Assembly: GCA_965223265.1 (NCBI GenBank)
Contig: OZ244999.1
Location: forward strand, 3,296,001-3,360,000
Source: Planctomycetota bacterium
GTDB taxonomy: Bacteria; Planctomycetota; UBA8108; SXIK01
DNA length: 64,000 nt
Direction: 5' to 3'
Part shown: piece after piece, positions 1-64,000 of the stretch
Position numbering within the stretch: the stretch's first letter is position 1
How the letters are laid out: each line of letters starts with the position of its first letter
Translations under genes and position numbers: made by a program
The notes under the pieces: model-generated
The model's input: only the letters and a program-made list of their open reading frames with translations
Database searches by the model: none
What the model was told of the DNA's origin: nothing

Positions 1-779
1 GTATTTGGGGGGATCCGGGGAGTAGCGGCAACGGCTATCTGTTCGTCGGTGGGAGTCCACTTGCGAACGTGGATCCGATCGGGGAAAAAGGGGGGAGACG
101 AGGGGGAGGCATCAGGGAACTCAGGCCGTACAAGCACGATTGGCATGTCTATCGGCGAAACCTACGACGAGAGCGAGAGAGGAGGGAGGAGGCGCAACGG
201 CGACGCCGGAATGAGGAGGAGGTGGATCAACTTGAGATTGTAGTTGAAGTTCCTATTCGTCCTCAAGTGTATCTAATGAGGCCGAACGGCCCACCGATTC
301 CTCCACCGGATCCGTTCGCGACTCGGAAGCCTGTATATGAATGCACTTTTGAGGTCACGGAGAGACAGGGTGGGGGGGCGGCAGACGAAGGATTTGCAAT
401 TTACGAGAATGAAGAGTGTCCCCCGGCTGAGTCGAATTGTAGGGTTTGCTGGGTGGATCGAAGGAGTGAATTGAGAGTTTGCAGCAGTTTTGACGGATGG
501 GCTCAGCCACATGATGGAGATTGTGCAGGGAAGAGGTATTATTCGGAGTGCAAGTATACGAATAGAATGAAAGATTGGCTTTTGGAGATAGCGGTGACGA
601 AGCCCGGTGGGTGGAACGCTGAGTTCCGTGGGCAATACGGCATAGCCGGCTTGTGTGGCCTTGGCTATGCTATTAGACCTAGCCAGCCTGACAGGCTGAA
701 GCCTTTGGTTGATCCCCTTATGCATCCGCACTTTCCCGACGGTCCATCTGCCGGGAGTGTACCCAGCGGGCGGCGTTGA
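1..779 (+). CDS. Rhs-repeat protein, 5'-truncated by the window: end of Rhs core plus C-terminal putative toxin domain
   Basis: The frame of ORF 69..779 is open from position 3 and reads IWGDPGSSGNGYLFVGGSPLANVDPIG, matching the Rhs core terminal NxYxY/FxxxxPxxxxDPxG motif. It is followed by a ~230-aa variable tail with 8 Cys. Confidence 0.8.
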   Translation, partial: IWGDPGSSGNGYLFVGGSPLANVDPIGEKGGRRGGGIRELRPYKHDWHVYRRNLRRERERREEAQRRRRNEEEVDQLEIVVEVPIRPQVYLMRPNGPPIPPPDPFATRKPVYECTFEVTERQGGGAADEGFAIYENEECPPAESNCRVCWVDRRSELRVCSSFDGWAQPHDGDCAGKRYYSECKYTNRMKDWLLEIAVTKPGGWNAEFRGQYGIAGLCGLGYAIRPSQPDRLKPLVDPLMHPHFPDGPSAGSVPSGRR

Positions 780-1105
780 TTTGTCCGCGCAGTCCTGAGA
801 GTGCGAAGCAAAGGAGAGGGAACGGTGGCTTCTTGTTTCTGCCTCGAGTGAGGCAAGACGCGAACCCATGGTCAGGGCTCCCGGGGTGTCGCGGCAGCTC
901 GATCTGACAGGCGCACACTTTTGATTTAGGTGTTTCGTTGATGGCGGCTCTAAATAAATTTTGTCGATAGAGCGCTTTATATGTTAGCCGATGCTGCGTA
1001 GGTATCCTTTCTTGGCTTGTCGATTTGTGCGCCGAGGCATTTTGATGAAGGTGTCTATTGATCGTAATGCAGGTTTTTGGGATGATGAGTTCGTCTGTTT
1101 TGTCC

Positions 1106-1801
1106 ATGGGCAATGCCGTGCGTAGGCTTTCTTGGGTGTTTTGTCTGGTTGTTTTCTTGGTCAGTTGTGCCAAGCATTCGGATTCCTCCGCGAAGGCAAG
1201 AAGAATTGGCGTTAATAAGTCGACTGACGGGAGAGGCATGATCGACCGATCGACGTATGGGGTTCCTGGCGATTTTTCGGATCGAGCTTTGCTGCCAGGA
1301 AAAGCCATCCAATTCAAGGGCTGGCGCGGATACACAGGGGATTCTTCGGTGAAGGGTTTGGAGAGTGCCCTTGAGTTTAGGTTTCCCGAGAAGTTTGTCG
1401 ATCAATGTAGGAAGCATAACGGTGGAAGTCTTGGTGGGATGTTGCTCTTTAATACGACTGAATGCAGGGGGCTCGCTGTCGGAGGGTTTCTGGGATTCGG
1501 GGAACCAATTGGTGTTGTCGGTTCATTTGAATTCCAAGATGATAGCATCGTTGGGGCCATCAGATCCAATGCATGCTTCAGCGATGGCGGTTCTTTAGCG
1601 TCCATTGTACCGTTTGCTCGAGTGATTGGTTCGATCGCTGCCGCAGAGCAGAACAACCCGTGGAACGAGGAGGGTTACTTAGCGTTCAAGAAGTCGGACG
1701 GATCGATCTATTTGGCATTGCCGAGCATTGAGAAAACCCACAGAGTGGCGGAGGACTACACTTCGTTTGTCGAGCATTCCGCATTTATGCCTCTGGATTG
1801 A
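1106..1801 (+). CDS. Putative lipoprotein, candidate Rhs immunity protein
   Basis: ATG at 1106 gives MGNAVRRLSWVFCLVVFLVSC (basic N-terminus, hydrophobic core, lipobox LVSC). It is visibly lower in GC and is the first gene after the Rhs C-terminal domain. Confidence 0.55.
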   Translation: MGNAVRRLSWVFCLVVFLVSCAKHSDSSAKARRIGVNKSTDGRGMIDRSTYGVPGDFSDRALLPGKAIQFKGWRGYTGDSSVKGLESALEFRFPEKFVDQCRKHNGGSLGGMLLFNTTECRGLAVGGFLGFGEPIGVVGSFEFQDDSIVGAIRSNACFSDGGSLASIVPFARVIGSIAAAEQNNPWNEEGYLAFKKSDGSIYLALPSIEKTHRVAEDYTSFVEHSAFMPLD

Positions 1802-2300
1802 CTTTTTCTGATCACCGGTGACAACGTGGATCCTTGAAGGTTTGATGGGGCGAAACGCGTTGTATCGAAGCTGTTCGCTGGTCCGACGCGCTCTCACGGA
1901 GCTGTTCGTGCGTCGCCGCCTCCCAGAATGCTTCTTCTAGTTTCCGTGTGGGTAAAGTTGTACGTTGCCGCAGTGAAAGAGGATCGCGTCGGTGCGGGGC
2001 GTTGGTGGAAGCTTCTGGCGAACTGTGCGGAGGAGCTTCAACTCCTCGTCGTTCGACCACCCCGCGACCCTCACCTCGTCGACACGTTCCTGCAGGAAAT
2101 GGTCGACCCTCATACTGACAGACGCCCACTCTTGAGTCAGGTGTTTCGTTGATGTGGCGCCGTAAGTTTCATTTCTACAGAGCTTTGCGTAAACGTCCGG
2201 TGAAGCACATCTGGCGTGGCGTGTCGTTGTGTGGAGACTTCGTGGTCGAGGAGGTGAACCGCTTTACTGGACTCAAAAACCACCACGATGCAACACGATG

Positions 2301-2325
2301 CAAAACGTATACGGTATACGTTTTG
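2301..2325. repeat. Perfect 12-bp inverted repeat CAAAACGTATAC-G-GTATACGTTTTG
   Basis: Read directly from the sequence; it lies next to a CACGATGCAA direct repeat near the island end. Confidence 0.7.
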
Positions 2326-2477
2326 ACCCCAAATCGACCGCATTCGACTGGTCAGCGACAATTACTCCTATCGCCCGACGACAACTATTTCTTTCGGGCG
2401 ACGACAATTAGAAGTTTCGGGTGCGATCCGGCGGTCGCGACGTCGTAACCTCCGCTCCCAGAAGGGAGTGGGGAGAT

Positions 2478-3977
2478 ATGAAGAACGACCATCAAGTGAG
2501 GCTTTTGATGTCGCTGACGAACGAAGGAGTGCCGCTGGAGAGCGCGGCGGCGCGGGCAGGTATGAGCGCCCCGACAGCAAGGAAATACCGAGATTTGGGG
2601 AAATTTCCGAGTGAGACTCGGGGGCAGAGGACCTGGCGGACACGGGATGACCCATTCGCTGAGGTGAGAGAAGAGATCGACGAGCTTCTGAGCGGCGACA
2701 GCGGGCTGGAGGCGAAGACGATCTTCGAGGAACTCGGGCGTCGTTACCCAGGTCGGTTTCGCCCGGGGCAGCTCAGGACACTGCAGAGGCGGATCCGCGA
2801 GTGGCGAGCGCTGAAGGGGCCGGCAAAAGAAGTATTCTTTCCGCAGCAGTGGCCTCCCGGAGAGCAAGGTCAGTCGGACTTCACCGACATGCGGACTCTG
2901 GGCATCACGATCGGCGGGCAGTCGTTTGGACATCTGTTGTACCACTTCGTTCTGCCGTACTCGAACTGGGAGTACGTGGACGTGGCGTACTCGGAGAGTT
3001 TCGAGGCACTGAGCCAAGGACTCCAGCGAGCGCTGCGTGAGCTTGGCAAGGTTCCCAGCGTGCATCGCACCGACAATCTTTCGGCCGCGACTCACAGACT
3101 GCGCGAGACGCGCGGTCGTGGATTCACGCAGCGCTACCTCGAGCTTCTCCATCACTACGGCCTCAAACCATCGAAGAACCGTCCGGGCAAGGCGAACGAG
3201 AACGGAGATGTGGAGTCGAGCCACAGGCAGCTCAAGCGGTCCATCGACCAGCGCCTGCGTCTGCGAGGTAGCCGCGATTTCGACAGCGTCGAGCACTACG
3301 TCGAGTTTCTCAGACAGCTCGTGCGCAAGCGCAACACTCACCGCGCAGAGCGAGTTCAAAAAGAGCTCGTGAAGATGCGCAGTCTTCCAGCGCGAGCGCT
3401 GGACTGCTTCCGCGAGCAAACGACGACTGTCTCACGCTGGAGTACGGTTCGCGTCGCAGGGAAGACATACTCCGTGCCGTCAAGATTGCGCGGAGAGCGA
3501 CTCAGAGCCCGCATCTACGCCGACATCATCGAACTGGAGTACAAGGGCAAGGTGATTGAGCGCATGGAACGTCTCAGAGCAAAGGACGCGGCACGGATTG
3601 ACTATCGCCATATCATCGCCTCGCTGGTGAGAAAGCCCGGCGCGTTTGAGCGCTACGTGTACCGCGAGGCGCTGTTTCCCAGCGTCGTCTTTCGTCGCGC
3701 GTATGACAGACTGCTTGAGAAGTCGGCTGGCCGCGCAGATCTCGAATACCTGCGGATCCTACAGCTAGCTGCTACGACGATGGAGTGTCGTGTGGAGTCG
3801 GCGCTCGCTCAGCTACTGGCAGAAGATCGCGTGCCCGATTACGGTTCGACGAAGGATCTTGTCGAGCCGAACGACTCCGCCGCAGCACCCCGAGTGACGG
3901 TCGCGGAACCTGATCTTCTCCTTTACGACAGCTTGATCGGATGGAGTGAAGAAGAGACGGAAAAGGAGGCGTCATGA
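2478..3977 (+). CDS. istA: IS21 transposase IstA
   Basis: N-terminal HTH with RTRDDPF, QSDFT, TDNLSAA, NENGDVE (DDE core) and YSVPSRL; ATGA overlap with istB. Confidence 0.95.
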   Translation: MKNDHQVRLLMSLTNEGVPLESAAARAGMSAPTARKYRDLGKFPSETRGQRTWRTRDDPFAEVREEIDELLSGDSGLEAKTIFEELGRRYPGRFRPGQLRTLQRRIREWRALKGPAKEVFFPQQWPPGEQGQSDFTDMRTLGITIGGQSFGHLLYHFVLPYSNWEYVDVAYSESFEALSQGLQRALRELGKVPSVHRTDNLSAATHRLRETRGRGFTQRYLELLHHYGLKPSKNRPGKANENGDVESSHRQLKRSIDQRLRLRGSRDFDSVEHYVEFLRQLVRKRNTHRAERVQKELVKMRSLPARALDCFREQTTTVSRWSTVRVAGKTYSVPSRLRGERLRARIYADIIELEYKGKVIERMERLRAKDAARIDYRHIIASLVRKPGAFERYVYREALFPSVVFRRAYDRLLEKSAGRADLEYLRILQLAATTMECRVESALAQLLAEDRVPDYGSTKDLVEPNDSAAAPRVTVAEPDLLLYDSLIGWSEEETEKEAS

Positions 3978-4753
3978 CCGAGAGCACACTCACGCTGCGA
4001 CTGAAGGCATTTCGGTTGCCGTCATTTCTCGGAAACTATCAAGATCTCGCCGAACGTGCGAAGAAGCAGGGCTGGAGCCACGTGCGTTACCTCGACGAAC
4101 TGGCGAATATAGAGGCGCAGGACCGCAAGGATCGCCGCATAGATCGCCTGAAGCGGCAGTCAAAACTGCCGCGGGATAAGACGCTCTCGACGCTGAAGCA
4201 GAGACGATTCCCCGCAGCGGTGAGAGGACAGATCAAGTCGCTATGCCAAGGCGACTTTCTTGAAGGCTCGACGAACCTGTGCATTTTCGGCAACCCTGGC
4301 ACGGGCAAGACGCACGTCATGTCAGCCATCGGGCATGAACTGGTGAACATGGGCCACACGGTTCTCTTCACAACGGCGTGCGAGCTCGTCGAGCGTCTGC
4401 TTGAAGCGAAGAGAGACCTGCGGCTCAGCAGGGAGCTGCGCAAACTCGACAACTTCGAGTGCCTGGCGCTCGACGACATCGGTTACGTGCAGCAAGACCG
4501 CTCGGAGATGGAAGTGCTCTTCACGCTCCTTGCCGAACGCTATGAGCGAAGGAGCGTGCTGATCACCAGCAATCTGGTCTTCTCGAAGTGGGATCAAATC
4601 TTCAAGGACGCAATGACGACCGCGGCAGCGATCGATCGCGTGGTGCACCATTCCGTGATCATGGAGCTGAGCGTTCCCAGCTTTCGGCAAGAGGTAGCGA
4701 AGAGTCGGACGCGAAGCTCACAGACCAAGGAGGACGAGAGACCAAAAGACTAA
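3974..4753 (+). CDS. istB: IS21 helper ATPase IstB
   Basis: Walker A GNPGTGKT, Walker B LALDDIGY, ITSN and AAIDRVVHH motifs. Confidence 0.96.
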   Translation: MTESTLTLRLKAFRLPSFLGNYQDLAERAKKQGWSHVRYLDELANIEAQDRKDRRIDRLKRQSKLPRDKTLSTLKQRRFPAAVRGQIKSLCQGDFLEGSTNLCIFGNPGTGKTHVMSAIGHELVNMGHTVLFTTACELVERLLEAKRDLRLSRELRKLDNFECLALDDIGYVQQDRSEMEVLFTLLAERYERRSVLITSNLVFSKWDQIFKDAMTTAAAIDRVVHHSVIMELSVPSFRQEVAKSRTRSSQTKEDERPKD

Positions 4754-4768
4754 ATTGTAGTTCTGGCA

Positions 4769-4796
4769 ACCTTCTCCCCCCGCGGGGGGAGAAGGT
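4769..4796. repeat. Perfect 28-bp palindrome after istB (possible terminator-like hairpin)
   Basis: ACCTTCTCCCCCCGCGGGGGGAGAAGGT. Confidence 0.7.
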
Positions 4797-4950
4797 CACG
4801 ACCTACCGGTCGTGACGGTATTTCTAATTGTCGCCAGAGAAAGAAATAGTTGACGTCGACCAGCATTCGACACCAATATTGCGATTGCTGCCTCACTGTG
4901 ATATGTTATTGCGCAACGGTTTAGAAAAACTGTTGCCGCCGCGGGAGCGA

Positions 4951-4995
4951 CTCCGGAGCAGAAGGTCCCAGGTTTGAGTCCTGGCGGGGTCACCA
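4951..4995 (+). pseudogene. 3' fragment of tRNA-Arg(CCG); att site at a genomic island boundary
   Basis: Anticodon loop CTCCGGA, 3' stem GCAGA, variable loop AGGTC, T-arm CCAGG-TTTGAGT-CCTGG, acceptor strand CGGGGTC-A-CCA. The 5' half is absent: upstream AGCGA cannot pair with GCAGA. Confidence 0.85.
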
Positions 4996-5416
4996 ACGCA
5001 GCTTCCGCCGAATCCCGTCGCCCGGGAATTTCTGAGACGCCGTCGCGAGAGGTCGTCAGGGCGTCTCTGGCAAGGAGCGAGCGTCGAGCCGACCGGAGGT
5101 GTGGTTCTTCCACAGTGAGGATCGGGTCGACGCTCGAGGCGGAGCCCAGAGGCGGTCTGACGACCTCGCAGCAGGTGTCTCAGGAATTCCCGGGCTGGTT
5201 AGGATACCTTCCCCGCCCGAGAAGGGCGGGGAGGCGCGGCTCTGAACCGTATACAAACGTATACCGACGGAGGAGTCGCCCATGGCGAGAGGCATGACGC
5301 CGCCTCGTAGTAGACTTTGATCTTGTCGATGCCGGTTCCGATCGGGTGACAGTTCCTCACCCGACGTATTCCCGTGCGGTCAGATCCTCCAACGACCTCC
5401 ATGCGGGCAACTTTCC

Positions 5417-5623
5417 ATGGACAGGAAGAACCAGATCGTCAACGACGGACAGAGGCGAGCCTACGACGCTTCCATCAACCAAGTTCGCGCGGAAGTCGAG
5501 GCGAAATACGCCGAGGAACTGAAAAAGGCAGATGCGTGGAAGACGGTGCAGGTTCGCCGGAAGGTGGAGGGCGAGATCAAGGAACGGATGGAGCGGATGG
5601 CGCCGAAGTCGGGGCTCTACTGA
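5417..5623 (+). CDS. Small helical hypothetical protein (68 aa)
   Basis: ATG start, protein-like charged helical composition; converges on and overlaps the end of the next gene. Confidence 0.55.
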   Translation: MDRKNQIVNDGQRRAYDASINQVRAEVEAKYAEELKKADAWKTVQVRRKVEGEIKERMERMAPKSGLY

Positions 5624-6944
5624 GCAGCCGGGCGTTCCCCGTCGACTTCGGAGGTTCTCTGTACGGCCTACCTCTCTCGTACAGCGTCAGTCGAATCTCG
5701 TCTCCTTGCCGATCCTCTTCCGCGGCAAGCTCAACGGCTTTCCGTGCCCACCTTACAGCCTTCTCGAAATCGCCACACTCAGCATAGGCAGCGCCGAGAG
5801 TATCGAGGATGGCTTCCGAGTTCCATTCGGTCAGTTCACAAGCGCGGGTCGCCAGCGCGACAGCTTTCTCTCCATCACGTACACCGCCTTCCGGGCACGT
5901 GCAGAGAAGCCACGCAAACGAGTTCAAGTGATCGGGATCTTCAGAGCCCAACTCGGTGACGACGCGAAAATCTTCAAGAGCTCTCTGGTACTCTCCCGTT
6001 TCCTGACGGAGCAGGGCTCGATAGTAGAAATCCGCTGCCTCGACAGGAGTCCATTCCCAGTCGCCCTCGCCGAGGAACTGCGCCGCCAGGTCCCCGATTC
6101 CCAATCCATAGACGTTTTTCGTAGCGGTGTCTCCGCAATCCAAGGAATCGGCCTCTTTGAGGAGTCGGAGGAACTGGTCTCGCCCTCGGGACAGAAGATT
6201 CCTAGTCAGCACCTCGGCGAGGTCGTAGCTCAGTTCCCGGCCAACGGTGGGACGCCGGAAACTTTCGCCCAACCAAAAACAGCGGAGGCCGCTATCCCTC
6301 CAGTATTTCTGATGTCTCTCAACCTCCTCCCGGTTCATCGCGAAGCGGGAGATTCCGAGAATCGCCTCCTCCATGATCTGCGTGACGCCCTCTTCGAGCC
6401 ACAGCGGCAGCGGACAACTTCCGAGGCATGCGTGCGTTAGTTCGTGGACGAGGACAAGCTCCAACGAGGAGTGCGCTGCGTGATTGAGCACGAAGTGAGG
6501 GTATCCATGAGACAGATAGACACCGCCGGAAGCGCCAAACTCACCTTCCGGATAGAAGTGCGAGATATACTCATAGTAGGAGTCTCTGTCAGCGAAGGAA
6601 ATGCACACGAACTTGCCATGGCCGTCTTTCTGTGCGACTCCAGGGAGCCCTTCGAGCATTTCCTTCAATGCCCGTTCGGCGACACGCGCAAGGTTGCGGG
6701 CGTGCGTTGGGCCGGCGGAAGTCAAAATCAGGAAGTTGTCGCTCTCGAAGACTTCATATCCCTCGCCGGCCGCAACCTTCACTGTTGCGAGCCACTGGCG
6801 AGCGAGATCGGTGCAGACTTCGTCGCGGTCGTCCTTGGCGCACTCCGTCGCAAGCCACCGGCCGACTTTGGCCCAATCGGGCCTCGGGAATCCGAAGAGG
6901 ACTGGGATGGAATCGAGGATGTCGTCGAGGTCCGGCACGCTCAC
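5577..6944 (-). CDS. Zinc metallopeptidase-like (HExxH...E) protein with C-terminal TPR repeats
   Basis: LVHELTH plus PLWLEEG gluzincin-like motifs; TPR motifs such as LNSFAWLL and LDTLGAAYAECGDFEKA. Confidence 0.8.
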   Translation of the reverse strand: MSVPDLDDILDSIPVLFGFPRPDWAKVGRWLATECAKDDRDEVCTDLARQWLATVKVAAGEGYEVFESDNFLILTSAGPTHARNLARVAERALKEMLEGLPGVAQKDGHGKFVCISFADRDSYYEYISHFYPEGEFGASGGVYLSHGYPHFVLNHAAHSSLELVLVHELTHACLGSCPLPLWLEEGVTQIMEEAILGISRFAMNREEVERHQKYWRDSGLRCFWLGESFRRPTVGRELSYDLAEVLTRNLLSRGRDQFLRLLKEADSLDCGDTATKNVYGLGIGDLAAQFLGEGDWEWTPVEAADFYYRALLRQETGEYQRALEDFRVVTELGSEDPDHLNSFAWLLCTCPEGGVRDGEKAVALATRACELTEWNSEAILDTLGAAYAECGDFEKAVRWARKAVELAAEEDRQGDEIRLTLYERGRPYREPPKSTGNARLLSRAPTSAPSAPSVP

Positions 6945-7397
6945 GCCTGCTCCGTGCTGAGGGCTAAGTGTACGAGCTGTGTTTCGAACATTCTACCAAA
7001 GCCGGGAATGACCTTCGAGCCGATCCGTCTTTGAGCGTTCGGCCGTCGGGTGCCAAGACGGGCTCGGTCCCGCGGCCAAAGTATCGACGGCGGAGGCAAG
7101 CCGGACCTCCCGTTCAACGAAGTCGTTGGGCGCCGTTCCTGCTTTTCCGCTCTCGCGTGGACGAAACACGAAGCGAAGATTAGGCTGGGCGCGGGTGCGT
7201 CCCAAACGCTCCCGATTCGCCCGTCGCTTCCGGCGAACAATCTGACCCACTCGCAGCCATGGAGTGGTGTTGCTTGCGGCCGGCTCGATGTTCTCACCGC
7301 TTATGACGTACAGCCGGTTTGCGATGAGGACGGCGGGCACGTCGTTTGTCGCGACCGGCATAGTGCTCGGCAGTCGGGTCCAGCGATCGGCCGCGAC

Positions 7398-8936
7398 TCA
7401 CTCGGCTGCATCTCGCCGAGCGGCTACAAACCCGTAGAGGTCAGCGCGGACGAAGCGAAACTCGAGACGGACGATCTGGCCCTTGAGCTCGTGGATGGCA
7501 CCCGAGCGCCACTCCATTTGATGACGTGTTGCGTCGCCACGAAACGGCACGCAGTTTTCGTAGGAAAGCTCGCCTAGCGGATCGCGCCGAACATCGGTCA
7601 CGCGTACGGCGACCTGTCCGCCACGCGTGTCAGCGTTGATCACAAGATCTCCTCCCGGCCAGCGAAAAGGGCGCGTCACGAGATAGCTGGTGCGGCCTTC
7701 GGAGTCAGCGCGCACCGAGACGAAGCCTTCTTTGCGAAAGCGCAGGAGACCAACTGAGCCCCAGCTGTGGTGCTCGTTGTGGTAATCGCCGTGTCCCGAA
7801 TAGTAAAGCCACCACTCGTCGCCGTTCTCGATCACTCGATCGGCGGCGTAGACCATGCCGCGGTCCCACTCGGTGTCCGTGCCTACGGGAATCAACTTTT
7901 GACCGGATGCGCTTCGCCTCCAATTGAAACCGTCGCGGCTGGTGACCAGCTCGACCTCAACACTCATCGGCACTTGCCGAAGATGGTGTAAAAAGCCAAA
8001 GTAGACGCCGCCGTAGCGAAACGTCGGCATGGCGTAAAACCGATCGGCGTCGCCTGCGTCCGGGAGAAGCACGGTCGTCGGCATCTGACTCCACATCGTC
8101 CAGAGCTCTGGGCTGGAGAGCCGCGAAATCATGCGGTGATTCGCTTTCTTGGGAGTGCCCGTCGCGCCGCCGAAGATCATTTTGTTACGCAGAAACGTCA
8201 CGAACTCGCGGCGCTCCTCGTCGTACAGGAGCGTCTGGTGGCAGTCGATGCGTCGCGGAAGCACCTGCTGGCGTCGCTCAGCGAAGCGGATCCCGTCGTG
8301 CGACGTCGAGAGAAAGTGCGGGTAGTCGCCGCAGTACATCAAAATCCGGTGGTCGCGAAACGCGCTGCGCGGCAGAGAGCCAATGTTGCGGATGCTGCCC
8401 GCGTTCTCCGGCGGGGCTATCTGAATGTGTGGCGCGTGGGCCTCATTCTGTCCCTGTAGGACGATGTTCGTCCGCGCAATCGAACCCCATGGAACCAAGC
8501 CGAAGAGTGGCTTCGACCAGCGTATGCCGTCAGCCGACTCAGCGTAGCCGACGCAGTAGTTCACCGAGGGATACCCCGCCTTGCCCTTGACCTCGGGTCG
8601 CACGACCACCTGATAGTAGAGACGAAAGAGTTTCGCCTCGCTATCGTACGCGACCGAGAGATACCCGAGTCCGTCGGCTTCCCACGGCTTGTCTGGATCT
8701 CGCGTCACGATCGGTTTTGTGCTTCGCTCTGGCTTGTGCGCGACGTGGGGAACGGATGCGGAGAGGAAGTTCTCGTTGAAACGGTTCTCGATGAGGTAGT
8801 CATCGATGAAAAGCTGGGGTTCGTCGAGTTGGACGGTGCGACAGACGTGGGGGTCGCAGTCAGTCGGAGAGGCGGTCGTGTGGGTGAGGTTGGCGCTCAC
8901 CGTGATGAAAAGCCACGTAAGTCGAGCATATTGCAT
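7398..8936 (-). CDS. Secreted five-bladed beta-propeller glycoside hydrolase-like protein (GH32/43/130-like clan)
   Basis: Signal-like N-terminus; QLFIDD, YAESADGIRW, TSRDGFNW, WWLYYSG and RKEGFVS motifs. Confidence 0.7.
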   Translation of the reverse strand: MQYARLTWLFITVSANLTHTTASPTDCDPHVCRTVQLDEPQLFIDDYLIENRFNENFLSASVPHVAHKPERSTKPIVTRDPDKPWEADGLGYLSVAYDSEAKLFRLYYQVVVRPEVKGKAGYPSVNYCVGYAESADGIRWSKPLFGLVPWGSIARTNIVLQGQNEAHAPHIQIAPPENAGSIRNIGSLPRSAFRDHRILMYCGDYPHFLSTSHDGIRFAERRQQVLPRRIDCHQTLLYDEERREFVTFLRNKMIFGGATGTPKKANHRMISRLSSPELWTMWSQMPTTVLLPDAGDADRFYAMPTFRYGGVYFGFLHHLRQVPMSVEVELVTSRDGFNWRRSASGQKLIPVGTDTEWDRGMVYAADRVIENGDEWWLYYSGHGDYHNEHHSWGSVGLLRFRKEGFVSVRADSEGRTSYLVTRPFRWPGGDLVINADTRGGQVAVRVTDVRRDPLGELSYENCVPFRGDATRHQMEWRSGAIHELKGQIVRLEFRFVRADLYGFVAARRDAAE

Positions 8937-9244
8937 GGGTGAACCTCCCATCCACCAAGCCTCCTATATCGAGCAGGGTAAGATTCTATGAGGCGATGGG
9001 GGGGCGCGCCACACTCAATGCGGCGAGTGCGGGGATGCGGCGGCTGGGGGTCGAGCGAAGCCGGGGCGACCGCTTCGATCGAGCCACTGAAACGCACGTT
9101 TCGATTCGGTTCTCCGAGTGCGTCTGGACGACACGTCCATAGATCTTCGGTCGTGAGAACGTAAAAGTCGTAACAACGTTTTGCCGAGTCTGCTGCTCTG
9201 CGCTATAAGGAGAGTCGTCTTAGCTGTGCGACGGTAGAGTCGTC

Positions 9245-10315
9245 GTGACTCTGATGCTGCTGCCCGGTATGAGAAGAGAAGAGAGGAAGACTGTGGCGAC
9301 CCCCGCGGGTGCCGTCATCCCTCGCGCTGTCGCGTTCATTGTTGGCGGCTTCGCGCTCGTCAACGCCGCCGGTGGATGGCTACGACCAGGATTCGACGCC
9401 AACAATTGGTGGATCGATCTGCGACCGTTGCCGTCGTTCGCCGCCAGTTGGTTTCTTTTTGTCGCCTCGGGATTCTTGCTTGCGCACAGCTTTTCTCCGG
9501 CCAGGCGAGCGACCGTACGCGCGCGTGTGACGTTGTCGCTGCTCGTCGTTCTGGCCGCTTTCGCCCTTTGGAACTGCGCACATTTTTTTATCCTCCAGGC
9601 TCAGGGTAGCATCGCAGCCGGCATTCCTCTGCCGTTCAGCGCGTTCGTTTTCGCCGCACTTGTGTGGGTCGGCTGGAGCGTCGGCCGCTGCGATTCAGTC
9701 GACTTGCGGTCACCGGCAAGGCGTGCCTCTGCGTTTGCCGTCGTGGTTGGCTTGTTGACGATCCTCCCGCTCTGCCAAATGTGGTGCTTCGGCAAAACCG
9801 ACTACCGCCGTCCCGCCGACGCCGCGGTCGTGTTCGGGGCCGGAGTTGATGCGAGCGGCCGACCTTCCGATGCGCTCAAGGACCGAGTCCGCACTGCATG
9901 CGCGCTTTATCATGAAGGCTTGGTGCGCCAGCTGATCTTCTCAGGCGGTCCCGGCGCTGGCAAAGTGCATGAGACTGAGGCCATGCGCCGGTTTGCGACC
10001 ACCCTTCCGAACCACGCCGTTCCCTACGACGCCATACTTCTCGATCCGGACGGTGTCAACACTCGTGCTACGGTCGAGAATACGTGCCGTCTCTTTCGCC
10101 AACACAACATCGCTCGAATTCTTGCCGTGAGCCACTTCTACCACCTACCTCGCATCAAGCTGGCGTACCAGCGTGCCGGGCGAAATGTGTACACGGTTCC
10201 GGCCGAGGAGTCCTATACGTTGACCATGCTGCCATGGTATGTAGCTCGGGAGGTCGCAGCCGTCTGGGCTTACTTCGTTGCTCCAGGGGCGGTACCGCGT
10301 CTCGCGAACGCCTGA
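9245..10315 (+). CDS. YdcF/SanA/ElyC (DUF218) membrane protein
   Basis: N-terminal TM helices; AAVVFGA, LIFSGG, E-x-E-A-M, VSHFYHLPR motifs. Start codon uncertain. Confidence 0.88.
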   Translation: MTLMLLPGMRREERKTVATPAGAVIPRAVAFIVGGFALVNAAGGWLRPGFDANNWWIDLRPLPSFAASWFLFVASGFLLAHSFSPARRATVRARVTLSLLVVLAAFALWNCAHFFILQAQGSIAAGIPLPFSAFVFAALVWVGWSVGRCDSVDLRSPARRASAFAVVVGLLTILPLCQMWCFGKTDYRRPADAAVVFGAGVDASGRPSDALKDRVRTACALYHEGLVRQLIFSGGPGAGKVHETEAMRRFATTLPNHAVPYDAILLDPDGVNTRATVENTCRLFRQHNIARILAVSHFYHLPRIKLAYQRAGRNVYTVPAEESYTLTMLPWYVAREVAAVWAYFVAPGAVPRLANA

Positions 10316-10732
10316 ACTCTTCAGGATTCCCAACTCACTTTGCGGCGTCTCGCAATTCCACGTTTGTTGCTGACGGTTTGGACTGCCGCCATGTGAAGGC
10401 TTCCAACGGCTCGACGTCTCCGACTGCCTGACGTTGGCGCACGTTCATTGCCATCCAAACCCGCAGTCCCGTCGCCGCGGATTCTTCGGGGGCGCGCTGC
10501 ACCGCCAACCCCCCTACGACGATGAACGTGAGGGCTCGTCGTCGCGCTCGATGAGTCATTGCCTGACGATTCAACTCGCGTTGCAACCCCGCTGGCGTCG
10601 TGATACTGTGGGGCCCGGTCGGTCACGTCGGCCCGCGCCGCGGCGTAGGCGCGCCGTGGAGTACGCAGACGCTCCCGGCGGCGGGGTTCGGAGTGCTTCC
10701 GACGAACATCTCGGACTTCTTTAGAGGATCGC

Positions 10733-12088
10733 ATGGATCGTCAGCGACGTCGCCCCAATCGCCGGCAGTTTCTTAGCAGCTCGGCGGCGAGCCTGGCCGC
10801 ATTCACGATCGCTCCGTCGCACATACTGGGCGGGGAGAAGACACCGCCAAGCGAAAGGCTCAACCTTGCGTACATCGGCGCTGGCGGTCGCGGGGTGGCG
10901 AATTCGCGGGCCCTGAGTCCGTATACGAACGTGCTCGCTCTGTGCGATGTCGATGACCAACGTGCGAAAATTGCCTACGAGAAGTATCCGTCTGCCCAGC
11001 GGTTCCGCGACTATCGCAAGATGCTTGATCGACTCGAGAATTCGATCGACGCCGTGGTCGTTTCGACTCCCGATCACACGCATGCCGTTGCAGTCATGGA
11101 CGCGCTTCGACGCGGCAAGCATGTCTACTGCGAGAAGCCCCTCGCGCACTCGATTCATGAGATTCGGGCGATGATGGAACTCGCGAGCCAAAAGGGTGTC
11201 GTCACCCAACTCGGCAATCAAGGCCACGCGTCGAGAGACATCCGCAAGCTTGTCGAGTGGGTCCGCGACGGCGCCATCGGACGCGTGCACACCATTCACG
11301 CCGCCTGCAGCGCGGTGCACTGCAAAATTGACCAGTTGCCGCAGCGGCGGGAAAAGCCAGCAGTTCTCAAAGGCGTTGACTGGGACCTCTGGCTCGGACC
11401 GGCAGCCAAGCGCGCCTTTCACCCGATGTACATTCGAGGCCAGTGGCGTGGCTGGAAGCCCTTCGGTAACGGCACCATCGGCGATTGGGTCTGCCACGTT
11501 CTCGACCCGTCGTTTTGGGCACTCGAACTCGGCGCGCCTGCGTCCGTCAAGGCGCTCGACGTTGGCGACTATGATCCGTCCGAGCATGCCGACACGTTCC
11601 CGTGCGGCAGTGCGCTTCGCTTCGAGTTTCCGGCGCGCGGCGATCGCCCGCCGGTGACGCTGTTTTGGTACAGCGGCTCGCGCTCTCTACCGCGTCCGGC
11701 TGAACTCGAGCCTGATCGTGAGCCGGTGCGTACGGGAGCCGTCCTCTTCGGCGACGGTGGTACGATCATGCACGGTTCCCACGGCGCTCGCGACGTCGAG
11801 CTTCTCCCAAAGGAGCGCATGCTCGACTACAAACGGCCGACGCCAACGATTCCACGCGTCAAGAATCACCGGCACGATTTTGTGCAGGCGATCTTGGAAG
11901 GTCGGCGCGCCGGATCCGATTTCGTCACCTATGGCGGGCCGCTCACGGAAATCGCGCTGCTCGGAGTCATTGCACTCAGTTTTCCCGGCCGAAAACTCAG
12001 TTGGAACGCGGCACAAGGGCGATTCACCGACTGTGACGAGGCCAACGCTTTGATTGCACCGCCGTATCGTCGCGGTTGGGTGCTGTAG
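10733..12088 (+). CDS. Tat-exported Gfo/Idh/MocA oxidoreductase
   Basis: NRRQFL twin-arginine signal; IGAGGRG, STPDHTH, HVYCEKP, WDLWLGPA motifs. Confidence 0.93.
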   Translation: MDRQRRRPNRRQFLSSSAASLAAFTIAPSHILGGEKTPPSERLNLAYIGAGGRGVANSRALSPYTNVLALCDVDDQRAKIAYEKYPSAQRFRDYRKMLDRLENSIDAVVVSTPDHTHAVAVMDALRRGKHVYCEKPLAHSIHEIRAMMELASQKGVVTQLGNQGHASRDIRKLVEWVRDGAIGRVHTIHAACSAVHCKIDQLPQRREKPAVLKGVDWDLWLGPAAKRAFHPMYIRGQWRGWKPFGNGTIGDWVCHVLDPSFWALELGAPASVKALDVGDYDPSEHADTFPCGSALRFEFPARGDRPPVTLFWYSGSRSLPRPAELEPDREPVRTGAVLFGDGGTIMHGSHGARDVELLPKERMLDYKRPTPTIPRVKNHRHDFVQAILEGRRAGSDFVTYGGPLTEIALLGVIALSFPGRKLSWNAAQGRFTDCDEANALIAPPYRRGWVL

Positions 12089-12201
12089 CGCGGGGATCGG
12101 AGTGCCCGGAGATTCCAGTTTTTATGGACAGCGCGGTGCCGCCGCTGATCGACACTGCTGGAGTCGGCGGTTGCGTCCGGATCTCAGGGTGTCCGGAGAA
12201 T

Positions 12202-13377
12202 CTAGTTTGTCGGTGAGCTAGCGAGCGCGACGATCGAACGACGACGTGGCTCATTCGACGCTGCCACCTTGTATTGGTCGTTCACAATGGCGCTTTCGTC
12301 GAACGTGATGTGTAGGATCGCGGTGCGTTCATCGGTCGTGCAGATGATATGAACCCTGCCGTCGCGCCCTTGGATGGCGTACGGGTAGGCGAAGGTGTTG
12401 TCATCCGTGAGAAGGTTGCGTCGATAGGGGTAGGTCTTGTCGCCGTCGAGGGAAACGGCAACTGTTAGCGGTGTCCGCTCGTTCATGTTGTCGTTGTAGA
12501 CGAGAAGTAGGTTGCCGCTTTGGAGCTTGATAAAGTCGACCGCCGAGTTGGGATTACGAAATTCGGTCTGTTTCGCATCAGTGAATGTCCGCCCCCCGTC
12601 GCGCGACTCTGCTCGCAGCAAGTAGCCATCGTCCGTGGGAAGAAAGTTACCGCCGCGTCGGATGTAGCACACAAGGTAGTCGTCCGTGAGCTGTGCGACC
12701 TGTGCCTGGAGATTGCCCATGGGTGAGCGGATGTAGTTGGTCTCGGTCCACTCTTTGGTGCGTGGGTTGTAGCGCATGAAGTAGGAGGCGGTATCCGAGG
12801 CCGTAGCCTCGCGATCGTCACCGGTTTCATAGTAGAGCGGCAGCAGGTAGTCTCCGTTGGTCAGCACGATGGGCTGCCCCCGAGCCATCGTGCCTTCTTT
12901 CCATGTCAGCATGAACGAGTCGGACCATGTCTGGCAGCCATCGCGCGAGATTTTTGCTTTGACGCGAGCGTTGGACCAGGTCTCTCCGTAGCGATTTACG
13001 TAGAAGAGCCACACGACACCGTCAGGTGCCTGCCAGACGACCGGGTTTCCCTCCGACCGGTCGGGGGTGTCAGCGATGGCTTTGGGGAGGGTCCAGCGGC
13101 TGGATCCCTTCTTCAATCGGGCACCGTAGACGGCGGTGTCGTCGCCGTACTCGCCGGAACCGCCGTAGAACGTCAAGTAGAGGTCGCCGCTGTCGAGCTC
13201 GGTGATCGACGCCGGATGCTTGTAGTGGCCGCCGGGGTGTTCAGGGCCGAAGACTCGCGTGACTTTGACGTCCAGTTCGGCCGGGGTGCCCGAGCTCGGC
13301 GTTCCGAGGTGGGAGCAGGAAATCAAAAGCCAGGTAGCCAGAATAGGGATCGACGACTTAGGAACGCAGCGATGCAT
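12202..13377 (-). CDS. Sialidase-like BNR/Asp-box protein, probable lipoprotein
   Basis: Asp boxes SRDGCQTW, SRDGGRTF, SLDGDKTY; NPVVW and YPYAIQ motifs; LLISC lipobox. Start approximate. Confidence 0.8.
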   Translation of the reverse strand: MHRCVPKSSIPILATWLLISCSHLGTPSSGTPAELDVKVTRVFGPEHPGGHYKHPASITELDSGDLYLTFYGGSGEYGDDTAVYGARLKKGSSRWTLPKAIADTPDRSEGNPVVWQAPDGVVWLFYVNRYGETWSNARVKAKISRDGCQTWSDSFMLTWKEGTMARGQPIVLTNGDYLLPLYYETGDDREATASDTASYFMRYNPRTKEWTETNYIRSPMGNLQAQVAQLTDDYLVCYIRRGGNFLPTDDGYLLRAESRDGGRTFTDAKQTEFRNPNSAVDFIKLQSGNLLLVYNDNMNERTPLTVAVSLDGDKTYPYRRNLLTDDNTFAYPYAIQGRDGRVHIICTTDERTAILHITFDESAIVNDQYKVAASNEPRRRSIVALASSPTN

Positions 13378-13566
13378 GCCGAGACTCCTTCTTTGTTGTT
13401 TGGCCGCTATCATAGCAGGCTTCGTCGAGCAGCCAAGAGTCTCTCCAGCGAGTGCCAGGTTTTGGAGTGATCGAGTCGAACTTTCGATCTGCTGCTCATC
13501 TGTTCGACGAGCTCCTGAATTGGAAGCTCGACAGAACGTCAAAGAGCAGCGCGCGACGGATTCCCG

Positions 13567-15357
13567 TCAGCGCCTCGCTGTCCGCGCCGCTGCGGTCTTG
13601 CCGCTCGCCGTGGCAGTTGCCGCCGCCGCCTTCGGCAACGTCACGGAAACGACCTCTGAGTGCACTGACTCGTTGAACGAGCCATCGACCGCCGTAACGA
13701 CGAAGTGATACGTGCGGCCGGGCTGCAGGCCGAAGTTGGTGTAGGTTTCGTCGTAGATCACTGAGGCGATCTCGCCAAAGGGGCCACGTTTTTCGTGCGC
13801 GCGGTAGATTGTGTAGCTGTCGAAATCGGCCTCTGTATTCTCCTTCCACGTGAGCACGGCCGCGCCGTCTCGCAGGGTCAGCTTGAGACGGCTCGGTGCG
13901 GCCGGCGGTAGAGGGGAAGCTGGCATCGATCGCGGCGATTCGTTGCCACTTTGATCAAGCGCTGTGACGAAGAACCAGTCGGCGAGCTCGAAGCGGTTCT
14001 TTGACAACGTCATCGTGCGCTCGCGCACTGGTTCCTGCGTGACGCGCGTGTACGGCCCCTCTAGATCAGCGGATCGATAGACGTGATAGCCAGCAAAGTC
14101 TTTTTCCCGATTTCGCGCCCAAGTGAGCTGGACGTTCTGCGAGTCTTTCTTGACTTTGGCGCGGAGCGTCTTCGGTGCGTCCGGGGCACTGAAGTCGCGC
14201 CGCGCCGCGCTTTCCGATGCTAGCTCATTCAGCAGCCCCCAAGCTCGCACCTCCAAAACGCTCACGTCGCCACTGTCTTCACCTCGCAGTACGAGCGGGC
14301 CGGCAACGTGCACCGGCGGTAGATGCGGCGTCCAGCGCTCGAGCAGAGCAGCGTACGCGTTGTGTTCCACGTCCGTAGGCAATATCTCGCGTTTCTTGCG
14401 ATAGTCCCACTTGACGTTCCGCGTCAAAGGGGTCAAGTACATCCACGTGTCCGTTCCGGTCGGCTGCAGTGCCAGCTGCCCGAGGCGCTTGGCGACCCGT
14501 CCAGACACTGTCGCTTCGATCCCGAAGAGCTGCGCTCCGTCGCCTGTCGATTGGATACTCTTGGCCCACGTCGCGACGTCCACCTGCGCGGCCTTTTCGA
14601 GACGCACCTCGACGGTCGAGGTCGCCAGGTCGGGTGCGCCGCCGACGGCAGCAATGCCTGGGAGTTGCTCGACCGTGCTGCGCATAGTTGCCCACGGCTC
14701 TGTCAGTCCGTAGGGGCTGTTGACGCGAATCCCCAGACGGAGTTCGCGAAGCACGGAGTCATCTCGAGCGCCGAAGGCGTAGAATTCCCGGACCTGCAGC
14801 GTCAGTTCTGTTCTTCCGTCGCTCTGTACGACCGGCCCGATGACGCGCAGAGGTCGGCGGTCTTCAACCCACTGCGCGGTGAGCCGTGCATGCGCGCCCG
14901 CCTCGACCGGACGGACCGGAAAGGGGCTCTTGCTGCGAAAGTCCCACTGCACTTTGGTTTCGAGCGGCACCAAGCGAAACACATCGCCATCGGGCGCTAC
15001 GAGCACAAAATCGGCGCCGCGCTTTTCGATCCGGCCGTCGACGGTTGCTTCCATGCCACGGAGTCGCGCGCCGATACGGATCCCTTCGATGAACTTCGCG
15101 ACCTCGCGCGGTGCGAGCATGCGGCCTCCTGCCGGCCGGACGATGCAGGTGTTGTGCTCGGCGTTCGGTTCCTCGGCGACGAGCTCGGCACCGGGAAGGC
15201 CGACGAGGCCAGCATAGACCTGCGGGTAGCATTCGCCCAATCCGAAGGGGCAGTTGAGCCCGATGCCGAAGCTCAGTGAGCGGATTTGGGCCGTAGCGTC
15301 CGCCGGAAGGCTCAGCGCTGCTAAAACCGTGAGGGTCAAAGAAAGGAGTCGTTTCAT
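13567..15357 (-). CDS. Secreted protein: two tandem HMA-like-containing repeats plus two C-terminal FN3 domains
   Basis: Signal peptide; repeat 1 GLNCPFGLGECY...GLPGA, repeat 2 RVNSPYGLTEPW...QLPGI; FN3 motifs GYHVYRS, VTALDQSGNES, VTAVDGSFNES. Confidence 0.8.
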   Translation of the reverse strand: MKRLLSLTLTVLAALSLPADATAQIRSLSFGIGLNCPFGLGECYPQVYAGLVGLPGAELVAEEPNAEHNTCIVRPAGGRMLAPREVAKFIEGIRIGARLRGMEATVDGRIEKRGADFVLVAPDGDVFRLVPLETKVQWDFRSKSPFPVRPVEAGAHARLTAQWVEDRRPLRVIGPVVQSDGRTELTLQVREFYAFGARDDSVLRELRLGIRVNSPYGLTEPWATMRSTVEQLPGIAAVGGAPDLATSTVEVRLEKAAQVDVATWAKSIQSTGDGAQLFGIEATVSGRVAKRLGQLALQPTGTDTWMYLTPLTRNVKWDYRKKREILPTDVEHNAYAALLERWTPHLPPVHVAGPLVLRGEDSGDVSVLEVRAWGLLNELASESAARRDFSAPDAPKTLRAKVKKDSQNVQLTWARNREKDFAGYHVYRSADLEGPYTRVTQEPVRERTMTLSKNRFELADWFFVTALDQSGNESPRSMPASPLPPAAPSRLKLTLRDGAAVLTWKENTEADFDSYTIYRAHEKRGPFGEIASVIYDETYTNFGLQPGRTYHFVVTAVDGSFNESVHSEVVSVTLPKAAAATATASGKTAAARTARR

Positions 15358-15413
15358 GGGAGGTTGCCTGTGGTGATGGTCGCGCTTGTCGTCAAACCCT
15401 TCACGTCGTAGCT

Positions 15414-18400
15414 TCAGTCGAACACGATGTAGGCGACTTGCTCAGTCGTGTGTTTGCGTTCGGAATCGCGGATTTGGTCTTCGTCGTACGCCAGATCAAG
15501 ACCAAGTGCCAGCGGCGCGGCTCCGTAGAGGATGGGCCAGCCACCATTGTTTCCATCCATACCTGCAGAGCTGATGATCGCCACGTGTGGATTCGGCAAG
15601 CCGAGTGCGTAGCGATACGGCGGGCTGTTGGTGACACCGCGAATCGAGTCGCCACCCAAAGCCGCTTCATAGTTGACCCCAGCAATGGATCCGGAGCCTG
15701 CCTCGATGACGATGTATCCGATGGTTTCGTCGGCGCGCGTGGTGATCGTGTCCTCGGCCACATGTTTACCCATGGCGAGGCTGCCGCTGGACGGTGGTGT
15801 CTTCGCGCCGCCGTTACTCGCCCAGAACATGGACCAGTTGATGTCGTTCTCGCTCATGACTTGACCCAGAACCACCGGATTCGTGTAGGTATTGAGATAG
15901 GAGCGGGGACCGGGCGTCCACGATCCTTGGCGGTCCGTATCTGTTGACGTGTACTTGACGGCTTCCATGGTGACGCCGTCAACAGCGGCTGTGTACACAC
16001 CCGCTTCGACCGCGACGTAGTGCACGGAGTATCCATTCAGCGCCGCGTCTCCGGGGTTTTGCACTTTCAGTTCGAAGCTGCTGCCACCGGCGTTTCGCAC
16101 GCGCGGCACCGCAGGTTGATCGCTTGCACTGTAGTTGACCGAGCAGACGACGACCATCGACTGAAACGACTGCTGCAGCGTCACGATTTGCCAGTTGCTG
16201 TCGACACCCGTGATCACACCAGTCTCCAGGGTCAAACCAGCGGGAGCCTGCGGCTGGGCGCTGGTTTCCTCGGAATCGAAGCTCTCGCCGCCCGTGTTCG
16301 AGGCGCTGACGACGTAGAAGTACGTCGTGCCGTTGTGAGTGTCTCCATCGTCATATGAGGTCGCCGTGACGCCCGTCGCGATCACCGTGAACGGGTTGGT
16401 GCCGGTAGCACGCTTGACGTTGTAAGTGTCTGCGCCAGGGGACGCGGTCCAGTTGAGCGCAACCGTTCCATCGCCAGCACTCGCGGTCAGGTCTATTGGA
16501 GGGACAGGAACTGCCGCCGGCTCGTCGTCGTCGATCTGCTCGAGGTAGGCGACGAGCTGAAGCTGCTGCTGGGCAGTGAGTGTGCTCGTCACACCGTGCA
16601 GGTCCGCGGAGTTCTGCGTCGTGATGACGTCCAGAAGAGAGCTCGCCGAGCCATCGTGAAGGTACGGCGCGCTGTTCCAGAGGCCCCGGAGCGTCGGTGT
16701 GTCGAGGCCCGTGAGGGGCTGACCGAGTCGCTCACCGGAGGAGGCCTTGATCGTGCCAACGTCGTGCAGCAGGAGCCCACTCGTTCCCACGGTGCTGTCA
16801 GTGAATTCCGTTCCGGCGTGACATAGCGCGCACTCGAGTTGCTGAAAGATCTGCTTTCCCAGCAGAGCGTCAGCCGTCAGCGTTCCGTCGCCGTTGCGAT
16901 GAGGGCTGAGGCCGCTCTCCGCCAGAGAGGTGACGTACGCGGCCAGTGCATCGAGATCGGCGCTCCTGCCGGCATTCGGAGCCCCAAGGGAACTGTTCGG
17001 TTGGCCGTTGATGAAACCCGTACCGCCGAAGGCGCCGCGAATGTCGAGTTCAAAGTCTTGGATCTCGTCAAAGTTGGCAGTCCAGTGGACGTTGCCGTGT
17101 CCTGTGCCAGCTCTTCTTGTCAGCGCGATCGTGTTACGCAGTCCTTCGCCGCGGTCGGTGAAGTCCCAAACACGACCATCTTCGCCGCCGTCGAGGTGGC
17201 AGGTGGCGCAGCTCAAGTAGCCTTGGAGAGTCATGCGCGTGTCGGCGGCGTTATAGAAGATCTGCTTCCCAAGGAGTACTTCGGGCGCGAGCAGCTCGGT
17301 ATCCACTGCATCGATCACAGCAAGCTCCGTGGCGCTTGTGCTTGTGCCGTTCGCCAGCCCGGCGATGTCGAACGCCGAAACGCTCCGCGTCATGAAGTTG
17401 AGCACGAACAGTCTCAGGCCGTCCGGAGTGACGACTATGTCCTGAGGTGCGAGTTCGCCGCCCAGCAGGATGTCTGTGACCGTGGAATTGTCGTAGGCGT
17501 TGAACACTCTGACGGCGTTGTTGCCTTGGTAGGCGATGAACGCGAGGTCGCCTACCGGTGAGAAGTCCACACCGTGCGGAAGCTCGTGATCGTCCACGTC
17601 GTGACGTTCGGTGAGTTCCTCGACGTTGGCGATCAGGTTCAGCTTCGAGAAGATGGACCGCACGGTGCTGTCCTGCGTCAAGACGATGCCGTCACGGAAG
17701 AGCCCTCGATCGGTATTGTCCTTCTTCGACGGCACCCAGAGCCGCTGTCCGTCGGGCGAGATGGCCATCTGTACAAGGTAGTTCGGCGTGCCGCGCCCTG
17801 AGAACTCAGAGTCTGGTGTGGTGTCGTGCGCCAGCGTGAATGTGCGTGTGACGGTAAACGTCGGAGCGTCCACCTCACGCACCTCGCCGACGAGCATGGG
17901 CGAGACGAAACGGCCGACGAAGATGCGGCCCGAGTCGGCAGAGATCGCGAGCGCTCGAGGCGCCGGTCCGACATCAAGCGTGCGGATTTGTGTGCGTGTG
18001 GCGGGATCCCACTCGGCGAGCAGGCCACCGTCCATGTACGTGACGTAGGCGGCGCTATCGTTCGACGCGAACGCAATCCCCATCGGCCGCGCGCCACGTG
18101 GCGTCGCGAGCACCTGGAGGGGTGCCCCGCTAACCGCATCCAAGACATAGATCTCGTCTGAGCTTTCGCAAGTCACCCAGATTTCGCTGCTGCCTGGACC
18201 CAATGCGAGGCTACGTGGCTCGACGCCAACGGGGATCTCGAAATCCTTGGTCAACCCAGCGCTGTCGATTCGCGTCACCGTGTTGCTGTCCGGATTGACG
18301 TTCCATACCTTGGAGCGGGCGGCGTCGTAGACAATCTGCGCCGAAGCGGTCGCTTCGCCTGGTGGTAACGCCAAGTGGACGATCTGTACGATCGTCGACG

Positions 18401-21400
18401 ACACGATCGTGGTGCCGTCGGTAACGAAACCGGTGACGGTATATCGACCCGGAGCACCGTAGTTGTGAAGCGCCGAGATCGACGGCGAGTACGGTGTCTG
18501 AGGTGTGCCATCGCCGAAGTCGAACGAGTAGGTGAGCGGGTCAAGGTCCGCATCCGATGCACTTGCCGTGAACGTGACGTCGGCGCCGGTTGGAGCCGGG
18601 TTCAAAGATGATGCGACGGACGCGATGACCGGTGGACTCAGAGTCGTCGCTGTCGCCTCGGCGGAGTCGGCACTCTCGCCGGCGACGTTGATCGCGCTGA
18701 CGACGTAATAGTAGGTCGTGCCGTCATTCAAATTCGTGTCGATGAAGTTCGTCTCGACAGTGTTGGCGATCGATGCATACGGTCCGCCGGTCGTCCCGCC
18801 GCGTTTGATGTTGTAACTCTCCGCACGTTCCGAAGCGCTCCAGTTGAGGGTCACCTGGAGGTCGCCGCCGGCAGCCGTCAGATTGGTCGGCGCCTCCGGC
18901 GGTAACGTCTGTTCGTCGAACACGAGATAAGCGACTTGCTCGGTGGTGTGGGCGCGGTCGGTGTCGCCGATGACGTCTTCGTCAATGGCGAGGTTGAGGG
19001 TCGTGCCCGCCGGATTGGCGCCATAGAGCATTGGAATGCCGCCGTCGCCGCCGTCCATGCCCGCGGCGCTGACGATGGCGGTGCGTGGGTTCGCGAGACC
19101 GCTCAGGGCATACGCGTACGGCGGACTATTCAAGAATCCCTCAACGGTGTCACTGCCTACAGCCGCCGTGAAGGGAAGCCCAGCCAAGACGCCGGAGCCG
19201 GACTCAATGACGATGAGCCCCACGGTCTCATTGGCGCGGGTCGTGTTCGTATCCTCACCGACGTGTTTGCCAACGCCGAGTGAAGTTGCTGTCGGCGGAT
19301 TCCCTTGGCTGCCATCGCTGGCCCAAAACACCGACCAGCTGACGTCGTTTTCCGACATCACTTGGCCGACAACGACCGGGTTCGAGTATCCATTCTGGTA
19401 GACCAAGTCTTGGTTGAGCCAAGAACCCTTGCGCGCCGTAACCGCAGAGGTCAACTTCACGGCTTCAAGAGTGACGCCCTCGATGGCTGCTGTGTAAACA
19501 CCCTCCTCGACCACCACGTAGTGAACGGCGTAACCCGAAAGTGCGTTACCACTGGGGTTCTGGACGCGGACTTCAAAGCTGTTACCGGCGGCGTTTCGCA
19601 CACGCGTGACGGCAGTCGCCTGTCCAGCGCCGTAGCTAGCTGAGCAAACCACGACCATCGAGTCGTAGGTTTGCGCCAACGTCACCGTTTGCCAACCGCT
19701 GCCAACGTTCGAGAGAACGCCGGTGAGCAGCTTGATGGATGGTGCTTGCGGCGTCGCGCTCGACTCGTTTGAGTTACCGCTCTCGCCCGCTGGGTTGACC
19801 GCGGTGACGACATAGTAGTAGGTCGTTCCGTCCGTCAAGCCGGTATCGAGAAAGCTCGTGCCGGTGAGGGAGAACGCGATCACGCTGTAGGGGCCGCCGC
19901 TCGTTGTTGAACGATAGACGTTGTACTCGGCCGCCAATGGCGACGCGCCCCAGGTCAGGCTCACCTGTGTGTTCCCGGCGATGGCGCTGAGCGCTGTGGG
20001 CGGACTCGGGGGCGGGTTCGGTGTGGCGCTTGCCTCGGACGAGTCGGCGCTCTCGCCGGCGCCGTTGAGCGCGGAGACGACGTAGAAGTAGGTGGCACCG
20101 TTCGTCACCGAGTTGTCCGAGTACGAGGTGCTGGTGACCGAAGCGACAAAGCCGTAAGGACCGCCGGAGACGGTAGCGCGTTTGACGCTGTAGCTCGCGA
20201 TGGTGCCGGACGGTGCGCTCCAAACGAGGTCGACGACTCCGTTTTTTCCTGTCGCCTCAAGGTCGGAAGGAACTCCCGGTGGCTGCAGCGTCGGCGTTGC
20301 GCTCACTTCGGCGGACTCCGGGCTTTCGCCGATGAGGTTCGCGGCGGTGACGACGTAGTAGTATGTCGTACCGTTGACGACGCTCGTGTCGGTGAAGCTG
20401 GTGCTCGGCAACCCAGGTGCGATCGTCGCGTAGGGACCACCGGCGGTGGTGGCGCGTTTGACGTTGTACGTGGTCGCGCCGCTGGCGATGTCCCACGTCA
20501 GGATGACTTGGGCGTCGCCTGCGCTCGCCGCGAGCCCGGTGGGTGCTGGCGGTGGCTGGTTAGCAGCGGCTGGGGTGACGAGTATCCACGGTGCCGCGGC
20601 AGGGATGCCGTTCGTATCAATTAGGAACAGCATGTAGTGCCCCGGCGGGCACTCCGTCGGATTCGACGGCATGGTCACGTCGAGACCACCGGCGACCTCG
20701 GTGAACGCCAGCTTGTTGATGCGCTGGTTCATGTTCTTGGTGTGGGTGACCGCCGACGGCCGGAGCAGGTTGACCTGGGCGATGCTCGCGGCATCGGGCG
20801 TCCCGACGAAGAACGTATCGCTGAGCGCGACGCTCGCTGGTGAAGTGGCGACGGTCGGTCGCGTCCCTTGGAAGAGGTACGGCGGTGAGAAGACCTGCAG
20901 CGTTGGGTGGCCGTCGCCGCCGATGCTCGCGACACGCCCGTCCGGCAACAGCACGGCTTCGGAGTGGTAGCCGCGATATTCGGCTTCGGTGGCCCACGTC
21001 GTCCAGTTGTCCGCCACCGGATCCCAAACGATGGCTGGCTTCGGACCATCTTCTGTGTTGAAGCCACTCGAACTGCTACCGCCGATGACCAGGACTCGTC
21101 CGTCCGGCAGGATCGAGACGTCGTGTTGGCGACGGACCTGCGGCATGGGAGCGACAAAGCTCCACGTCGGCGTCGGCGCGTTCAAATCGATGACTTCGCA
21201 CGTCGCGGTCGGCGCGTCGGCGCCGCCGGTGTAGATCACCTTGCCGACTTCGTACATGCACGCCGAGCCGTAGTTGTCGCGGCCGCTCTCCTGACGCGTG
21301 GCGCTCGTTGTCCAGGTTCCCGTCCCGGAGGTGTCGAGAAAGCGCGACGGCGATGTGGCGACGAACACCTGTCCGGACGGCGCGAGGAACGCGGCCGGAA

Positions 21401-21971
21401 ACAGCGGCAGATTGAGCGAAGCGCCGGTCAAACGGCGCCAACCGTTGTTTGCTACTTCCCACACTTCGGGGAATAGATTCTTGCTACCATCTTCGAGCCG
21501 GCCGGACATCGTCACGATGTCGCCGTTCGAGAGCGTCACAAGACTTGGGTACCACCGACCCCCTGCCATGTCAGGGACCCAATTGAACGTGTCCGTCGTC
21601 GGGTCGTAGTACGTTGCGTTGGGGAGGCCCGTGCACCCGGGGATGTGCCCGCCTGTGAAGAAGACGCGACCGTCTGCCAAAAGTGTGTGGCCGCCGCAGA
21701 ATGCGTCATAGCCATGGTCCGCCGTATCGATGAGCGTCTCGGTGATCGGGTCCCACTGCCGCTGATCGGTGTTGGCATACACCATGATGTTGCCGGTGGG
21801 CAGGAGAATGGAGTGGACCGGCCGCCAGGGAAGCGCATGGACGGCGCCCCATTGCCCTTCGACCTCGGGTTGGGCATGGAGCTGGCGGGAATCGGCGCCA
21901 CCGAGGGATAGCGCGACCAGGAGACAAAGAAAACGCGTACGGACACAGCACAGCACATCGGTGATGTTCAT
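15414..21971 (-). CDS. Giant secreted multidomain protein (~2185 aa): AA5 galactose-oxidase-like + DUF1929, 5 FN3, 2 lectin-like repeats, PKD, YVTN propeller, di-heme cytochrome c peroxidase-like domain
   Basis: Oxidase ligands FCGG, RWYPS, RGYHS, VTHT; PPGHYMLF; heme motifs CATCH (17196-17210) and CALCH (16818-16832); APYLHDGS; FDFGDG (PKD). Likely start is ATG at 21971. Confidence 0.9.
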   Translation of the reverse strand: MNITDVLCCVRTRFLCLLVALSLGGADSRQLHAQPEVEGQWGAVHALPWRPVHSILLPTGNIMVYANTDQRQWDPITETLIDTADHGYDAFCGGHTLLADGRVFFTGGHIPGCTGLPNATYYDPTTDTFNWVPDMAGGRWYPSLVTLSNGDIVTMSGRLEDGSKNLFPEVWEVANNGWRRLTGASLNLPLFPAAFLAPSGQVFVATSPSRFLDTSGTGTWTTSATRQESGRDNYGSACMYEVGKVIYTGGADAPTATCEVIDLNAPTPTWSFVAPMPQVRRQHDVSILPDGRVLVIGGSSSSGFNTEDGPKPAIVWDPVADNWTTWATEAEYRGYHSEAVLLPDGRVASIGGDGHPTLQVFSPPYLFQGTRPTVATSPASVALSDTFFVGTPDAASIAQVNLLRPSAVTHTKNMNQRINKLAFTEVAGGLDVTMPSNPTECPPGHYMLFLIDTNGIPAAAPWILVTPAAANQPPPAPTGLAASAGDAQVILTWDIASGATTYNVKRATTAGGPYATIAPGLPSTSFTDTSVVNGTTYYYVVTAANLIGESPESAEVSATPTLQPPGVPSDLEATGKNGVVDLVWSAPSGTIASYSVKRATVSGGPYGFVASVTSTSYSDNSVTNGATYFYVVSALNGAGESADSSEASATPNPPPSPPTALSAIAGNTQVSLTWGASPLAAEYNVYRSTTSGGPYSVIAFSLTGTSFLDTGLTDGTTYYYVVTAVNPAGESGNSNESSATPQAPSIKLLTGVLSNVGSGWQTVTLAQTYDSMVVVCSASYGAGQATAVTRVRNAAGNSFEVRVQNPSGNALSGYAVHYVVVEEGVYTAAIEGVTLEAVKLTSAVTARKGSWLNQDLVYQNGYSNPVVVGQVMSENDVSWSVFWASDGSQGNPPTATSLGVGKHVGEDTNTTRANETVGLIVIESGSGVLAGLPFTAAVGSDTVEGFLNSPPYAYALSGLANPRTAIVSAAGMDGGDGGIPMLYGANPAGTTLNLAIDEDVIGDTDRAHTTEQVAYLVFDEQTLPPEAPTNLTAAGGDLQVTLNWSASERAESYNIKRGGTTGGPYASIANTVETNFIDTNLNDGTTYYYVVSAINVAGESADSAEATATTLSPPVIASVASSLNPAPTGADVTFTASASDADLDPLTYSFDFGDGTPQTPYSPSISALHNYGAPGRYTVTGFVTDGTTIVSSTIVQIVHLALPPGEATASAQIVYDAARSKVWNVNPDSNTVTRIDSAGLTKDFEIPVGVEPRSLALGPGSSEIWVTCESSDEIYVLDAVSGAPLQVLATPRGARPMGIAFASNDSAAYVTYMDGGLLAEWDPATRTQIRTLDVGPAPRALAISADSGRIFVGRFVSPMLVGEVREVDAPTFTVTRTFTLAHDTTPDSEFSGRGTPNYLVQMAISPDGQRLWVPSKKDNTDRGLFRDGIVLTQDSTVRSIFSKLNLIANVEELTERHDVDDHELPHGVDFSPVGDLAFIAYQGNNAVRVFNAYDNSTVTDILLGGELAPQDIVVTPDGLRLFVLNFMTRSVSAFDIAGLANGTSTSATELAVIDAVDTELLAPEVLLGKQIFYNAADTRMTLQGYLSCATCHLDGGEDGRVWDFTDRGEGLRNTIALTRRAGTGHGNVHWTANFDEIQDFELDIRGAFGGTGFINGQPNSSLGAPNAGRSADLDALAAYVTSLAESGLSPHRNGDGTLTADALLGKQIFQQLECALCHAGTEFTDSTVGTSGLLLHDVGTIKASSGERLGQPLTGLDTPTLRGLWNSAPYLHDGSASSLLDVITTQNSADLHGVTSTLTAQQQLQLVAYLEQIDDDEPAAVPVPPIDLTASAGDGTVALNWTASPGADTYNVKRATGTNPFTVIATGVTATSYDDGDTHNGTTYFYVVSASNTGGESFDSEETSAQPQAPAGLTLETGVITGVDSNWQIVTLQQSFQSMVVVCSVNYSASDQPAVPRVRNAGGSSFELKVQNPGDAALNGYSVHYVAVEAGVYTAAVDGVTMEAVKYTSTDTDRQGSWTPGPRSYLNTYTNPVVLGQVMSENDINWSMFWASNGGAKTPPSSGSLAMGKHVAEDTITTRADETIGYIVIEAGSGSIAGVNYEAALGGDSIRGVTNSPPYRYALGLPNPHVAIISSAGMDGNNGGWPILYGAAPLALGLDLAYDEDQIRDSERKHTTEQVAYIVFD

Positions 21972-22252
21972 GGCTCGCTCTCGTTGACGAAAAGAGGAGG
22001 TATGAAATGCCCCATGGTAGGTCGTAGCGCGACGTGCAGTGGGGGGAAGGGTGCACGACGTCGAGCGACCAATCTTCGAACCCAAGCGAATATCCTATCA
22101 TCCGAGGTGATCAAAACGCCGGATGTTTCTTCTCCGGCGACGCTCGATGACCGGTCCCGAGACGTTAACGTTCACCGAACGTCACCATGGCCGCTAAGTG
22201 GCACGCTTGAGCGGGGTTCGGCCTTGCCGTTTCGCTCTGAGCTTCGGAGCGG

Positions 22253-22270
22253 TCTTGACCAATTCTTGAC
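22253..22270 (+). promoter_or_regulatory. OmpR/PhoB-type direct-repeat box TCTTGAC-N4-TCTTGAC
   Basis: 11-bp period repeat just upstream of the kinase gene; the same motif recurs at 28704-28730. Confidence 0.6.
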
Positions 22271-22304
22271 ATCAGTCCATCGGGAGCAGAGGTAGACTCT
22301 CACC

Positions 22305-22729
22305 ATGACCGCCGGTCACGTCGTCCACCGCACGAAGAAGAACTCATCAATGCCACTTTCGTGGCCGTGGATTCTCGTTCTCGTCGGTAGCGCCGGCGTA
22401 CTCGGTTTGGCCTTCGTGACTCTAAGTCGCGCGCTCCAGTCGGCGGAAGGGGCAGCACGTGTCGAAGCAGCGCGGTCTGCCGCAGACGTTGCCCGTGGAC
22501 TCCGAGTGGCACTGTCGGAGCCGGATTTTCTGGAGATCGTGCCGGTGGAGAGGCGGTTTGTCGTTGAAGAAGGCCGCGTCCAGATCCCTCAAGAAGTCGC
22601 CTGGCTCGAGACGCCGATGCCAGTGACGTATACAGACAATCTGGAAGCGCCGATCGGTGAGCTCGTCCGCGAAGCTCGGCGCGCCGAGTCCGTCGACGCC
22701 GACCGGGCAGCGGCGCTGGAATTGCTAGA
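22305..22729 (+). pseudogene. Sensor histidine kinase, N-terminal part (TM1 and start of periplasmic domain), interrupted by the RIT element
   Basis: TM segment WPWILVLVGSAGVLGLAFV; the frame rejoins 26248 onward as ...ALELLEKAQTLAR... Confidence 0.85.
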
Positions 22730-22853
22730 TGAGTGATGTGGAGCTCCACATCACTCATCACATGGGGAGTTCGGAGTTATGTGGAGTAGCGGACGCCTGT
22801 CTCGACCGGAGGCGCTTCGGCGCGTTGGGACTCTCCATAAATCGGCCGCGCGT

Positions 22854-23873
22854 CTACAGCGATCCGAGCCACGTGAGAAGGTCCGGATCGCGTTGCCACG
22901 ATCGGTCCTTCTTGCTCTCCGGAAGCTGATTGGCCTTCTCGAGGGCGCGCCGCTTCATGTCCAGGTCGGCCTTCGCGTAGATCTGGGTGCTCTGGATGTC
23001 CGAATGACCGAGGAAGTCGCGGATTACGACGGCGGGGTTGCCGCTCTGCAAGAGGTGCATCGCCTTCGTGTGGCGTAAGGTATGAGGAGTGATCTTCTGC
23101 GGTAGCGTCGGGCACTCGACTCGAGCGGCCTCGCTGTACTTGGACAGAAGATGTCGTATTCCCCATCGGGAGAGACGGTTACCCGCCCGGTTCACGAAGA
23201 GCGGTTCGTTCGCCTGTTCGGGACGATCGAGAGCGTGCTCCTTGACGTACTCGCCGAGGTTGGCAGCCGTTCCTTTCATGAGCGGGACGACGCGGATCTT
23301 TCGCCCCTTTCCAGTCAAGCGCACCTGCGGAGGGGAGGCGAGACGAAGGTCCGCGATCGAGAGATCGATCAACTCCTGCACGCGAGCTCCTGTGTCGTAA
23401 AGCAGACTCAACATGAGAGCGTCCCGGCGTCCCTGAGGCGTCGTTGAGTCTGGTTGTCTCAGGATCGCGGCCAGTTCTTCGACTGACAGGTAGGTGGGTT
23501 CAGTCTGCGCTATGCGCCGAAGCGGGATCGCGAGAATGCGTTGGCAGTGTTGAATCCGATCCGGCTCCTCGACTTGGACGTACTTGAAGAAAGAGTGGAA
23601 TGCGGCGAGGCGATGGTTTCGAGTTCGGGTTGAAGAGCCGCGCTCCTTCTCGAGATGCCCGAGAAACTTCACGATGAGAGACGCGTCGATCGCTTCCAGC
23701 GACAGGCGCTCGATGCGCATCTCGCAGACCTCACGGCAGTAGCGCAGCAGCAACACGAACGCATCGCGGTAGCTCTTGATCGTGTTCGGACTGAGACCTC
23801 GCTGGGATGGGAGGTACTCGGTCAGGAAAGAAGTGAGTCGACAGGCGAAGTCGGTGGGTTTCGCGATCGTCAT
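22854..23873 (-). CDS. ritC: RIT tyrosine recombinase C
   Basis: SPNTIKSYRD; catalytic GARVQE, GKG, HTLRH, LGH, TQIY. Confidence 0.92.
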   Translation of the reverse strand: MTIAKPTDFACRLTSFLTEYLPSQRGLSPNTIKSYRDAFVLLLRYCREVCEMRIERLSLEAIDASLIVKFLGHLEKERGSSTRTRNHRLAAFHSFFKYVQVEEPDRIQHCQRILAIPLRRIAQTEPTYLSVEELAAILRQPDSTTPQGRRDALMLSLLYDTGARVQELIDLSIADLRLASPPQVRLTGKGRKIRVVPLMKGTAANLGEYVKEHALDRPEQANEPLFVNRAGNRLSRWGIRHLLSKYSEAARVECPTLPQKITPHTLRHTKAMHLLQSGNPAVVIRDFLGHSDIQSTQIYAKADLDMKRRALEKANQLPESKKDRSWQRDPDLLTWLGSL

Positions 23874-24850
23874 GAGGTTCTGCTCCCGCTCGGAATGGCA
23901 TGACCGCAGACGGCTTCGAGCCGTTCCGTGACGTTGGTGAACAGGCTCTCGGTCATCTGGAGGTAGACCTGGGTACCGTGCATGCAGCGGTGGCCCATGT
24001 ACGACGAGAGCAGCGGCAGCTTCGCGTTCAAATCCACACCCTCCGCATACCAGTTCTCGAGCCGATGTACGGCAAAGGAATGGCGAATCTCGTGGAGACG
24101 AGGGCCGCGTCCGCGACCGTGGTGTGGAATGCCAGCGGCTCCCAAGAGCTTGCGGAAAATCGTGTACACGCGCCCGGAGGAATACGCGCCGCCGCGCGGG
24201 GACGGGAAGAACGGCTGTCCAGGCTCGCGGGGGTCGAGTGCTTCGGCGTACCTACGAAGCCGCTCAGTCAAGCCGGGAGCGATGGGAACAAGGCGGTCCT
24301 TGCGAAACTTGCCTTCGCGAATTCGAAGGACTCCGTCCACGAGATCGACGTCTCCGACTGTCAAGCGAAGAGCCTCTCCTCGGCGAAGACCGCAGCCGTA
24401 GAGCACGCGGAAGAGTTCCGGGATCACGAGATGATAGAGAGGCGACCATCGACAGGGGGCGAGGTCGTCAGCTGCCTGAAGGATCTTTGCGATTTCCTCC
24501 CGGCTGAAGATGCGCGCCGTGAATTCACGACGTGTACCGCGCCTTGGATTCAGGGGCGTAACGTAGGCCGAGCAGCCTTGCCGACAGAGGAAGATCGCCA
24601 GTTGACGAACGATCGTCAGCCGCATGCGCTGCGTCCTGGGACGTTCATCGGCGCGCGCGGCGGTCCAGTCCTGTACGAGGACTCTCGGCAGCTCCCGGCG
24701 TTGAAGCCCTCGAGCAACGAGGAAGCTGTCCAACGCTCGCAGAAGGTACTCCTCCCTCTCATAGCGGTATCCACAGCCGCGCTTCTCCTCGAGGAACTTC
24801 ACCATCAGATCTCGCACGGGACTGCGAAACGCTGACTGTTCGCTACCCAT
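23870..24850 (-). CDS. ritB: RIT tyrosine recombinase B
   Basis: GLRRGEA, GKFRKDRLVP, HEIRHSFA, MGH, TQVY; ATG at 24850 overlaps the ritA stop. Confidence 0.92.
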   Translation of the reverse strand: MGSEQSAFRSPVRDLMVKFLEEKRGCGYRYEREEYLLRALDSFLVARGLQRRELPRVLVQDWTAARADERPRTQRMRLTIVRQLAIFLCRQGCSAYVTPLNPRRGTRREFTARIFSREEIAKILQAADDLAPCRWSPLYHLVIPELFRVLYGCGLRRGEALRLTVGDVDLVDGVLRIREGKFRKDRLVPIAPGLTERLRRYAEALDPREPGQPFFPSPRGGAYSSGRVYTIFRKLLGAAGIPHHGRGRGPRLHEIRHSFAVHRLENWYAEGVDLNAKLPLLSSYMGHRCMHGTQVYLQMTESLFTNVTERLEAVCGHAIPSGSRTS

Positions 24851-26102
24851 GGAGCACCTCCTCGGGGTCGAGAGCGACGCAATGCAGAGCTTCCAGGTCG
24901 AGACTCGTATAGAGCCTGGTCGACTCGACCGAGGTGTGTCCGAGGATCGCCGCAATCGTCTCGAGCGGTTCGCCAGCCCGGAGGAGACGTGTGGCTAGAG
25001 TGTGACGAAGAGCATGGAGGCCGCGTCGGGTCTCCGCAGGCAGAGGCGTCTTCAGGCCGCTGAGGTGAGAAGACACGATGGTGACGAGATTGTTTCGCTC
25101 CCCGAGAGGTGCCACCGGAGCACGGGTCTTCAGAAACACCTGGCGATAGCTCGTCGCCGGCCGGCCGTGTTGGAGGTAATCGATGAGTGCGTCGGCGACG
25201 TCGTCCTCGAGGGGGAGCGTCAACGGCTGACCTGTCTTCGACTGACGAAGGTCAATGCGACCGTTCGACCAACGGATGTCGTCGAGACGCAACGTCCGAA
25301 TGTCGCTGGCTCGAAGGCCGAAGCGGCAAGCGAGGAGAAGGATGGCGTAATCTCGTTTGCCCTGTGTGGTGCTACGATCCACAGCGGCGAGGAGTTCCTT
25401 TACCGCGCTTGCCGGCCAGACGGACGGAAGCCGACTCTCCTTCGCGAAGCGGATGGGAACCCATTCATCCGCCACCTTCGGTTCGACGATCCCACGCATG
25501 CACAGGTAGCGGACAAAGGACTTGAGCGCTCCTGATACGGCGGCGAGCGACGGAGGACTCAACTGCGTGAGAGAGTCGAGAAAATCGCAGAAGTCGCGCG
25601 TCCTCAGTCCTCGCAAGGCGGAGATGCCTCGAGGGTTGAGGAACTGAAAGAACTGGACGACCACTCTTCGGCGCTGCGCGACGGTGCAGGGGCGATGTCC
25701 GAGGTGCTCACGGCAGAAGGCCTCGTAGGCCAGTAGCTCGGCCGCGATCGTCTTGGCGAAGACCGGCTCGGGAAGCCGCTTGCGGTACGGCCGAAAGCTG
25801 CCGCCTTCGGCGAACTCCGTGAGGATCCGCAGCGCCTTGAGCAGCTCGACCTCACGCCAGCGTAGCTTCCCCTGATCAGCGTCGGAGCTGATCCCGTGGT
25901 GAGCCAAGAACCGACAGACGAGTTCGGACGAGAACGCGCGCCGCTTCGACTCTCGAGCGAACTCGAGAAGCTTGTTCCACGAATTCCGATAGTACCCGAC
26001 AGTTCGTCGGCTGTAGCCGAGACCTTCGAGGTGGCGAAGAGCAGCGGCGACGAGGCCGCTGAGTGACGATCTGCCTGGGAACGATTCAGCTTTTTCGATC
26101 AT
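24843..26102 (-). CDS. ritA: RIT tyrosine recombinase A
   Basis: GKRDYAI, GLRASDI, QSKTG, HALRH, LGH, TRLY; likely start ATG at 26102. Confidence 0.92.
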   Translation of the reverse strand: MIEKAESFPGRSSLSGLVAAALRHLEGLGYSRRTVGYYRNSWNKLLEFARESKRRAFSSELVCRFLAHHGISSDADQGKLRWREVELLKALRILTEFAEGGSFRPYRKRLPEPVFAKTIAAELLAYEAFCREHLGHRPCTVAQRRRVVVQFFQFLNPRGISALRGLRTRDFCDFLDSLTQLSPPSLAAVSGALKSFVRYLCMRGIVEPKVADEWVPIRFAKESRLPSVWPASAVKELLAAVDRSTTQGKRDYAILLLACRFGLRASDIRTLRLDDIRWSNGRIDLRQSKTGQPLTLPLEDDVADALIDYLQHGRPATSYRQVFLKTRAPVAPLGERNNLVTIVSSHLSGLKTPLPAETRRGLHALRHTLATRLLRAGEPLETIAAILGHTSVESTRLYTSLDLEALHCVALDPEEVLHG

Positions 26103-26247
26103 GGTCGATCTCCCGATTTGAGGGGCACCCACCGCGGGTGCTGAGGAGACCGACGCTACCGGTTTATGGGGAGAGCGAGAACTGGAACGTGTTGTAAAGC
26201 AACGACTTCACTCCGCTACTCCACATAACTCCGAACTCCCCATGTGA

Positions 26248-27829
26248 GAAAGCGCAGACACTCGCGCGCAATGGGAGCAGCGATGCGCAGCAGCAGTTGT
26301 GGTTGACACTCGCGTCAGGGCATGTCGCGAACCGCCACGGAGATGCCGCGCGACGTGAAACGCTATTTGGCGAAGCCGCGCACATGACGGCGCAGTTGCT
26401 GCGCGAGGGTGACGTCGACAGCGAACTCGTGTGTTCCTTAGTGCTGCTGGCGGCGCATGTGCAGAGCAAGTTACCTGAAGAGCTTGTCGCCGCTTTCGTC
26501 CGGACGCCGCCCCAAGCCGCCCGTGCGGTGCTGTCACGCCTGGAAGAATTGACAGGCACTGAGGCTTTCACGCCGCAGCAACTTGAGGCCTTGCGTACGC
26601 GCGTCGACGGCGTCGCGGCGCGCCGTGCGATGCTCCGTCAAGCGCGCGAGGTATTGCCGCGACTCTTGGAGCCGCTGAGGCCGTCGCCGCAGAGCACCGG
26701 CGAACACGTGATCTTCTACGTGCCGCATTCGGACATGTCCGGCGCTGGGGCAATTCTGCCGGCCGTTGAGCTCACGTCTCTGATCGAAGCGCAGCGCCTG
26801 GGGCAGGGCGGGGACGGGGCCGGCGGCGCGACGCATGGTCCGCTCGCGGGGGTTGCCGCACGCGGCCGGCTTGCGGTCGGCCCCGAGGCGGTCGCCGCCG
26901 AGGCAGTGCTCGTGATTGAGGGCATCGCCGTGGTTCCCGAGCCGGCCGTCGGAGCTGCAGCGGCTTCAACCTGGGTCGTGCCCATCGTTCTCGCGGCGCT
27001 CAGCGGTTTCGTTCTCGTCGGGGTGGTTTTGTCGGCGCGTGCGATGCGGCGTGAGCGACTCGCCGCGCAGGCTCGAAGCGATTTTCTCACCGCTGTGACC
27101 CACGAACTCAAAACTCCACTGGCGTCCATTCGCCTACTCGTGGACGTTCTGCGCGACGGGCGCGCGAGCGAAGGACAGCGCGCGAAGTACCATCGCACGC
27201 TGGGAAGCGAAGCGGCGCGACTGACGATGTTGGTCGAAAACGTGCTCGATTTAGGGCGCCTTGAGCGCGGCGAGCGCGCCTACGACAAGCGTCGTGAAGA
27301 AGCGAGTGACGTGGTCTTCGAGGCGCTCGAGCTCTACGAGCCCTTGGCAGCCCGCGATGGCCTCCACGTGGAGCTGCGTCCTTCCGCAGCGCCGGTTGCG
27401 CTCGAGGTCGATCGCCATGCTGTCGTGCAAGTGCTTTTGAACCTGCTCGAGAATGCGCGGCGCTACGCTGCAGGGGGAAGTCGAGTCGAGGTGACAACAC
27501 ACGTCGAGGGCGGCCGGTATTTCGTCGACGTTCGCGACTTCGGCCCAGGGATTCATGCCTCCGAGCGCGACAGTGTGTTCGAGAAGTTTGCGAGCGGCCA
27601 GGCAGCAAGCGACGGTGGCAATCCGGGCGTCGGGCTGGGACTCTTTCTCTCGCGGACGATCGTACACGATCATGGGGGGGACTTGGTCGTGGTGGAGCCG
27701 CCCGATGGAGGCGGCGGCGCATGTGTTCGGCTCAGCTTGCCGGTAGCGCCTGAGCAGGTCCCGCGCATTGATTCTGCCGCCTTCGCATCGCAGACGACCG
27801 AGCCAGAGAAAGGACTGCCGTCGGCATGA
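26248..27829 (+). pseudogene. Sensor histidine kinase, C-terminal part (TM2, HisKA, HATPase)
   Basis: VTHELKTPL H-box, NLLENA N-box, DFGPG and GVGLGL; frame open from the RIT end. Confidence 0.9.
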
Positions 27830-28707
27830 GTGGACGCGTTCTCTTGGTCGAAGACGATCGCGCGCTGCGCGAAGCGCTAGCGGATGCGCTAGCGCTTGAA
27901 GGTTTTGCAGTGACGAGCGCTGGAGATGGAACGTCGGGTGGGGAGCTCGTTTTCACTCGCCATTTCGACCTCGTCATCCTCGACCTCATGCTTCCCGGTC
28001 GCGGCGGGCTCGAGATCCTGAAAGAGATTCGTGCTGAGAAGCTGGGCGTTCCGGTCCTGCTCTTGACGGTGCGCAGCGACGAAAACGACAAGGTCCTGGG
28101 GTTTGAGCTTGGTGCCGACGATTACGTCACCAAGCCGTTCGGATTACGGGAGCTCGTGGCACGGATCAAGGCGCTGATGCGTCGCGGTACCGGCAGCGGT
28201 CTTCCCGATCGGTCAGCCGCATCTCGGGCACGATTTCAGATTGGCGAAGCAGTGGTCGATCTCGGTCGTTACGAACTTGAGCTCAATGGAAAGACATCGT
28301 CGCTCTCGCCCAAAGAGGCGGAGATCCTACGTCTGCTTCACGCTGAGGAGGGACGTGCAGTCAGCAGGAATCGTTTCCTTACGGAGCTCTGGGGCGACGA
28401 TGCGGCGGTGACGAATCGTACGATCGACACGCACGTGCTCCACCTGAGGCAAAAGATCGAAGGCGACCCGGCTGCACCGCAGCACATCCTGACGGTGCAC
28501 GGCGTTGGCTACCGGTTGGTTGCTGGCGTTGAGGGAAGTGATACTGGCGGTGGTGATGACTTGGCTTACGCGGCTCAGGACGACGGCGGGCTGGGAGGCG
28601 GAGCCGTCGGCGGCGCGGGTTCGGTGGCGGATGCATCGACGTGTGCGCCTTCAAGCAGTGAGGGGAACACGAGCAAGGTGCAGGGCCGACGGCGTAGGCG
28701 ATCGTGA
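27826..28707 (+). CDS. OmpR-family response regulator
   Basis: LLVEDD, LDLMLP, DYVTKPF; winged helix RTIDTHVLHLRQKI and TVHGVGY; Gly-rich tail. Confidence 0.95.
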   Translation: MSGRVLLVEDDRALREALADALALEGFAVTSAGDGTSGGELVFTRHFDLVILDLMLPGRGGLEILKEIRAEKLGVPVLLLTVRSDENDKVLGFELGADDYVTKPFGLRELVARIKALMRRGTGSGLPDRSAASRARFQIGEAVVDLGRYELELNGKTSSLSPKEAEILRLLHAEEGRAVSRNRFLTELWGDDAAVTNRTIDTHVLHLRQKIEGDPAAPQHILTVHGVGYRLVAGVEGSDTGGGDDLAYAAQDDGGLGGGAVGGAGSVADASTCAPSSSEGNTSKVQGRRRRRS

Positions 28708-28730
28708 CAACTTTTTGACTCTCTTTTGAC
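28704..28730 (+). promoter_or_regulatory. Three TGAC half-sites at 11-bp spacing (OmpR-type box)
   Basis: TGAC at 28705, 28716 and 28727, upstream of the HEAT-repeat gene. Confidence 0.6.
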
Positions 28731-28856
28731 CGTGCACAAACAACTCTCCGATGAACCTGTGAGAACCTCGCGAGCAGAGATTCAGGCGGACCGTGTCGCT
28801 CCTCCGTGCAGCCGGGTCCACTGTCGCGGAAAGCGAGTCACCGAAAGGAGCTCACA

Positions 28857-31634
28857 ATGACCACTCGACGGTTTCTGCACCGAGCACTCTGCGTCGGTCT
28901 CATCTTCATTTTCTCTCCTGTACGTCCGCTACTGGCCGACGCTGAGCGCGCTGCTCGCTTGAATGCAGAGCTCGACAAAGCGCTGCTCGTTCAGAAGAGC
29001 GAACACAATCTCACGGACGCCGAACGGCGCATTCGAAGTGTGCTCGGAGCCGACGACGTACCGGCCGTCACTCAAGAGCGGGCGATGCTGCTGCTCGGGA
29101 AATGCCTGCGTGCGCAAGGGCGAGAGGCAGAAGGCAATGCGGCGCTGGCGGCAGCGGCGAGGGGGAATTCGCGGTTCGCGCAAGAAGCGCAGGCCGTGCT
29201 CTCCGGGGAAGAAGCGGCAAGGAGGAGGCTCGAGCGACAGGTGAACGGACTCGTGCTAGCCGTGAAAGAGTCCGCGTCTGCTCCTGAGCATGGGTTTCTC
29301 GTCGACCTGGGTGATCCTGCAGTTCCATTTATCGTTCGAGCTATGGACGCAGAGCAGGATCACACGGCCGTGCGTCGCCTAGCGGTGGTTCTTCTCAGAA
29401 TCGGTTCGCGACAAGTCCACGACTACATCGATCGTGTCGTGCGTTCAAAGGACGCCTTCAGTCGCCGCGTTCTCTTGACCGCCCTGAAGGAGATCAAGCC
29501 AGAGGAGCGAGCCGTCGTGGGGCGTGGATTCGTGCCGCTGATCGACAGTGCCGTGTCCAAGGAGCGAAGGGAACTCGTCACCCTGCTCTTCGATGTGCTG
29601 ACGGCCGACGAACTGGTAGCATACTTCAACGTCGACGACGAAGAACTGCGCCGCGACGTCGTTGTGGCAATCCATCAGCGCGGAGCATTTCGCGATGAGC
29701 GCGTCATGGCGGCCGTCTTACCGACACTCGAGAACTTTCTGACCTCCGGCGCGAGCAAGGAGCAGGACATCGCTTTGGCGTTCATCCTCGACGAACGCTG
29801 CGCTGAAACGCCGAGCGGTCGGCGGCTCTTTCTCGATGCGGCTGTGCGCGGAATCCTGAAGGACCAGATGTTCGACGAGCCTCTGTCGAAGCGGCTCCAT
29901 TCTCTCGGAGTTCTTCCTCGTGTGCCTGCAGTGGAGCGTGCGGTTCCGGCGGCTGAGCTGGGCGACGCGCTGCGCCGCTCCGCCACTTCGGTGACCGCAA
30001 ACACGATACGGTTGAAAGGAATCGTGATGGCGTCCATTCCTACCTGGCAACCCGACGCCGTGCCGGCGGCGCTCGAGCTGCCGCAGTTGGTTGGCGATTC
30101 CGAGCAGATTGTTCCTTGGCTACTGCACAACGCAGACGACGACCACGTCACGGCCATCGCTCGTTGTCTCGGGTCGTTCCAAGGGTCTCTTGGCGCCGCA
30201 GTCCACTGGCTCGAGGAGCGTCCAATGAACGCAGAGGCGATCGTCGCCATCGATCAGTGGCTGCGTCAGCCGGAGTTTCGCTCGGCTCTGCGGGGCGCCT
30301 TTGCGACTCGTGTAATGGAGTCTGGTCGCATGACCCGCCGTGGTCGTCCAGCGGCTGACGCGCTGCTCTCGATGCTTGGAGCGCGCGACACTCCCGAGGC
30401 GCGCGATGTGCTTGTACGCGAAGCTGCACGAGACGATGGGATCGGGAGCGTGTTTCATGCGATCTCGCCCGTGGCTCCCGATGAGTTCCTTCTTCGATTG
30501 CTCGGAGCATTCCACGACAACCACGCTCGCGATCGAGGCCGCGTCTTGGAGATCCTTGTGGCGCGTGGTGTGTTTTCCCTGCACGACTTCGCCGCAGCCT
30601 TCGCGAAAGACGTTTACTTCGACAAAAAATTCTGCAGCGCCTTGTTTGACGGCTATTCAGCAGATCAGTACGTCGAATTCGTCAACACGATTTTGAACAC
30701 GGGGGACGAAACGGCTCTCGCAAGTTTCCGCGAATGCGTCCAATTCACCCTCCGCGCCCGCGAACCGAACCTTCCAGAAACTGTCGCCAGAACGCTTTTT
30801 GCTCGAGCGCTCCAACCTGGGTTAGACGCGTATCGTATTGTCGAGAGTTTACTTCGCGCGCCGCTCCACTTCTCCGACCCGAGCGAGCTCAAGCGTCTCA
30901 GGAGAAATCTCTATCGTCGAGCGCTTGCCAGTGGCGAAGAGGAGATCATGGAGGCAGCACTCTCCTCATATGCGCTGCATCCCGAGGATCGGACGCTCGT
31001 CGAGACGCATCTCGAGCACCCTAGCGAGAGGATCGTCAAGCGCTCTCTTTACAGCCTACGCAACCTCGGCGACAAAGCATCCCTGCCAGCAGTGGCAGCG
31101 TGCCTCAAGCATCGTGATCACAACGTTCGCGAGCTCGCCGTGCAGGTTCTTTACCGCGTTGGCGGCGACGACGTGATCCCGCAGCTGGAGTCTCTCGCGC
31201 GCGATCCAGAGCCGAGTGTCCGCGGCGCGGTCTACGCAGTGCTCGGCCACTCGACTTCGGAGCGGGCCGCTGACATTCTCCTCGCCGGCCTCCGCGATCT
31301 GGACGTGCACAAGACTGCAGCGGAATCGCTGCAGCGCATCGAAGCGTACTTCGAGCACCGCCGGCGCTGGGATTCTTGGAAGGAGTCGCTCAGCCTCGAG
31401 GGTGAAAGCGCTGCCGCGGCGCTTCTCAAACAAGCGCGCAGCGGCCGCAGCACCAAGATCCGGCGCGCCGCCATCGAATCGCTCGGGACGCTCGCTGAAC
31501 CGGAGACGTTGCCTCTCCTCATCGAGCTCATGGAAGACTCCGATACAAGCATTGCAGCTGCCGCCGAGGCGGCGGTGACGCGAATCAATCGAGCGGCAAA
31601 GAAAAGGTCGGACGCCGAGGGCGTCAAACCATAG
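28857..31634 (+). CDS. Secreted HEAT-repeat protein
   Basis: RBS GAAAGGAG before ATG; signal peptide; HEAT motifs VRELAVQVL, VRGAVYAVLG, IRRAAIESLG. Confidence 0.85.
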   Translation: MTTRRFLHRALCVGLIFIFSPVRPLLADAERAARLNAELDKALLVQKSEHNLTDAERRIRSVLGADDVPAVTQERAMLLLGKCLRAQGREAEGNAALAAAARGNSRFAQEAQAVLSGEEAARRRLERQVNGLVLAVKESASAPEHGFLVDLGDPAVPFIVRAMDAEQDHTAVRRLAVVLLRIGSRQVHDYIDRVVRSKDAFSRRVLLTALKEIKPEERAVVGRGFVPLIDSAVSKERRELVTLLFDVLTADELVAYFNVDDEELRRDVVVAIHQRGAFRDERVMAAVLPTLENFLTSGASKEQDIALAFILDERCAETPSGRRLFLDAAVRGILKDQMFDEPLSKRLHSLGVLPRVPAVERAVPAAELGDALRRSATSVTANTIRLKGIVMASIPTWQPDAVPAALELPQLVGDSEQIVPWLLHNADDDHVTAIARCLGSFQGSLGAAVHWLEERPMNAEAIVAIDQWLRQPEFRSALRGAFATRVMESGRMTRRGRPAADALLSMLGARDTPEARDVLVREAARDDGIGSVFHAISPVAPDEFLLRLLGAFHDNHARDRGRVLEILVARGVFSLHDFAAAFAKDVYFDKKFCSALFDGYSADQYVEFVNTILNTGDETALASFRECVQFTLRAREPNLPETVARTLFARALQPGLDAYRIVESLLRAPLHFSDPSELKRLRRNLYRRALASGEEEIMEAALSSYALHPEDRTLVETHLEHPSERIVKRSLYSLRNLGDKASLPAVAACLKHRDHNVRELAVQVLYRVGGDDVIPQLESLARDPEPSVRGAVYAVLGHSTSERAADILLAGLRDLDVHKTAAESLQRIEAYFEHRRRWDSWKESLSLEGESAAAALLKQARSGRSTKIRRAAIESLGTLAEPETLPLLIELMEDSDTSIAAAAEAAVTRINRAAKKRSDAEGVKP

Positions 31635-31672
31635 TTTTTCGTTACCTCGGTTTGGCCATTCGTCGCACCAAA

Positions 31673-31870
31673 GTAGGAGGCACACTTCCGTGTGCCGTCC
31701 GGCCGTGATCGTGGTGGCGTCTCTTTAAAGTAGCAGGCACACGCCGTGTGCCGTCCGGACGTGAGCGTGACCGTGGACCGTGACCGTGAGTTGCGACGGC
31801 ACGTTTCAAAAGTTTCACACCCTCTCCGTGCGCCGTCCGTTTCTTTTCTCAGGCCACGGCACGCGGAGTC
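31673..31870. repeat. Degenerate GTAG-type REP-like palindromic repeats
   Basis: GTAGGAGGCACACTTCCGTGTGCCGTCC at 31673 and GTAGCAGGCACACGCCGTGTGCCGTCC at 31730, with partial inverted GACGGCAC copies. Confidence 0.6.
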
Positions 31871-31880
31871 AGTGAGAGCG

Positions 31881-31919
31881 AAAAAGAAGGATCCGGCTCA
31901 GCTATCCAAGCCGGATCCT
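31881..31919 (-). terminator. Intrinsic terminator
   Basis: AGGATCCGGCT/AGCCGGATCCT stem followed by TCTTTTT on the minus strand. Confidence 0.7.
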
Positions 31920-32053
31920 GCGAGTTGCCAAGTGGCGCGTCGAACGTTGGAAAGGTTTCTCCTCGTCCGCGCCCTTTGGCTTCACGGGGCTATGCGATCA
32001 ATTGTTTGGCGGGCTCTCTGCCGGCTGGGCGTTAAAGCGTCGGTCTCAGCCGA

Positions 32054-32468
32054 TCAAAACGCGCACACCTCAGAGCAGTTGGGAACTGGGAAACACGCGG
32101 TTCCGCGAGGCGGGGGATTGCCGCTCACGAAGAGGAAGTTGAGCAGGAAGACACCATCGGAAATGTCGAGACTCGTGTCACCGTTCGCGTCCATGACCTT
32201 CATGCCTGCCTCCGCTTCGTCCTCACCGCACGGAAAGGTCGAGATGCCGGCGACGAAAAGGTGGTTGAGCACGCAGACCGGAACGGCGATGTCGATGAAT
32301 CCGTCCGAGTTGCAGTCACCCTGCTTGCGGAGGCCGGCGCTGCAGTCAATCGCCCCTTCGACACCATTCGATGTCGTTATCGTTTTCAGCACCGAAGACG
32401 GCTGGAATCAGAAGCCAAGCAACGGCCAGAACGCCGAAGCAGCTGGGGCGTGGCGGGGGAAACGTCAT
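32054..32468 (-). pseudogene. Internally deleted, frameshifted secreted protein: signal peptide joined out of frame to a dockerin-like C-terminal domain
   Basis: MTFPPPRPSCFGVLAVAWLLIPAVFGAENDNDIEW in one frame; GDCNSDGFIDIA...DANGDTSLDISDGVFLLNFLF in another. Confidence 0.65.
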
Positions 32469-32619
32469 ATCCCATGCATCGTAACGGCGTCGCGGCGTTG
32501 GTGCTCGGGTGTTTATTGCCTCCCGCGTCTCGCACTGAGGCTCGGACGAGGGCGACGGGGGCATCAGGGGAAAGGGTCGGAGGACAAGGCCACAGGCAGA
32601 GACAGAAAACACGCACCTG

Positions 32620-32932
32620 ACACGCCCACGCCCTACGCGTTACGCCTTACGCTTTACGCCCACGCACACCTACACGCACGCCTACACGCCCACGCCCACG
32701 CCCACCCACACGCCCACGCACACGCACACGCACACGCCCACGCACACGCACACGCCCACGCCCACCCACACACCCACACGCCCACGCACACCCACACACC
32801 CACACGCCCACCCACACGCCAACTCAATCGCAATCGCTCATGACCTCGAAGCAAATCTGTTTTGCGGAAAGATGGGACAGAGTCGGAGCCAGAGTCGGAG
32901 ACGGAGTCGGAAGCAGATTCAAAGTCGGAGGC
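32620..32932. repeat. Degenerate hexanucleotide tandem repeats: CACGCC/CACGCA/CACACC tract, then GAGTCG-type tract
   Basis: About 200 bp at 32620-32820 and about 50 bp at 32880-32932; intergenic. Confidence 0.85.
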
Positions 32933-32996
32933 AGCCAGCGCAAAATGTAGCGCCCACACACGTGCTCATGCACATGGGACCGCTCGCAGAGACCCG

Positions 32997-34682
32997 TTAC
33001 CACCCAAGCCGGTACTTACTCACGCAGCCATCGCTCGCCTGCGTTGCGGTGGCTGCGAACTCTTCGAGATAGATGCGTCGTCGGTCGAACTCTGGCGGGC
33101 GCCAGTTGCGCCGGCGCTCGGCGAGGTCGTTCTCTGAAACGTGCAGCGAGATTTCACCGCGCAGGAGATCGAACGAAATCTCGTCGCCGTCTTCGACGAG
33201 GGCGATGGGGCCGCCGACCGCCGCCTCAGGCGCACAGTGGACGCCGATGGCACCGTGGGAAACACCGGAAACTCGCGTGTCTGAGATGAATGCCACCTTG
33301 CCGTCGAGCTCGGGCACAGCGAGCGCTGCCGTTGCCACGAGGACTTCTGGCATGCCACTGGCGGTTGGGCCGAGGTAGCGAAGGACGCAGACGTTTCCGG
33401 GGCGTATCTGTCCATTCTTGACCGCTTCGAAGACGGCGCGCGGATTGTCGAAACAGATGGCGCGACCGCGGAACGAGGCTGACTCCATACTCGACACCTT
33501 GAAGACAATTCCGTCCGGTGCCAGGTTGCCGAAACAGATCTGCATGTCCGCGTGTTCCTTGAACGGGGCGTTCAGGGGTGCGATCAACTCTTGGTCAACC
33601 GGCACCGCAGGTGCTTCAGCAAGGTTCTCTGCCAAGTTTTCACCGGTGACCGTGATGCACTCACCGTCAATGATTCCGCCCTCCATCAAGTGCTTGAGCA
33701 GCATTGGAGTGCCGCCGAGGTGGTGGAGGTCGACCATCGTGTGTTTGCCGCGCGGCGCGAAGTTGCACAGAACGGGAGTGCGCCTCAGGATCGGCTGGAT
33801 GTCACTGAGGCCAAATTCAACACCTGCCTCGCGCGCGAGCGCGAGCATGTGGAGGATACCGTTGGTCGAACCTCCGATCGCCGCGATCGTCGCGACGGCG
33901 TTTTGAAAGGCTTTTCGCGTCAGAACGTCCCGTGGGCGGAGGCCCGATTCCAGCAGACGCTTGACGGCGGCGCCGAGTCCATCGCACTCGGCATCTTTTT
34001 CCTTGCTCAGTGCTGGGTTCGATGAGCTGAACGGTAGCATCAGCCCGATACTCTCGAGTGCCATCCCCCAAGTATTGAACGACGCCGCGACCCCGCAGCC
34101 ACCCGGACCCGGACATGCCGCGCGGATGATCTCGTCGCATTCCTCTTCGGAGATAGCGCCAACGGCGGCCTGCGCCTGCGCGTCGTAGCTATCGAGAATC
34201 GTGATGTCGCGGCCGTTGTGACAACCGGGGAGGATCGAGCCGCCACTGACGACCATACCCGGGTAGTTGAGACGGGCTAACGCCATCGAAAAACCGGGGC
34301 CGTTCTTGTCGCAGTTGTGGAGCCCCACAAGGCAGTCGTAGCGGTGCGCGCTGACAACGCACTCGGCGGCGCTGGCGATCATGTTGCGCGATGGCAACGA
34401 GGCGAAACCGCCCTCTTGTCCCTGCGTGATGTTGTCGCTAATGGCGGGCACTCCGAACGGAAAACCGAGCAAGCCGGCAGACCGACACCCAGTCGCGATC
34501 TTCGTGGCGAGCTCATAGGCGTGGACGTTGCACAGATTGCCGTCGAGGAGTGGCACACCGATGCCGACCTGAGGTCGGTCTAGGTCGGCTGCTTCGAATC
34601 CGAGGCCCCAGTAGAAAGACCTAACGCCTTTTTGCCAGCCGTGAGTCAACTGACGGCTGTTCCAGTTCAAGTGAGTCGACAT
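32997..34682 (-). CDS. ilvD: Dihydroxy-acid dehydratase
   Basis: CNVH, SRNMIA, CDKN, GGSTN, GMPE, RVSG, GVHCAPEA motifs. Confidence 0.9.
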   Translation of the reverse strand: MSTHLNWNSRQLTHGWQKGVRSFYWGLGFEAADLDRPQVGIGVPLLDGNLCNVHAYELATKIATGCRSAGLLGFPFGVPAISDNITQGQEGGFASLPSRNMIASAAECVVSAHRYDCLVGLHNCDKNGPGFSMALARLNYPGMVVSGGSILPGCHNGRDITILDSYDAQAQAAVGAISEEECDEIIRAACPGPGGCGVAASFNTWGMALESIGLMLPFSSSNPALSKEKDAECDGLGAAVKRLLESGLRPRDVLTRKAFQNAVATIAAIGGSTNGILHMLALAREAGVEFGLSDIQPILRRTPVLCNFAPRGKHTMVDLHHLGGTPMLLKHLMEGGIIDGECITVTGENLAENLAEAPAVPVDQELIAPLNAPFKEHADMQICFGNLAPDGIVFKVSSMESASFRGRAICFDNPRAVFEAVKNGQIRPGNVCVLRYLGPTASGMPEVLVATAALAVPELDGKVAFISDTRVSGVSHGAIGVHCAPEAAVGGPIALVEDGDEISFDLLRGEISLHVSENDLAERRRNWRPPEFDRRRIYLEEFAATATQASDGCVSKYRLGW

Positions 34683-34744
34683 GTTTTGTTCCTTTGGTCG
34701 GACGAGACTGCGAGCGCACGCGTCGCAGGGGCAGAGCCACCTTG

Positions 34745-34925
34745 ACAGCCCGTTGAAAAAGTCATTCGGCCGAGGAAACTGGGCTCTTCACGCCCAGCTC
34801 GACCGCGTCAATACTCGCCATCAGAATCGAAAGAATAGGGCCCGAAGATTGCCTGCGTCTGCCGCGGGCCGATCTGGACGCGAAGAGACCGGTTCTCGGC
34901 TCGAAGCACTTTTTCAACGGGCTGT
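34745..34925 (+). mobile_element. MITE copy 1 (181 bp)
   Basis: Perfect 18-bp terminal inverted repeats ACAGCCCGTTGAAAAAGT; homologous to 36797-36978 in the opposite orientation. Confidence 0.8.
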
Positions 34926-35022
34926 GGAGCGAGCCCTTTTTTTGTCGAGGCTGCGGCCGTTTTGATTTAGAGTCTGTCCCAACCTGATCAGAGCGTGGCG
35001 GTGAGACCGTTTCGCCCGCCGT

Positions 35023-35988
35023 TTGATGGTAACAGGGTGGCCTGCGGTCGAACCTTCCAAGCGAAGAGGCAATGCGAGGAGCTACGTTCAAGCGTTCATG
35101 CCTGCGTTAGAGGAATGCTTCGAAAAAGGCGAGATCCGTCTTTCCTGCCGTTCCCGTGGGCTCGGTGATACGCTGTTTGCGACCACCGTCGCCCACGAGC
35201 TCAAGGCGCTGCGATCCGAGCTCCGTGTGCTCGTCGAGAGCCATTGGCCGCAACTCTTTTACAACAATCGCGATGTCGACGCCACGTTTCCGATGCGGAA
35301 TGAACCGCATCCGGAGGGAATTGAGGTGGACTATCGCGATCCGTGGCCGCCATCGGAGAGGAAGCATGTTCTTGAAATCGTGAGCGAGCCCTTCGGAATC
35401 TCGCAGCCTCGTATTTCGACCTACTACACGCCAACGCCGGAGGAACGCGGGAAAGCGCGCCTGATTCGTCCGCCAAGTTCGCGGCCGCTGTTGGTCGTGC
35501 ACCCCTTCAGTGGCTTTTTCGCAGCTCGCTCGAAGCAGTGGGACTTTCGCCATTGGAAGAACTTCCTCGAGTCGATCCCACCGGAGATCGAAACGCTTCG
35601 TTTCAGCGAAGTCGAGGATCCCGCAACACCGACGGAGAGACCCAATCACCGTGAGATGGTGGGTATGGACCTGCGACTGATCGCAGCGATCTTACAGAGC
35701 GCCGACGCCTTCGTCGGACAAGAGTCGGGTCTGGCGCACCTGGCGACGGCGCTCGGCGTGCCGAGTGTGATTCTGTTTACGGGGTACGTTCCGCCCGATG
35801 TTTTCGGGTACGAGCAAAACGTCAATCTTGTTCCCGATCTACCGTATGCGCCGTGCTGGGACAAGGACGGCTGCGCACCGTGCCGCGCCGAGATTTGCAC
35901 GCGCGCGATCCAAGCTGAGACTGTGTGTGAGAAGACCCTGCAGGTTCTCGAGCAAAGTCTCTCGCGGTCGCGTTCACGGCTCTGGTGA
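35023..35988 (+). CDS. Glycosyltransferase family 9 (heptosyltransferase-like)
   Basis: GLGDTL, VVHPFS, SKQW, FVGQESGLAHLATALGVPSV. Start may be ATG at 35098. Confidence 0.88.
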   Translation: MMVTGWPAVEPSKRRGNARSYVQAFMPALEECFEKGEIRLSCRSRGLGDTLFATTVAHELKALRSELRVLVESHWPQLFYNNRDVDATFPMRNEPHPEGIEVDYRDPWPPSERKHVLEIVSEPFGISQPRISTYYTPTPEERGKARLIRPPSSRPLLVVHPFSGFFAARSKQWDFRHWKNFLESIPPEIETLRFSEVEDPATPTERPNHREMVGMDLRLIAAILQSADAFVGQESGLAHLATALGVPSVILFTGYVPPDVFGYEQNVNLVPDLPYAPCWDKDGCAPCRAEICTRAIQAETVCEKTLQVLEQSLSRSRSRLW

Positions 35989-36690
35989 AATCCACGGGCC
36001 CACCGGTGTGCGACCCTGTGACGACCGCGACGGGCGTCGCGGCGAGTTGCTGAGCAGCCGAAAGTAACACACAAACGTCGTTTTCGGATTGGGTACGCGC
36101 CGCAGCGTCATGTTTGACGTCGCCTGGCGTCGCCAGGAAGCTTCGAGCGCTTGACGGTTGACGACAGACTGTACCTCGAACTCGAAATCGGGGAATGACG
36201 GCACACGAAAGATGCGGTCGTCGCAAAGGCTCAGCCGCGCCAGAATCGCCCGCCGGCGCTGCGGGTCCTGGGGAATGTTGATCGTTGATCCAGTGGAGGT
36301 CGTTCGGATTCCATTGCGCAGCGACATACAGTAGCCGTCCTGACGGAGCGCCATCACCCCCTCGTCGGATCGCTGCCCGTTCATGTGCTCGAGCCGCCGA
36401 CGAATCGTCAGGTTGTCGAACTTGCGACGGTCGTACTCGTCGAGATAGAGCTCGAAGAGGGTCTGCCTGCCCGCGTCTTCTTGCAAGAATTGATCGCGCG
36501 CTTTGACCGCATGGGAATCGAGACTTGGGTCGGTCAGCCAGGCCTCGAGGAGATCCGGCTTTCGCCGCAGTTCGCGTAGACGCAGGTGGGTGCGAAAGTG
36601 TGGCAGCGCGGCCAAGACGAACGCGCCCGCGACGGCAAGCGTGCTCAGGAGCGCGACAACCACGACCAACTGTTTTGAATGGATCTTCAC
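35974..36690 (-). CDS. Membrane-anchored hypothetical protein
   Basis: N-terminal hydrophobic helix; RBS-like CGAGA before GTG. Confidence 0.6.
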   Translation of the reverse strand: MKIHSKQLVVVVALLSTLAVAGAFVLAALPHFRTHLRLRELRRKPDLLEAWLTDPSLDSHAVKARDQFLQEDAGRQTLFELYLDEYDRRKFDNLTIRRRLEHMNGQRSDEGVMALRQDGYCMSLRNGIRTTSTGSTINIPQDPQRRRAILARLSLCDDRIFRVPSFPDFEFEVQSVVNRQALEASWRRQATSNMTLRRVPNPKTTFVCYFRLLSNSPRRPSRSSQGRTPVGPWISPEP

Positions 36691-36796
36691 GATGTCTCGG
36701 AGTGGCGTGGGGCGGAAAGGGCGAGGGAGCGTGAGACTCCCATCCTACCATCTCGTGCGCCGCCCGCCTCGATCCACGCCGTCCGACAATCGCCTG

Positions 36797-36978
36797 GCAG
36801 CCTGTTAAAAAAGTGCTTCGAGCTGAAAACTGGTCGCTTCGCGTCCAGATCGGCCGCGGCGAACGCAGGTAATCTCCGAGCCCCTCTTCTATAAGATTTA
36901 CACGGCGAGGCTCGCCGCGGTCGATCTGGGCGTGAAGAGGCCGGTTTCTCAGCCGAATGACTTTTTCAGGCGGGCTGC
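36797..36978 (-). mobile_element. MITE copy 2 (diverged, inverted)
   Basis: GCAGCCTGTTAAAAAAGT...ACTTTTTCAGGCGGGCTGC; shares internal blocks such as CTTCGCGTCCAGATCGGCC with the reverse complement of copy 1. Confidence 0.75.
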
Positions 36979-36988
36979 TAACTCGAGG

Positions 36989-38218
36989 CTAACCGACGGT
37001 CGCGGCAAGCCGCTTTTCCAGCGCGTCGAAGTACGCGTCGGTCGTCACGAAGGATTCGGCGGGTGGCCTGGTCGTCTTATGGATCGCCACGGCCAGATCT
37101 TTCGTCATCGTGCCGGATTCAATGGTGTCGACGCAGGCTTTCTCCAGCACGTGCGCAAATTCCGCGACCGCGGGCGTGCTGTCGAGCTTGGCACGATGGG
37201 CTAGTCCGCGCGTCCAAGCAAAGATGCTCGCCACCGGATTGGTGCTCGTGGGGTTGCCTTTTTGATGTTCGCGATAGTGGCGGGTTACCGTTCCGTGAGC
37301 CGCTTCCGCCTCGATCGTCTCGCCGTCCGGGCACATCAGAACGGACGTCATGAGACCGAGGGACCCGAATCCCTGCGCCACCGTATCTGACTGCACGTCG
37401 CCATCGTAGTTCTTGCACGCCCAGACGATTCCGCCGTCCCATTTGAGGACCTGAGCGACCATGTCGTCGATGAGACGATGCTCGTAGGTCAATCCGGCAT
37501 CGCGGAACTTGCCTGCGAACTCGCGCTCGAACACTTCGGCGAAAATGTCGCGGAAGCGTCCATCATAGGTCTTAAGAATTGTGTTCTTGGTGGAAAGGTA
37601 GACTGGGTAGTTCTCCTGCAGTCCATAGTTGAAGCACGAGCGTGCGAAGTTGGCGATCGATTCATCGGTGTTGTACATGCCGAGAGCGATCCCACCGCCA
37701 TCGAACTCGTTGACGATCCATTCCTTGGCCGCGCCGCCGCCCTCAGGCTCAAAAACGAGCTTTAAGCATCCCTTGCCTTCGATGCGGATATCGGTCGCAC
37801 GGTACTGATCGGCGTGGGCGTGACGGCCGACGACAATCGGGCGTGTCCATGCCGGCACCAGACGAGGAACGTTCTTGCACAAAATCGGGGCGCGGAAGAC
37901 GGTACCGCCGAGGTAGTTTCTGATCGTCCCGTTGGGACTGCGCCACATCTTCTTGAGCCCAAACTCTTCGACGCGCGCCTCGTCGGGCGTAATCGTGGCG
38001 CATTTGACGCCAACTTTGTGCTCTTGAATCGCTTTCGCCGCATCCAGTGTGATCTGGTCGTCCGTGGCATCCCGGCTCTGAATCGAGAGGTCGTAGTAGA
38101 GGAGATCAACGTCGAGAAAAGGCAGAATCAAGCGATCCTTGATGCGCGCCCAGATGATGCGGGTCATCTCGTCGCCGTCAAGTTCGACGATCGGGCCATT
38201 GACTTTGATCTTGCTCAC
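36989..38218 (-). CDS. icd: NADP-dependent isocitrate dehydrogenase
   Basis: [48 protein letters not shown]. Confidence 0.97.
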
Positions 38219-38787
38219 GTCGTAGCTCTCCTGAGTCTCGAATCAGAGGGTTCTGGGCGAGAAGGGCAAAAGGGAAGAGTGTATCGTCTCGCGTCCCGAC
38301 GTCGCAAGGAATTCCTCCGGGAGCACGCTTGCCGGCGCGTCGATCCCGGAGCGATCGATGCGTTCGGTCGTGGAGCGAAAGTGCAAGCGAGGACGCAATC
38401 GGGCCTAAGACCAAGGTATCGACGGCGTGCCGTCCTTCTCCGCCCGCGAGATTGAGTGCCGGGCTTCTCCGCGGACGCTTTCAGCGTCGTCGCTCTCGTC
38501 GTGGTGAGTATCTACGACGCTGCGGTGTTCTGCGGCGTGGATTTTTCCGCGAACTGCGCCACAGCTGATAGAGCGAAACCGCCGCGCAGCAACTTCGGAG
38601 CAACTTCGGAGTGCGGAGGTCAAAGACATCGACGCGAAAGGCAACGACTACCGCGACCGCAGAGAACTCGATCGTCAAACGGTTGTTGGACGGACAAATG
38701 CCCCGATCTATACTCATGAGTGGAGGCTGTCTCTCGAGCGGTCGTGGAGTGGGGTTGTGGGTTTTTGCGGTGTGAGGGGAAGGAGCC

Positions 38788-41250
38788 GTGATGCGAGCGT
38801 TCTCATCCACCTGTCCCGCCAGAGCTAGTTGTCGATTCTGCTGCGCTGCGATTTCTCTTGCTTGTCTTGGCGTTGCAGTGACAAGCGAACTTGAAGGTGT
38901 CGACGCACCTTTCCGCCGTGGGGATGCTAACGTCGACGGTGTGGTTGACCTGGCCGATGGAGTGCGCATCCTTGGCGCACTTTTTCTCGGTAGCGGCGAC
39001 GTGTCGTGTGAGGACGCGCTCGACGCGGACGACTCGGGCGTGCTCGATCTATCGGACGCAATTTACCTTCTCCGGCATCTCTTCGCTGGCACGCCTGCGC
39101 CACCCACGCCTGGCATCGAGAATTGCGGTCTGGATTTCTTGGGGCGCGACTCTCTGTCGTGCGACGAGTATCTCCCTTCAGATGCAGCTCTCGCGTGTCA
39201 CCCACGGGCCTCGGACGAAGTTCTGCCGCTCCCTCTCTTTCTCGCTAACGATCCGGGACGACGCATCGTCGTACGGGATTTCGATGGTGACGGCAGGCCG
39301 GATATCGTCTCGGAACACAATCGACAGCTTGAGATTCGTTTTGGCGCCGCGAGGCGTGGGTTGAGTGCACCACAACTCGTTGACGTTCAAAATGCTCCGC
39401 CTTTGGACAAGTTTGTTTGCGCGGACCTTGATGGCAGCGATGGCATCGATGTTGTTCGTTTCAACGCATGGCGCTACCGAGTCCTCTCGAACGATGGCAA
39501 GGGGCGCTTTCAGCTCTCCACTGGTTTTCCTCTGTTCGGCAGCCTTTTTGGCCATTCGCCTGAGGATCGTGTCGAAGAGGCGACGATGATCGACGTCAAC
39601 GGTGACGCTGTCTTGGATCTGGTCTTTTTCACCGGTTCGGCCCAACTGATCGACAGTCTCATCGTGGTCCCTGGGATGCCCGGCGGCAAGTTTGCGGGGC
39701 CGGTGCGCTCTTTTCTTCCCACGCCTGAGACGGCCACGCTGAGGCGAAAAGCGTTCGTTAGCGCTGATTTTGACAATGACGCCTTGACGGATGTGATTCT
39801 CCTTGGAGGATTCTCAGATCCCAGCTTCCTCCTGTTGCGCAATGACGGCGACATGACGTTTTCGCCGACAAGGGTGCCTGCGCTTCAGCCGCACTCGGCG
39901 CTCGTGACGGGAGATTTCGATGGCGACGGCCGACACGATCTGATTGCGTCCGCCGAGACTGGGAGCCTGAGTCTTCTGCGCGGCGACGGCGCTGGGAACT
40001 TCGCGGCAGAGATCTTCTATGATGATCCGGCGAACCCCTTCCACGATCTCTTCCTGATCGATGACACGGCACAGAGGCGGGGTCAATTGATCGCCATTGG
40101 CTCGAAGATGGTTATCTTTGAGCGGGGTCCTCGTGGTTTTGAGCCCGCTGCTTCACTCCCCCGGTTGCACTCCGTTCAGGGGGTGGCGGATCTCGATGGT
40201 GATGGTGAGGTGGAATTCATCAGCACCGGAGCGTCTGGATTTGTCGCCCTGTTTAGTCGTGCTCGCGAGGCTTGGCGCGGCGCTCCATTGCGCTCGGCCC
40301 GTGCCCTACAAATCGGAGACTTTGATCGCGATGGGACCCCGGATCTTATCGCGACCAGGTCACGGTCGGTCGAGCTACTTCTCAATGACGGAGATGGAAC
40401 GTTCCTCCCGGTAGTCTCCCAGGCCCTGCTACGCAGCCCTCGTTTCTCAGTGAGCGCAGACTTCGACGGCGACGGATGGTTAGATGTGGCCGTGGTGCAC
40501 CGATTTGGCGTGACGGTACTTCTCAATGAAGGCGCCGATCTTTTCACTGAGCTGCCAGAGATTCTGACGGATGCGAGCCCCAGATCGATCCGAGCCGACG
40601 ACTTCGATAGTGACGGTTTCGCCGATTTGGTACTTTTGATCGGCGACAGAATTGCGGTGCTTTGGGGGCGCGGCGATGGTTCGCTCGACGGTCCGTTTTC
40701 GGAGGATCCTCGCGGTGTCGCGGCGATTGCCCTCGGCGACGTCGACGGAGACGGCAATTCTGAACTCGTGGCTTCCTATGCCGCGGGAGTTCTACGAACG
40801 TTTCGTGGCGTTGAGTCTCGTCTCATGTTTGACGAAGAAGTCTTCGTTGGTCGATCCTCGACGGCGATTGAGATCGCGGATATGAACGGAGATGGATGGC
40901 AAGATCTTCTTCTCTTGATGGGGGAGCGCATCGAGGTGCGGTTAGGCGCCCGCAGCGGAATCTTTGCTCAGAGCCCACCGCTGCGGGCGGACATTGAAGG
41001 CTTCCTATCCGGCATGCCACTGCCGCACGAGCTGCAGGTCGTAGACGTCGACCAGGATGGTATTTTGGACGTGGTCTCAAGATTCGCCGTAGACGGATTG
41101 ATCCTTCTCCGCGGACGTGGCGACGGTGCCTTTCACCAACCGGATTTTTTCGGTTGCTGCTCGGGGTCCGTAGCGTTCGCAGATCTCACCGGGAATGGTC
41201 GAACCGATGTCGTCTCTGACGGGGTCGTGTATCTCAATCAAGGCCAGTAA
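38788..41250 (+). CDS. Secreted FG-GAP/VCBS repeat protein with N-terminal dockerin-like domain
   Basis: FRRGDANVDG...DADDSGVLDLSD paired EF-loops; many DFDGDGxxD repeats. Confidence 0.88.
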   Translation: MMRAFSSTCPARASCRFCCAAISLACLGVAVTSELEGVDAPFRRGDANVDGVVDLADGVRILGALFLGSGDVSCEDALDADDSGVLDLSDAIYLLRHLFAGTPAPPTPGIENCGLDFLGRDSLSCDEYLPSDAALACHPRASDEVLPLPLFLANDPGRRIVVRDFDGDGRPDIVSEHNRQLEIRFGAARRGLSAPQLVDVQNAPPLDKFVCADLDGSDGIDVVRFNAWRYRVLSNDGKGRFQLSTGFPLFGSLFGHSPEDRVEEATMIDVNGDAVLDLVFFTGSAQLIDSLIVVPGMPGGKFAGPVRSFLPTPETATLRRKAFVSADFDNDALTDVILLGGFSDPSFLLLRNDGDMTFSPTRVPALQPHSALVTGDFDGDGRHDLIASAETGSLSLLRGDGAGNFAAEIFYDDPANPFHDLFLIDDTAQRRGQLIAIGSKMVIFERGPRGFEPAASLPRLHSVQGVADLDGDGEVEFISTGASGFVALFSRAREAWRGAPLRSARALQIGDFDRDGTPDLIATRSRSVELLLNDGDGTFLPVVSQALLRSPRFSVSADFDGDGWLDVAVVHRFGVTVLLNEGADLFTELPEILTDASPRSIRADDFDSDGFADLVLLIGDRIAVLWGRGDGSLDGPFSEDPRGVAAIALGDVDGDGNSELVASYAAGVLRTFRGVESRLMFDEEVFVGRSSTAIEIADMNGDGWQDLLLLMGERIEVRLGARSGIFAQSPPLRADIEGFLSGMPLPHELQVVDVDQDGILDVVSRFAVDGLILLRGRGDGAFHQPDFFGCCSGSVAFADLTGNGRTDVVSDGVVYLNQGQ

Positions 41251-41458
41251 CTGCGCCCAATTTCGTTTTGAGGTCCTGAGCGACTGCGAGGTGTCCATGA
41301 TTGAGTGCGACCTCTCGCGAGTTCAACCTTCGCTATCTGCAGTATGGCGTCTGGGATGAGCAACGGACGCGCCGAGGTTCTCGGCACGCCCGTCACGCTG
41401 GGGTTCGTTTCTTTCGCGCTCCGAGTGCAAGCTGCTGCGCACGCGGAGATTTCGATCC

Positions 41459-44116
41459 TCAGCCGGCTAAAGCGGAGGCCGGCTCGTCACTCGAGTCGGC
41501 GGGCACTTCTACCTCCACCGGCGGTGCAGTGGCTTTGAACACGAGCGTTCCGTCCGTGAAGTCGAGGTGCACGGTTGAGCCGTCGACGACGCTGTCGCGA
41601 ATCAGCATGCGTCCGATCTCGGTTTCGACGTGCTTTTGCAGGTAGCGCTTCACCGGGCGCGCGCCGAAGGTCGGATCGTAACCCGCCTCAGCAACGTGTG
41701 CGATGGCGGCGTCCGTCGCTTCGAGTTTCAAGTGGCGGTCGGCGAGCCGTGCCCGCAAGTGCTCCAGCTGCAGGCGGACGATTTGCTGCACTTCACCAAG
41801 CGTCAGCGTGCTGAAGAGGACGGTCTCGTCGACGCGGTTGAGGAACTCGGGCCGGAATCCGGCGCGCAGCTCGTCAAGAACACGCCGTCGTGCGCCCTCG
41901 GTGATTTCGCCGCTGGCGTCGACGCCCTCGAGAAGATGGACGCTGCCAATATTCGACGTCATGATCACGACGGTGTTCTTGAAGTCCACTGTGCGACCTT
42001 GATTGTCGGTCAGGCGGCCGTCGTCAAGGAGTTGCAGGAGGATGTTGAACACATCGGCGTGCGCCTTCTCGATCTCGTCGAACAGGAGCACCGCGTATGG
42101 CTTGCGCCTTACCGCCTCCGTCAGCTGACCGCCTTCGTCATAACCGACGTAGCCAGGTGGCGCACCGATCAAGCGAGACACCGAGTGCTTCTCCATGTAC
42201 TCGCTCATGTCGATCCTGACCATGTTGTCCTCGCTGTCGAACAGCGATGCTGCCAGAGTGCGTGCCAGCTCGGTTTTGCCGACTCCGGTCGGCCCGAGGA
42301 AGATGAAGGAGCCGATCGGGCGATTGGGGTCTTTGAGTCCGGAGCGGGCCCTGAGCACGGCGTCCGACACCGCTTCGACGGCTTCGTCTTGCCCAATGAC
42401 TCGTCGATGGAGAATCTCCGGCATTCGGAGCAGTTTGTCGCGCTCGGATTCGACGAGGCGAGAGACGGGAATTCCTGTCCAGCGTGACACGATGCTGGCG
42501 ATCTCCTCAGGCGTGACTTCCTCTCGGATCAGAGTGCCGCCCTCGGCGTCGGCGCTGCGACTGCGGTGCTCCTCGAGCTTGCGCTCCAGTTCGTTGAGCT
42601 TGCCATATTTGAGCTCAGCGGCGCGGTTGAGGTCGTACTCACGCTCGGCGCGCTCGACTTCCGTCCGCGTCTGATCGATTTCTTCTTGGAGGGATCGTGC
42701 GGCTTCGAGTTCGGTCTTCTCCTTCTCCCACTGCGAGCGCAGGAGGTCGACGCGAGTCTTCAAGTCGGCGATCTCTTCCTTTACCTTCTTGAGTCGCTCC
42801 TTGGACGCTTTATCCTTCTCTCGTTTCAGGGCCTCGCGCTCGATCTCCAGTTGTAGCTGCCGTCGACTCAGACTGTCGAGCTCCGCTGGCATACTGTCGA
42901 TCTCGGTTCGGATCGACGCCGCCGCTTCGTCCATGAGGTCGATCGCCTTGTCGGGGAGGAATCGGTCGGAGATATAGCGGTTCGAGAGCACTGCAGAAGC
43001 GACGAGTGCGCTGTCCTGGATCCGGACGCCGTGGTGCACCTCGAAGCGCTCCTTGAGCCCGCGGAGGATCGAAATCGTATCCTCGACGGTTGGCTGGTCG
43101 ATCATGACTGGCTGGAAACGACGTTCAAGGGCTGCATCCTTTTCAACGTGCTTTCGATACTCGTCGAGAGTTGTGGCGCCGATGCAGTGAAGCTCACCGC
43201 GGGCCAGCAGCGGCTTGAGCAGGTTGCCGGCGTCCATGGCCCCCTCGGTCTTGCCGGCGCCGACGACGGTATGGAGCTCGTCGATGAAGAGCAGGATGCG
43301 TCCCTCGCTCTCCTGAACTTCCTTGAGCACGGCTTTGAGCCGCTCTTCGAATTCGCCACGGTATTTTGCGCCGGCGATCAACGCGCCCATGTCGAGCGCG
43401 AAAATGGTCTTGTCCTTGAGTCCCTCGGGAATGTCGCCACGGACGATGCGCTGCGCCAGTCCTTCGACGGCCGCGGTCTTACCGACTCCGGGCTCGCCGA
43501 TGAGGACGGGGTTGTTCTTCGTGCGGCGTGACAGGATCCGCACGACGCGGCGGATTTCGTCATCGCGGCCGATCACCGGGTCGATCTTGCCTTGACGCGC
43601 CAGTTCGACGAGATCGCGGCCATAGCGCTTGAGGGCTTCATAAGTCGACTCCGGATCCTGACTCGTGACGCGCTGGTGGCCACGGATATGTTTCAAGGTC
43701 TCGTTGACGCGGGTGACGTTGACGCCCTGGTCGCTGAGCGCCTTCGCGGCATCACTGGACGGCGCTGCGTCGAGAATGCCGAGCAAGAGGTGCTCGACGC
43801 TGACGTACTGGTCGCCGAGTTTCTTCGCCTGTTTTTCCGCGGCGCGAAATACCTTGGCGAGGTCGGGGCTGAGCCCGATTTCCTGCTGGCCGGAAACCTG
43901 CGGCATGCGCGCCAAGGCGCTGGCGACGGCCTGGCGTACGGAAGACGGAGCCACCTCCATGTGCTGGAGGATACGCGTCGCGATGCCTTCCTCGTCCTCG
44001 AGGAGTGCCGACAGCAGATGTTCGACGTCAAGGCGGGGATGTCCCCGCTCAAGGGCGCTCGCATGCGCCTGCTGGACCGCTTGCTGCGACCGGGTGGTGT
44101 ATTTCTCTAAATTCAT
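41459..44116 (-). CDS. clpB: ATP-dependent chaperone ClpB
   Basis: GEPGVGKT and GPTGVGKT Walker A motifs; coiled-coil middle domain RAAELKYG; RBS GGAGGAG before ATG 44116. Confidence 0.97.
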
Positions 44117-44153
44117 GTCTCCTCCTTGGTTTCGCTGACCTGAAGGAGACATT

Positions 44154-44170
44154 AGCAACTGCTGTTCCAG
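44154..44170 (-). promoter_or_regulatory. Sigma54-type (-24/-12) promoter for clpB
   Basis: CTGGAACAGCAGTTGCT matches TGGCAC-N5-TTGC with one mismatch, about 38 bp before the ATG. Confidence 0.65.
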
Positions 44171-44317
44171 TCTGAAGGTTTGTTGTAAGCTGTTCTACAA
44201 GCTTAGGATAGGATCCTCGTCTCGCCCGCTGTGACTGCCGAAGTGGCAGGTTGGCTGCCTGTCTTGGAGTCAAACAATGCGCGGCTGCCAAATCGGCATA
44301 GGCGCTGCAGCCGCGGC

Positions 44318-45718
44318 TCAGATCCCGTCGATCTCTTGCACCAGCGTTGCCAGTGACGACTTAGCGTCACCGAAGAGCATCCGCGTCTTGGAGTCAAAGA
44401 ACAGGTCGTTTTGGATGCCGGCGAATCCGGGGTTCATGCTGCGTTTCATGACGATCACGTGTTCAGCGTGGTCGACATCGAGGATCGGCATGCCGTAGAT
44501 CGGGCTCGATGCATCGCTGCGGGCGGCCGGGTTGACGACGTCGTTGGCGCCGACGACCAGGGCGACGCTCGCGCGATCGAATTCCGGGTTGATCTGATCC
44601 ATGTCGTAGAGCTGGCTGTACGGTACGTCCGCTTCGGCCAGGAGCACGTTCATGTGTCCTGGCATGCGTCCGGCGACCGGATGGATCGCGAACTTGACCT
44701 CAACGCCGCGGTTCTCGAGAAGCGTTGCGAGTTCACGTACTTGGTGCTGCGCTTGCGCCACTGCGAGCCCGTAGCCCGGTACGATGATCACCAGCCGCGC
44801 ATAGCCCATCAGCATGGCTGCATCGTCGTGAGAGATCTCGACCACTGTGCGGTCCTCGTCACCGCCGGCGCCTTTCTTGGCCTTGGTGCTGCCAAAAGCG
44901 CCGAAGAGTACGTTCGACAACGGGCGGTTCATCGCCTTGCACATGATACGAGTCAGAATGAGCCCGGACGCACCGACGAGAGCGCCGCTGATGATGAGCG
45001 CGTTGTTGGTGATCACGAACCCGGAGATCGCTGCGGCAACGCCCGAGAAGGAGTTGAGGAGTGAGATAACCACTGGCATGTCCGCGCCGCCGATCGGCAG
45101 CACGAACAAGACTCCCAGAGCTAGCGAGGCGATGAGCAGGAGTGAAAAGAGCTCGACGTGTTCCGCTGAATAAACCAAGCGCGTCGCGGCATAGACGATG
45201 AAACAGAGGAGAAGGAAGTTGCACGTCTTTTGAAGCGGGTACGTGAGAGGCCGGCCGGAGATCAGCTCCTGGAGTTTGCCGAATGCAATCACGCTGCCGG
45301 CGAAGGTCAACGCGCCGACGATCACCCCGAGCTGAATGGCAAGGGCTGTGTCGATGCTGTAGTTCGATCCGCTCTCGTTTTGGTGCTGGCAGAACACCGC
45401 CGCGGAGACGAGCGCGGAAGCGGCGCCGCCGAATCCGTTCAGGAGCGCGACCATCTGGGGCATGGCCGTCATTTTGACCGTTTGCGCCAGGATCAGACCG
45501 ATCGCAGCGCCGGCGACGACCGCTCCGAAGACTGTCATTAGCCGCGACGCCGAAACTTCGTCTGGCTTCAGGAGCGTGGCGACAATTGCCACGACCATGC
45601 CGAGCGCGGCGTAGAGGTTGCCGCGTCGCGCGGTCGTCGGCGAACCCAGCTTCTTGAGTCCCACGATGAAGAGAGCCGCCGCGGCCAAATACGCAAGCTG
45701 GATGAACTGTGCCGCCAT
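44318..45718 (-). CDS. pntB: NAD(P) transhydrogenase subunit beta
   Basis: MPQMVALLNGFGG, IGGADMPVVISLLNS, HPVAGRMPGHMNVLLAE. Confidence 0.97.
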   Translation of the reverse strand: MAAQFIQLAYLAAAALFIVGLKKLGSPTTARRGNLYAALGMVVAIVATLLKPDEVSASRLMTVFGAVVAGAAIGLILAQTVKMTAMPQMVALLNGFGGAASALVSAAVFCQHQNESGSNYSIDTALAIQLGVIVGALTFAGSVIAFGKLQELISGRPLTYPLQKTCNFLLLCFIVYAATRLVYSAEHVELFSLLLIASLALGVLFVLPIGGADMPVVISLLNSFSGVAAAISGFVITNNALIISGALVGASGLILTRIMCKAMNRPLSNVLFGAFGSTKAKKGAGGDEDRTVVEISHDDAAMLMGYARLVIIVPGYGLAVAQAQHQVRELATLLENRGVEVKFAIHPVAGRMPGHMNVLLAEADVPYSQLYDMDQINPEFDRASVALVVGANDVVNPAARSDASSPIYGMPILDVDHAEHVIVMKRSMNPGFAGIQNDLFFDSKTRMLFGDAKSSLATLVQEIDGI

Positions 45719-45803
45719 TGGAGTTCGTGCCTAGGGGGATTGTGAAGGGATATCGCGCGTCGACGGACGCCTCTGCGCGGACGCGGCATGACGCGTCTGC
45801 TCG

Positions 45804-46106
45804 TCAACGTGAAGTCTTCTTTTCGTTTTTGCTCCGAAACATCTGCAGCATGCGGTCCGTGACGAGGAAGCCGCCCATGACGTTAATCATCGCCAGAACA
45901 ATGGCAACGCAGCCGAGCGCCGTGTTCAGTGCCGAACCCTCTTCAACAGTTACGAGGATGGCACCGACGACAATGATGCCCGAGATCGCATTCGAGCCAG
46001 ACATGAGTGGTGTGTGCAGCGTTGGGGGCACCTTCGTGATGAGCTCGAAGCCAACGAACATCGCGAGGACGAACACGGTGATGCCGACCACAAGAGTCTC
46101 TGTCAT
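45804..46106 (-). CDS. pntAb: NAD(P) transhydrogenase subunit alpha, membrane part
   Basis: VPPTLHTPLMSGSNAISG, GGFLVTDRML. Confidence 0.95.
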   Translation of the reverse strand: MTETLVVGITVFVLAMFVGFELITKVPPTLHTPLMSGSNAISGIIVVGAILVTVEEGSALNTALGCVAIVLAMINVMGGFLVTDRMLQMFRSKNEKKTSR

Positions 46107-47260
46107 GCGGACTCCTTTTCGTTCGTACTAGGGTCCAAGAGTTCGCGCGTCGCTGTGTGGACGACGTCTCCGTTGTGCGTGATGCACATCGCGGCGGTGA
46201 TCTCATCTTTTAAGTCGATTTCTATCTTGCCGTCGTCGTCGATCAGATGGAGGAGAAAGGTCGTGATATTCTTGCCATACATCTGCGAGGCGTCTGCAGC
46301 TGCGGACGACGGCAAGTTGAGTGGCCCAATCACGGTGACGCCTTGGTGAATCGTTTCCTTTCCAGCTTCCGTCAACTCGCAGTTACCGCCTCGCTCTGCC
46401 GCCAGGTCGACGATCACCGCACCCGGCTTCATCGCTCGGACCATTCCTTCGGTGATCAGCGTTGGGGCCGGTTTGCCGGGGATAAGCGCCGTCGTGATCA
46501 CGACGTCGACGTTTTTAAGCGCGTTCGCAATCGTCTCGAGATTGCGAGCCTGAGCGTCCTGTGACAATTCCTTCGCGTAACCACCAGCTCCCTCTGCGTC
46601 TTTGTCCAGCGGCGCAGACTGTACGAAGCGCGCCCCGAGGCTTTCAACCTGCTCGCGGGCAGCCTCGCGGACATCAAACGCTTCGACGACAGCACCAAGG
46701 CGACGTGCCGTGGCGATGGCCTGCAGGCCGGCGACACCAGCTCCGAGAACGAGAACCCTAGCCGGCGTCAGCGTGCCCGCGGCCGTCACCAGCATGGGCA
46801 TCATGCGCGACAACGAGGAAGCGGCGCGCAGCACGGCTTTGTAGCCAGCGATCGTGCTCATGCTCGAGAGCGCGTCCATGCTCTGCGCACGCGTGATGCG
46901 TGGGACACAGTCCATGCTGAAGCTCGTGATCCCGCTGGAGGCGAAGGCTTTGACGAGATCCAAGTTCAGCTGCGGATAGAGAAAGGAGATCACGACTCCC
47001 CCTTGGCGCAGGAGTTGGACCTCCTCCGCGCTGGTCTTCTCCACCTTCAACACGACGTCGCAGGCGAACGCCTCACCAGCGCTTGAAGCGATCGAGGCGC
47101 CAGCCTTTTCGTAGTCAGCGTCGCTGAAAAAAGCTCTCTTACCAGCCTCGGTTTCGACCACCAGGTCCAAACCGCGCTTGACGAGTTGCGCGACCACTTC
47201 CGGAGTCACCGCGACGCGTCGCTCACGCGCTGCCGTTTCCCGCGGAATTCCGACTTTCAT
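46103..47260 (-). CDS. pntAa: NAD(P) transhydrogenase subunit alpha, NAD-binding part
   Basis: ERRVAVTP, RAQSMDALSS, GAGVAGLQAIA, GGYAKE, GGNCE. Confidence 0.96.
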   Translation of the reverse strand: MKVGIPRETAARERRVAVTPEVVAQLVKRGLDLVVETEAGKRAFFSDADYEKAGASIASSAGEAFACDVVLKVEKTSAEEVQLLRQGGVVISFLYPQLNLDLVKAFASSGITSFSMDCVPRITRAQSMDALSSMSTIAGYKAVLRAASSLSRMMPMLVTAAGTLTPARVLVLGAGVAGLQAIATARRLGAVVEAFDVREAAREQVESLGARFVQSAPLDKDAEGAGGYAKELSQDAQARNLETIANALKNVDVVITTALIPGKPAPTLITEGMVRAMKPGAVIVDLAAERGGNCELTEAGKETIHQGVTVIGPLNLPSSAAADASQMYGKNITTFLLHLIDDDGKIEIDLKDEITAAMCITHNGDVVHTATRELLDPSTNEKESA

Positions 47261-47871
47261 CACGACTCTCCTCTGAGTGCGGGATGAGCGAGCCGCCGGA
47301 CCATCGAGCTCTCCGCCATGGATTCCACTGCCGTATCCACCATCTCCACCATACCTTCAGTCACTGCCGCAGGTTTCTCCGCGGCAGGTTTCTCCGCAGC
47401 AAGTTTCTCCGGTGAACGGTCTGTTGCTTTCGATGAGCGGTTACGGGCAACGGCTCTAGTCACAGCAAGTTCACTGCACTACCGGGCAGCTCGCCGAGGC
47501 AACAAGCGATCGATGCGACAAGCGTTCACTTACGCGCCGTCAACAAAGAAGGATCTTCCTACGAGCCGAATGAAGCGGCGCATGATACACGATCGTTTCT
47601 CTCGAGCACAAGCACGTTTAGCGACGACACAGCGTTCCGACGGTGTGCGTTTTTCCTGTATGTGACGCGGCCTTTCTTGCAAGATGGAGCGGCTATGATC
47701 GTCGCGCCCGGGGATGCCGACCCATACCCTCAGGTCGACCTCGACTCGAACGTGTGATCGATCGACGCAGTCGCGCTGCCGGCGCGCCCTACTGAACGTG
47801 TGATCGGCCGGCGTCGACGCGATCGGGGCGCACCGCATACAGGGAACCTGAGAAGTCACAGGAGTGGATTC

Positions 47872-48759
47872 ATGAAGATCGGTTTCATCGGCATGGGCAT
47901 CATGGGACAACCGATGGCGGGACACCTCGTCAAGGCAGGATACGACGTCACGGTCTACAATCGGACGACTTCGCGGACCAAGTCGCTCGTAGATCTCGGT
48001 GCCCAAGTCGCGGCGACGCCGGCGGAATGCGCCGCCGGCAAAGACGTGATCATCACGATTGTTACCGATTCGCCCGACGTTGAAGCGGTTCTTTTCGGCG
48101 ACAGCGGTGCAGCCGAAGCTGCGAAGCCCGGCGCTACCGTGATTGATATGAGCACGATTTCTCCGGACGTGACGCGCGATATCGCGGCGCGCCTGGGGGA
48201 GCGTAGTGTGGACTTTCTCGACGCACCGGTGAGCGGCGGTGACATCGGTGCGCAAAAGGGCACGCTCACGATCATGGTGGGGGGGGAGACTGACGTGTTC
48301 GAGCGAGTCAAGGAGGTCTTCGAGCCGATGGGGTCGCGCATCACCCTCGTCGGCCCCGTCGGTGCTGGACAGGTGACGAAGGCGTGCAACCAAATCCTTT
48401 GCGCCGTCAACATGGTGGGCGTCTGCGAAGCGATCGGCCTGGCAAGGCGCAATGGCCTCGATCTAGAGAAGATGCATCAGGTCGTCACTGGTGGTGCCGC
48501 AAACTCATGGGCACTCGAGAATCTCGGCAAGCAGATTATCGAGAAGAATTTCAATCCAGGCTTTATGGTTAAACTCATCGTCAAGGATCTGAACATTGTG
48601 CTCAATGCTGCACGTCACCTGCATCTTCCGGTCGCTGGTGCGGCGTTAGCACACCAGTACTTTCAGGCCAACCTCGCCAGTGATGAAGGTGATCTTGGCA
48701 CACAGGCGATGTTCAAAGTGATCGAGCGGCTCGGTAACTTCTCGCTCGAGGAGTCATGA
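47872..48759 (+). CDS. Beta-hydroxyacid dehydrogenase (2-hydroxy-3-oxopropionate reductase / 3-hydroxyisobutyrate dehydrogenase family)
   Basis: [29 protein letters not shown]; RBS AGGAG before ATG 47872. Confidence 0.92.
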
Positions 48760-48760
48760 A

Positions 48761-51208
48761 ATGACAACACGCCGAAGGCCACGTGCTGCGGCCGGTAAGA
48801 CTCTTGCGTCGAGCCGATTGCTTTTCCGGCTGCGCCCGCGGAGGCTGTTGTCTACGTCCGCACCCATGAAACAGGCGCGCGCCACCGCCTGGGTCGCACT
48901 TCTCGGCGGGCTCGTTGCGACGCTTGCTCCCACGATTCTTGTTTGGCTGGGTCCGAACAATCTCTGCGCTGACGAAGCCGAGTCCGCACGGCCGCGCGGC
49001 GCAGCTGCGGAGCGTTCCCACGGCGACCGTAAGCCGAACCGGCTGTCAAAGGAGAAGAGCCCCTACCTCCTGCAGCACGCTTTCAATCCCGTCGACTGGT
49101 ATCCGTGGGGAGCGGAAGCGTTCGAAAAGGCAGTCAGCGAGAACAAGCCTGTCTTCCTGAGCATCGGCTACGCAACGTGCCATTGGTGTCACGTCATGGA
49201 GCGCGAGTCGTTCGAGGACGAAGAGATCGCGGCGTTTTTGAACGAGAATTTCATCTCCATCAAGGTGGACCGCGAAGAGCGTCCAGACGTCGATGGGATC
49301 TACATGGATGCCGTGACGGCGCTGCGTCAAAGTGGCGGCTGGCCATTGACCGTTTTTCTCACTCCGAAACGCAAGCCATTTTTCGGTGGCACATATTTTC
49401 CACCGCGAGACCATCCACAGCGTGGGATTGGGTTCCTCACGGTACTGCAGAAGATCCACGAAGTGTGGCGCGACCAGCGAGGTCTGGTGGAGCAGCAAGC
49501 CGAGCAGTTGACAGCGGCTGTTGCAGCGCAGTCGCGTAGCGTGCGTGCTGCCGCCCCGCTGAAGGAATCAATGCTGCTTCAGGCGTTCACGGAGCTCAAG
49601 GCCTCGTTCGATCCGGAGCATGGCGGCTTTCGCGGGCCGCCGCGACACGCGCCAAAGTTTCCACGCACTTCGGTGCTCGACTTTCTCATGCGTTACGCGC
49701 AGCTCGAGTCCGCACTGAAGGACGGCACGGCGAACGACGCACTAGAGATGGTGTGGACAACTCTGGACCGGATGATCGCCGGGGGAATCCACGATCACCT
49801 TGCGGGTGGTTTTCACCGCTACTCCGTCGACCGCCTCTGGCTTGTCCCTCACTTCGAGAAGATGCTCTATGACCAGGCTCTGATCTCGATGACGCTGATC
49901 GATGCAGCGCGGGTATCGAAGAACGACCTGTATTTGCGCGCGGCGCGGCGAACGCTCGACTACGTGCTCGAACGAATGACCGGCGCCGACGGAGAGATCT
50001 ATTCTGCTGAGGACGCAGACACCAACGCCATCGAAGGATTGACGTATGTGTGGACGCGCGCTGAGGTCAGAGAGCTGCTCGGAGACGAACGTGGAACGAG
50101 GTTCTGTGAGTTCTACGGCGTTTCTGAAGCGGGAAACTTTCACGAAGCGGGCGAAGGGGCCAATGTTCTTCACGTCGAGGACGCAAAGAAGCTCACGGCA
50201 CTCGTGGTCGTGAACGCCGACGATGCAGGCGGTGGCGATGCCTCCCTCGCACGCGAACTGATTGCCGACCGTGCCAAGCTGCTCGCTCACCGTGACCATC
50301 GCCCACAACCGCTGCGCGACGACAAGGTCCTGACAGCGTGGAACGGCTTGGCGATTTCAGCCTTGGCGCGGACGTACCAAGTGAGCGGGGAGACGAAATA
50401 CCTGGCGGCAGCACAGAGAGCGGCTGGGTTCATCCTCAAGCACCTCAAGTCGGGGGATCAGCTCAAGAGACGGTTCCGCCTGGGCGATGTCAAGGGGCGC
50501 GGGTTTCTGAACGACTACGCCTTCTTAGCGCAGGGGCTCATCGATCTTTACGAGTCTGACTTCGATGCGCGCTGGCTACGCGAGGCGTTGTCCCTCACGC
50601 AGTCGATGGTGCGACTTTTCTGGGACTCGGCGTCCGGCGCGTTTTTCACCACGAGTCTGGAGCACGAGCGTTTGATTACGCGTCAGCAGGAGTTCTATGA
50701 CGGCGCCATCCCCGCAGGCAATTCAGTCGCCTTCACGGTTCTTCAGCGCCTTGCTGAGCTTACCGGCGACGCAACACTGAAAGAGGTTTCGGAGACGATG
50801 GCGAAGGCGACCGGCGGACTGCTCGACGGAGGGACGTCGCCTGTTTCGAGCTATCCCGCTCTTTTGTGTGGGGTCGACTACGCGATTCGGGGTGGACGGC
50901 AGATCGTCGTCGTCGGGGACGGCACACAGCATGGCACGCGGGAGATGCTGCAGGAGGTGTGGAGGCGTTTTCTGCCGCGCAAGGTCCTGGTGCAGGCCGA
51001 CTCCGCTCAGGCCGCGGAAGCTCTCTCCGCCGTGGTTCCTACTGCTGAGGGCAAACTCGCGATCGGTGGGGTCGCCACGGCGTTCGTTTGCAAGAACGGT
51101 GTCTGTAAGCTTCCAGCTCGCGACCTCGCGACGCTGCGCAGTCAGCTCGACGCTGCCGGAGGAGGTGACGCTTCAGACGGACTGCAGCTTGAGAGGAAAA
51201 AGGAATAG
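48761..51208 (+). CDS. Thioredoxin-domain YyaL/SSP411 (DUF255) protein, exported
   Basis: [36 protein letters not shown]. Start uncertain (48761 or 48866). Confidence 0.92.
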
Positions 51209-51579
51209 CGCTGGTGCGGCCCTGTCTTTTTCATCCTGGCACCGGCGCTATTCACTGAGTGGGGGTCTTACTCGGTCTTGGGTCCATGAGAGCCCCGCGA
51301 GGTCGGGCCGAGTGAACTCGGCTTTGGCTTACGCCCTCGTCGTAGCGAACGATCGAGAAGGGAGTTCCCAAGACGACGGATGATCAGTCCCGGCAAGCGG
51401 CAGACAGCAATCATAGAGAGACCCGCATTCTGTAGTATTCACCGCGAGATTCTTCCCTCACACAACTGTTAAGTGCGCGAAATCTTCACATCTGACGCTT
51501 TTTTTCGATTTTTCTGCGCCGCGTCGGGAAATGTCCCCTAACTCACTAAACCAAAATGGGTTGCGAATCCCGGCAAGGG

Positions 51580-52740
51580 CTACAAACTGGGCGTTGATGC
51601 CATCGCCGCTGTGAATGCCCAATCCAGCCAAGGAAACAGCGCCGCGAGATCCGCAGTCTCGACCGTGGCGCCACCCCAAAGCCTTAGCCCTGGCGGGGCG
51701 TCTCTGTAGGCTCCGATGTCGAAGGCGACACCTTCCTCTTCGAGGCGCGACGCTACCCTTTTGGCGACTCGCCACGATTCAGAGGCTGGCGCGGCGGCGA
51801 GCTCGGGGTCGACGATCTTGAGGCACATGGAGGTGGACGAGCGTGTCTCTGGTTCCTCAGCGAGGAAGCCCGCCCAACCACTCGCCTCCACCCATTCGGT
51901 CACGGCGGCCAAGTTTTCCTCGCTGCGGGCGATGGTCGCTGGGAGACCGCCGATTTTTTCGACCCAGCTCAATGCGTCAAGCACATCTTCAACGCACAGA
52001 AGCGACGGCGTGTTGATCGTATCGCCGCGAAAGATGCCCTCGATCAGCTGGTCGGCTTTCGTCATGCGAAAGAGCTTCGGGAGCGGCCACGGTGGCGTGT
52101 AGCTCGTCAACCGTTCGATGGCCCGTGGGCTGAGGATGAGCATGCCGTGTTGCCCCTCGCCGCCGAGTACTTTTTGCCATGAGAATGTGGTGACGTCGAG
52201 CTTCGTCCAAGGAAGGTCGACAGAGAAGACTGCGGACGTGGCGTCGCACAGCGTTAACCCGGTGCGCGCGTCGTCGATCCAGTCTCCGTTGGGCACTTTG
52301 ACGCCGGAGGTCGTGCCGTTCCACACGAAGACCACGTCCCGCTGCGGGGAGGTTTGGTTGAGGCCGGGCAGCTGGCCGTAGGGCGCGTCGAACGTCCGGA
52401 CGTCTTGGAGTTTCAAGTGCTGGACGATGTCGCCCATCCAGCCCTTGCTGAAACTCTCCCACGCCAGGACGTCGACGCCAACGGCGCCGAGCATCGACCA
52501 CATCGCCATCTCCATTGCGCCGGTGTCCGACGCCGGGACGATTCCGATGCGATAGTCGGCAGGTACGCCGAGAAGAGCGCGGGTCTGGTCTATGACGGCG
52601 CCAAGCTTGGCGCGCCCGGCTGTCGAGCGGTGTGAACGGCCCAGGCACGCACCTTGGAGGGCATCGACCGACCAGCCGGGACGTTTGGCGCACGGCCCCG
52701 AGGAAAAGAAAGGGCGTTGGGGGCGCTGCATCGGCTTCAT
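51580..52740 (-). CDS. serC: Phosphoserine aminotransferase (Methanosarcina type)
   Basis: [33 protein letters not shown]. Confidence 0.94.
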
Positions 52741-52928
52741 GATTCGTTCCTCAGGCGTCAATGAATCGCTCGCAGGAGTCTGCGACGCACGACAGCGAGC
52801 TGGGGACCCGCGGCCATGGTCTTCTCTTCTTCGGCCACCTCCCCTTCCGGACTCGCGGTTTCCTCAGTTATCTACACTCTGGTATCTACACTGTGGAGGA
52901 GAGGAAATCTACGCCGCCGCGTGAATCC

Positions 52929-54554
52929 TCACTCGCTATCGGCGGCAGCCGCAGGGACCGTCAGCCATGCTGTCGACAGCCGCTGCTTCCCCGCGGCCCC
53001 GAAGGTCGCCGTCAACCGGCGCCCTGCTGGTGCGATTTCCCGCGCGACGACATGGAACGGAGTTGAAACAGGGCCAGGAGCCGCGGTGAAAAGAGTCAGC
53101 TGAACTTCGCCCGCCGTGTCCGTGCCGGCCGTGGAGACGACGACGGTCTGTGTCACGGAGGCTGGCAGTCCAGTCGCCTTGATCTCCATCGGTCGATCGT
53201 AGCCGTTTTGCCGCGCGACCTTAACAGGGATCTGCAGCGGTTCGCCCGCTTTGAGCGCAAATCGGTCTGCCGCCAGCGTCACGCTGCAGCGTTTTGCCGG
53301 TCGACCGACCTGCAGATTGTAGGTGTACCTAAAACCGCCGTGGCCGAATGCGTCGCGCACCTCCACGACGTAAGTCCCATCCTGTGGCGGCGTGAAGCGC
53401 AGTCGTGCATCCACGCCGTTGGCGTCGTCGTTCGATGCGAGCTCGTTGCCTGCCGTGTCGATGATCCGCAGAACGGCGTCCAGCAAGGACCCGTGAGCTC
53501 GTGCGATGACCGTGAGTTCCAAAGCGCCGCCGTCCTTGCTAGCGTCGAAGGAGTAGCGATCGACGTCACCGCTCTCCAATAGGCGCCCTGCTGCAGAGAC
53601 TGGAGGCGACAGAGGGAGTGGCTGCTCCGGCGTTTCGAGCACGACGGCGTGATCGACGAGCGTCACGGGCACCGCGTTAGCGAGTCGCGGATGGCGGACC
53701 AATACGGAAGTTTGTCGCGTTTCCGCGTGCAAACGTAGTGAGTGGAGATCCGGTGGGAGATTCCACCCGGCGACTTTCAAGTCGCCAGTCGCGCCTCGCT
53801 GCAGGCAGGAGGGGAAAACATGATCCACGAAGGCTTGCGTCGTCAAGGTGAGACGATAGACATACGAAGGCCGACCCGCGAACTCGATCGATTGGTTCGG
53901 GGGAATTGGAAACGCGAACAAACGCACGGCGTACTCACCGCTTCTCGGCGCGGTAAAAATCAAGAATGGATCGCTGCCGACGTCGTCGTCATTTTGCGCT
54001 AAGACGATGCCCTTCGCGGAAAGAAGCTGCAGGACGCCGTCCATGGAGGAACCGAGCGAGCGCACTGCGTCTAGCGCCGCAACGACAGTCTCACCGGCGT
54101 CGAGCTCAAACCGAAACGTATCGTGATCGCCTGTCGATGCGAGTCTGCCGTTGATCACGCATCTAGGCTCGATCTTCTGCGCTGCGGAAAGCCGGTTGTT
54201 CGGCTCGTTCTCACGTGTTTCGGGGCCGCGGCCAACGACAAACGGTCTGGGCGCACTGGCACCCTCGTCGTTGTAGAGACGTATCCAGTACACCCCGGCC
54301 GGAGTCTCTTTCGCGACCGTGATCGCTAGCTCGCCGTTTTTCGCTGCCGGTTCTACGGCGATGTTTTCGCTACTCGTCCATACTCGGGGAGGCCATGGAT
54401 CGACAGCGCCAACGACGAGCACCTGGTGCGTGGCGTCGGCCACACCGCCGGACGGGTAGAGATGCTCAACGTCCGGGGTCGCAGTGCTAAGCCGTGCGGG
54501 GACGCATATCGCGACGGCGACACAGCCGATGAATAGGCGGTTCATAGCAAGCAA
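52929..54554 (-). CDS. Secreted PPC-domain protein (planctomycete type)
   Basis: ENEPNN, AQNDD and ASNDD repeats; GDVDRYSF. Confidence 0.85.
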   Translation of the reverse strand: MLAMNRLFIGCVAVAICVPARLSTATPDVEHLYPSGGVADATHQVLVVGAVDPWPPRVWTSSENIAVEPAAKNGELAITVAKETPAGVYWIRLYNDEGASAPRPFVVGRGPETRENEPNNRLSAAQKIEPRCVINGRLASTGDHDTFRFELDAGETVVAALDAVRSLGSSMDGVLQLLSAKGIVLAQNDDDVGSDPFLIFTAPRSGEYAVRLFAFPIPPNQSIEFAGRPSYVYRLTLTTQAFVDHVFPSCLQRGATGDLKVAGWNLPPDLHSLRLHAETRQTSVLVRHPRLANAVPVTLVDHAVVLETPEQPLPLSPPVSAAGRLLESGDVDRYSFDASKDGGALELTVIARAHGSLLDAVLRIIDTAGNELASNDDANGVDARLRFTPPQDGTYVVEVRDAFGHGGFRYTYNLQVGRPAKRCSVTLAADRFALKAGEPLQIPVKVARQNGYDRPMEIKATGLPASVTQTVVVSTAGTDTAGEVQLTLFTAAPGPVSTPFHVVAREIAPAGRRLTATFGAAGKQRLSTAWLTVPAAAADSE

Positions 54555-54560
54555 GGCTGT

Positions 54561-57071
54561 TCAGTTCTTGAAGAAAAACTCCGCGGTGTTGAAAAGCGCC
54601 CAGAGCAGATCTTCGATCGCCTCCTGCCGATTGTCGATGCGTTCAAAGACCTTTTCGGCCGTTTCTCTTTCTCGGGCTGTCGGAAAACGGCTGTAGGTGA
54701 GTAGGTAGAGCTCTTCGACGAGGTCGTTCGGGCTCCGCCCACTAGCAGCCAATTGCGCGACCCGGCCGTCGGGATGCGACAGCTTCGTGTGCAGCTGTGG
54801 TGCGTTCATCAGATGCAGCGCCTGCACAACGCTCGTTTCGCTGGTGCGGTAGCACGGCGGGTCTTGGTTCAGGTCGGGGCGTCCAAATGTGTCGAGAAAG
54901 AGGGACGGCGCCCGGTGCGTCCAGATCGCAGCAGAACGTGATCCGGACGGTACAGCGTCGAACTCCTCTGCGACAAGAGTGACGTCGCACACCGCATCCA
55001 GTAACACTTCGGCGCGTAGGCGTTGACGAAAGTGGCGGGAGTAGTTGCGCGTGTCGACGATGTTCGAAGGCGTTGGCGCGGAGCTCAGGCCGTAGACGTG
55101 CGACGTCATGATGCGACGCAGCAGGTGCTTCAAATCATGGCCGTGTGCGACAAAGTCATTGGCGATCGCGTCAAGGAGCTCGAGATTCGAGGCCGGGTTT
55201 GTGGCGCGAAAGTCGTCGACCGGCTCAACGATCCCGATTCCCATGAGATCAGCCCAGACGCGGTTGACGATGACCCGAGCGAAAGCAGGGTTGTCCTTCG
55301 TCATCCACCTGGCTAAGGCGACGCGCGGGTCCTCACTACCTTGCGGAGGTGCGCTGCCAAAGAGAGGGCGTGGCGCCAGATTCTCTCCGGTTTTGGGGTG
55401 CGATACCGCGCCGCTCGCTGAGGTCAAGATGAACTCCTCGCCGCCGGAGATCGGCGGTGAAAGGCCACTCCCTTTACGTCCGACGCGCGCAAAGTAAGCT
55501 GCAAAGCTGTAAAAGTCGTCCTGCGTCCATATCTCAAAGGGGTGCTTGTGACACTTTGCACATTCCAATCGGATGCCCAGGAAGATCTGGCTGACCAGAG
55601 TGGTTTGTTCGTCGGGGGAGCGGCGATCGCGAAAAACCGTCGGAATGCCGTGACGAATGGTGCTGCCTCGCGCGGTGACGATCCGGCGCACGAATTCGTC
55701 ATATGGGAGGTTCTTTCGAAATGCGCTGCGCACCCAGTTGTCGAGGTTGAGAACGGACTTGATCCCAGTGCGATACGGATTCGGGCGCAGTAGGTCGACC
55801 CACTTATTGGCCCAGTGATCTGCGTATTCGTCGCGCAGCAGGACTGCATCCACCAGGCGAGCTCGTTTATCAGTGGCGGTATCGGCCAGAAACGCGCGCG
55901 CCTCGTCCGCCGAGGGGAGTCGTCCGATCGCATCCAGGTAGACGCGACGAAGAAAGGCGGCGTCAGGGGCGCTTGGCGAGGGCAAGATGTTGAGGCGCGA
56001 CAGTTTTTTCCATACCAGATCGTCGATGAAGTTCTCGCGCGGTAGCCCTGCGTATCGACCTGGATCGACTCGATCGGGCAGTGGAATGGTCACCCGGCAG
56101 GTGGCAATCTCGCCTCGATAGCGAGCCATGATGGTCGCCTCCCCGGGAATCGTCCCCGCGGCGATCAATCCCCGCTCGTCGACTTTTGCTACCGGGCTCT
56201 CGCTCGAGAGGTAGGTCGTGAGCCGCGTCACATCACGCGTCGACTCATCGCTGTAGTGGGCTGTGACGACCAGCTGCTGCGACTCGAGATTAGCCATCAC
56301 TCGGTCGGTAGGGGAAACGCTCAGCGAAGTCAAACGCGCCGCCGTCTCGCCGCCTCTTAGCATGCCCGAGTCGAGCCACGTCGTGAGGACGCGTGTGTCG
56401 GTATCATTCGGCCCGAAGAGCCTGCCACCGCCGTGTGGCAGCTCTGCGGTCGGCTTGAGAAAGAGGAGGCTCCGATCGGGAGAGGTAGCGGCTAGTCGGC
56501 GCGCGTAGCTTCCCTTGGTGAGCGCCAGGTAGTCATAGTCATCGTCGAAGCCGAGGAGTGAGAGCTGAAAACCGTTTTGGCCTCGCTGTTTGCCATGGCA
56601 TGGGCCGGAGTTGCAGCCGTGGCGCGTTAGGATCGGCTGCACGTCGCGTTCGAAGAGAACGGGAGGTGGCGGCTGCATCGCTTCGACGCGAACCGAAACG
56701 CTCGTTTGAGCATCGCCGGCGCGAATGACCACGGTGGCCGTCCCCTCGGCTTTGGGCTCGATCGTACCGTGCTCGGTGACCGTGACGACCCCTGGAGGTT
56801 CAGCGCGAAATTCGGCGACGGCGGTGACGTCGGCGCGGGCCTCGCCTTCATGTCGAGTGACACGAAGCTGCTGCTCGGCGTATGGTCCGCGCAGAACGAC
56901 GTTGGTCGGAAAGACCTGTAGGCCGGCCGCGGCGTGGAGCGGCTTGACGCCAGCAGCGTTGAACGTGACCACGCAGGCGAGGGCGAACCCCAGGCGCATC
57001 GACCTGCGGCGCCATGCAGCTGCGCGGAGCGTTCCGTGGAGGGACTCTGGTGAAGGGGCCTCGTGACACAC
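54561..57071 (-). CDS. DUF1549/DUF1553 (PSCyt2/PSD1) protein with Ig-like domains
   Basis: GCNSGPCHG, FLRRVYLD, CAKCHKHP, VNRVWA, QALHLMN, EFFFKN. Start may be 56999. Confidence 0.92.
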   Translation of the reverse strand: MCHEAPSPESLHGTLRAAAWRRRSMRLGFALACVVTFNAAGVKPLHAAAGLQVFPTNVVLRGPYAEQQLRVTRHEGEARADVTAVAEFRAEPPGVVTVTEHGTIEPKAEGTATVVIRAGDAQTSVSVRVEAMQPPPPVLFERDVQPILTRHGCNSGPCHGKQRGQNGFQLSLLGFDDDYDYLALTKGSYARRLAATSPDRSLLFLKPTAELPHGGGRLFGPNDTDTRVLTTWLDSGMLRGGETAARLTSLSVSPTDRVMANLESQQLVVTAHYSDESTRDVTRLTTYLSSESPVAKVDERGLIAAGTIPGEATIMARYRGEIATCRVTIPLPDRVDPGRYAGLPRENFIDDLVWKKLSRLNILPSPSAPDAAFLRRVYLDAIGRLPSADEARAFLADTATDKRARLVDAVLLRDEYADHWANKWVDLLRPNPYRTGIKSVLNLDNWVRSAFRKNLPYDEFVRRIVTARGSTIRHGIPTVFRDRRSPDEQTTLVSQIFLGIRLECAKCHKHPFEIWTQDDFYSFAAYFARVGRKGSGLSPPISGGEEFILTSASGAVSHPKTGENLAPRPLFGSAPPQGSEDPRVALARWMTKDNPAFARVIVNRVWADLMGIGIVEPVDDFRATNPASNLELLDAIANDFVAHGHDLKHLLRRIMTSHVYGLSSAPTPSNIVDTRNYSRHFRQRLRAEVLLDAVCDVTLVAEEFDAVPSGSRSAAIWTHRAPSLFLDTFGRPDLNQDPPCYRTSETSVVQALHLMNAPQLHTKLSHPDGRVAQLAASGRSPNDLVEELYLLTYSRFPTARERETAEKVFERIDNRQEAIEDLLWALFNTAEFFFKN

Positions 57072-57336
57072 GATGGATCTCCCGGCGTAGCTTCGGTCCT
57101 TCGTGACTGTCCGTCCGGACTTCCGACCGTACTTTCGGCCGGCACCAAGTCGGCGACGACTTGCGCCAGAGAGGACCGTAAAGTGTGATATGCAGTCTAT
57201 TTCCCGCTGCGTCGAAAAGCAATTCTCGCGCTACCGGCGGGCCGCAGCGCGGCGGCGTCCTCAATAGATCCGGAGACCTGCTCGTTGAGCTGCGGTACGG
57301 CTTTGGGGGAGGTTCGCCGGCGAGTTCCCAGAAAGG

Positions 57337-58527
57337 TCACTGTGCACCGGAGAGCACGGCGTCGAGCAGGCGAGGTGATTTGCCGAACTTGCGCACATAT
57401 TCGTGGCGCGTCGGTAGCAGGCGCGTTTTCACTTTGGCGTCATGATGCAGGGCGATGGCGCTCAGTTTGTGGTCGATGGACGGGTTGCCAAACCGTTCGA
57501 GCGTCTGCCGCGCGAACTCTTCCGCTGCCGCGACCTCGCTCGCCACCGTCGGCACGATCTCTTCGAAGAGCAGTTCCTCGAGCCAGGTTCGAACTTCAGG
57601 GGCCTCGACGGCTGCGCGCACCGTTTCGAAGCCGAGGGGGCGGGCCTTACTCACGAGTGCGGTGTGAGCGCCGTTCAGGATGCGTACCTTGCGGAGCTGA
57701 TAGGGTCGGACGTCCTCGACATGCTCGATCGAAGCGTGCTCGAACAGCTGGGGAGCATCCTCCTTCTTCTCAATCACCCATAGGGCGAACGGCTCTGTCG
57801 CCGTCAGAAGCGGGTCCTCCGACAGAAGCGGATGCGCAGCCGGGCGACCTGTGACGATGCGGTCGACGAGCGTGTTGGGCCAATGGCACTCGCCCGCGAC
57901 CCAGGAACGAAACGCCGCGGGCGACTTCCAGCGCTCCGCCAACTCGAGCACGACGCGGCGCAAGCGGTCGCCGTTATTTTCCAGCAGCTCGCAAGGCAAG
58001 ATTGTCAGAGGGCCGACGTCGGCGTCGTAGCGTCGCTTCAAAAGGACGAGGAGCTTTGCCGGAAACGCCTGCGGCGGCGCCGACGTGAAGTCGTCATTAT
58101 CGGTCAAGGCGTAGCCGGCCTCGGTAGTGTTCGAGACGACCCAATTGAGATCAGGAGATGTCGCGAGATCGGCGATGGTCTCCCACTCTGAGCGCGCTAT
58201 TAACGCTCTGCTGATGCTCTTGATTCGGGTTGCCGTGTCGACCGCTTCTCCGCCGGAAAATCCTCGCACGAGAACCGTGTAGGCGCAGTCGTGGGCGTTG
58301 AGGAGCTCGGCGTTGCCGCTATCAGTAGACTGAATGACGGCGACTCGACCGACTTTCTGTCCAGAATCATTGGCTTCCTGGACGAAGAAGTCCGTAAATG
58401 CACGCAGAAAGTTGCCGGTGCCGAACTGAAGGATGGTCTCCCGGCAATCGTGCCTCGACTCGGTGTTTATGGGCGAAGCAGAACGTTTCACGTAGGCACT
58501 ATATCGAGCCACGCTGCTGGTGAGCAA
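57337..58527 (-). CDS. uxaB: Tagaturonate/altronate oxidoreductase (mannitol dehydrogenase family)
   Basis: ILQFGTGNFLRAF, SNTTEAG, PCEL, NTLVDRIV, KVRILNGAHT. Start uncertain. Confidence 0.88.
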   Translation of the reverse strand: MLTSSVARYSAYVKRSASPINTESRHDCRETILQFGTGNFLRAFTDFFVQEANDSGQKVGRVAVIQSTDSGNAELLNAHDCAYTVLVRGFSGGEAVDTATRIKSISRALIARSEWETIADLATSPDLNWVVSNTTEAGYALTDNDDFTSAPPQAFPAKLLVLLKRRYDADVGPLTILPCELLENNGDRLRRVVLELAERWKSPAAFRSWVAGECHWPNTLVDRIVTGRPAAHPLLSEDPLLTATEPFALWVIEKKEDAPQLFEHASIEHVEDVRPYQLRKVRILNGAHTALVSKARPLGFETVRAAVEAPEVRTWLEELLFEEIVPTVASEVAAAEEFARQTLERFGNPSIDHKLSAIALHHDAKVKTRLLPTRHEYVRKFGKSPRLLDAVLSGAQ

Positions 58528-58630
58528 GGCGACAGTTGATTTGGCGCTGACGCCGCCAGGACGATTCAGACTGCGCCGCAGTGAGAACCGCGCTGCTCAG
58601 GCTCTCGCTTTCAGCACATGGAGGTTAGGC

Positions 58631-59134
58631 ATGGAAAAGGCACGTTTTGTCTCTCGGCTCATCTGCGCCCTGAGTGCGCAACTCATCGTCGCCCTTTTGG
58701 GTGTTGGCTGCGTCGCTGTCGTACCGTACAACGCGAACGAGTCTTACGCCGAGACGGTTTCGTGGCAGGAGGTTGAACGGGCGTTCGGGGAAGTGATCAC
58801 ACGCGCGGTCGATCCTCGTATCCTTTCGGCGGAGCTCGACAAGAACTACTATCGCTATGAGGCGGAGCAAGTGATTCACGGGCCGTACGGCATTCCGATG
58901 GGAAGTACGCCGCGGCCGCAGCAGATTCACTTTGCGAACGTCAGTCGCACGGAACTCTACGAGAATCACTTCGTCTACGTTTACGACGTCCGCAATCGTC
59001 TCGTCGATAAGATCCTGTTCGGATCAGGCGCCGACGCCCGGACGTTCATTGATATCGTCATGTCGGCGCGCGGCCGGCGTCTGGGCGAGCAGAGCGAGAA
59101 AGATTCCGCGCCGGCTGAATCCACGGCGCAATAA
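58631..59134 (+). CDS. Hypothetical lipoprotein
   Basis: RBS GGAGG before ATG 58631; hydrophobic stretch ending LLGVGC. Confidence 0.7.
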   Translation: MEKARFVSRLICALSAQLIVALLGVGCVAVVPYNANESYAETVSWQEVERAFGEVITRAVDPRILSAELDKNYYRYEAEQVIHGPYGIPMGSTPRPQQIHFANVSRTELYENHFVYVYDVRNRLVDKILFGSGADARTFIDIVMSARGRRLGEQSEKDSAPAESTAQ

Positions 59135-59395
59135 CTCGCAGCCGTGACATTGAGGTGTGACATGAGGTGTGACGTCGCGTCGGCGGCGCCTCAACCAGTA
59201 CCTTCCGTGCGAAGACGCAGCGCAGCGCGATGTTAAGGCGTTTTTCGCCGCTCGGGTGGTGTGATACGCCTCCTTCGCACCTCGTTCTTTACACTAGGGC
59301 TCTGTCTGTTGTAACTTCGATATCAACCTTTCACTGTGAGAGCCTAGTCTTCCCGTCATGCCGGTTCGTGTCGAACTCGTTTCAGAGGCAAGTCC

Positions 59396-60415
59396 ATGAG
59401 TCTTTTTACGCGACAGCCGCACCAGCGCATCTGCATATCTACTGTGTCTTTCTGTTTCGTGCTGATGGTCAGCGCAGGAACCTTTTCGCCTGAGGTCGCG
59501 GCGGACGACAAGAACGAGAAGTCAGCGGCAGACGAGAAGGCCAAGCCACAAGAGGACAAGCCAAAAGCAAAACTGCTGAGCGCCGGTACCCCGATGACGA
59601 ACTCCATCGGCATGAAGTTCGCGCCGGTGCCATCTGGCGAGTTCCTCATGGGGTCGACGAACGAGTTCGGACGACTTGCCCACGAGCATCAGCACAAGGT
59701 GATGTTGTCGAAAGGCTTTTTCCTTGGCGTCTACGAAGTGACGCAAGCGCAGTACGAAAAAGTCATTGGCAAGAATCCAAGTTTCTTTTCGAGTACTGGG
59801 GAGGGGAAAGATCGGGTCGAAGGTGAGACGGCGGACTATCCAGTGGAAAACGTCTCGTGGCACGACGCTGTCGAGTTCTGCCGTTTGCTCTCGGAATTGC
59901 CGGAAGAGAAGGCCGCGGGTCGTTCGTACCGCCTGCCCACCGAGGCGGAGTGGGAGTATGCGTGCCGTGCCGGCTCAACGACTCCGTTTCACTACGGCGA
60001 ATCGCTCGCATCGACGCAAGCGAACTTCGATGGAAATCATCCTTACCTAACGCGCGCCGACGTCATCGCCGGTGAGAGTCCAGAAAAGCTGAAAGGACCC
60101 TATCTCAAGCGACCCACGAAAGTTGGTTCGTACGAACCCAACTCTCTCGGGATTTACGACATGCACGGAAACGTGTGGGAATGGGTCTCCGATTGGTACA
60201 GCCCGGTCTACTACAAGAGTTCGCCCGCGGAGGATCCGACGGGACCTCAAGAAGGGGACAAGAAGGTGTCACGTGGTGGAGGTTGGTACTACTTCGGCGC
60301 CGCGATGCGCTCCGCCGCCCGATACGACCGCGCGCCAGACGAGAAGCGTCGCACGGACGGCTTTCGCGTCGTCTGTGTGGGGCCAGATGTCAAATCGAAG
60401 GTCCAGCGTTTTTGA
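59396..60415 (+). CDS. Formylglycine-generating enzyme-like (SUMF1/FGE-sulfatase domain) protein
   Basis: YEVTQAQY, RLPTEAEWEYACRAG, DMHGNVWEW, RGGGW, GFRV; signal peptide. Confidence 0.92.
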   Translation: MSLFTRQPHQRICISTVSFCFVLMVSAGTFSPEVAADDKNEKSAADEKAKPQEDKPKAKLLSAGTPMTNSIGMKFAPVPSGEFLMGSTNEFGRLAHEHQHKVMLSKGFFLGVYEVTQAQYEKVIGKNPSFFSSTGEGKDRVEGETADYPVENVSWHDAVEFCRLLSELPEEKAAGRSYRLPTEAEWEYACRAGSTTPFHYGESLASTQANFDGNHPYLTRADVIAGESPEKLKGPYLKRPTKVGSYEPNSLGIYDMHGNVWEWVSDWYSPVYYKSSPAEDPTGPQEGDKKVSRGGGWYYFGAAMRSAARYDRAPDEKRRTDGFRVVCVGPDVKSKVQRF

Positions 60416-60577
60416 ATACGGTTGTGGACCTGTAAGAGCAGTGAGCGCGACCGCAGCGTCGCAGCTTGTCGACGCGCGACGGCCTGCGCCGAAGTATGCT
60501 CAGCAACTCAGCATTCGGAGCCGGCCGACGGAGTTCGAGCTTTCTTGAGTTGAGGGCGTTTTTTTGCTGCCACTGCT

Positions 60578-62122
60578 TCAGCCTTCCACTGGCCAGCAGA
60601 CGATGGCAGCGGAGCGAGCCGGTAGTGGGAGGCTGACACGCGGTGGGCGGCCGCTGCAGGGCGGCGCTGAAGCGCTGGCGTCGTCGTCGCAGGAGCGCCA
60701 GATCGTTGTTCGCTCCGAAAAGCGCAACGTCGTGGGTAGTCGTAGCCTCAAGCTCTTCGCCTCTGCTGCAGCGTTGATGCAAACGATGGCCAACTCGCGT
60801 CGGTGCCAGCGCGCGAACGCGAGGATGCCGTCCGCAGCGCCTACCGCGACCCACTCGCCGCTACGGAGCGCGGGGTGTTCCCTGCGCAACGCGATGAGGC
60901 GGCGGAAAAAGTCCCGCGTCGGAAGATGCCAAGCGGACTCGTGCCACGGAAACGCACCACGACATCCCGGATCAGCCTCGCCGGTGAGGCCGATCTCGTC
61001 ACCGTAGTAGATGCACGGTACGCCCGGAAACGTCATCTGCAGCACTGCGGCGAGTCGAACGGCGTCGTCGTCACCCGAGACCAGTGTGCGGACTCGGGCG
61101 GTATCATGACTGCCGATGAGGTTGAGCTGCGAAAGCGCCGTTGCGGGAGAGTAGGCCGAAGCAAGACGTTCCAGCGCAGCGAGCGCTTGTGACGCGGTGA
61201 GCGTCGTCAGGGTTTGGCCACCGGCTTCCAGATCACCTCGCAGCTCTGCTGCCGCAAAGCCAAGAGCGACTCGATAGAGCGGATAGTTCATCAATCCATC
61301 GAACCGGTTGCCTGTCAGCCACTCCGGAGCGAGGTCCCAAATCTCCCCGACGAGATAGGCGCTGCGGTTGTGCCGGTGCACGCGCTCGCGAAACTCTGAC
61401 CAGAATCCCGGCGCCGAGATTTCCTCGGGGACGTCGAGTCGCCAGCCGTCCACACCGAATAGCGTCCAGTGCTCGACGACGTCAAGGACGTACTCCCGTA
61501 CAGCCGGATTGTCGAGATTGAGCTTCGGGAGTGCCGGCATCTGCCACCAGGCGTCGTAGGTCGGCTCGGAGCTTTCAGCGTAGGCTTGGACGGGCCACTC
61601 CTTGATACAGAACCAGTCGGCGTACGGCGAGTCCTCGCCACACTCGAGAATGTGGTGGAACGGCCAGAACCCGCGGCCAGTGTGATTGAACACGCCATCG
61701 AGAATCAGCCGCATGCTGCGTCGTTTCAGGGCGTCTCGGAGCTCCGTCAAGGCTGCGACACCGCCGAGAAGCGGGTCGACGGAATAGTAGTCGTAGGTGT
61801 GGTAGCGATGGTTACTCGCTGAGCTGAAGATGGGGTTGAGATAGATCGTGTTGACACCGAGGTCTGCGAGGTAATCGAGACGCTCGGTCACGCCGAACAG
61901 GTCGCCGCCTTTGAATCCATAAAGGGACGGTGGCGCGTCCCATGCCTCGAGCTCTCCTGGTGGGGGCACTCTGGCGCTGCGCGCGAAGCGGTCGGGGAAG
62001 ATCTGGTAGACGACGGCATCGGCGAGCCACGACGGCGATGGCTGGGCGGCGCTGACAGTGGTGCTGAGATCCCCAGCTGGGACAACGAACTCCACCGGAC
62101 GCTCTGGCATTGCGCTCGCCAC
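60578..62122 (-). CDS. GH13 neopullulanase/cyclomaltodextrinase-like glucosidase
   Basis: YQIFPDRF, DGVFNH, GWRLDV, VGEIW, SHD, IYYGDE. Confidence 0.93.
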   Translation of the reverse strand: MASAMPERPVEFVVPAGDLSTTVSAAQPSPSWLADAVVYQIFPDRFARSARVPPPGELEAWDAPPSLYGFKGGDLFGVTERLDYLADLGVNTIYLNPIFSSASNHRYHTYDYYSVDPLLGGVAALTELRDALKRRSMRLILDGVFNHTGRGFWPFHHILECGEDSPYADWFCIKEWPVQAYAESSEPTYDAWWQMPALPKLNLDNPAVREYVLDVVEHWTLFGVDGWRLDVPEEISAPGFWSEFRERVHRHNRSAYLVGEIWDLAPEWLTGNRFDGLMNYPLYRVALGFAAAELRGDLEAGGQTLTTLTASQALAALERLASAYSPATALSQLNLIGSHDTARVRTLVSGDDDAVRLAAVLQMTFPGVPCIYYGDEIGLTGEADPGCRGAFPWHESAWHLPTRDFFRRLIALRREHPALRSGEWVAVGAADGILAFARWHRRELAIVCINAAAEAKSLRLRLPTTLRFSERTTIWRSCDDDASASAPPCSGRPPRVSLPLPARSAAIVCWPVEG

Positions 62123-63900
62123 TAACGATCCGACTTGCGTAGGAAGCGAGTGAAGCGTGGGTCGTCGGGCCAGCGCGCCAGAGCCTCATCGATCACCTGC
62201 TTCGCTGGCAGAGGGCGGCGCGCGGTCAGCAGAGCGCGGATGAGTTTTTCGTGACCAATCTTGCGCTCGGGGAAAAGGTTGGCGTGGATCGTGAACTCTT
62301 CGATCGCGAGCTGCAGCAAGTGCGCCTTCTCGTCTGGAAACTCCGAACTCTGGCGCAGATACATGTAAGATTCGGCCAGGAATTCGTACGCTGCCGCGTG
62401 ATCTGGCTGCACGTTCTTCGCGCGCTCGAACAGCTCCTTGGCCGCATCGATTCTTTCGCGGCTCCCCGGTGCTGCCGCGTTGGGAAACTCTACCGTCGCC
62501 AAAAGCAACAACTTGCCCCGTTCGACGGCCGCGTCAGCGTTGTCTGCATCGATCGAAGCCGCCGTGTCGAACTCTCGCATCGCCGCTTCGAGCTGTCGCT
62601 GCTGAACGTATAAACGGCCCTTCTCCACGTGCGCGGCTGCGTCTGCGGGGTCCTTCTGAAGAACTGCGTCGATCGACTCGAAGGCCTTCTCCCACTCGCT
62701 CTGACTGGCATGCACCTGAGCGAGTCGCAGCAAAGCTGCCTTTTGATATTGCTGGCCTTCTAAGCGTGACGCTTTCTCGAACGACTCGATGGCGTCGTCG
62801 TGATTACCTGCGGAGTGAAGAAGGGCCAGCCCGCGAAAGAAATGCGTGTCGGCTCGGTCGCTGCGGAGCGTGACCGCAGCGTCAAACTGCTTCAGGGCGC
62901 CGCTCCAGTCGCCGCGCGCGGCGGCGGCTTGGCCACGTTCGAGACGCGCGTTGTAGTTGTAGCCGTGCTCTGCGACTTCGTCGAGGAGGGGGTTGGGAAG
63001 TGGCAGTTTGCCGCTGCTGACGAGGCTCCACCGGCGGTGCAGATCGGCTCTCGCCTCATTCCCCTCGATGCTGAAGATTTTTGCGAGTGCGGTATGAGCT
63101 TGGCCGCACTTCGGGAATTGCTTGACGGCGATGAGAAAGTGCTCCTTCGCCGCTTCATCTGCTCCCGAGCGAGCAGCTACCTGGCCCAGTCCGACGCGCG
63201 CGGCGAGGCAGTCCTCACGCAAGCGAAGCGCGATCAGAAAAAGCTCCCGGGCACGATCATCTTCGCCCTGATCTTGGTAGATGCGCGCGAGCGAGCAGTT
63301 CGCGGCGACGTCTTCGGGTTGCAGCAGAAGAGAGGCCTCGTACGCCGAGATCGCCTCTTCCGTGAGAGAGCGAGCTTCGTATGTGATCGCCAAAAGGTGG
63401 GGCCACTTTCCCTCCTTGGGGGCGATCTTTGCCGCGCGCCGATAGGCATCAGCCGCCTTCTCGTGGTCGCCGTTCGCCTGGTGGATCATTCCCAGCTTCC
63501 CCCATGCACTGGCGGAGTTCGGCGCGGCTTGCGTCGCCGCGGTGGCCGCCGCGATCGCAGCCTTGAGGCCAACTGGTCCCGTGGGAGACGGATCGATAGC
63601 TGCCGCATCCGTCGTCGCTTCGGCGGGGGCTGACGTCGTCTTCAAAGCCGACTCACTCTGCGGCGTCGAGCTGCTCGGCGCCTCGTCGCTCGTTGATTTT
63701 GGGGTACAAGCGGTGCCAAGAAGAGCTATGGCGAGCAGAGTTGAAGCGGGGAGTCCTCGTCTCGTATACCGGCGGACGCGGCCGCGGTCTGATCGAACAG
63801 TGTCGCTGTCGATCTCTTCGAATTCGAGGTCTCGAGTGATGGCTCGTCGCAATGTGGTTCCTCGCTCAAGGTTTCCGTTCAAGCTGTTCACAAAGAACAT
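62122..63900 (-). CDS. TPR-repeat lipoprotein
   Basis: LLGTAC lipobox followed by many TPR repeats. True start is probably downstream of 63900. Confidence 0.85.
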   Translation of the reverse strand: MFFVNSLNGNLERGTTLRRAITRDLEFEEIDSDTVRSDRGRVRRYTRRGLPASTLLAIALLGTACTPKSTSDEAPSSSTPQSESALKTTSAPAEATTDAAAIDPSPTGPVGLKAAIAAATAATQAAPNSASAWGKLGMIHQANGDHEKAADAYRRAAKIAPKEGKWPHLLAITYEARSLTEEAISAYEASLLLQPEDVAANCSLARIYQDQGEDDRARELFLIALRLREDCLAARVGLGQVAARSGADEAAKEHFLIAVKQFPKCGQAHTALAKIFSIEGNEARADLHRRWSLVSSGKLPLPNPLLDEVAEHGYNYNARLERGQAAAARGDWSGALKQFDAAVTLRSDRADTHFFRGLALLHSAGNHDDAIESFEKASRLEGQQYQKAALLRLAQVHASQSEWEKAFESIDAVLQKDPADAAAHVEKGRLYVQQRQLEAAMREFDTAASIDADNADAAVERGKLLLLATVEFPNAAAPGSRERIDAAKELFERAKNVQPDHAAAYEFLAESYMYLRQSSEFPDEKAHLLQLAIEEFTIHANLFPERKIGHEKLIRALLTARRPLPAKQVIDEALARWPDDPRFTRFLRKSDR

Positions 63901-64000
63901 GCTAAGACGTGCTCAAAACGTGACCAAACTCGTCGCTTTCGGTCATGGATTCCAGACAAATTCGAGGACCTGATCGACAGGGGCAGCCTGACGCTGAGTG

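Follow-up and report, generated by a model that had tools for sequence, protein, structure and literature searches.

How a transposon that carries a perfect palindrome outside only one of its two terminal inverted repeats leaves one site and enters another is the question raised by this locus, where such an element splits a histidine-kinase gene within the window (the whole 64,000-nucleotide stretch of DNA analysed). RIT elements, to which it belongs, are common and split genes, other transposons' genes among them; according to the relevant part of PMC10214605, their mobility has never been reproduced in the laboratory. PMC3414803 (section 11) already mentions a palindrome adjoining a RIT end. 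The RIT literature covered offers no mechanism for RIT movement, and a fuller description of the end structure may exist in Ricker et al. 2013 or in the supplements of RIT papers. The genome considered here defines the ends to the base and supplies three recent insertions, a circle junction that could be reconstructed and a crossover-spacer rule, which turns RIT movement into an assayable question; its three identical copies, with the palindrome on opposite ends, point to how RITs are excised, inverted and re-inserted.

The element holds Rit genes only, three in number, between its repeats (Table 1). All three open reading frames lie on the minus strand, match PF00589 (2e-20 to 2e-33) and keep the R...HxxR...Y residues, with GLR/GAR, HxxRH, GH and Y conserved in six of six aligned sequences. 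In a one-directional comparison against one reference trio, that of plasmid pHG1, identities amount to 39.6 % (A-A), 48.3 % (B-B) and 58.2 % (C-C), with cross matches at or below 31 %. By these alignments the genes appear to be orthologues of RitA, RitB and RitC in the order A-B-C, in agreement with the original prediction of a RIT element. They overlap by 8 bp (ritA/ritB, 24843-24850) and 4 bp (ritB/ritC, 23870-23873). The flanks are separated by 3518 bp and the terminal inverted repeats are perfect over 36 nt, which fits the RIT norm of ~3.5 kb and ~30-35 nt.

The 36-bp repeats had been noted at 22758-22793 and 26212-26247, and they are confirmed there with 100 % complementarity, the second-best pair of that 5-kb stretch measuring 30 nt at 70 %. 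Likewise, GA is present at both junctions (22728-29 and 26246-47) as described, and the reuse of a repeat sub-motif by the 28-mer was recovered, 12 of 13 positions matching between 22731-22743 and 22774-22786. The 28-bp palindrome outside the left repeat (22730-22757) is real as well, but its limits have to be redrawn: it is contained in a zero-loop palindrome of 32 nt (16-nt arms, 22728-22743 and 22744-22759), and the constant unit is a 20-bp palindrome, B'B, with two 6-bp spacers.

Table 1. Features of the RIT element in the window and of the gene it interrupts
Feature	Position	Strand	Basis
5' piece of interrupted histidine-kinase gene (left flank, ends ...TTGCTA)	22305..22727	+	ORF; colinear with 3' piece on single relative ORFs
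Outer 6-bp spacer GATGAG beside palindrome (s_Bflank)	22728..22733	.	Copy comparison; GTGCGG in copy 2
B'B, constant 20-bp palindrome, back-to-back 10-bp arms TGATGTGGAG / CTCCACATCA	22734..22753	.	Identical in 3/3 copies
Inner 6-bp spacer CTCATC (s_in), between B and left inverted repeat	22754..22759	.	10-6-10 core with B and arm A'
Left terminal inverted repeat (IR-L), ritC end; outer arm A' 22760-22769, inner motif 22777-22786	22760..22793	.	
ritC, 339 aa	22854..23873	-	PF00589 2.3e-33; 58 % identity to pHG1 RitC, C-terminal extension common to both
ritB, ATG at 24850 (mechanical ORF reaches 24955)	23870..24850	-	PF00589 3.3e-20; 48 % identity to pHG1 RitB
ritA, 429-aa ORF from GTG, likely ATG 26102	24843..26132	-	PF00589 2.1e-27; 39.6 % to pHG1 RitA over 417 aligned positions
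Right terminal inverted repeat (IR-R), ritA end; inner motif 26219-26228, outer arm A 26236-26245	26212..26245	.	
Right 6-bp spacer GAGAAA (s_Aflank)	26246..26251	.	Copy comparison
Target hexamer GCGCAG, immediately after right spacer	26252..26257	.	Common to 3/3 insertion sites
3' piece of interrupted histidine-kinase gene, HisKA + HATPase_c	26252..27829	+	Profile matches; alignment to relatives

The element occurs as three copies, 100 % identical, in a 9.18-Mb single-contig genome. A genome-wide count gives exactly three palindromes and three inverted-repeat pairs, and a whole-genome search returned no solo palindrome. A search of 40 relatives for element DNA gave no real match, only two chance-level fragments. 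Each copy lies in a different ORF, and removal of the element at the spacer boundaries restores the frame over 671, 318 and 183 codons, respectively. For copy 1, the one in the window, two relatives have single ORFs (686 and 703 aa) to which both histidine-kinase pieces align colinearly; relatives read EE (G001) or LK (G005) at the junction, which does not single out the native flank spacer. In the target of copy 3, retention of a single GATGAG yields the Walker-B string VIVFDEAQ, and the downstream piece matches the AAA_22 profile at positions 91-130 from its first residue (E 2.7e-4, below the Pfam cut-off). For the gene split by copy 2, no homologue was found in 58 other genomes of the class; neither the donor-derived flank spacer nor the direction of descent among the copies is fixed for copies 1 and 2.

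Every copy follows the layout flank, 6 bp, B'B, 6 bp, inverted repeat, genes, inverted repeat, 6 bp, flank. Copies 1 and 2 carry B'B on their ritC side and copy 3 on its ritA side, so the predicted occurrence of the palindrome on either side is borne out. GCGCAG, which has a genome frequency of 7.2e-4 per position and strand, adjoins the spacer in all three targets, and with respect to it the polarity of insertion is the same each time, the body alone being flipped in copy 3. The alignment of further genomic copies, proposed originally as a check, thus finds the palindrome switching ends, but neither a constant 28-mer (20-22 nt are constant across the copies, the outer nucleotides belonging to the variable spacers) nor targets that share GA/TC only. 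Similarly, the notion that about 2 bp of target identity are needed agrees with copies 1 and 2, where the flank spacers coincide in the first 2 nt only (GA or GT), but not with copy 3, where they agree at 6/6 positions; since GCGCAG is common to all three targets, target choice involves more than 2 bp.

In each of the 13 elements parsed, the edges of the spacers are where constant sequence gives way to variable sequence. The two flank spacers are identical in eight of these and differ in five, with identity extending from the arm-A side over 2, 2, 2, 3 and 4 nt; in none of the five do both of the last two positions match. A fixed rule as to which spacer stays with which arm was considered and dropped, because a heteroduplex expects both outcomes and informative events are too few; in a genome with a pHG1-family RIT (G439), the native hexamer stands beside the palindrome.

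Evidence for the form in which the element travels comes from comparison of copies 2 and 3. The right end of copy 3, IR-R-GTGCGG-B'B-CTCATC, and the left end of copy 2, GTGCGG-B'B-CTCATC-IR-L, have 32 identical nt in common, the odd spacer GTGCGG included. The simplest reading is that the two ends, taken together, represent a fossil circle junction composed of IR-R, spacer, B'B, spacer and IR-L; such a junction would hold two equivalent 10-6-10 cores resembling dif, in line with the circle junction with two symmetric cores that had been predicted. Joining 26212-26247 to 22730-22793 does produce the predicted perfect palindrome of 100 nt, but only for this one choice of the copy 1 spacer; six positions are non-self-complementary with the right-hand spacer, and eight in a junction of the copy 2/3 type. 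Neither a circle junction nor an empty site was found in the 31-mer contigs of four public runs from one study, a test that is blind because every 31-mer of the predicted junction is already contained in copy 2 or 3 and the 36-nt inverted repeat exceeds the word length. The element, a RIT transposon, is probably active or recently active, three identical copies in as many split genes being indirect evidence of transposition, and it probably exits as a circle, integrates via either core and inherits its spacers from site to site.

In this probable scheme the excised circle would join IR-R (arm A) to IR-L (arm A') through spacer, B'B and spacer, and each of the two resulting cores would consist of 10-bp arms around a 6-bp crossover region. 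Integration could use either core; the plain arm A would come to lie beside the GCGCAG-bearing side of the target, and the palindrome beside the opposite side. Core choice would set both the orientation of ritABC and the palindrome-bearing side, the unused core being left intact within the element end. The 6-bp spacers would be exchanged with a 5' stagger; the 2 nt nearest to arm A would have to match and heterology would be tolerated beyond them, so that spacers would be carried between sites, as in SE and Tn554 elements. More speculatively, two of the three recombinases might work as a pair of the XerC/XerD type, acting on arms A and B, and the third might act on the inner motif of the repeats or on the target. 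The most far-reaching reading, advanced with somewhat less than even confidence, is that RIT elements carry a built-in spare crossover site. B'B would act as a second arm pair, spacer identity of about 2 bp together with a short adjacent motif would suffice in the target, the unused core would permit later inversion, the spacers would record the previous site, and the three recombinases would share out the tasks.

The architecture extends to distant RITs, namely those of pHG1 (palindrome on the ritA side) and Burkholderia RPE67 p2 (ritC side), and to 13 of the 17 loci fetched from the phylum. Another genome (G303) contains two copies, identical at 3326 of 3327 positions, which carry the palindrome on different sides and show the same pattern of inherited spacers. 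RitC-like genes are present in 22 of 400 other genomes sampled from the phylum, and RitA-like matches occur on 618 plasmid records. In metagenome contigs the 20-nt palindrome matches two short contigs, where it lies beside related RIT-like ends with no second end, and a 27-nt word of the inverted repeat gave 0 matches. RITs of the pHG1 family have the catalytic-tyrosine codons of integrase genes as their targets. Where they adjoin the spacer, the arms of many RITs read ..CATAA / TTATG.., an ending which we take to resemble that of dif arms. Other arrangements exist as well. One RIT (L059) has perfect inverted repeats and a palindrome at neither end, which counts against the proposed model. One element is bounded by a palindrome on either side, and palindromes unaccompanied by a RIT occur on a C. 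oxalaticus plasmid and in a further genome (G438); the model needs extra steps for these.

A change of palindrome side could also arise from a single integration mode followed by inversion of the gene block between the terminal repeats, either site-specifically (inner core B-spacer-A' with far end A-spacer-flank) or by homologous recombination across the 36-nt repeats. The constant target polarity of all three copies, with only the body of copy 3 reversed, speaks for such an event, as does the Paraburkholderia draft genome G439, in which four junction contigs join the same two flanks to both orientations of a pHG1-type RIT and one orientation has s_in equal to s_Aflank (TATTGC), as predicted by site-specific inversion plus replication. 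However, these contigs could reflect two insertions in identical target copies, and the equality of s_in and s_Aflank, a signature expected from standard tyrosine-recombinase chemistry, is absent from copy 3 (GTGCGG versus GATGAG) and from G303 C30 (TGTGAT versus TGCTGG). By homologous recombination, the odd spacer GTGCGG would have to arise independently across the junction, and any form of inversion still depends on the circle and the spacer inheritance set out above. We therefore regard later inversion as an unlikely source of the flipped copy.

Far less probable is a linear molecule with hairpin ends, or a cruciform, in which the palindrome would derive from a hairpin end that is replicated and resolved at its centre in the manner of a telomere resolvase, as suggested by Nielsen et al. 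2017. RITs are enriched in exonuclease-treated DNA with no detectable circle junction, according to the portion of PMC5737581 concerned, the palindrome is perfect and loop-free in many families, and the copy 1 junction can form a perfect palindrome of 100 nt. Yet paired-end mapping across perfect repeats of 30-50 nt would miss circles anyway, the constant/variable breakpoints lie at the outer edges of B'B in every parsed junction and never at its centre, B'B is intact in all cases, and the junction of copies 2 and 3 is not perfectly palindromic. Nor does any finding favour the cruciform or hairpin intermediate by which the original prediction had the circle move. That the palindrome is host sequence, a pre-existing target or an assembly fold-back is scarcely credible and was rejected: the solo palindromes and the element with two of them would suit a host origin, but in this genome the identical 20-mer lies in three unrelated genes, the frames are restored only without it and there are zero solo copies, while its presence at three loci, together with contigs from four public runs (possibly the same data as the assembly source) that span the palindrome and its joins, disposes of the artefact against which the original prediction had guarded.

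With the RIT elements of Cupriavidus metallidurans CH34 and C. necator pHG1 (ritABC; Van Houdt 2009/2012), the present element has in common three overlapping genes in the order A-B-C, a size of ~3.5 kb, terminal inverted repeats of ~35 nt, identical multiple copies per genome, a palindrome overlapping one end, and 40-58 % protein identity to the pHG1 trio. It differs from them by its perfect repeats and its arm sequence (xxATGKGGAG) and, in contrast to the pHG1 family, it inserts into ordinary genes, where GCGCAG adjoins the spacer.

SE (strand-biased circularizing integrative elements), GInt and Tn554 are likewise transposons driven by several tyrosine recombinases. Their circle joint, as a section of PMC10214605 describes it, comprises two inverted motifs around a 6-bp spacer, which travels from the old to the new site as a 'fingerprint/footprint'. 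Spacer inheritance is suggested here too, GTGCGG occurring both at the flank of copy 2 and at the inner site of copy 3, with a similar case in G303 and the direction not fixed. Whereas one core is found at the joint of these elements, the predicted RIT joint has two that share a back-to-back arm pair; their large recombinase and small fourth protein (Srap, GinD or TnpC) are absent here, and, unlike in SE, no strand bias is demonstrable in this RIT. The RIT would thus work like this group in spacer inheritance and is not a member of it.

The dif core of XerC/XerD is described in a passage of PMC5357621 as a pair of ~11-bp half-sites showing partial dyad symmetry and a 6-bp central region, and the corresponding part of PMC8138268 places Rit proteins with the simple, Xer-like tyrosine recombinases. 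The predicted 10-6-10 cores resemble dif in geometry, whereas the RIT is a mobile element rather than a chromosome-dimer resolution site, employs three recombinases, and would have two back-to-back cores with tolerated spacer heterology. The coupling sequences of Tn916 and CTnDOT offer another likeness, namely integration by a tyrosine recombinase in which heterologous overlap sequences accompany the circle; in CTnDOT only ~2 bp need to be homologous, on the side where strands are exchanged first. In contrast to the RIT, both elements are large and conjugative and rely on one integrase with accessory factors and arm-type sites, and neither is known to have perfect terminal repeats or a spare core. 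If the RIT does carry a spare core, its tyrosine-recombinase transposition would follow a pathway that differs from those of ICEs, SEs and Tn554.

The element that splits a histidine-kinase gene in the window is 3.5 kb in size, carries terminal repeats of roughly 35 nt and is a member of the known RIT family. Between the repeats lie three minus-strand ORFs, each found in a domain search to harbor a Phage_integrase domain. Their best matches to the reference ritABC trio of the C. necator plasmid pHG1 are RitA (39.6 %), RitB (48.3 %) and RitC (58.2 %), with cross matches to non-cognate pHG1 proteins of at most 31 %, and alignment with this trio revealed that all three proteins retain the R, HxxR, GH and Y positions. 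The ritA/ritB overlap amounts to 8 bp, taking the ritB ATG listed in the table, and the ritB/ritC overlap to 4 bp. Gene overlaps, size and repeat length agree with the RIT features described in passages of two published accounts (PMC3414803; PMC10214605). A repeat search confirmed the perfect 36-nt inverted repeat noted earlier, the runner-up pair in the surrounding 5 kb being 30 nt at 70 % identity. The 28-mer palindrome noted earlier lies inside a longer, loopless palindrome whose arms are 16 nt each and matches the repeat sub-motif that it was said to reuse at 12 of 13 positions. The GA dinucleotides at both junctions and the symmetric core pattern CTCCACAT-N10-ATGGGGAG are likewise legible in the sequence.

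The whole genome, a single 9.18-Mb contig, contains three copies of the element that are 100 % identical, and its palindromes and repeat pairs likewise number exactly three each; a search of this contig for solo palindromes found none. Comparison of the copy ends reveals that the constant extra piece is a 20-bp palindrome, B′B, whereas the six nucleotides on either side vary. The 28-mer is therefore not the constant unit. Its anticipated occurrence at either end does apply to B′B, which is found at the ritC end in copies 1 and 2 and at the ritA end in copy 3.

Coordinates of features and ends of the three copies. A, outermost 10 nt of the inverted repeat (CTCCCCATGT); B, right-hand half of the B′B palindrome (CTCCACATCA); prime, reverse complement. 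Numbers without a locus or contig name refer to the window.
Feature	Coordinates	Ends
Copy 1	~22728-26251	TTGCTA-GATGAG-B′B-CTCATC-A′...A-GAGAAA-GCGCAG
Copy 2		CTCCTT-GTGCGG-B′B-CTCATC-A′...A-GTTGCC-GCGCAG
Copy 3		GCTGCGC-CTCATC-A′...A-GTGCGG-B′B-CTCATC-GAAGAC
Inverted repeat, copy 1	22758-22793 / 26212-26247	
Zero-loop palindrome, copy 1	22728-22759	
ritB ATG, copy 1	24850	
2223-codon ORF (-)	15414-22085	
AAA_22-like target gene, upstream of copy 3	C1:2473490-2473633; L003 1341-1475	
Solo palindromes	L018 ~4501-4535; L087 ~1495-1527	
Miniature RITs	L086 (G437:C58) ~520-985; L109 (G441:C69) ~1380-1840	
Metagenome palindromes	L076 ~650-710; L077 ~1290-1355	

When the element is taken out at the boundaries of its spacers, ORFs of 671, 318 and 183 codons are restored for copies 1, 2 and 3, respectively. 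Both pieces of the copy 1 target align colinearly with one uninterrupted ORF in each of two relatives (686 and 703 aa), and the copy 2 target gene features an FTP propeptide motif. For copy 3, keeping exactly one GATGAG yields VIVFDEAQ, so that the target hexamer is identical to the inner spacer of the element; from its first residue on, the piece downstream aligns with the end of the AAA_22 profile, a hit (E 2.7e-4) that falls short of the Pfam cut-off. Only 43 codons separate the previous stop from the Walker-B motif in this AAA_22-like gene, which may have been truncated earlier or may belong to a different mobile element. A minus-strand ORF of 2223 codons ends a short way upstream of the split histidine-kinase gene.

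The right end of copy 3 (IR-R-GTGCGG-B′B-CTCATC, IR-R being the ritA-end repeat) and the left end of copy 2 (GTGCGG-B′B-CTCATC-IR-L, with the ritC-end repeat) are identical over 32 nt comprising spacer, palindrome and spacer. Combined, they give IR-R-GTGCGG-B′B-CTCATC-IR-L, as would be expected from circularizing copy 2. This junction contains two same-arm cores, A-N6-B′ once per strand. Integration through the first core would leave B′B at the ritC end, and integration through the second would leave it at the ritA end. The two symmetric cores of the original prediction thus reappear, in a junction that is itself predicted. Contigs of four public sequencing runs showed no physical circle, a comparison blind to it because copies 2 and 3 already supply every 31-mer of the predicted junction. 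The 100-nt junction palindrome also proposed is perfect as joined, but only for copy 1 and one choice of spacer: the alternative spacer introduces 6 breaks and the copy 2/3-type junction contains 8 palindrome-breaking positions. A special status of the perfect palindrome is not supported, and neither is a hairpin intermediate. Van Houdt et al. (PMC3414803) had already mentioned a palindrome that overlaps one RIT end. Nielsen et al. (2017; PMC5737581) report RIT enrichment in a mobilome, state that the circle junction was not seen and propose hairpins; according to Idola et al. (2023; PMC10214605), RIT transposition has not been reproduced in the laboratory.

Besides integration via either core, inversion of the gene block had been envisaged. 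By established chemistry, tyrosine recombinases cut either strand where the spacer begins on its 5′ side. With such cleavage, if the inner core and the far end recombined site-specifically to invert the block and replication followed, the inner spacer and the arm-A flank spacer would become identical. This signature is missing in copy 3 (GTGCGG versus GATGAG) and in a RIT on contig C30 of another genome, G303 (TGTGAT versus TGCTGG), which makes direct integration via the second core the simpler history for both. Inversion nevertheless seems to occur at other loci. In the draft genome G439, four junction contigs of ~250 nt (L088, L090, L092, L094) tie the same two flanks to both RIT orientations, and one orientation of this pHG1-type element displays the predicted signature (TATTGC twice). 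Alternatively, the contigs could stem from two insertions in identical target copies; G439 would thus represent either such a pair or a culture that was polymorphic for the inversion when sequenced.

The same architecture is found in other RITs. The pHG1 element reads flank-TAGCGC-B′B-GCGCTA-A′...A-TAGCGC-flank, with B′B at the ritA end, and a 92.7 % identical element on Burkholderia RPE67 p2 carries B′B at the ritC end. The finding made in the window is repeated in G303, whose two copies (3326/3327 identical) bear B′B on opposite sides and have the odd spacers TGTGAT and CCAGCA in common. Among 17 loci fetched from 25 non-own RitC places in the phylum, 13 bear a loopless palindrome where the element ends (ritC 8, ritA 4, both ends 1, L063). 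In ten of these it is perfect and measures 20 nt or more, while L064 has 2 mismatches in 26 nt and L070 is imperfect; no end palindrome was found at the other four (L059, L068, L072, L073). Twelve further genome-contig loci include four with a palindrome (L019, L021, L023 at both ends, L026) and eight where it is missing, most of them distant or cut. Palindromes at both ends occur in L023/L082 (P. elongata) and L063, and L059 (genome G048) has perfect 36-nt repeats with a palindrome at neither end. Unequal exchange between opposite-type copies could conceivably generate both forms.

Solo spacer-B′B-spacer units lacking an adjacent RIT were encountered at L018, whose right flank is homologous to the RPE67 insertion flank, and at L087. 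Two miniature RITs of ~430-470 bp (L086, L109) consist of two ends and the palindrome, devoid of recombinase genes, and are possible non-autonomous derivatives. Two metagenome contigs (L076, L077) contain the identical 20-bp palindrome, but the outer arms and spacers beside it differ (GTCATAA / TATGAC and GACGAG / CTCGTC); within this lineage, conservation appears stronger for arm B than for arm A. Elements of the pHG1 RIT family (L015, L016, L017, Paraburkholderia loci) almost always reside within tyrosine-recombinase genes, at the codons of the catalytic ..TTxRY motif, and their spacers all begin with TA, which is located on the strand opposite the tyrosine codon.

Three spacers (A-to-flank, flank-to-B′ and inner, read from arm A towards B′) were surveyed in 13 elements of six families. 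The flank spacers are identical in eight (copy 3, pHG1, RPE67, L026, L060 with its A side read by eye, L061, L065, L071) and unlike in five (copies 1 and 2, G303 C21, G303 C30, L062). In these five pairs, identity from the arm-A side extends over 2, 2, 2, 3 and 4 nt, and in no pair do the final two positions agree together. In 7 of the 13, the inner spacer is unlike the flank spacers. GCGCAG adjoins the spacer on the arm-A side in all three targets of this genome, where its frequency is 7.2e-4 per position and strand; as two further fixed-offset matches would arise by chance at ~5e-7, target choice involves more than the ~2 bp of identity initially thought sufficient. Taken together, the three fresh copies provide unusually direct sequence evidence for a double-core circle, use of either core and inherited 6-bp spacers. 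The spacer pattern fits a 6-bp exchange region in which a match would be needed only on the arm-A side, and CTnDOT provides a parallel for exchange that depends on a match on one side of the crossover region.
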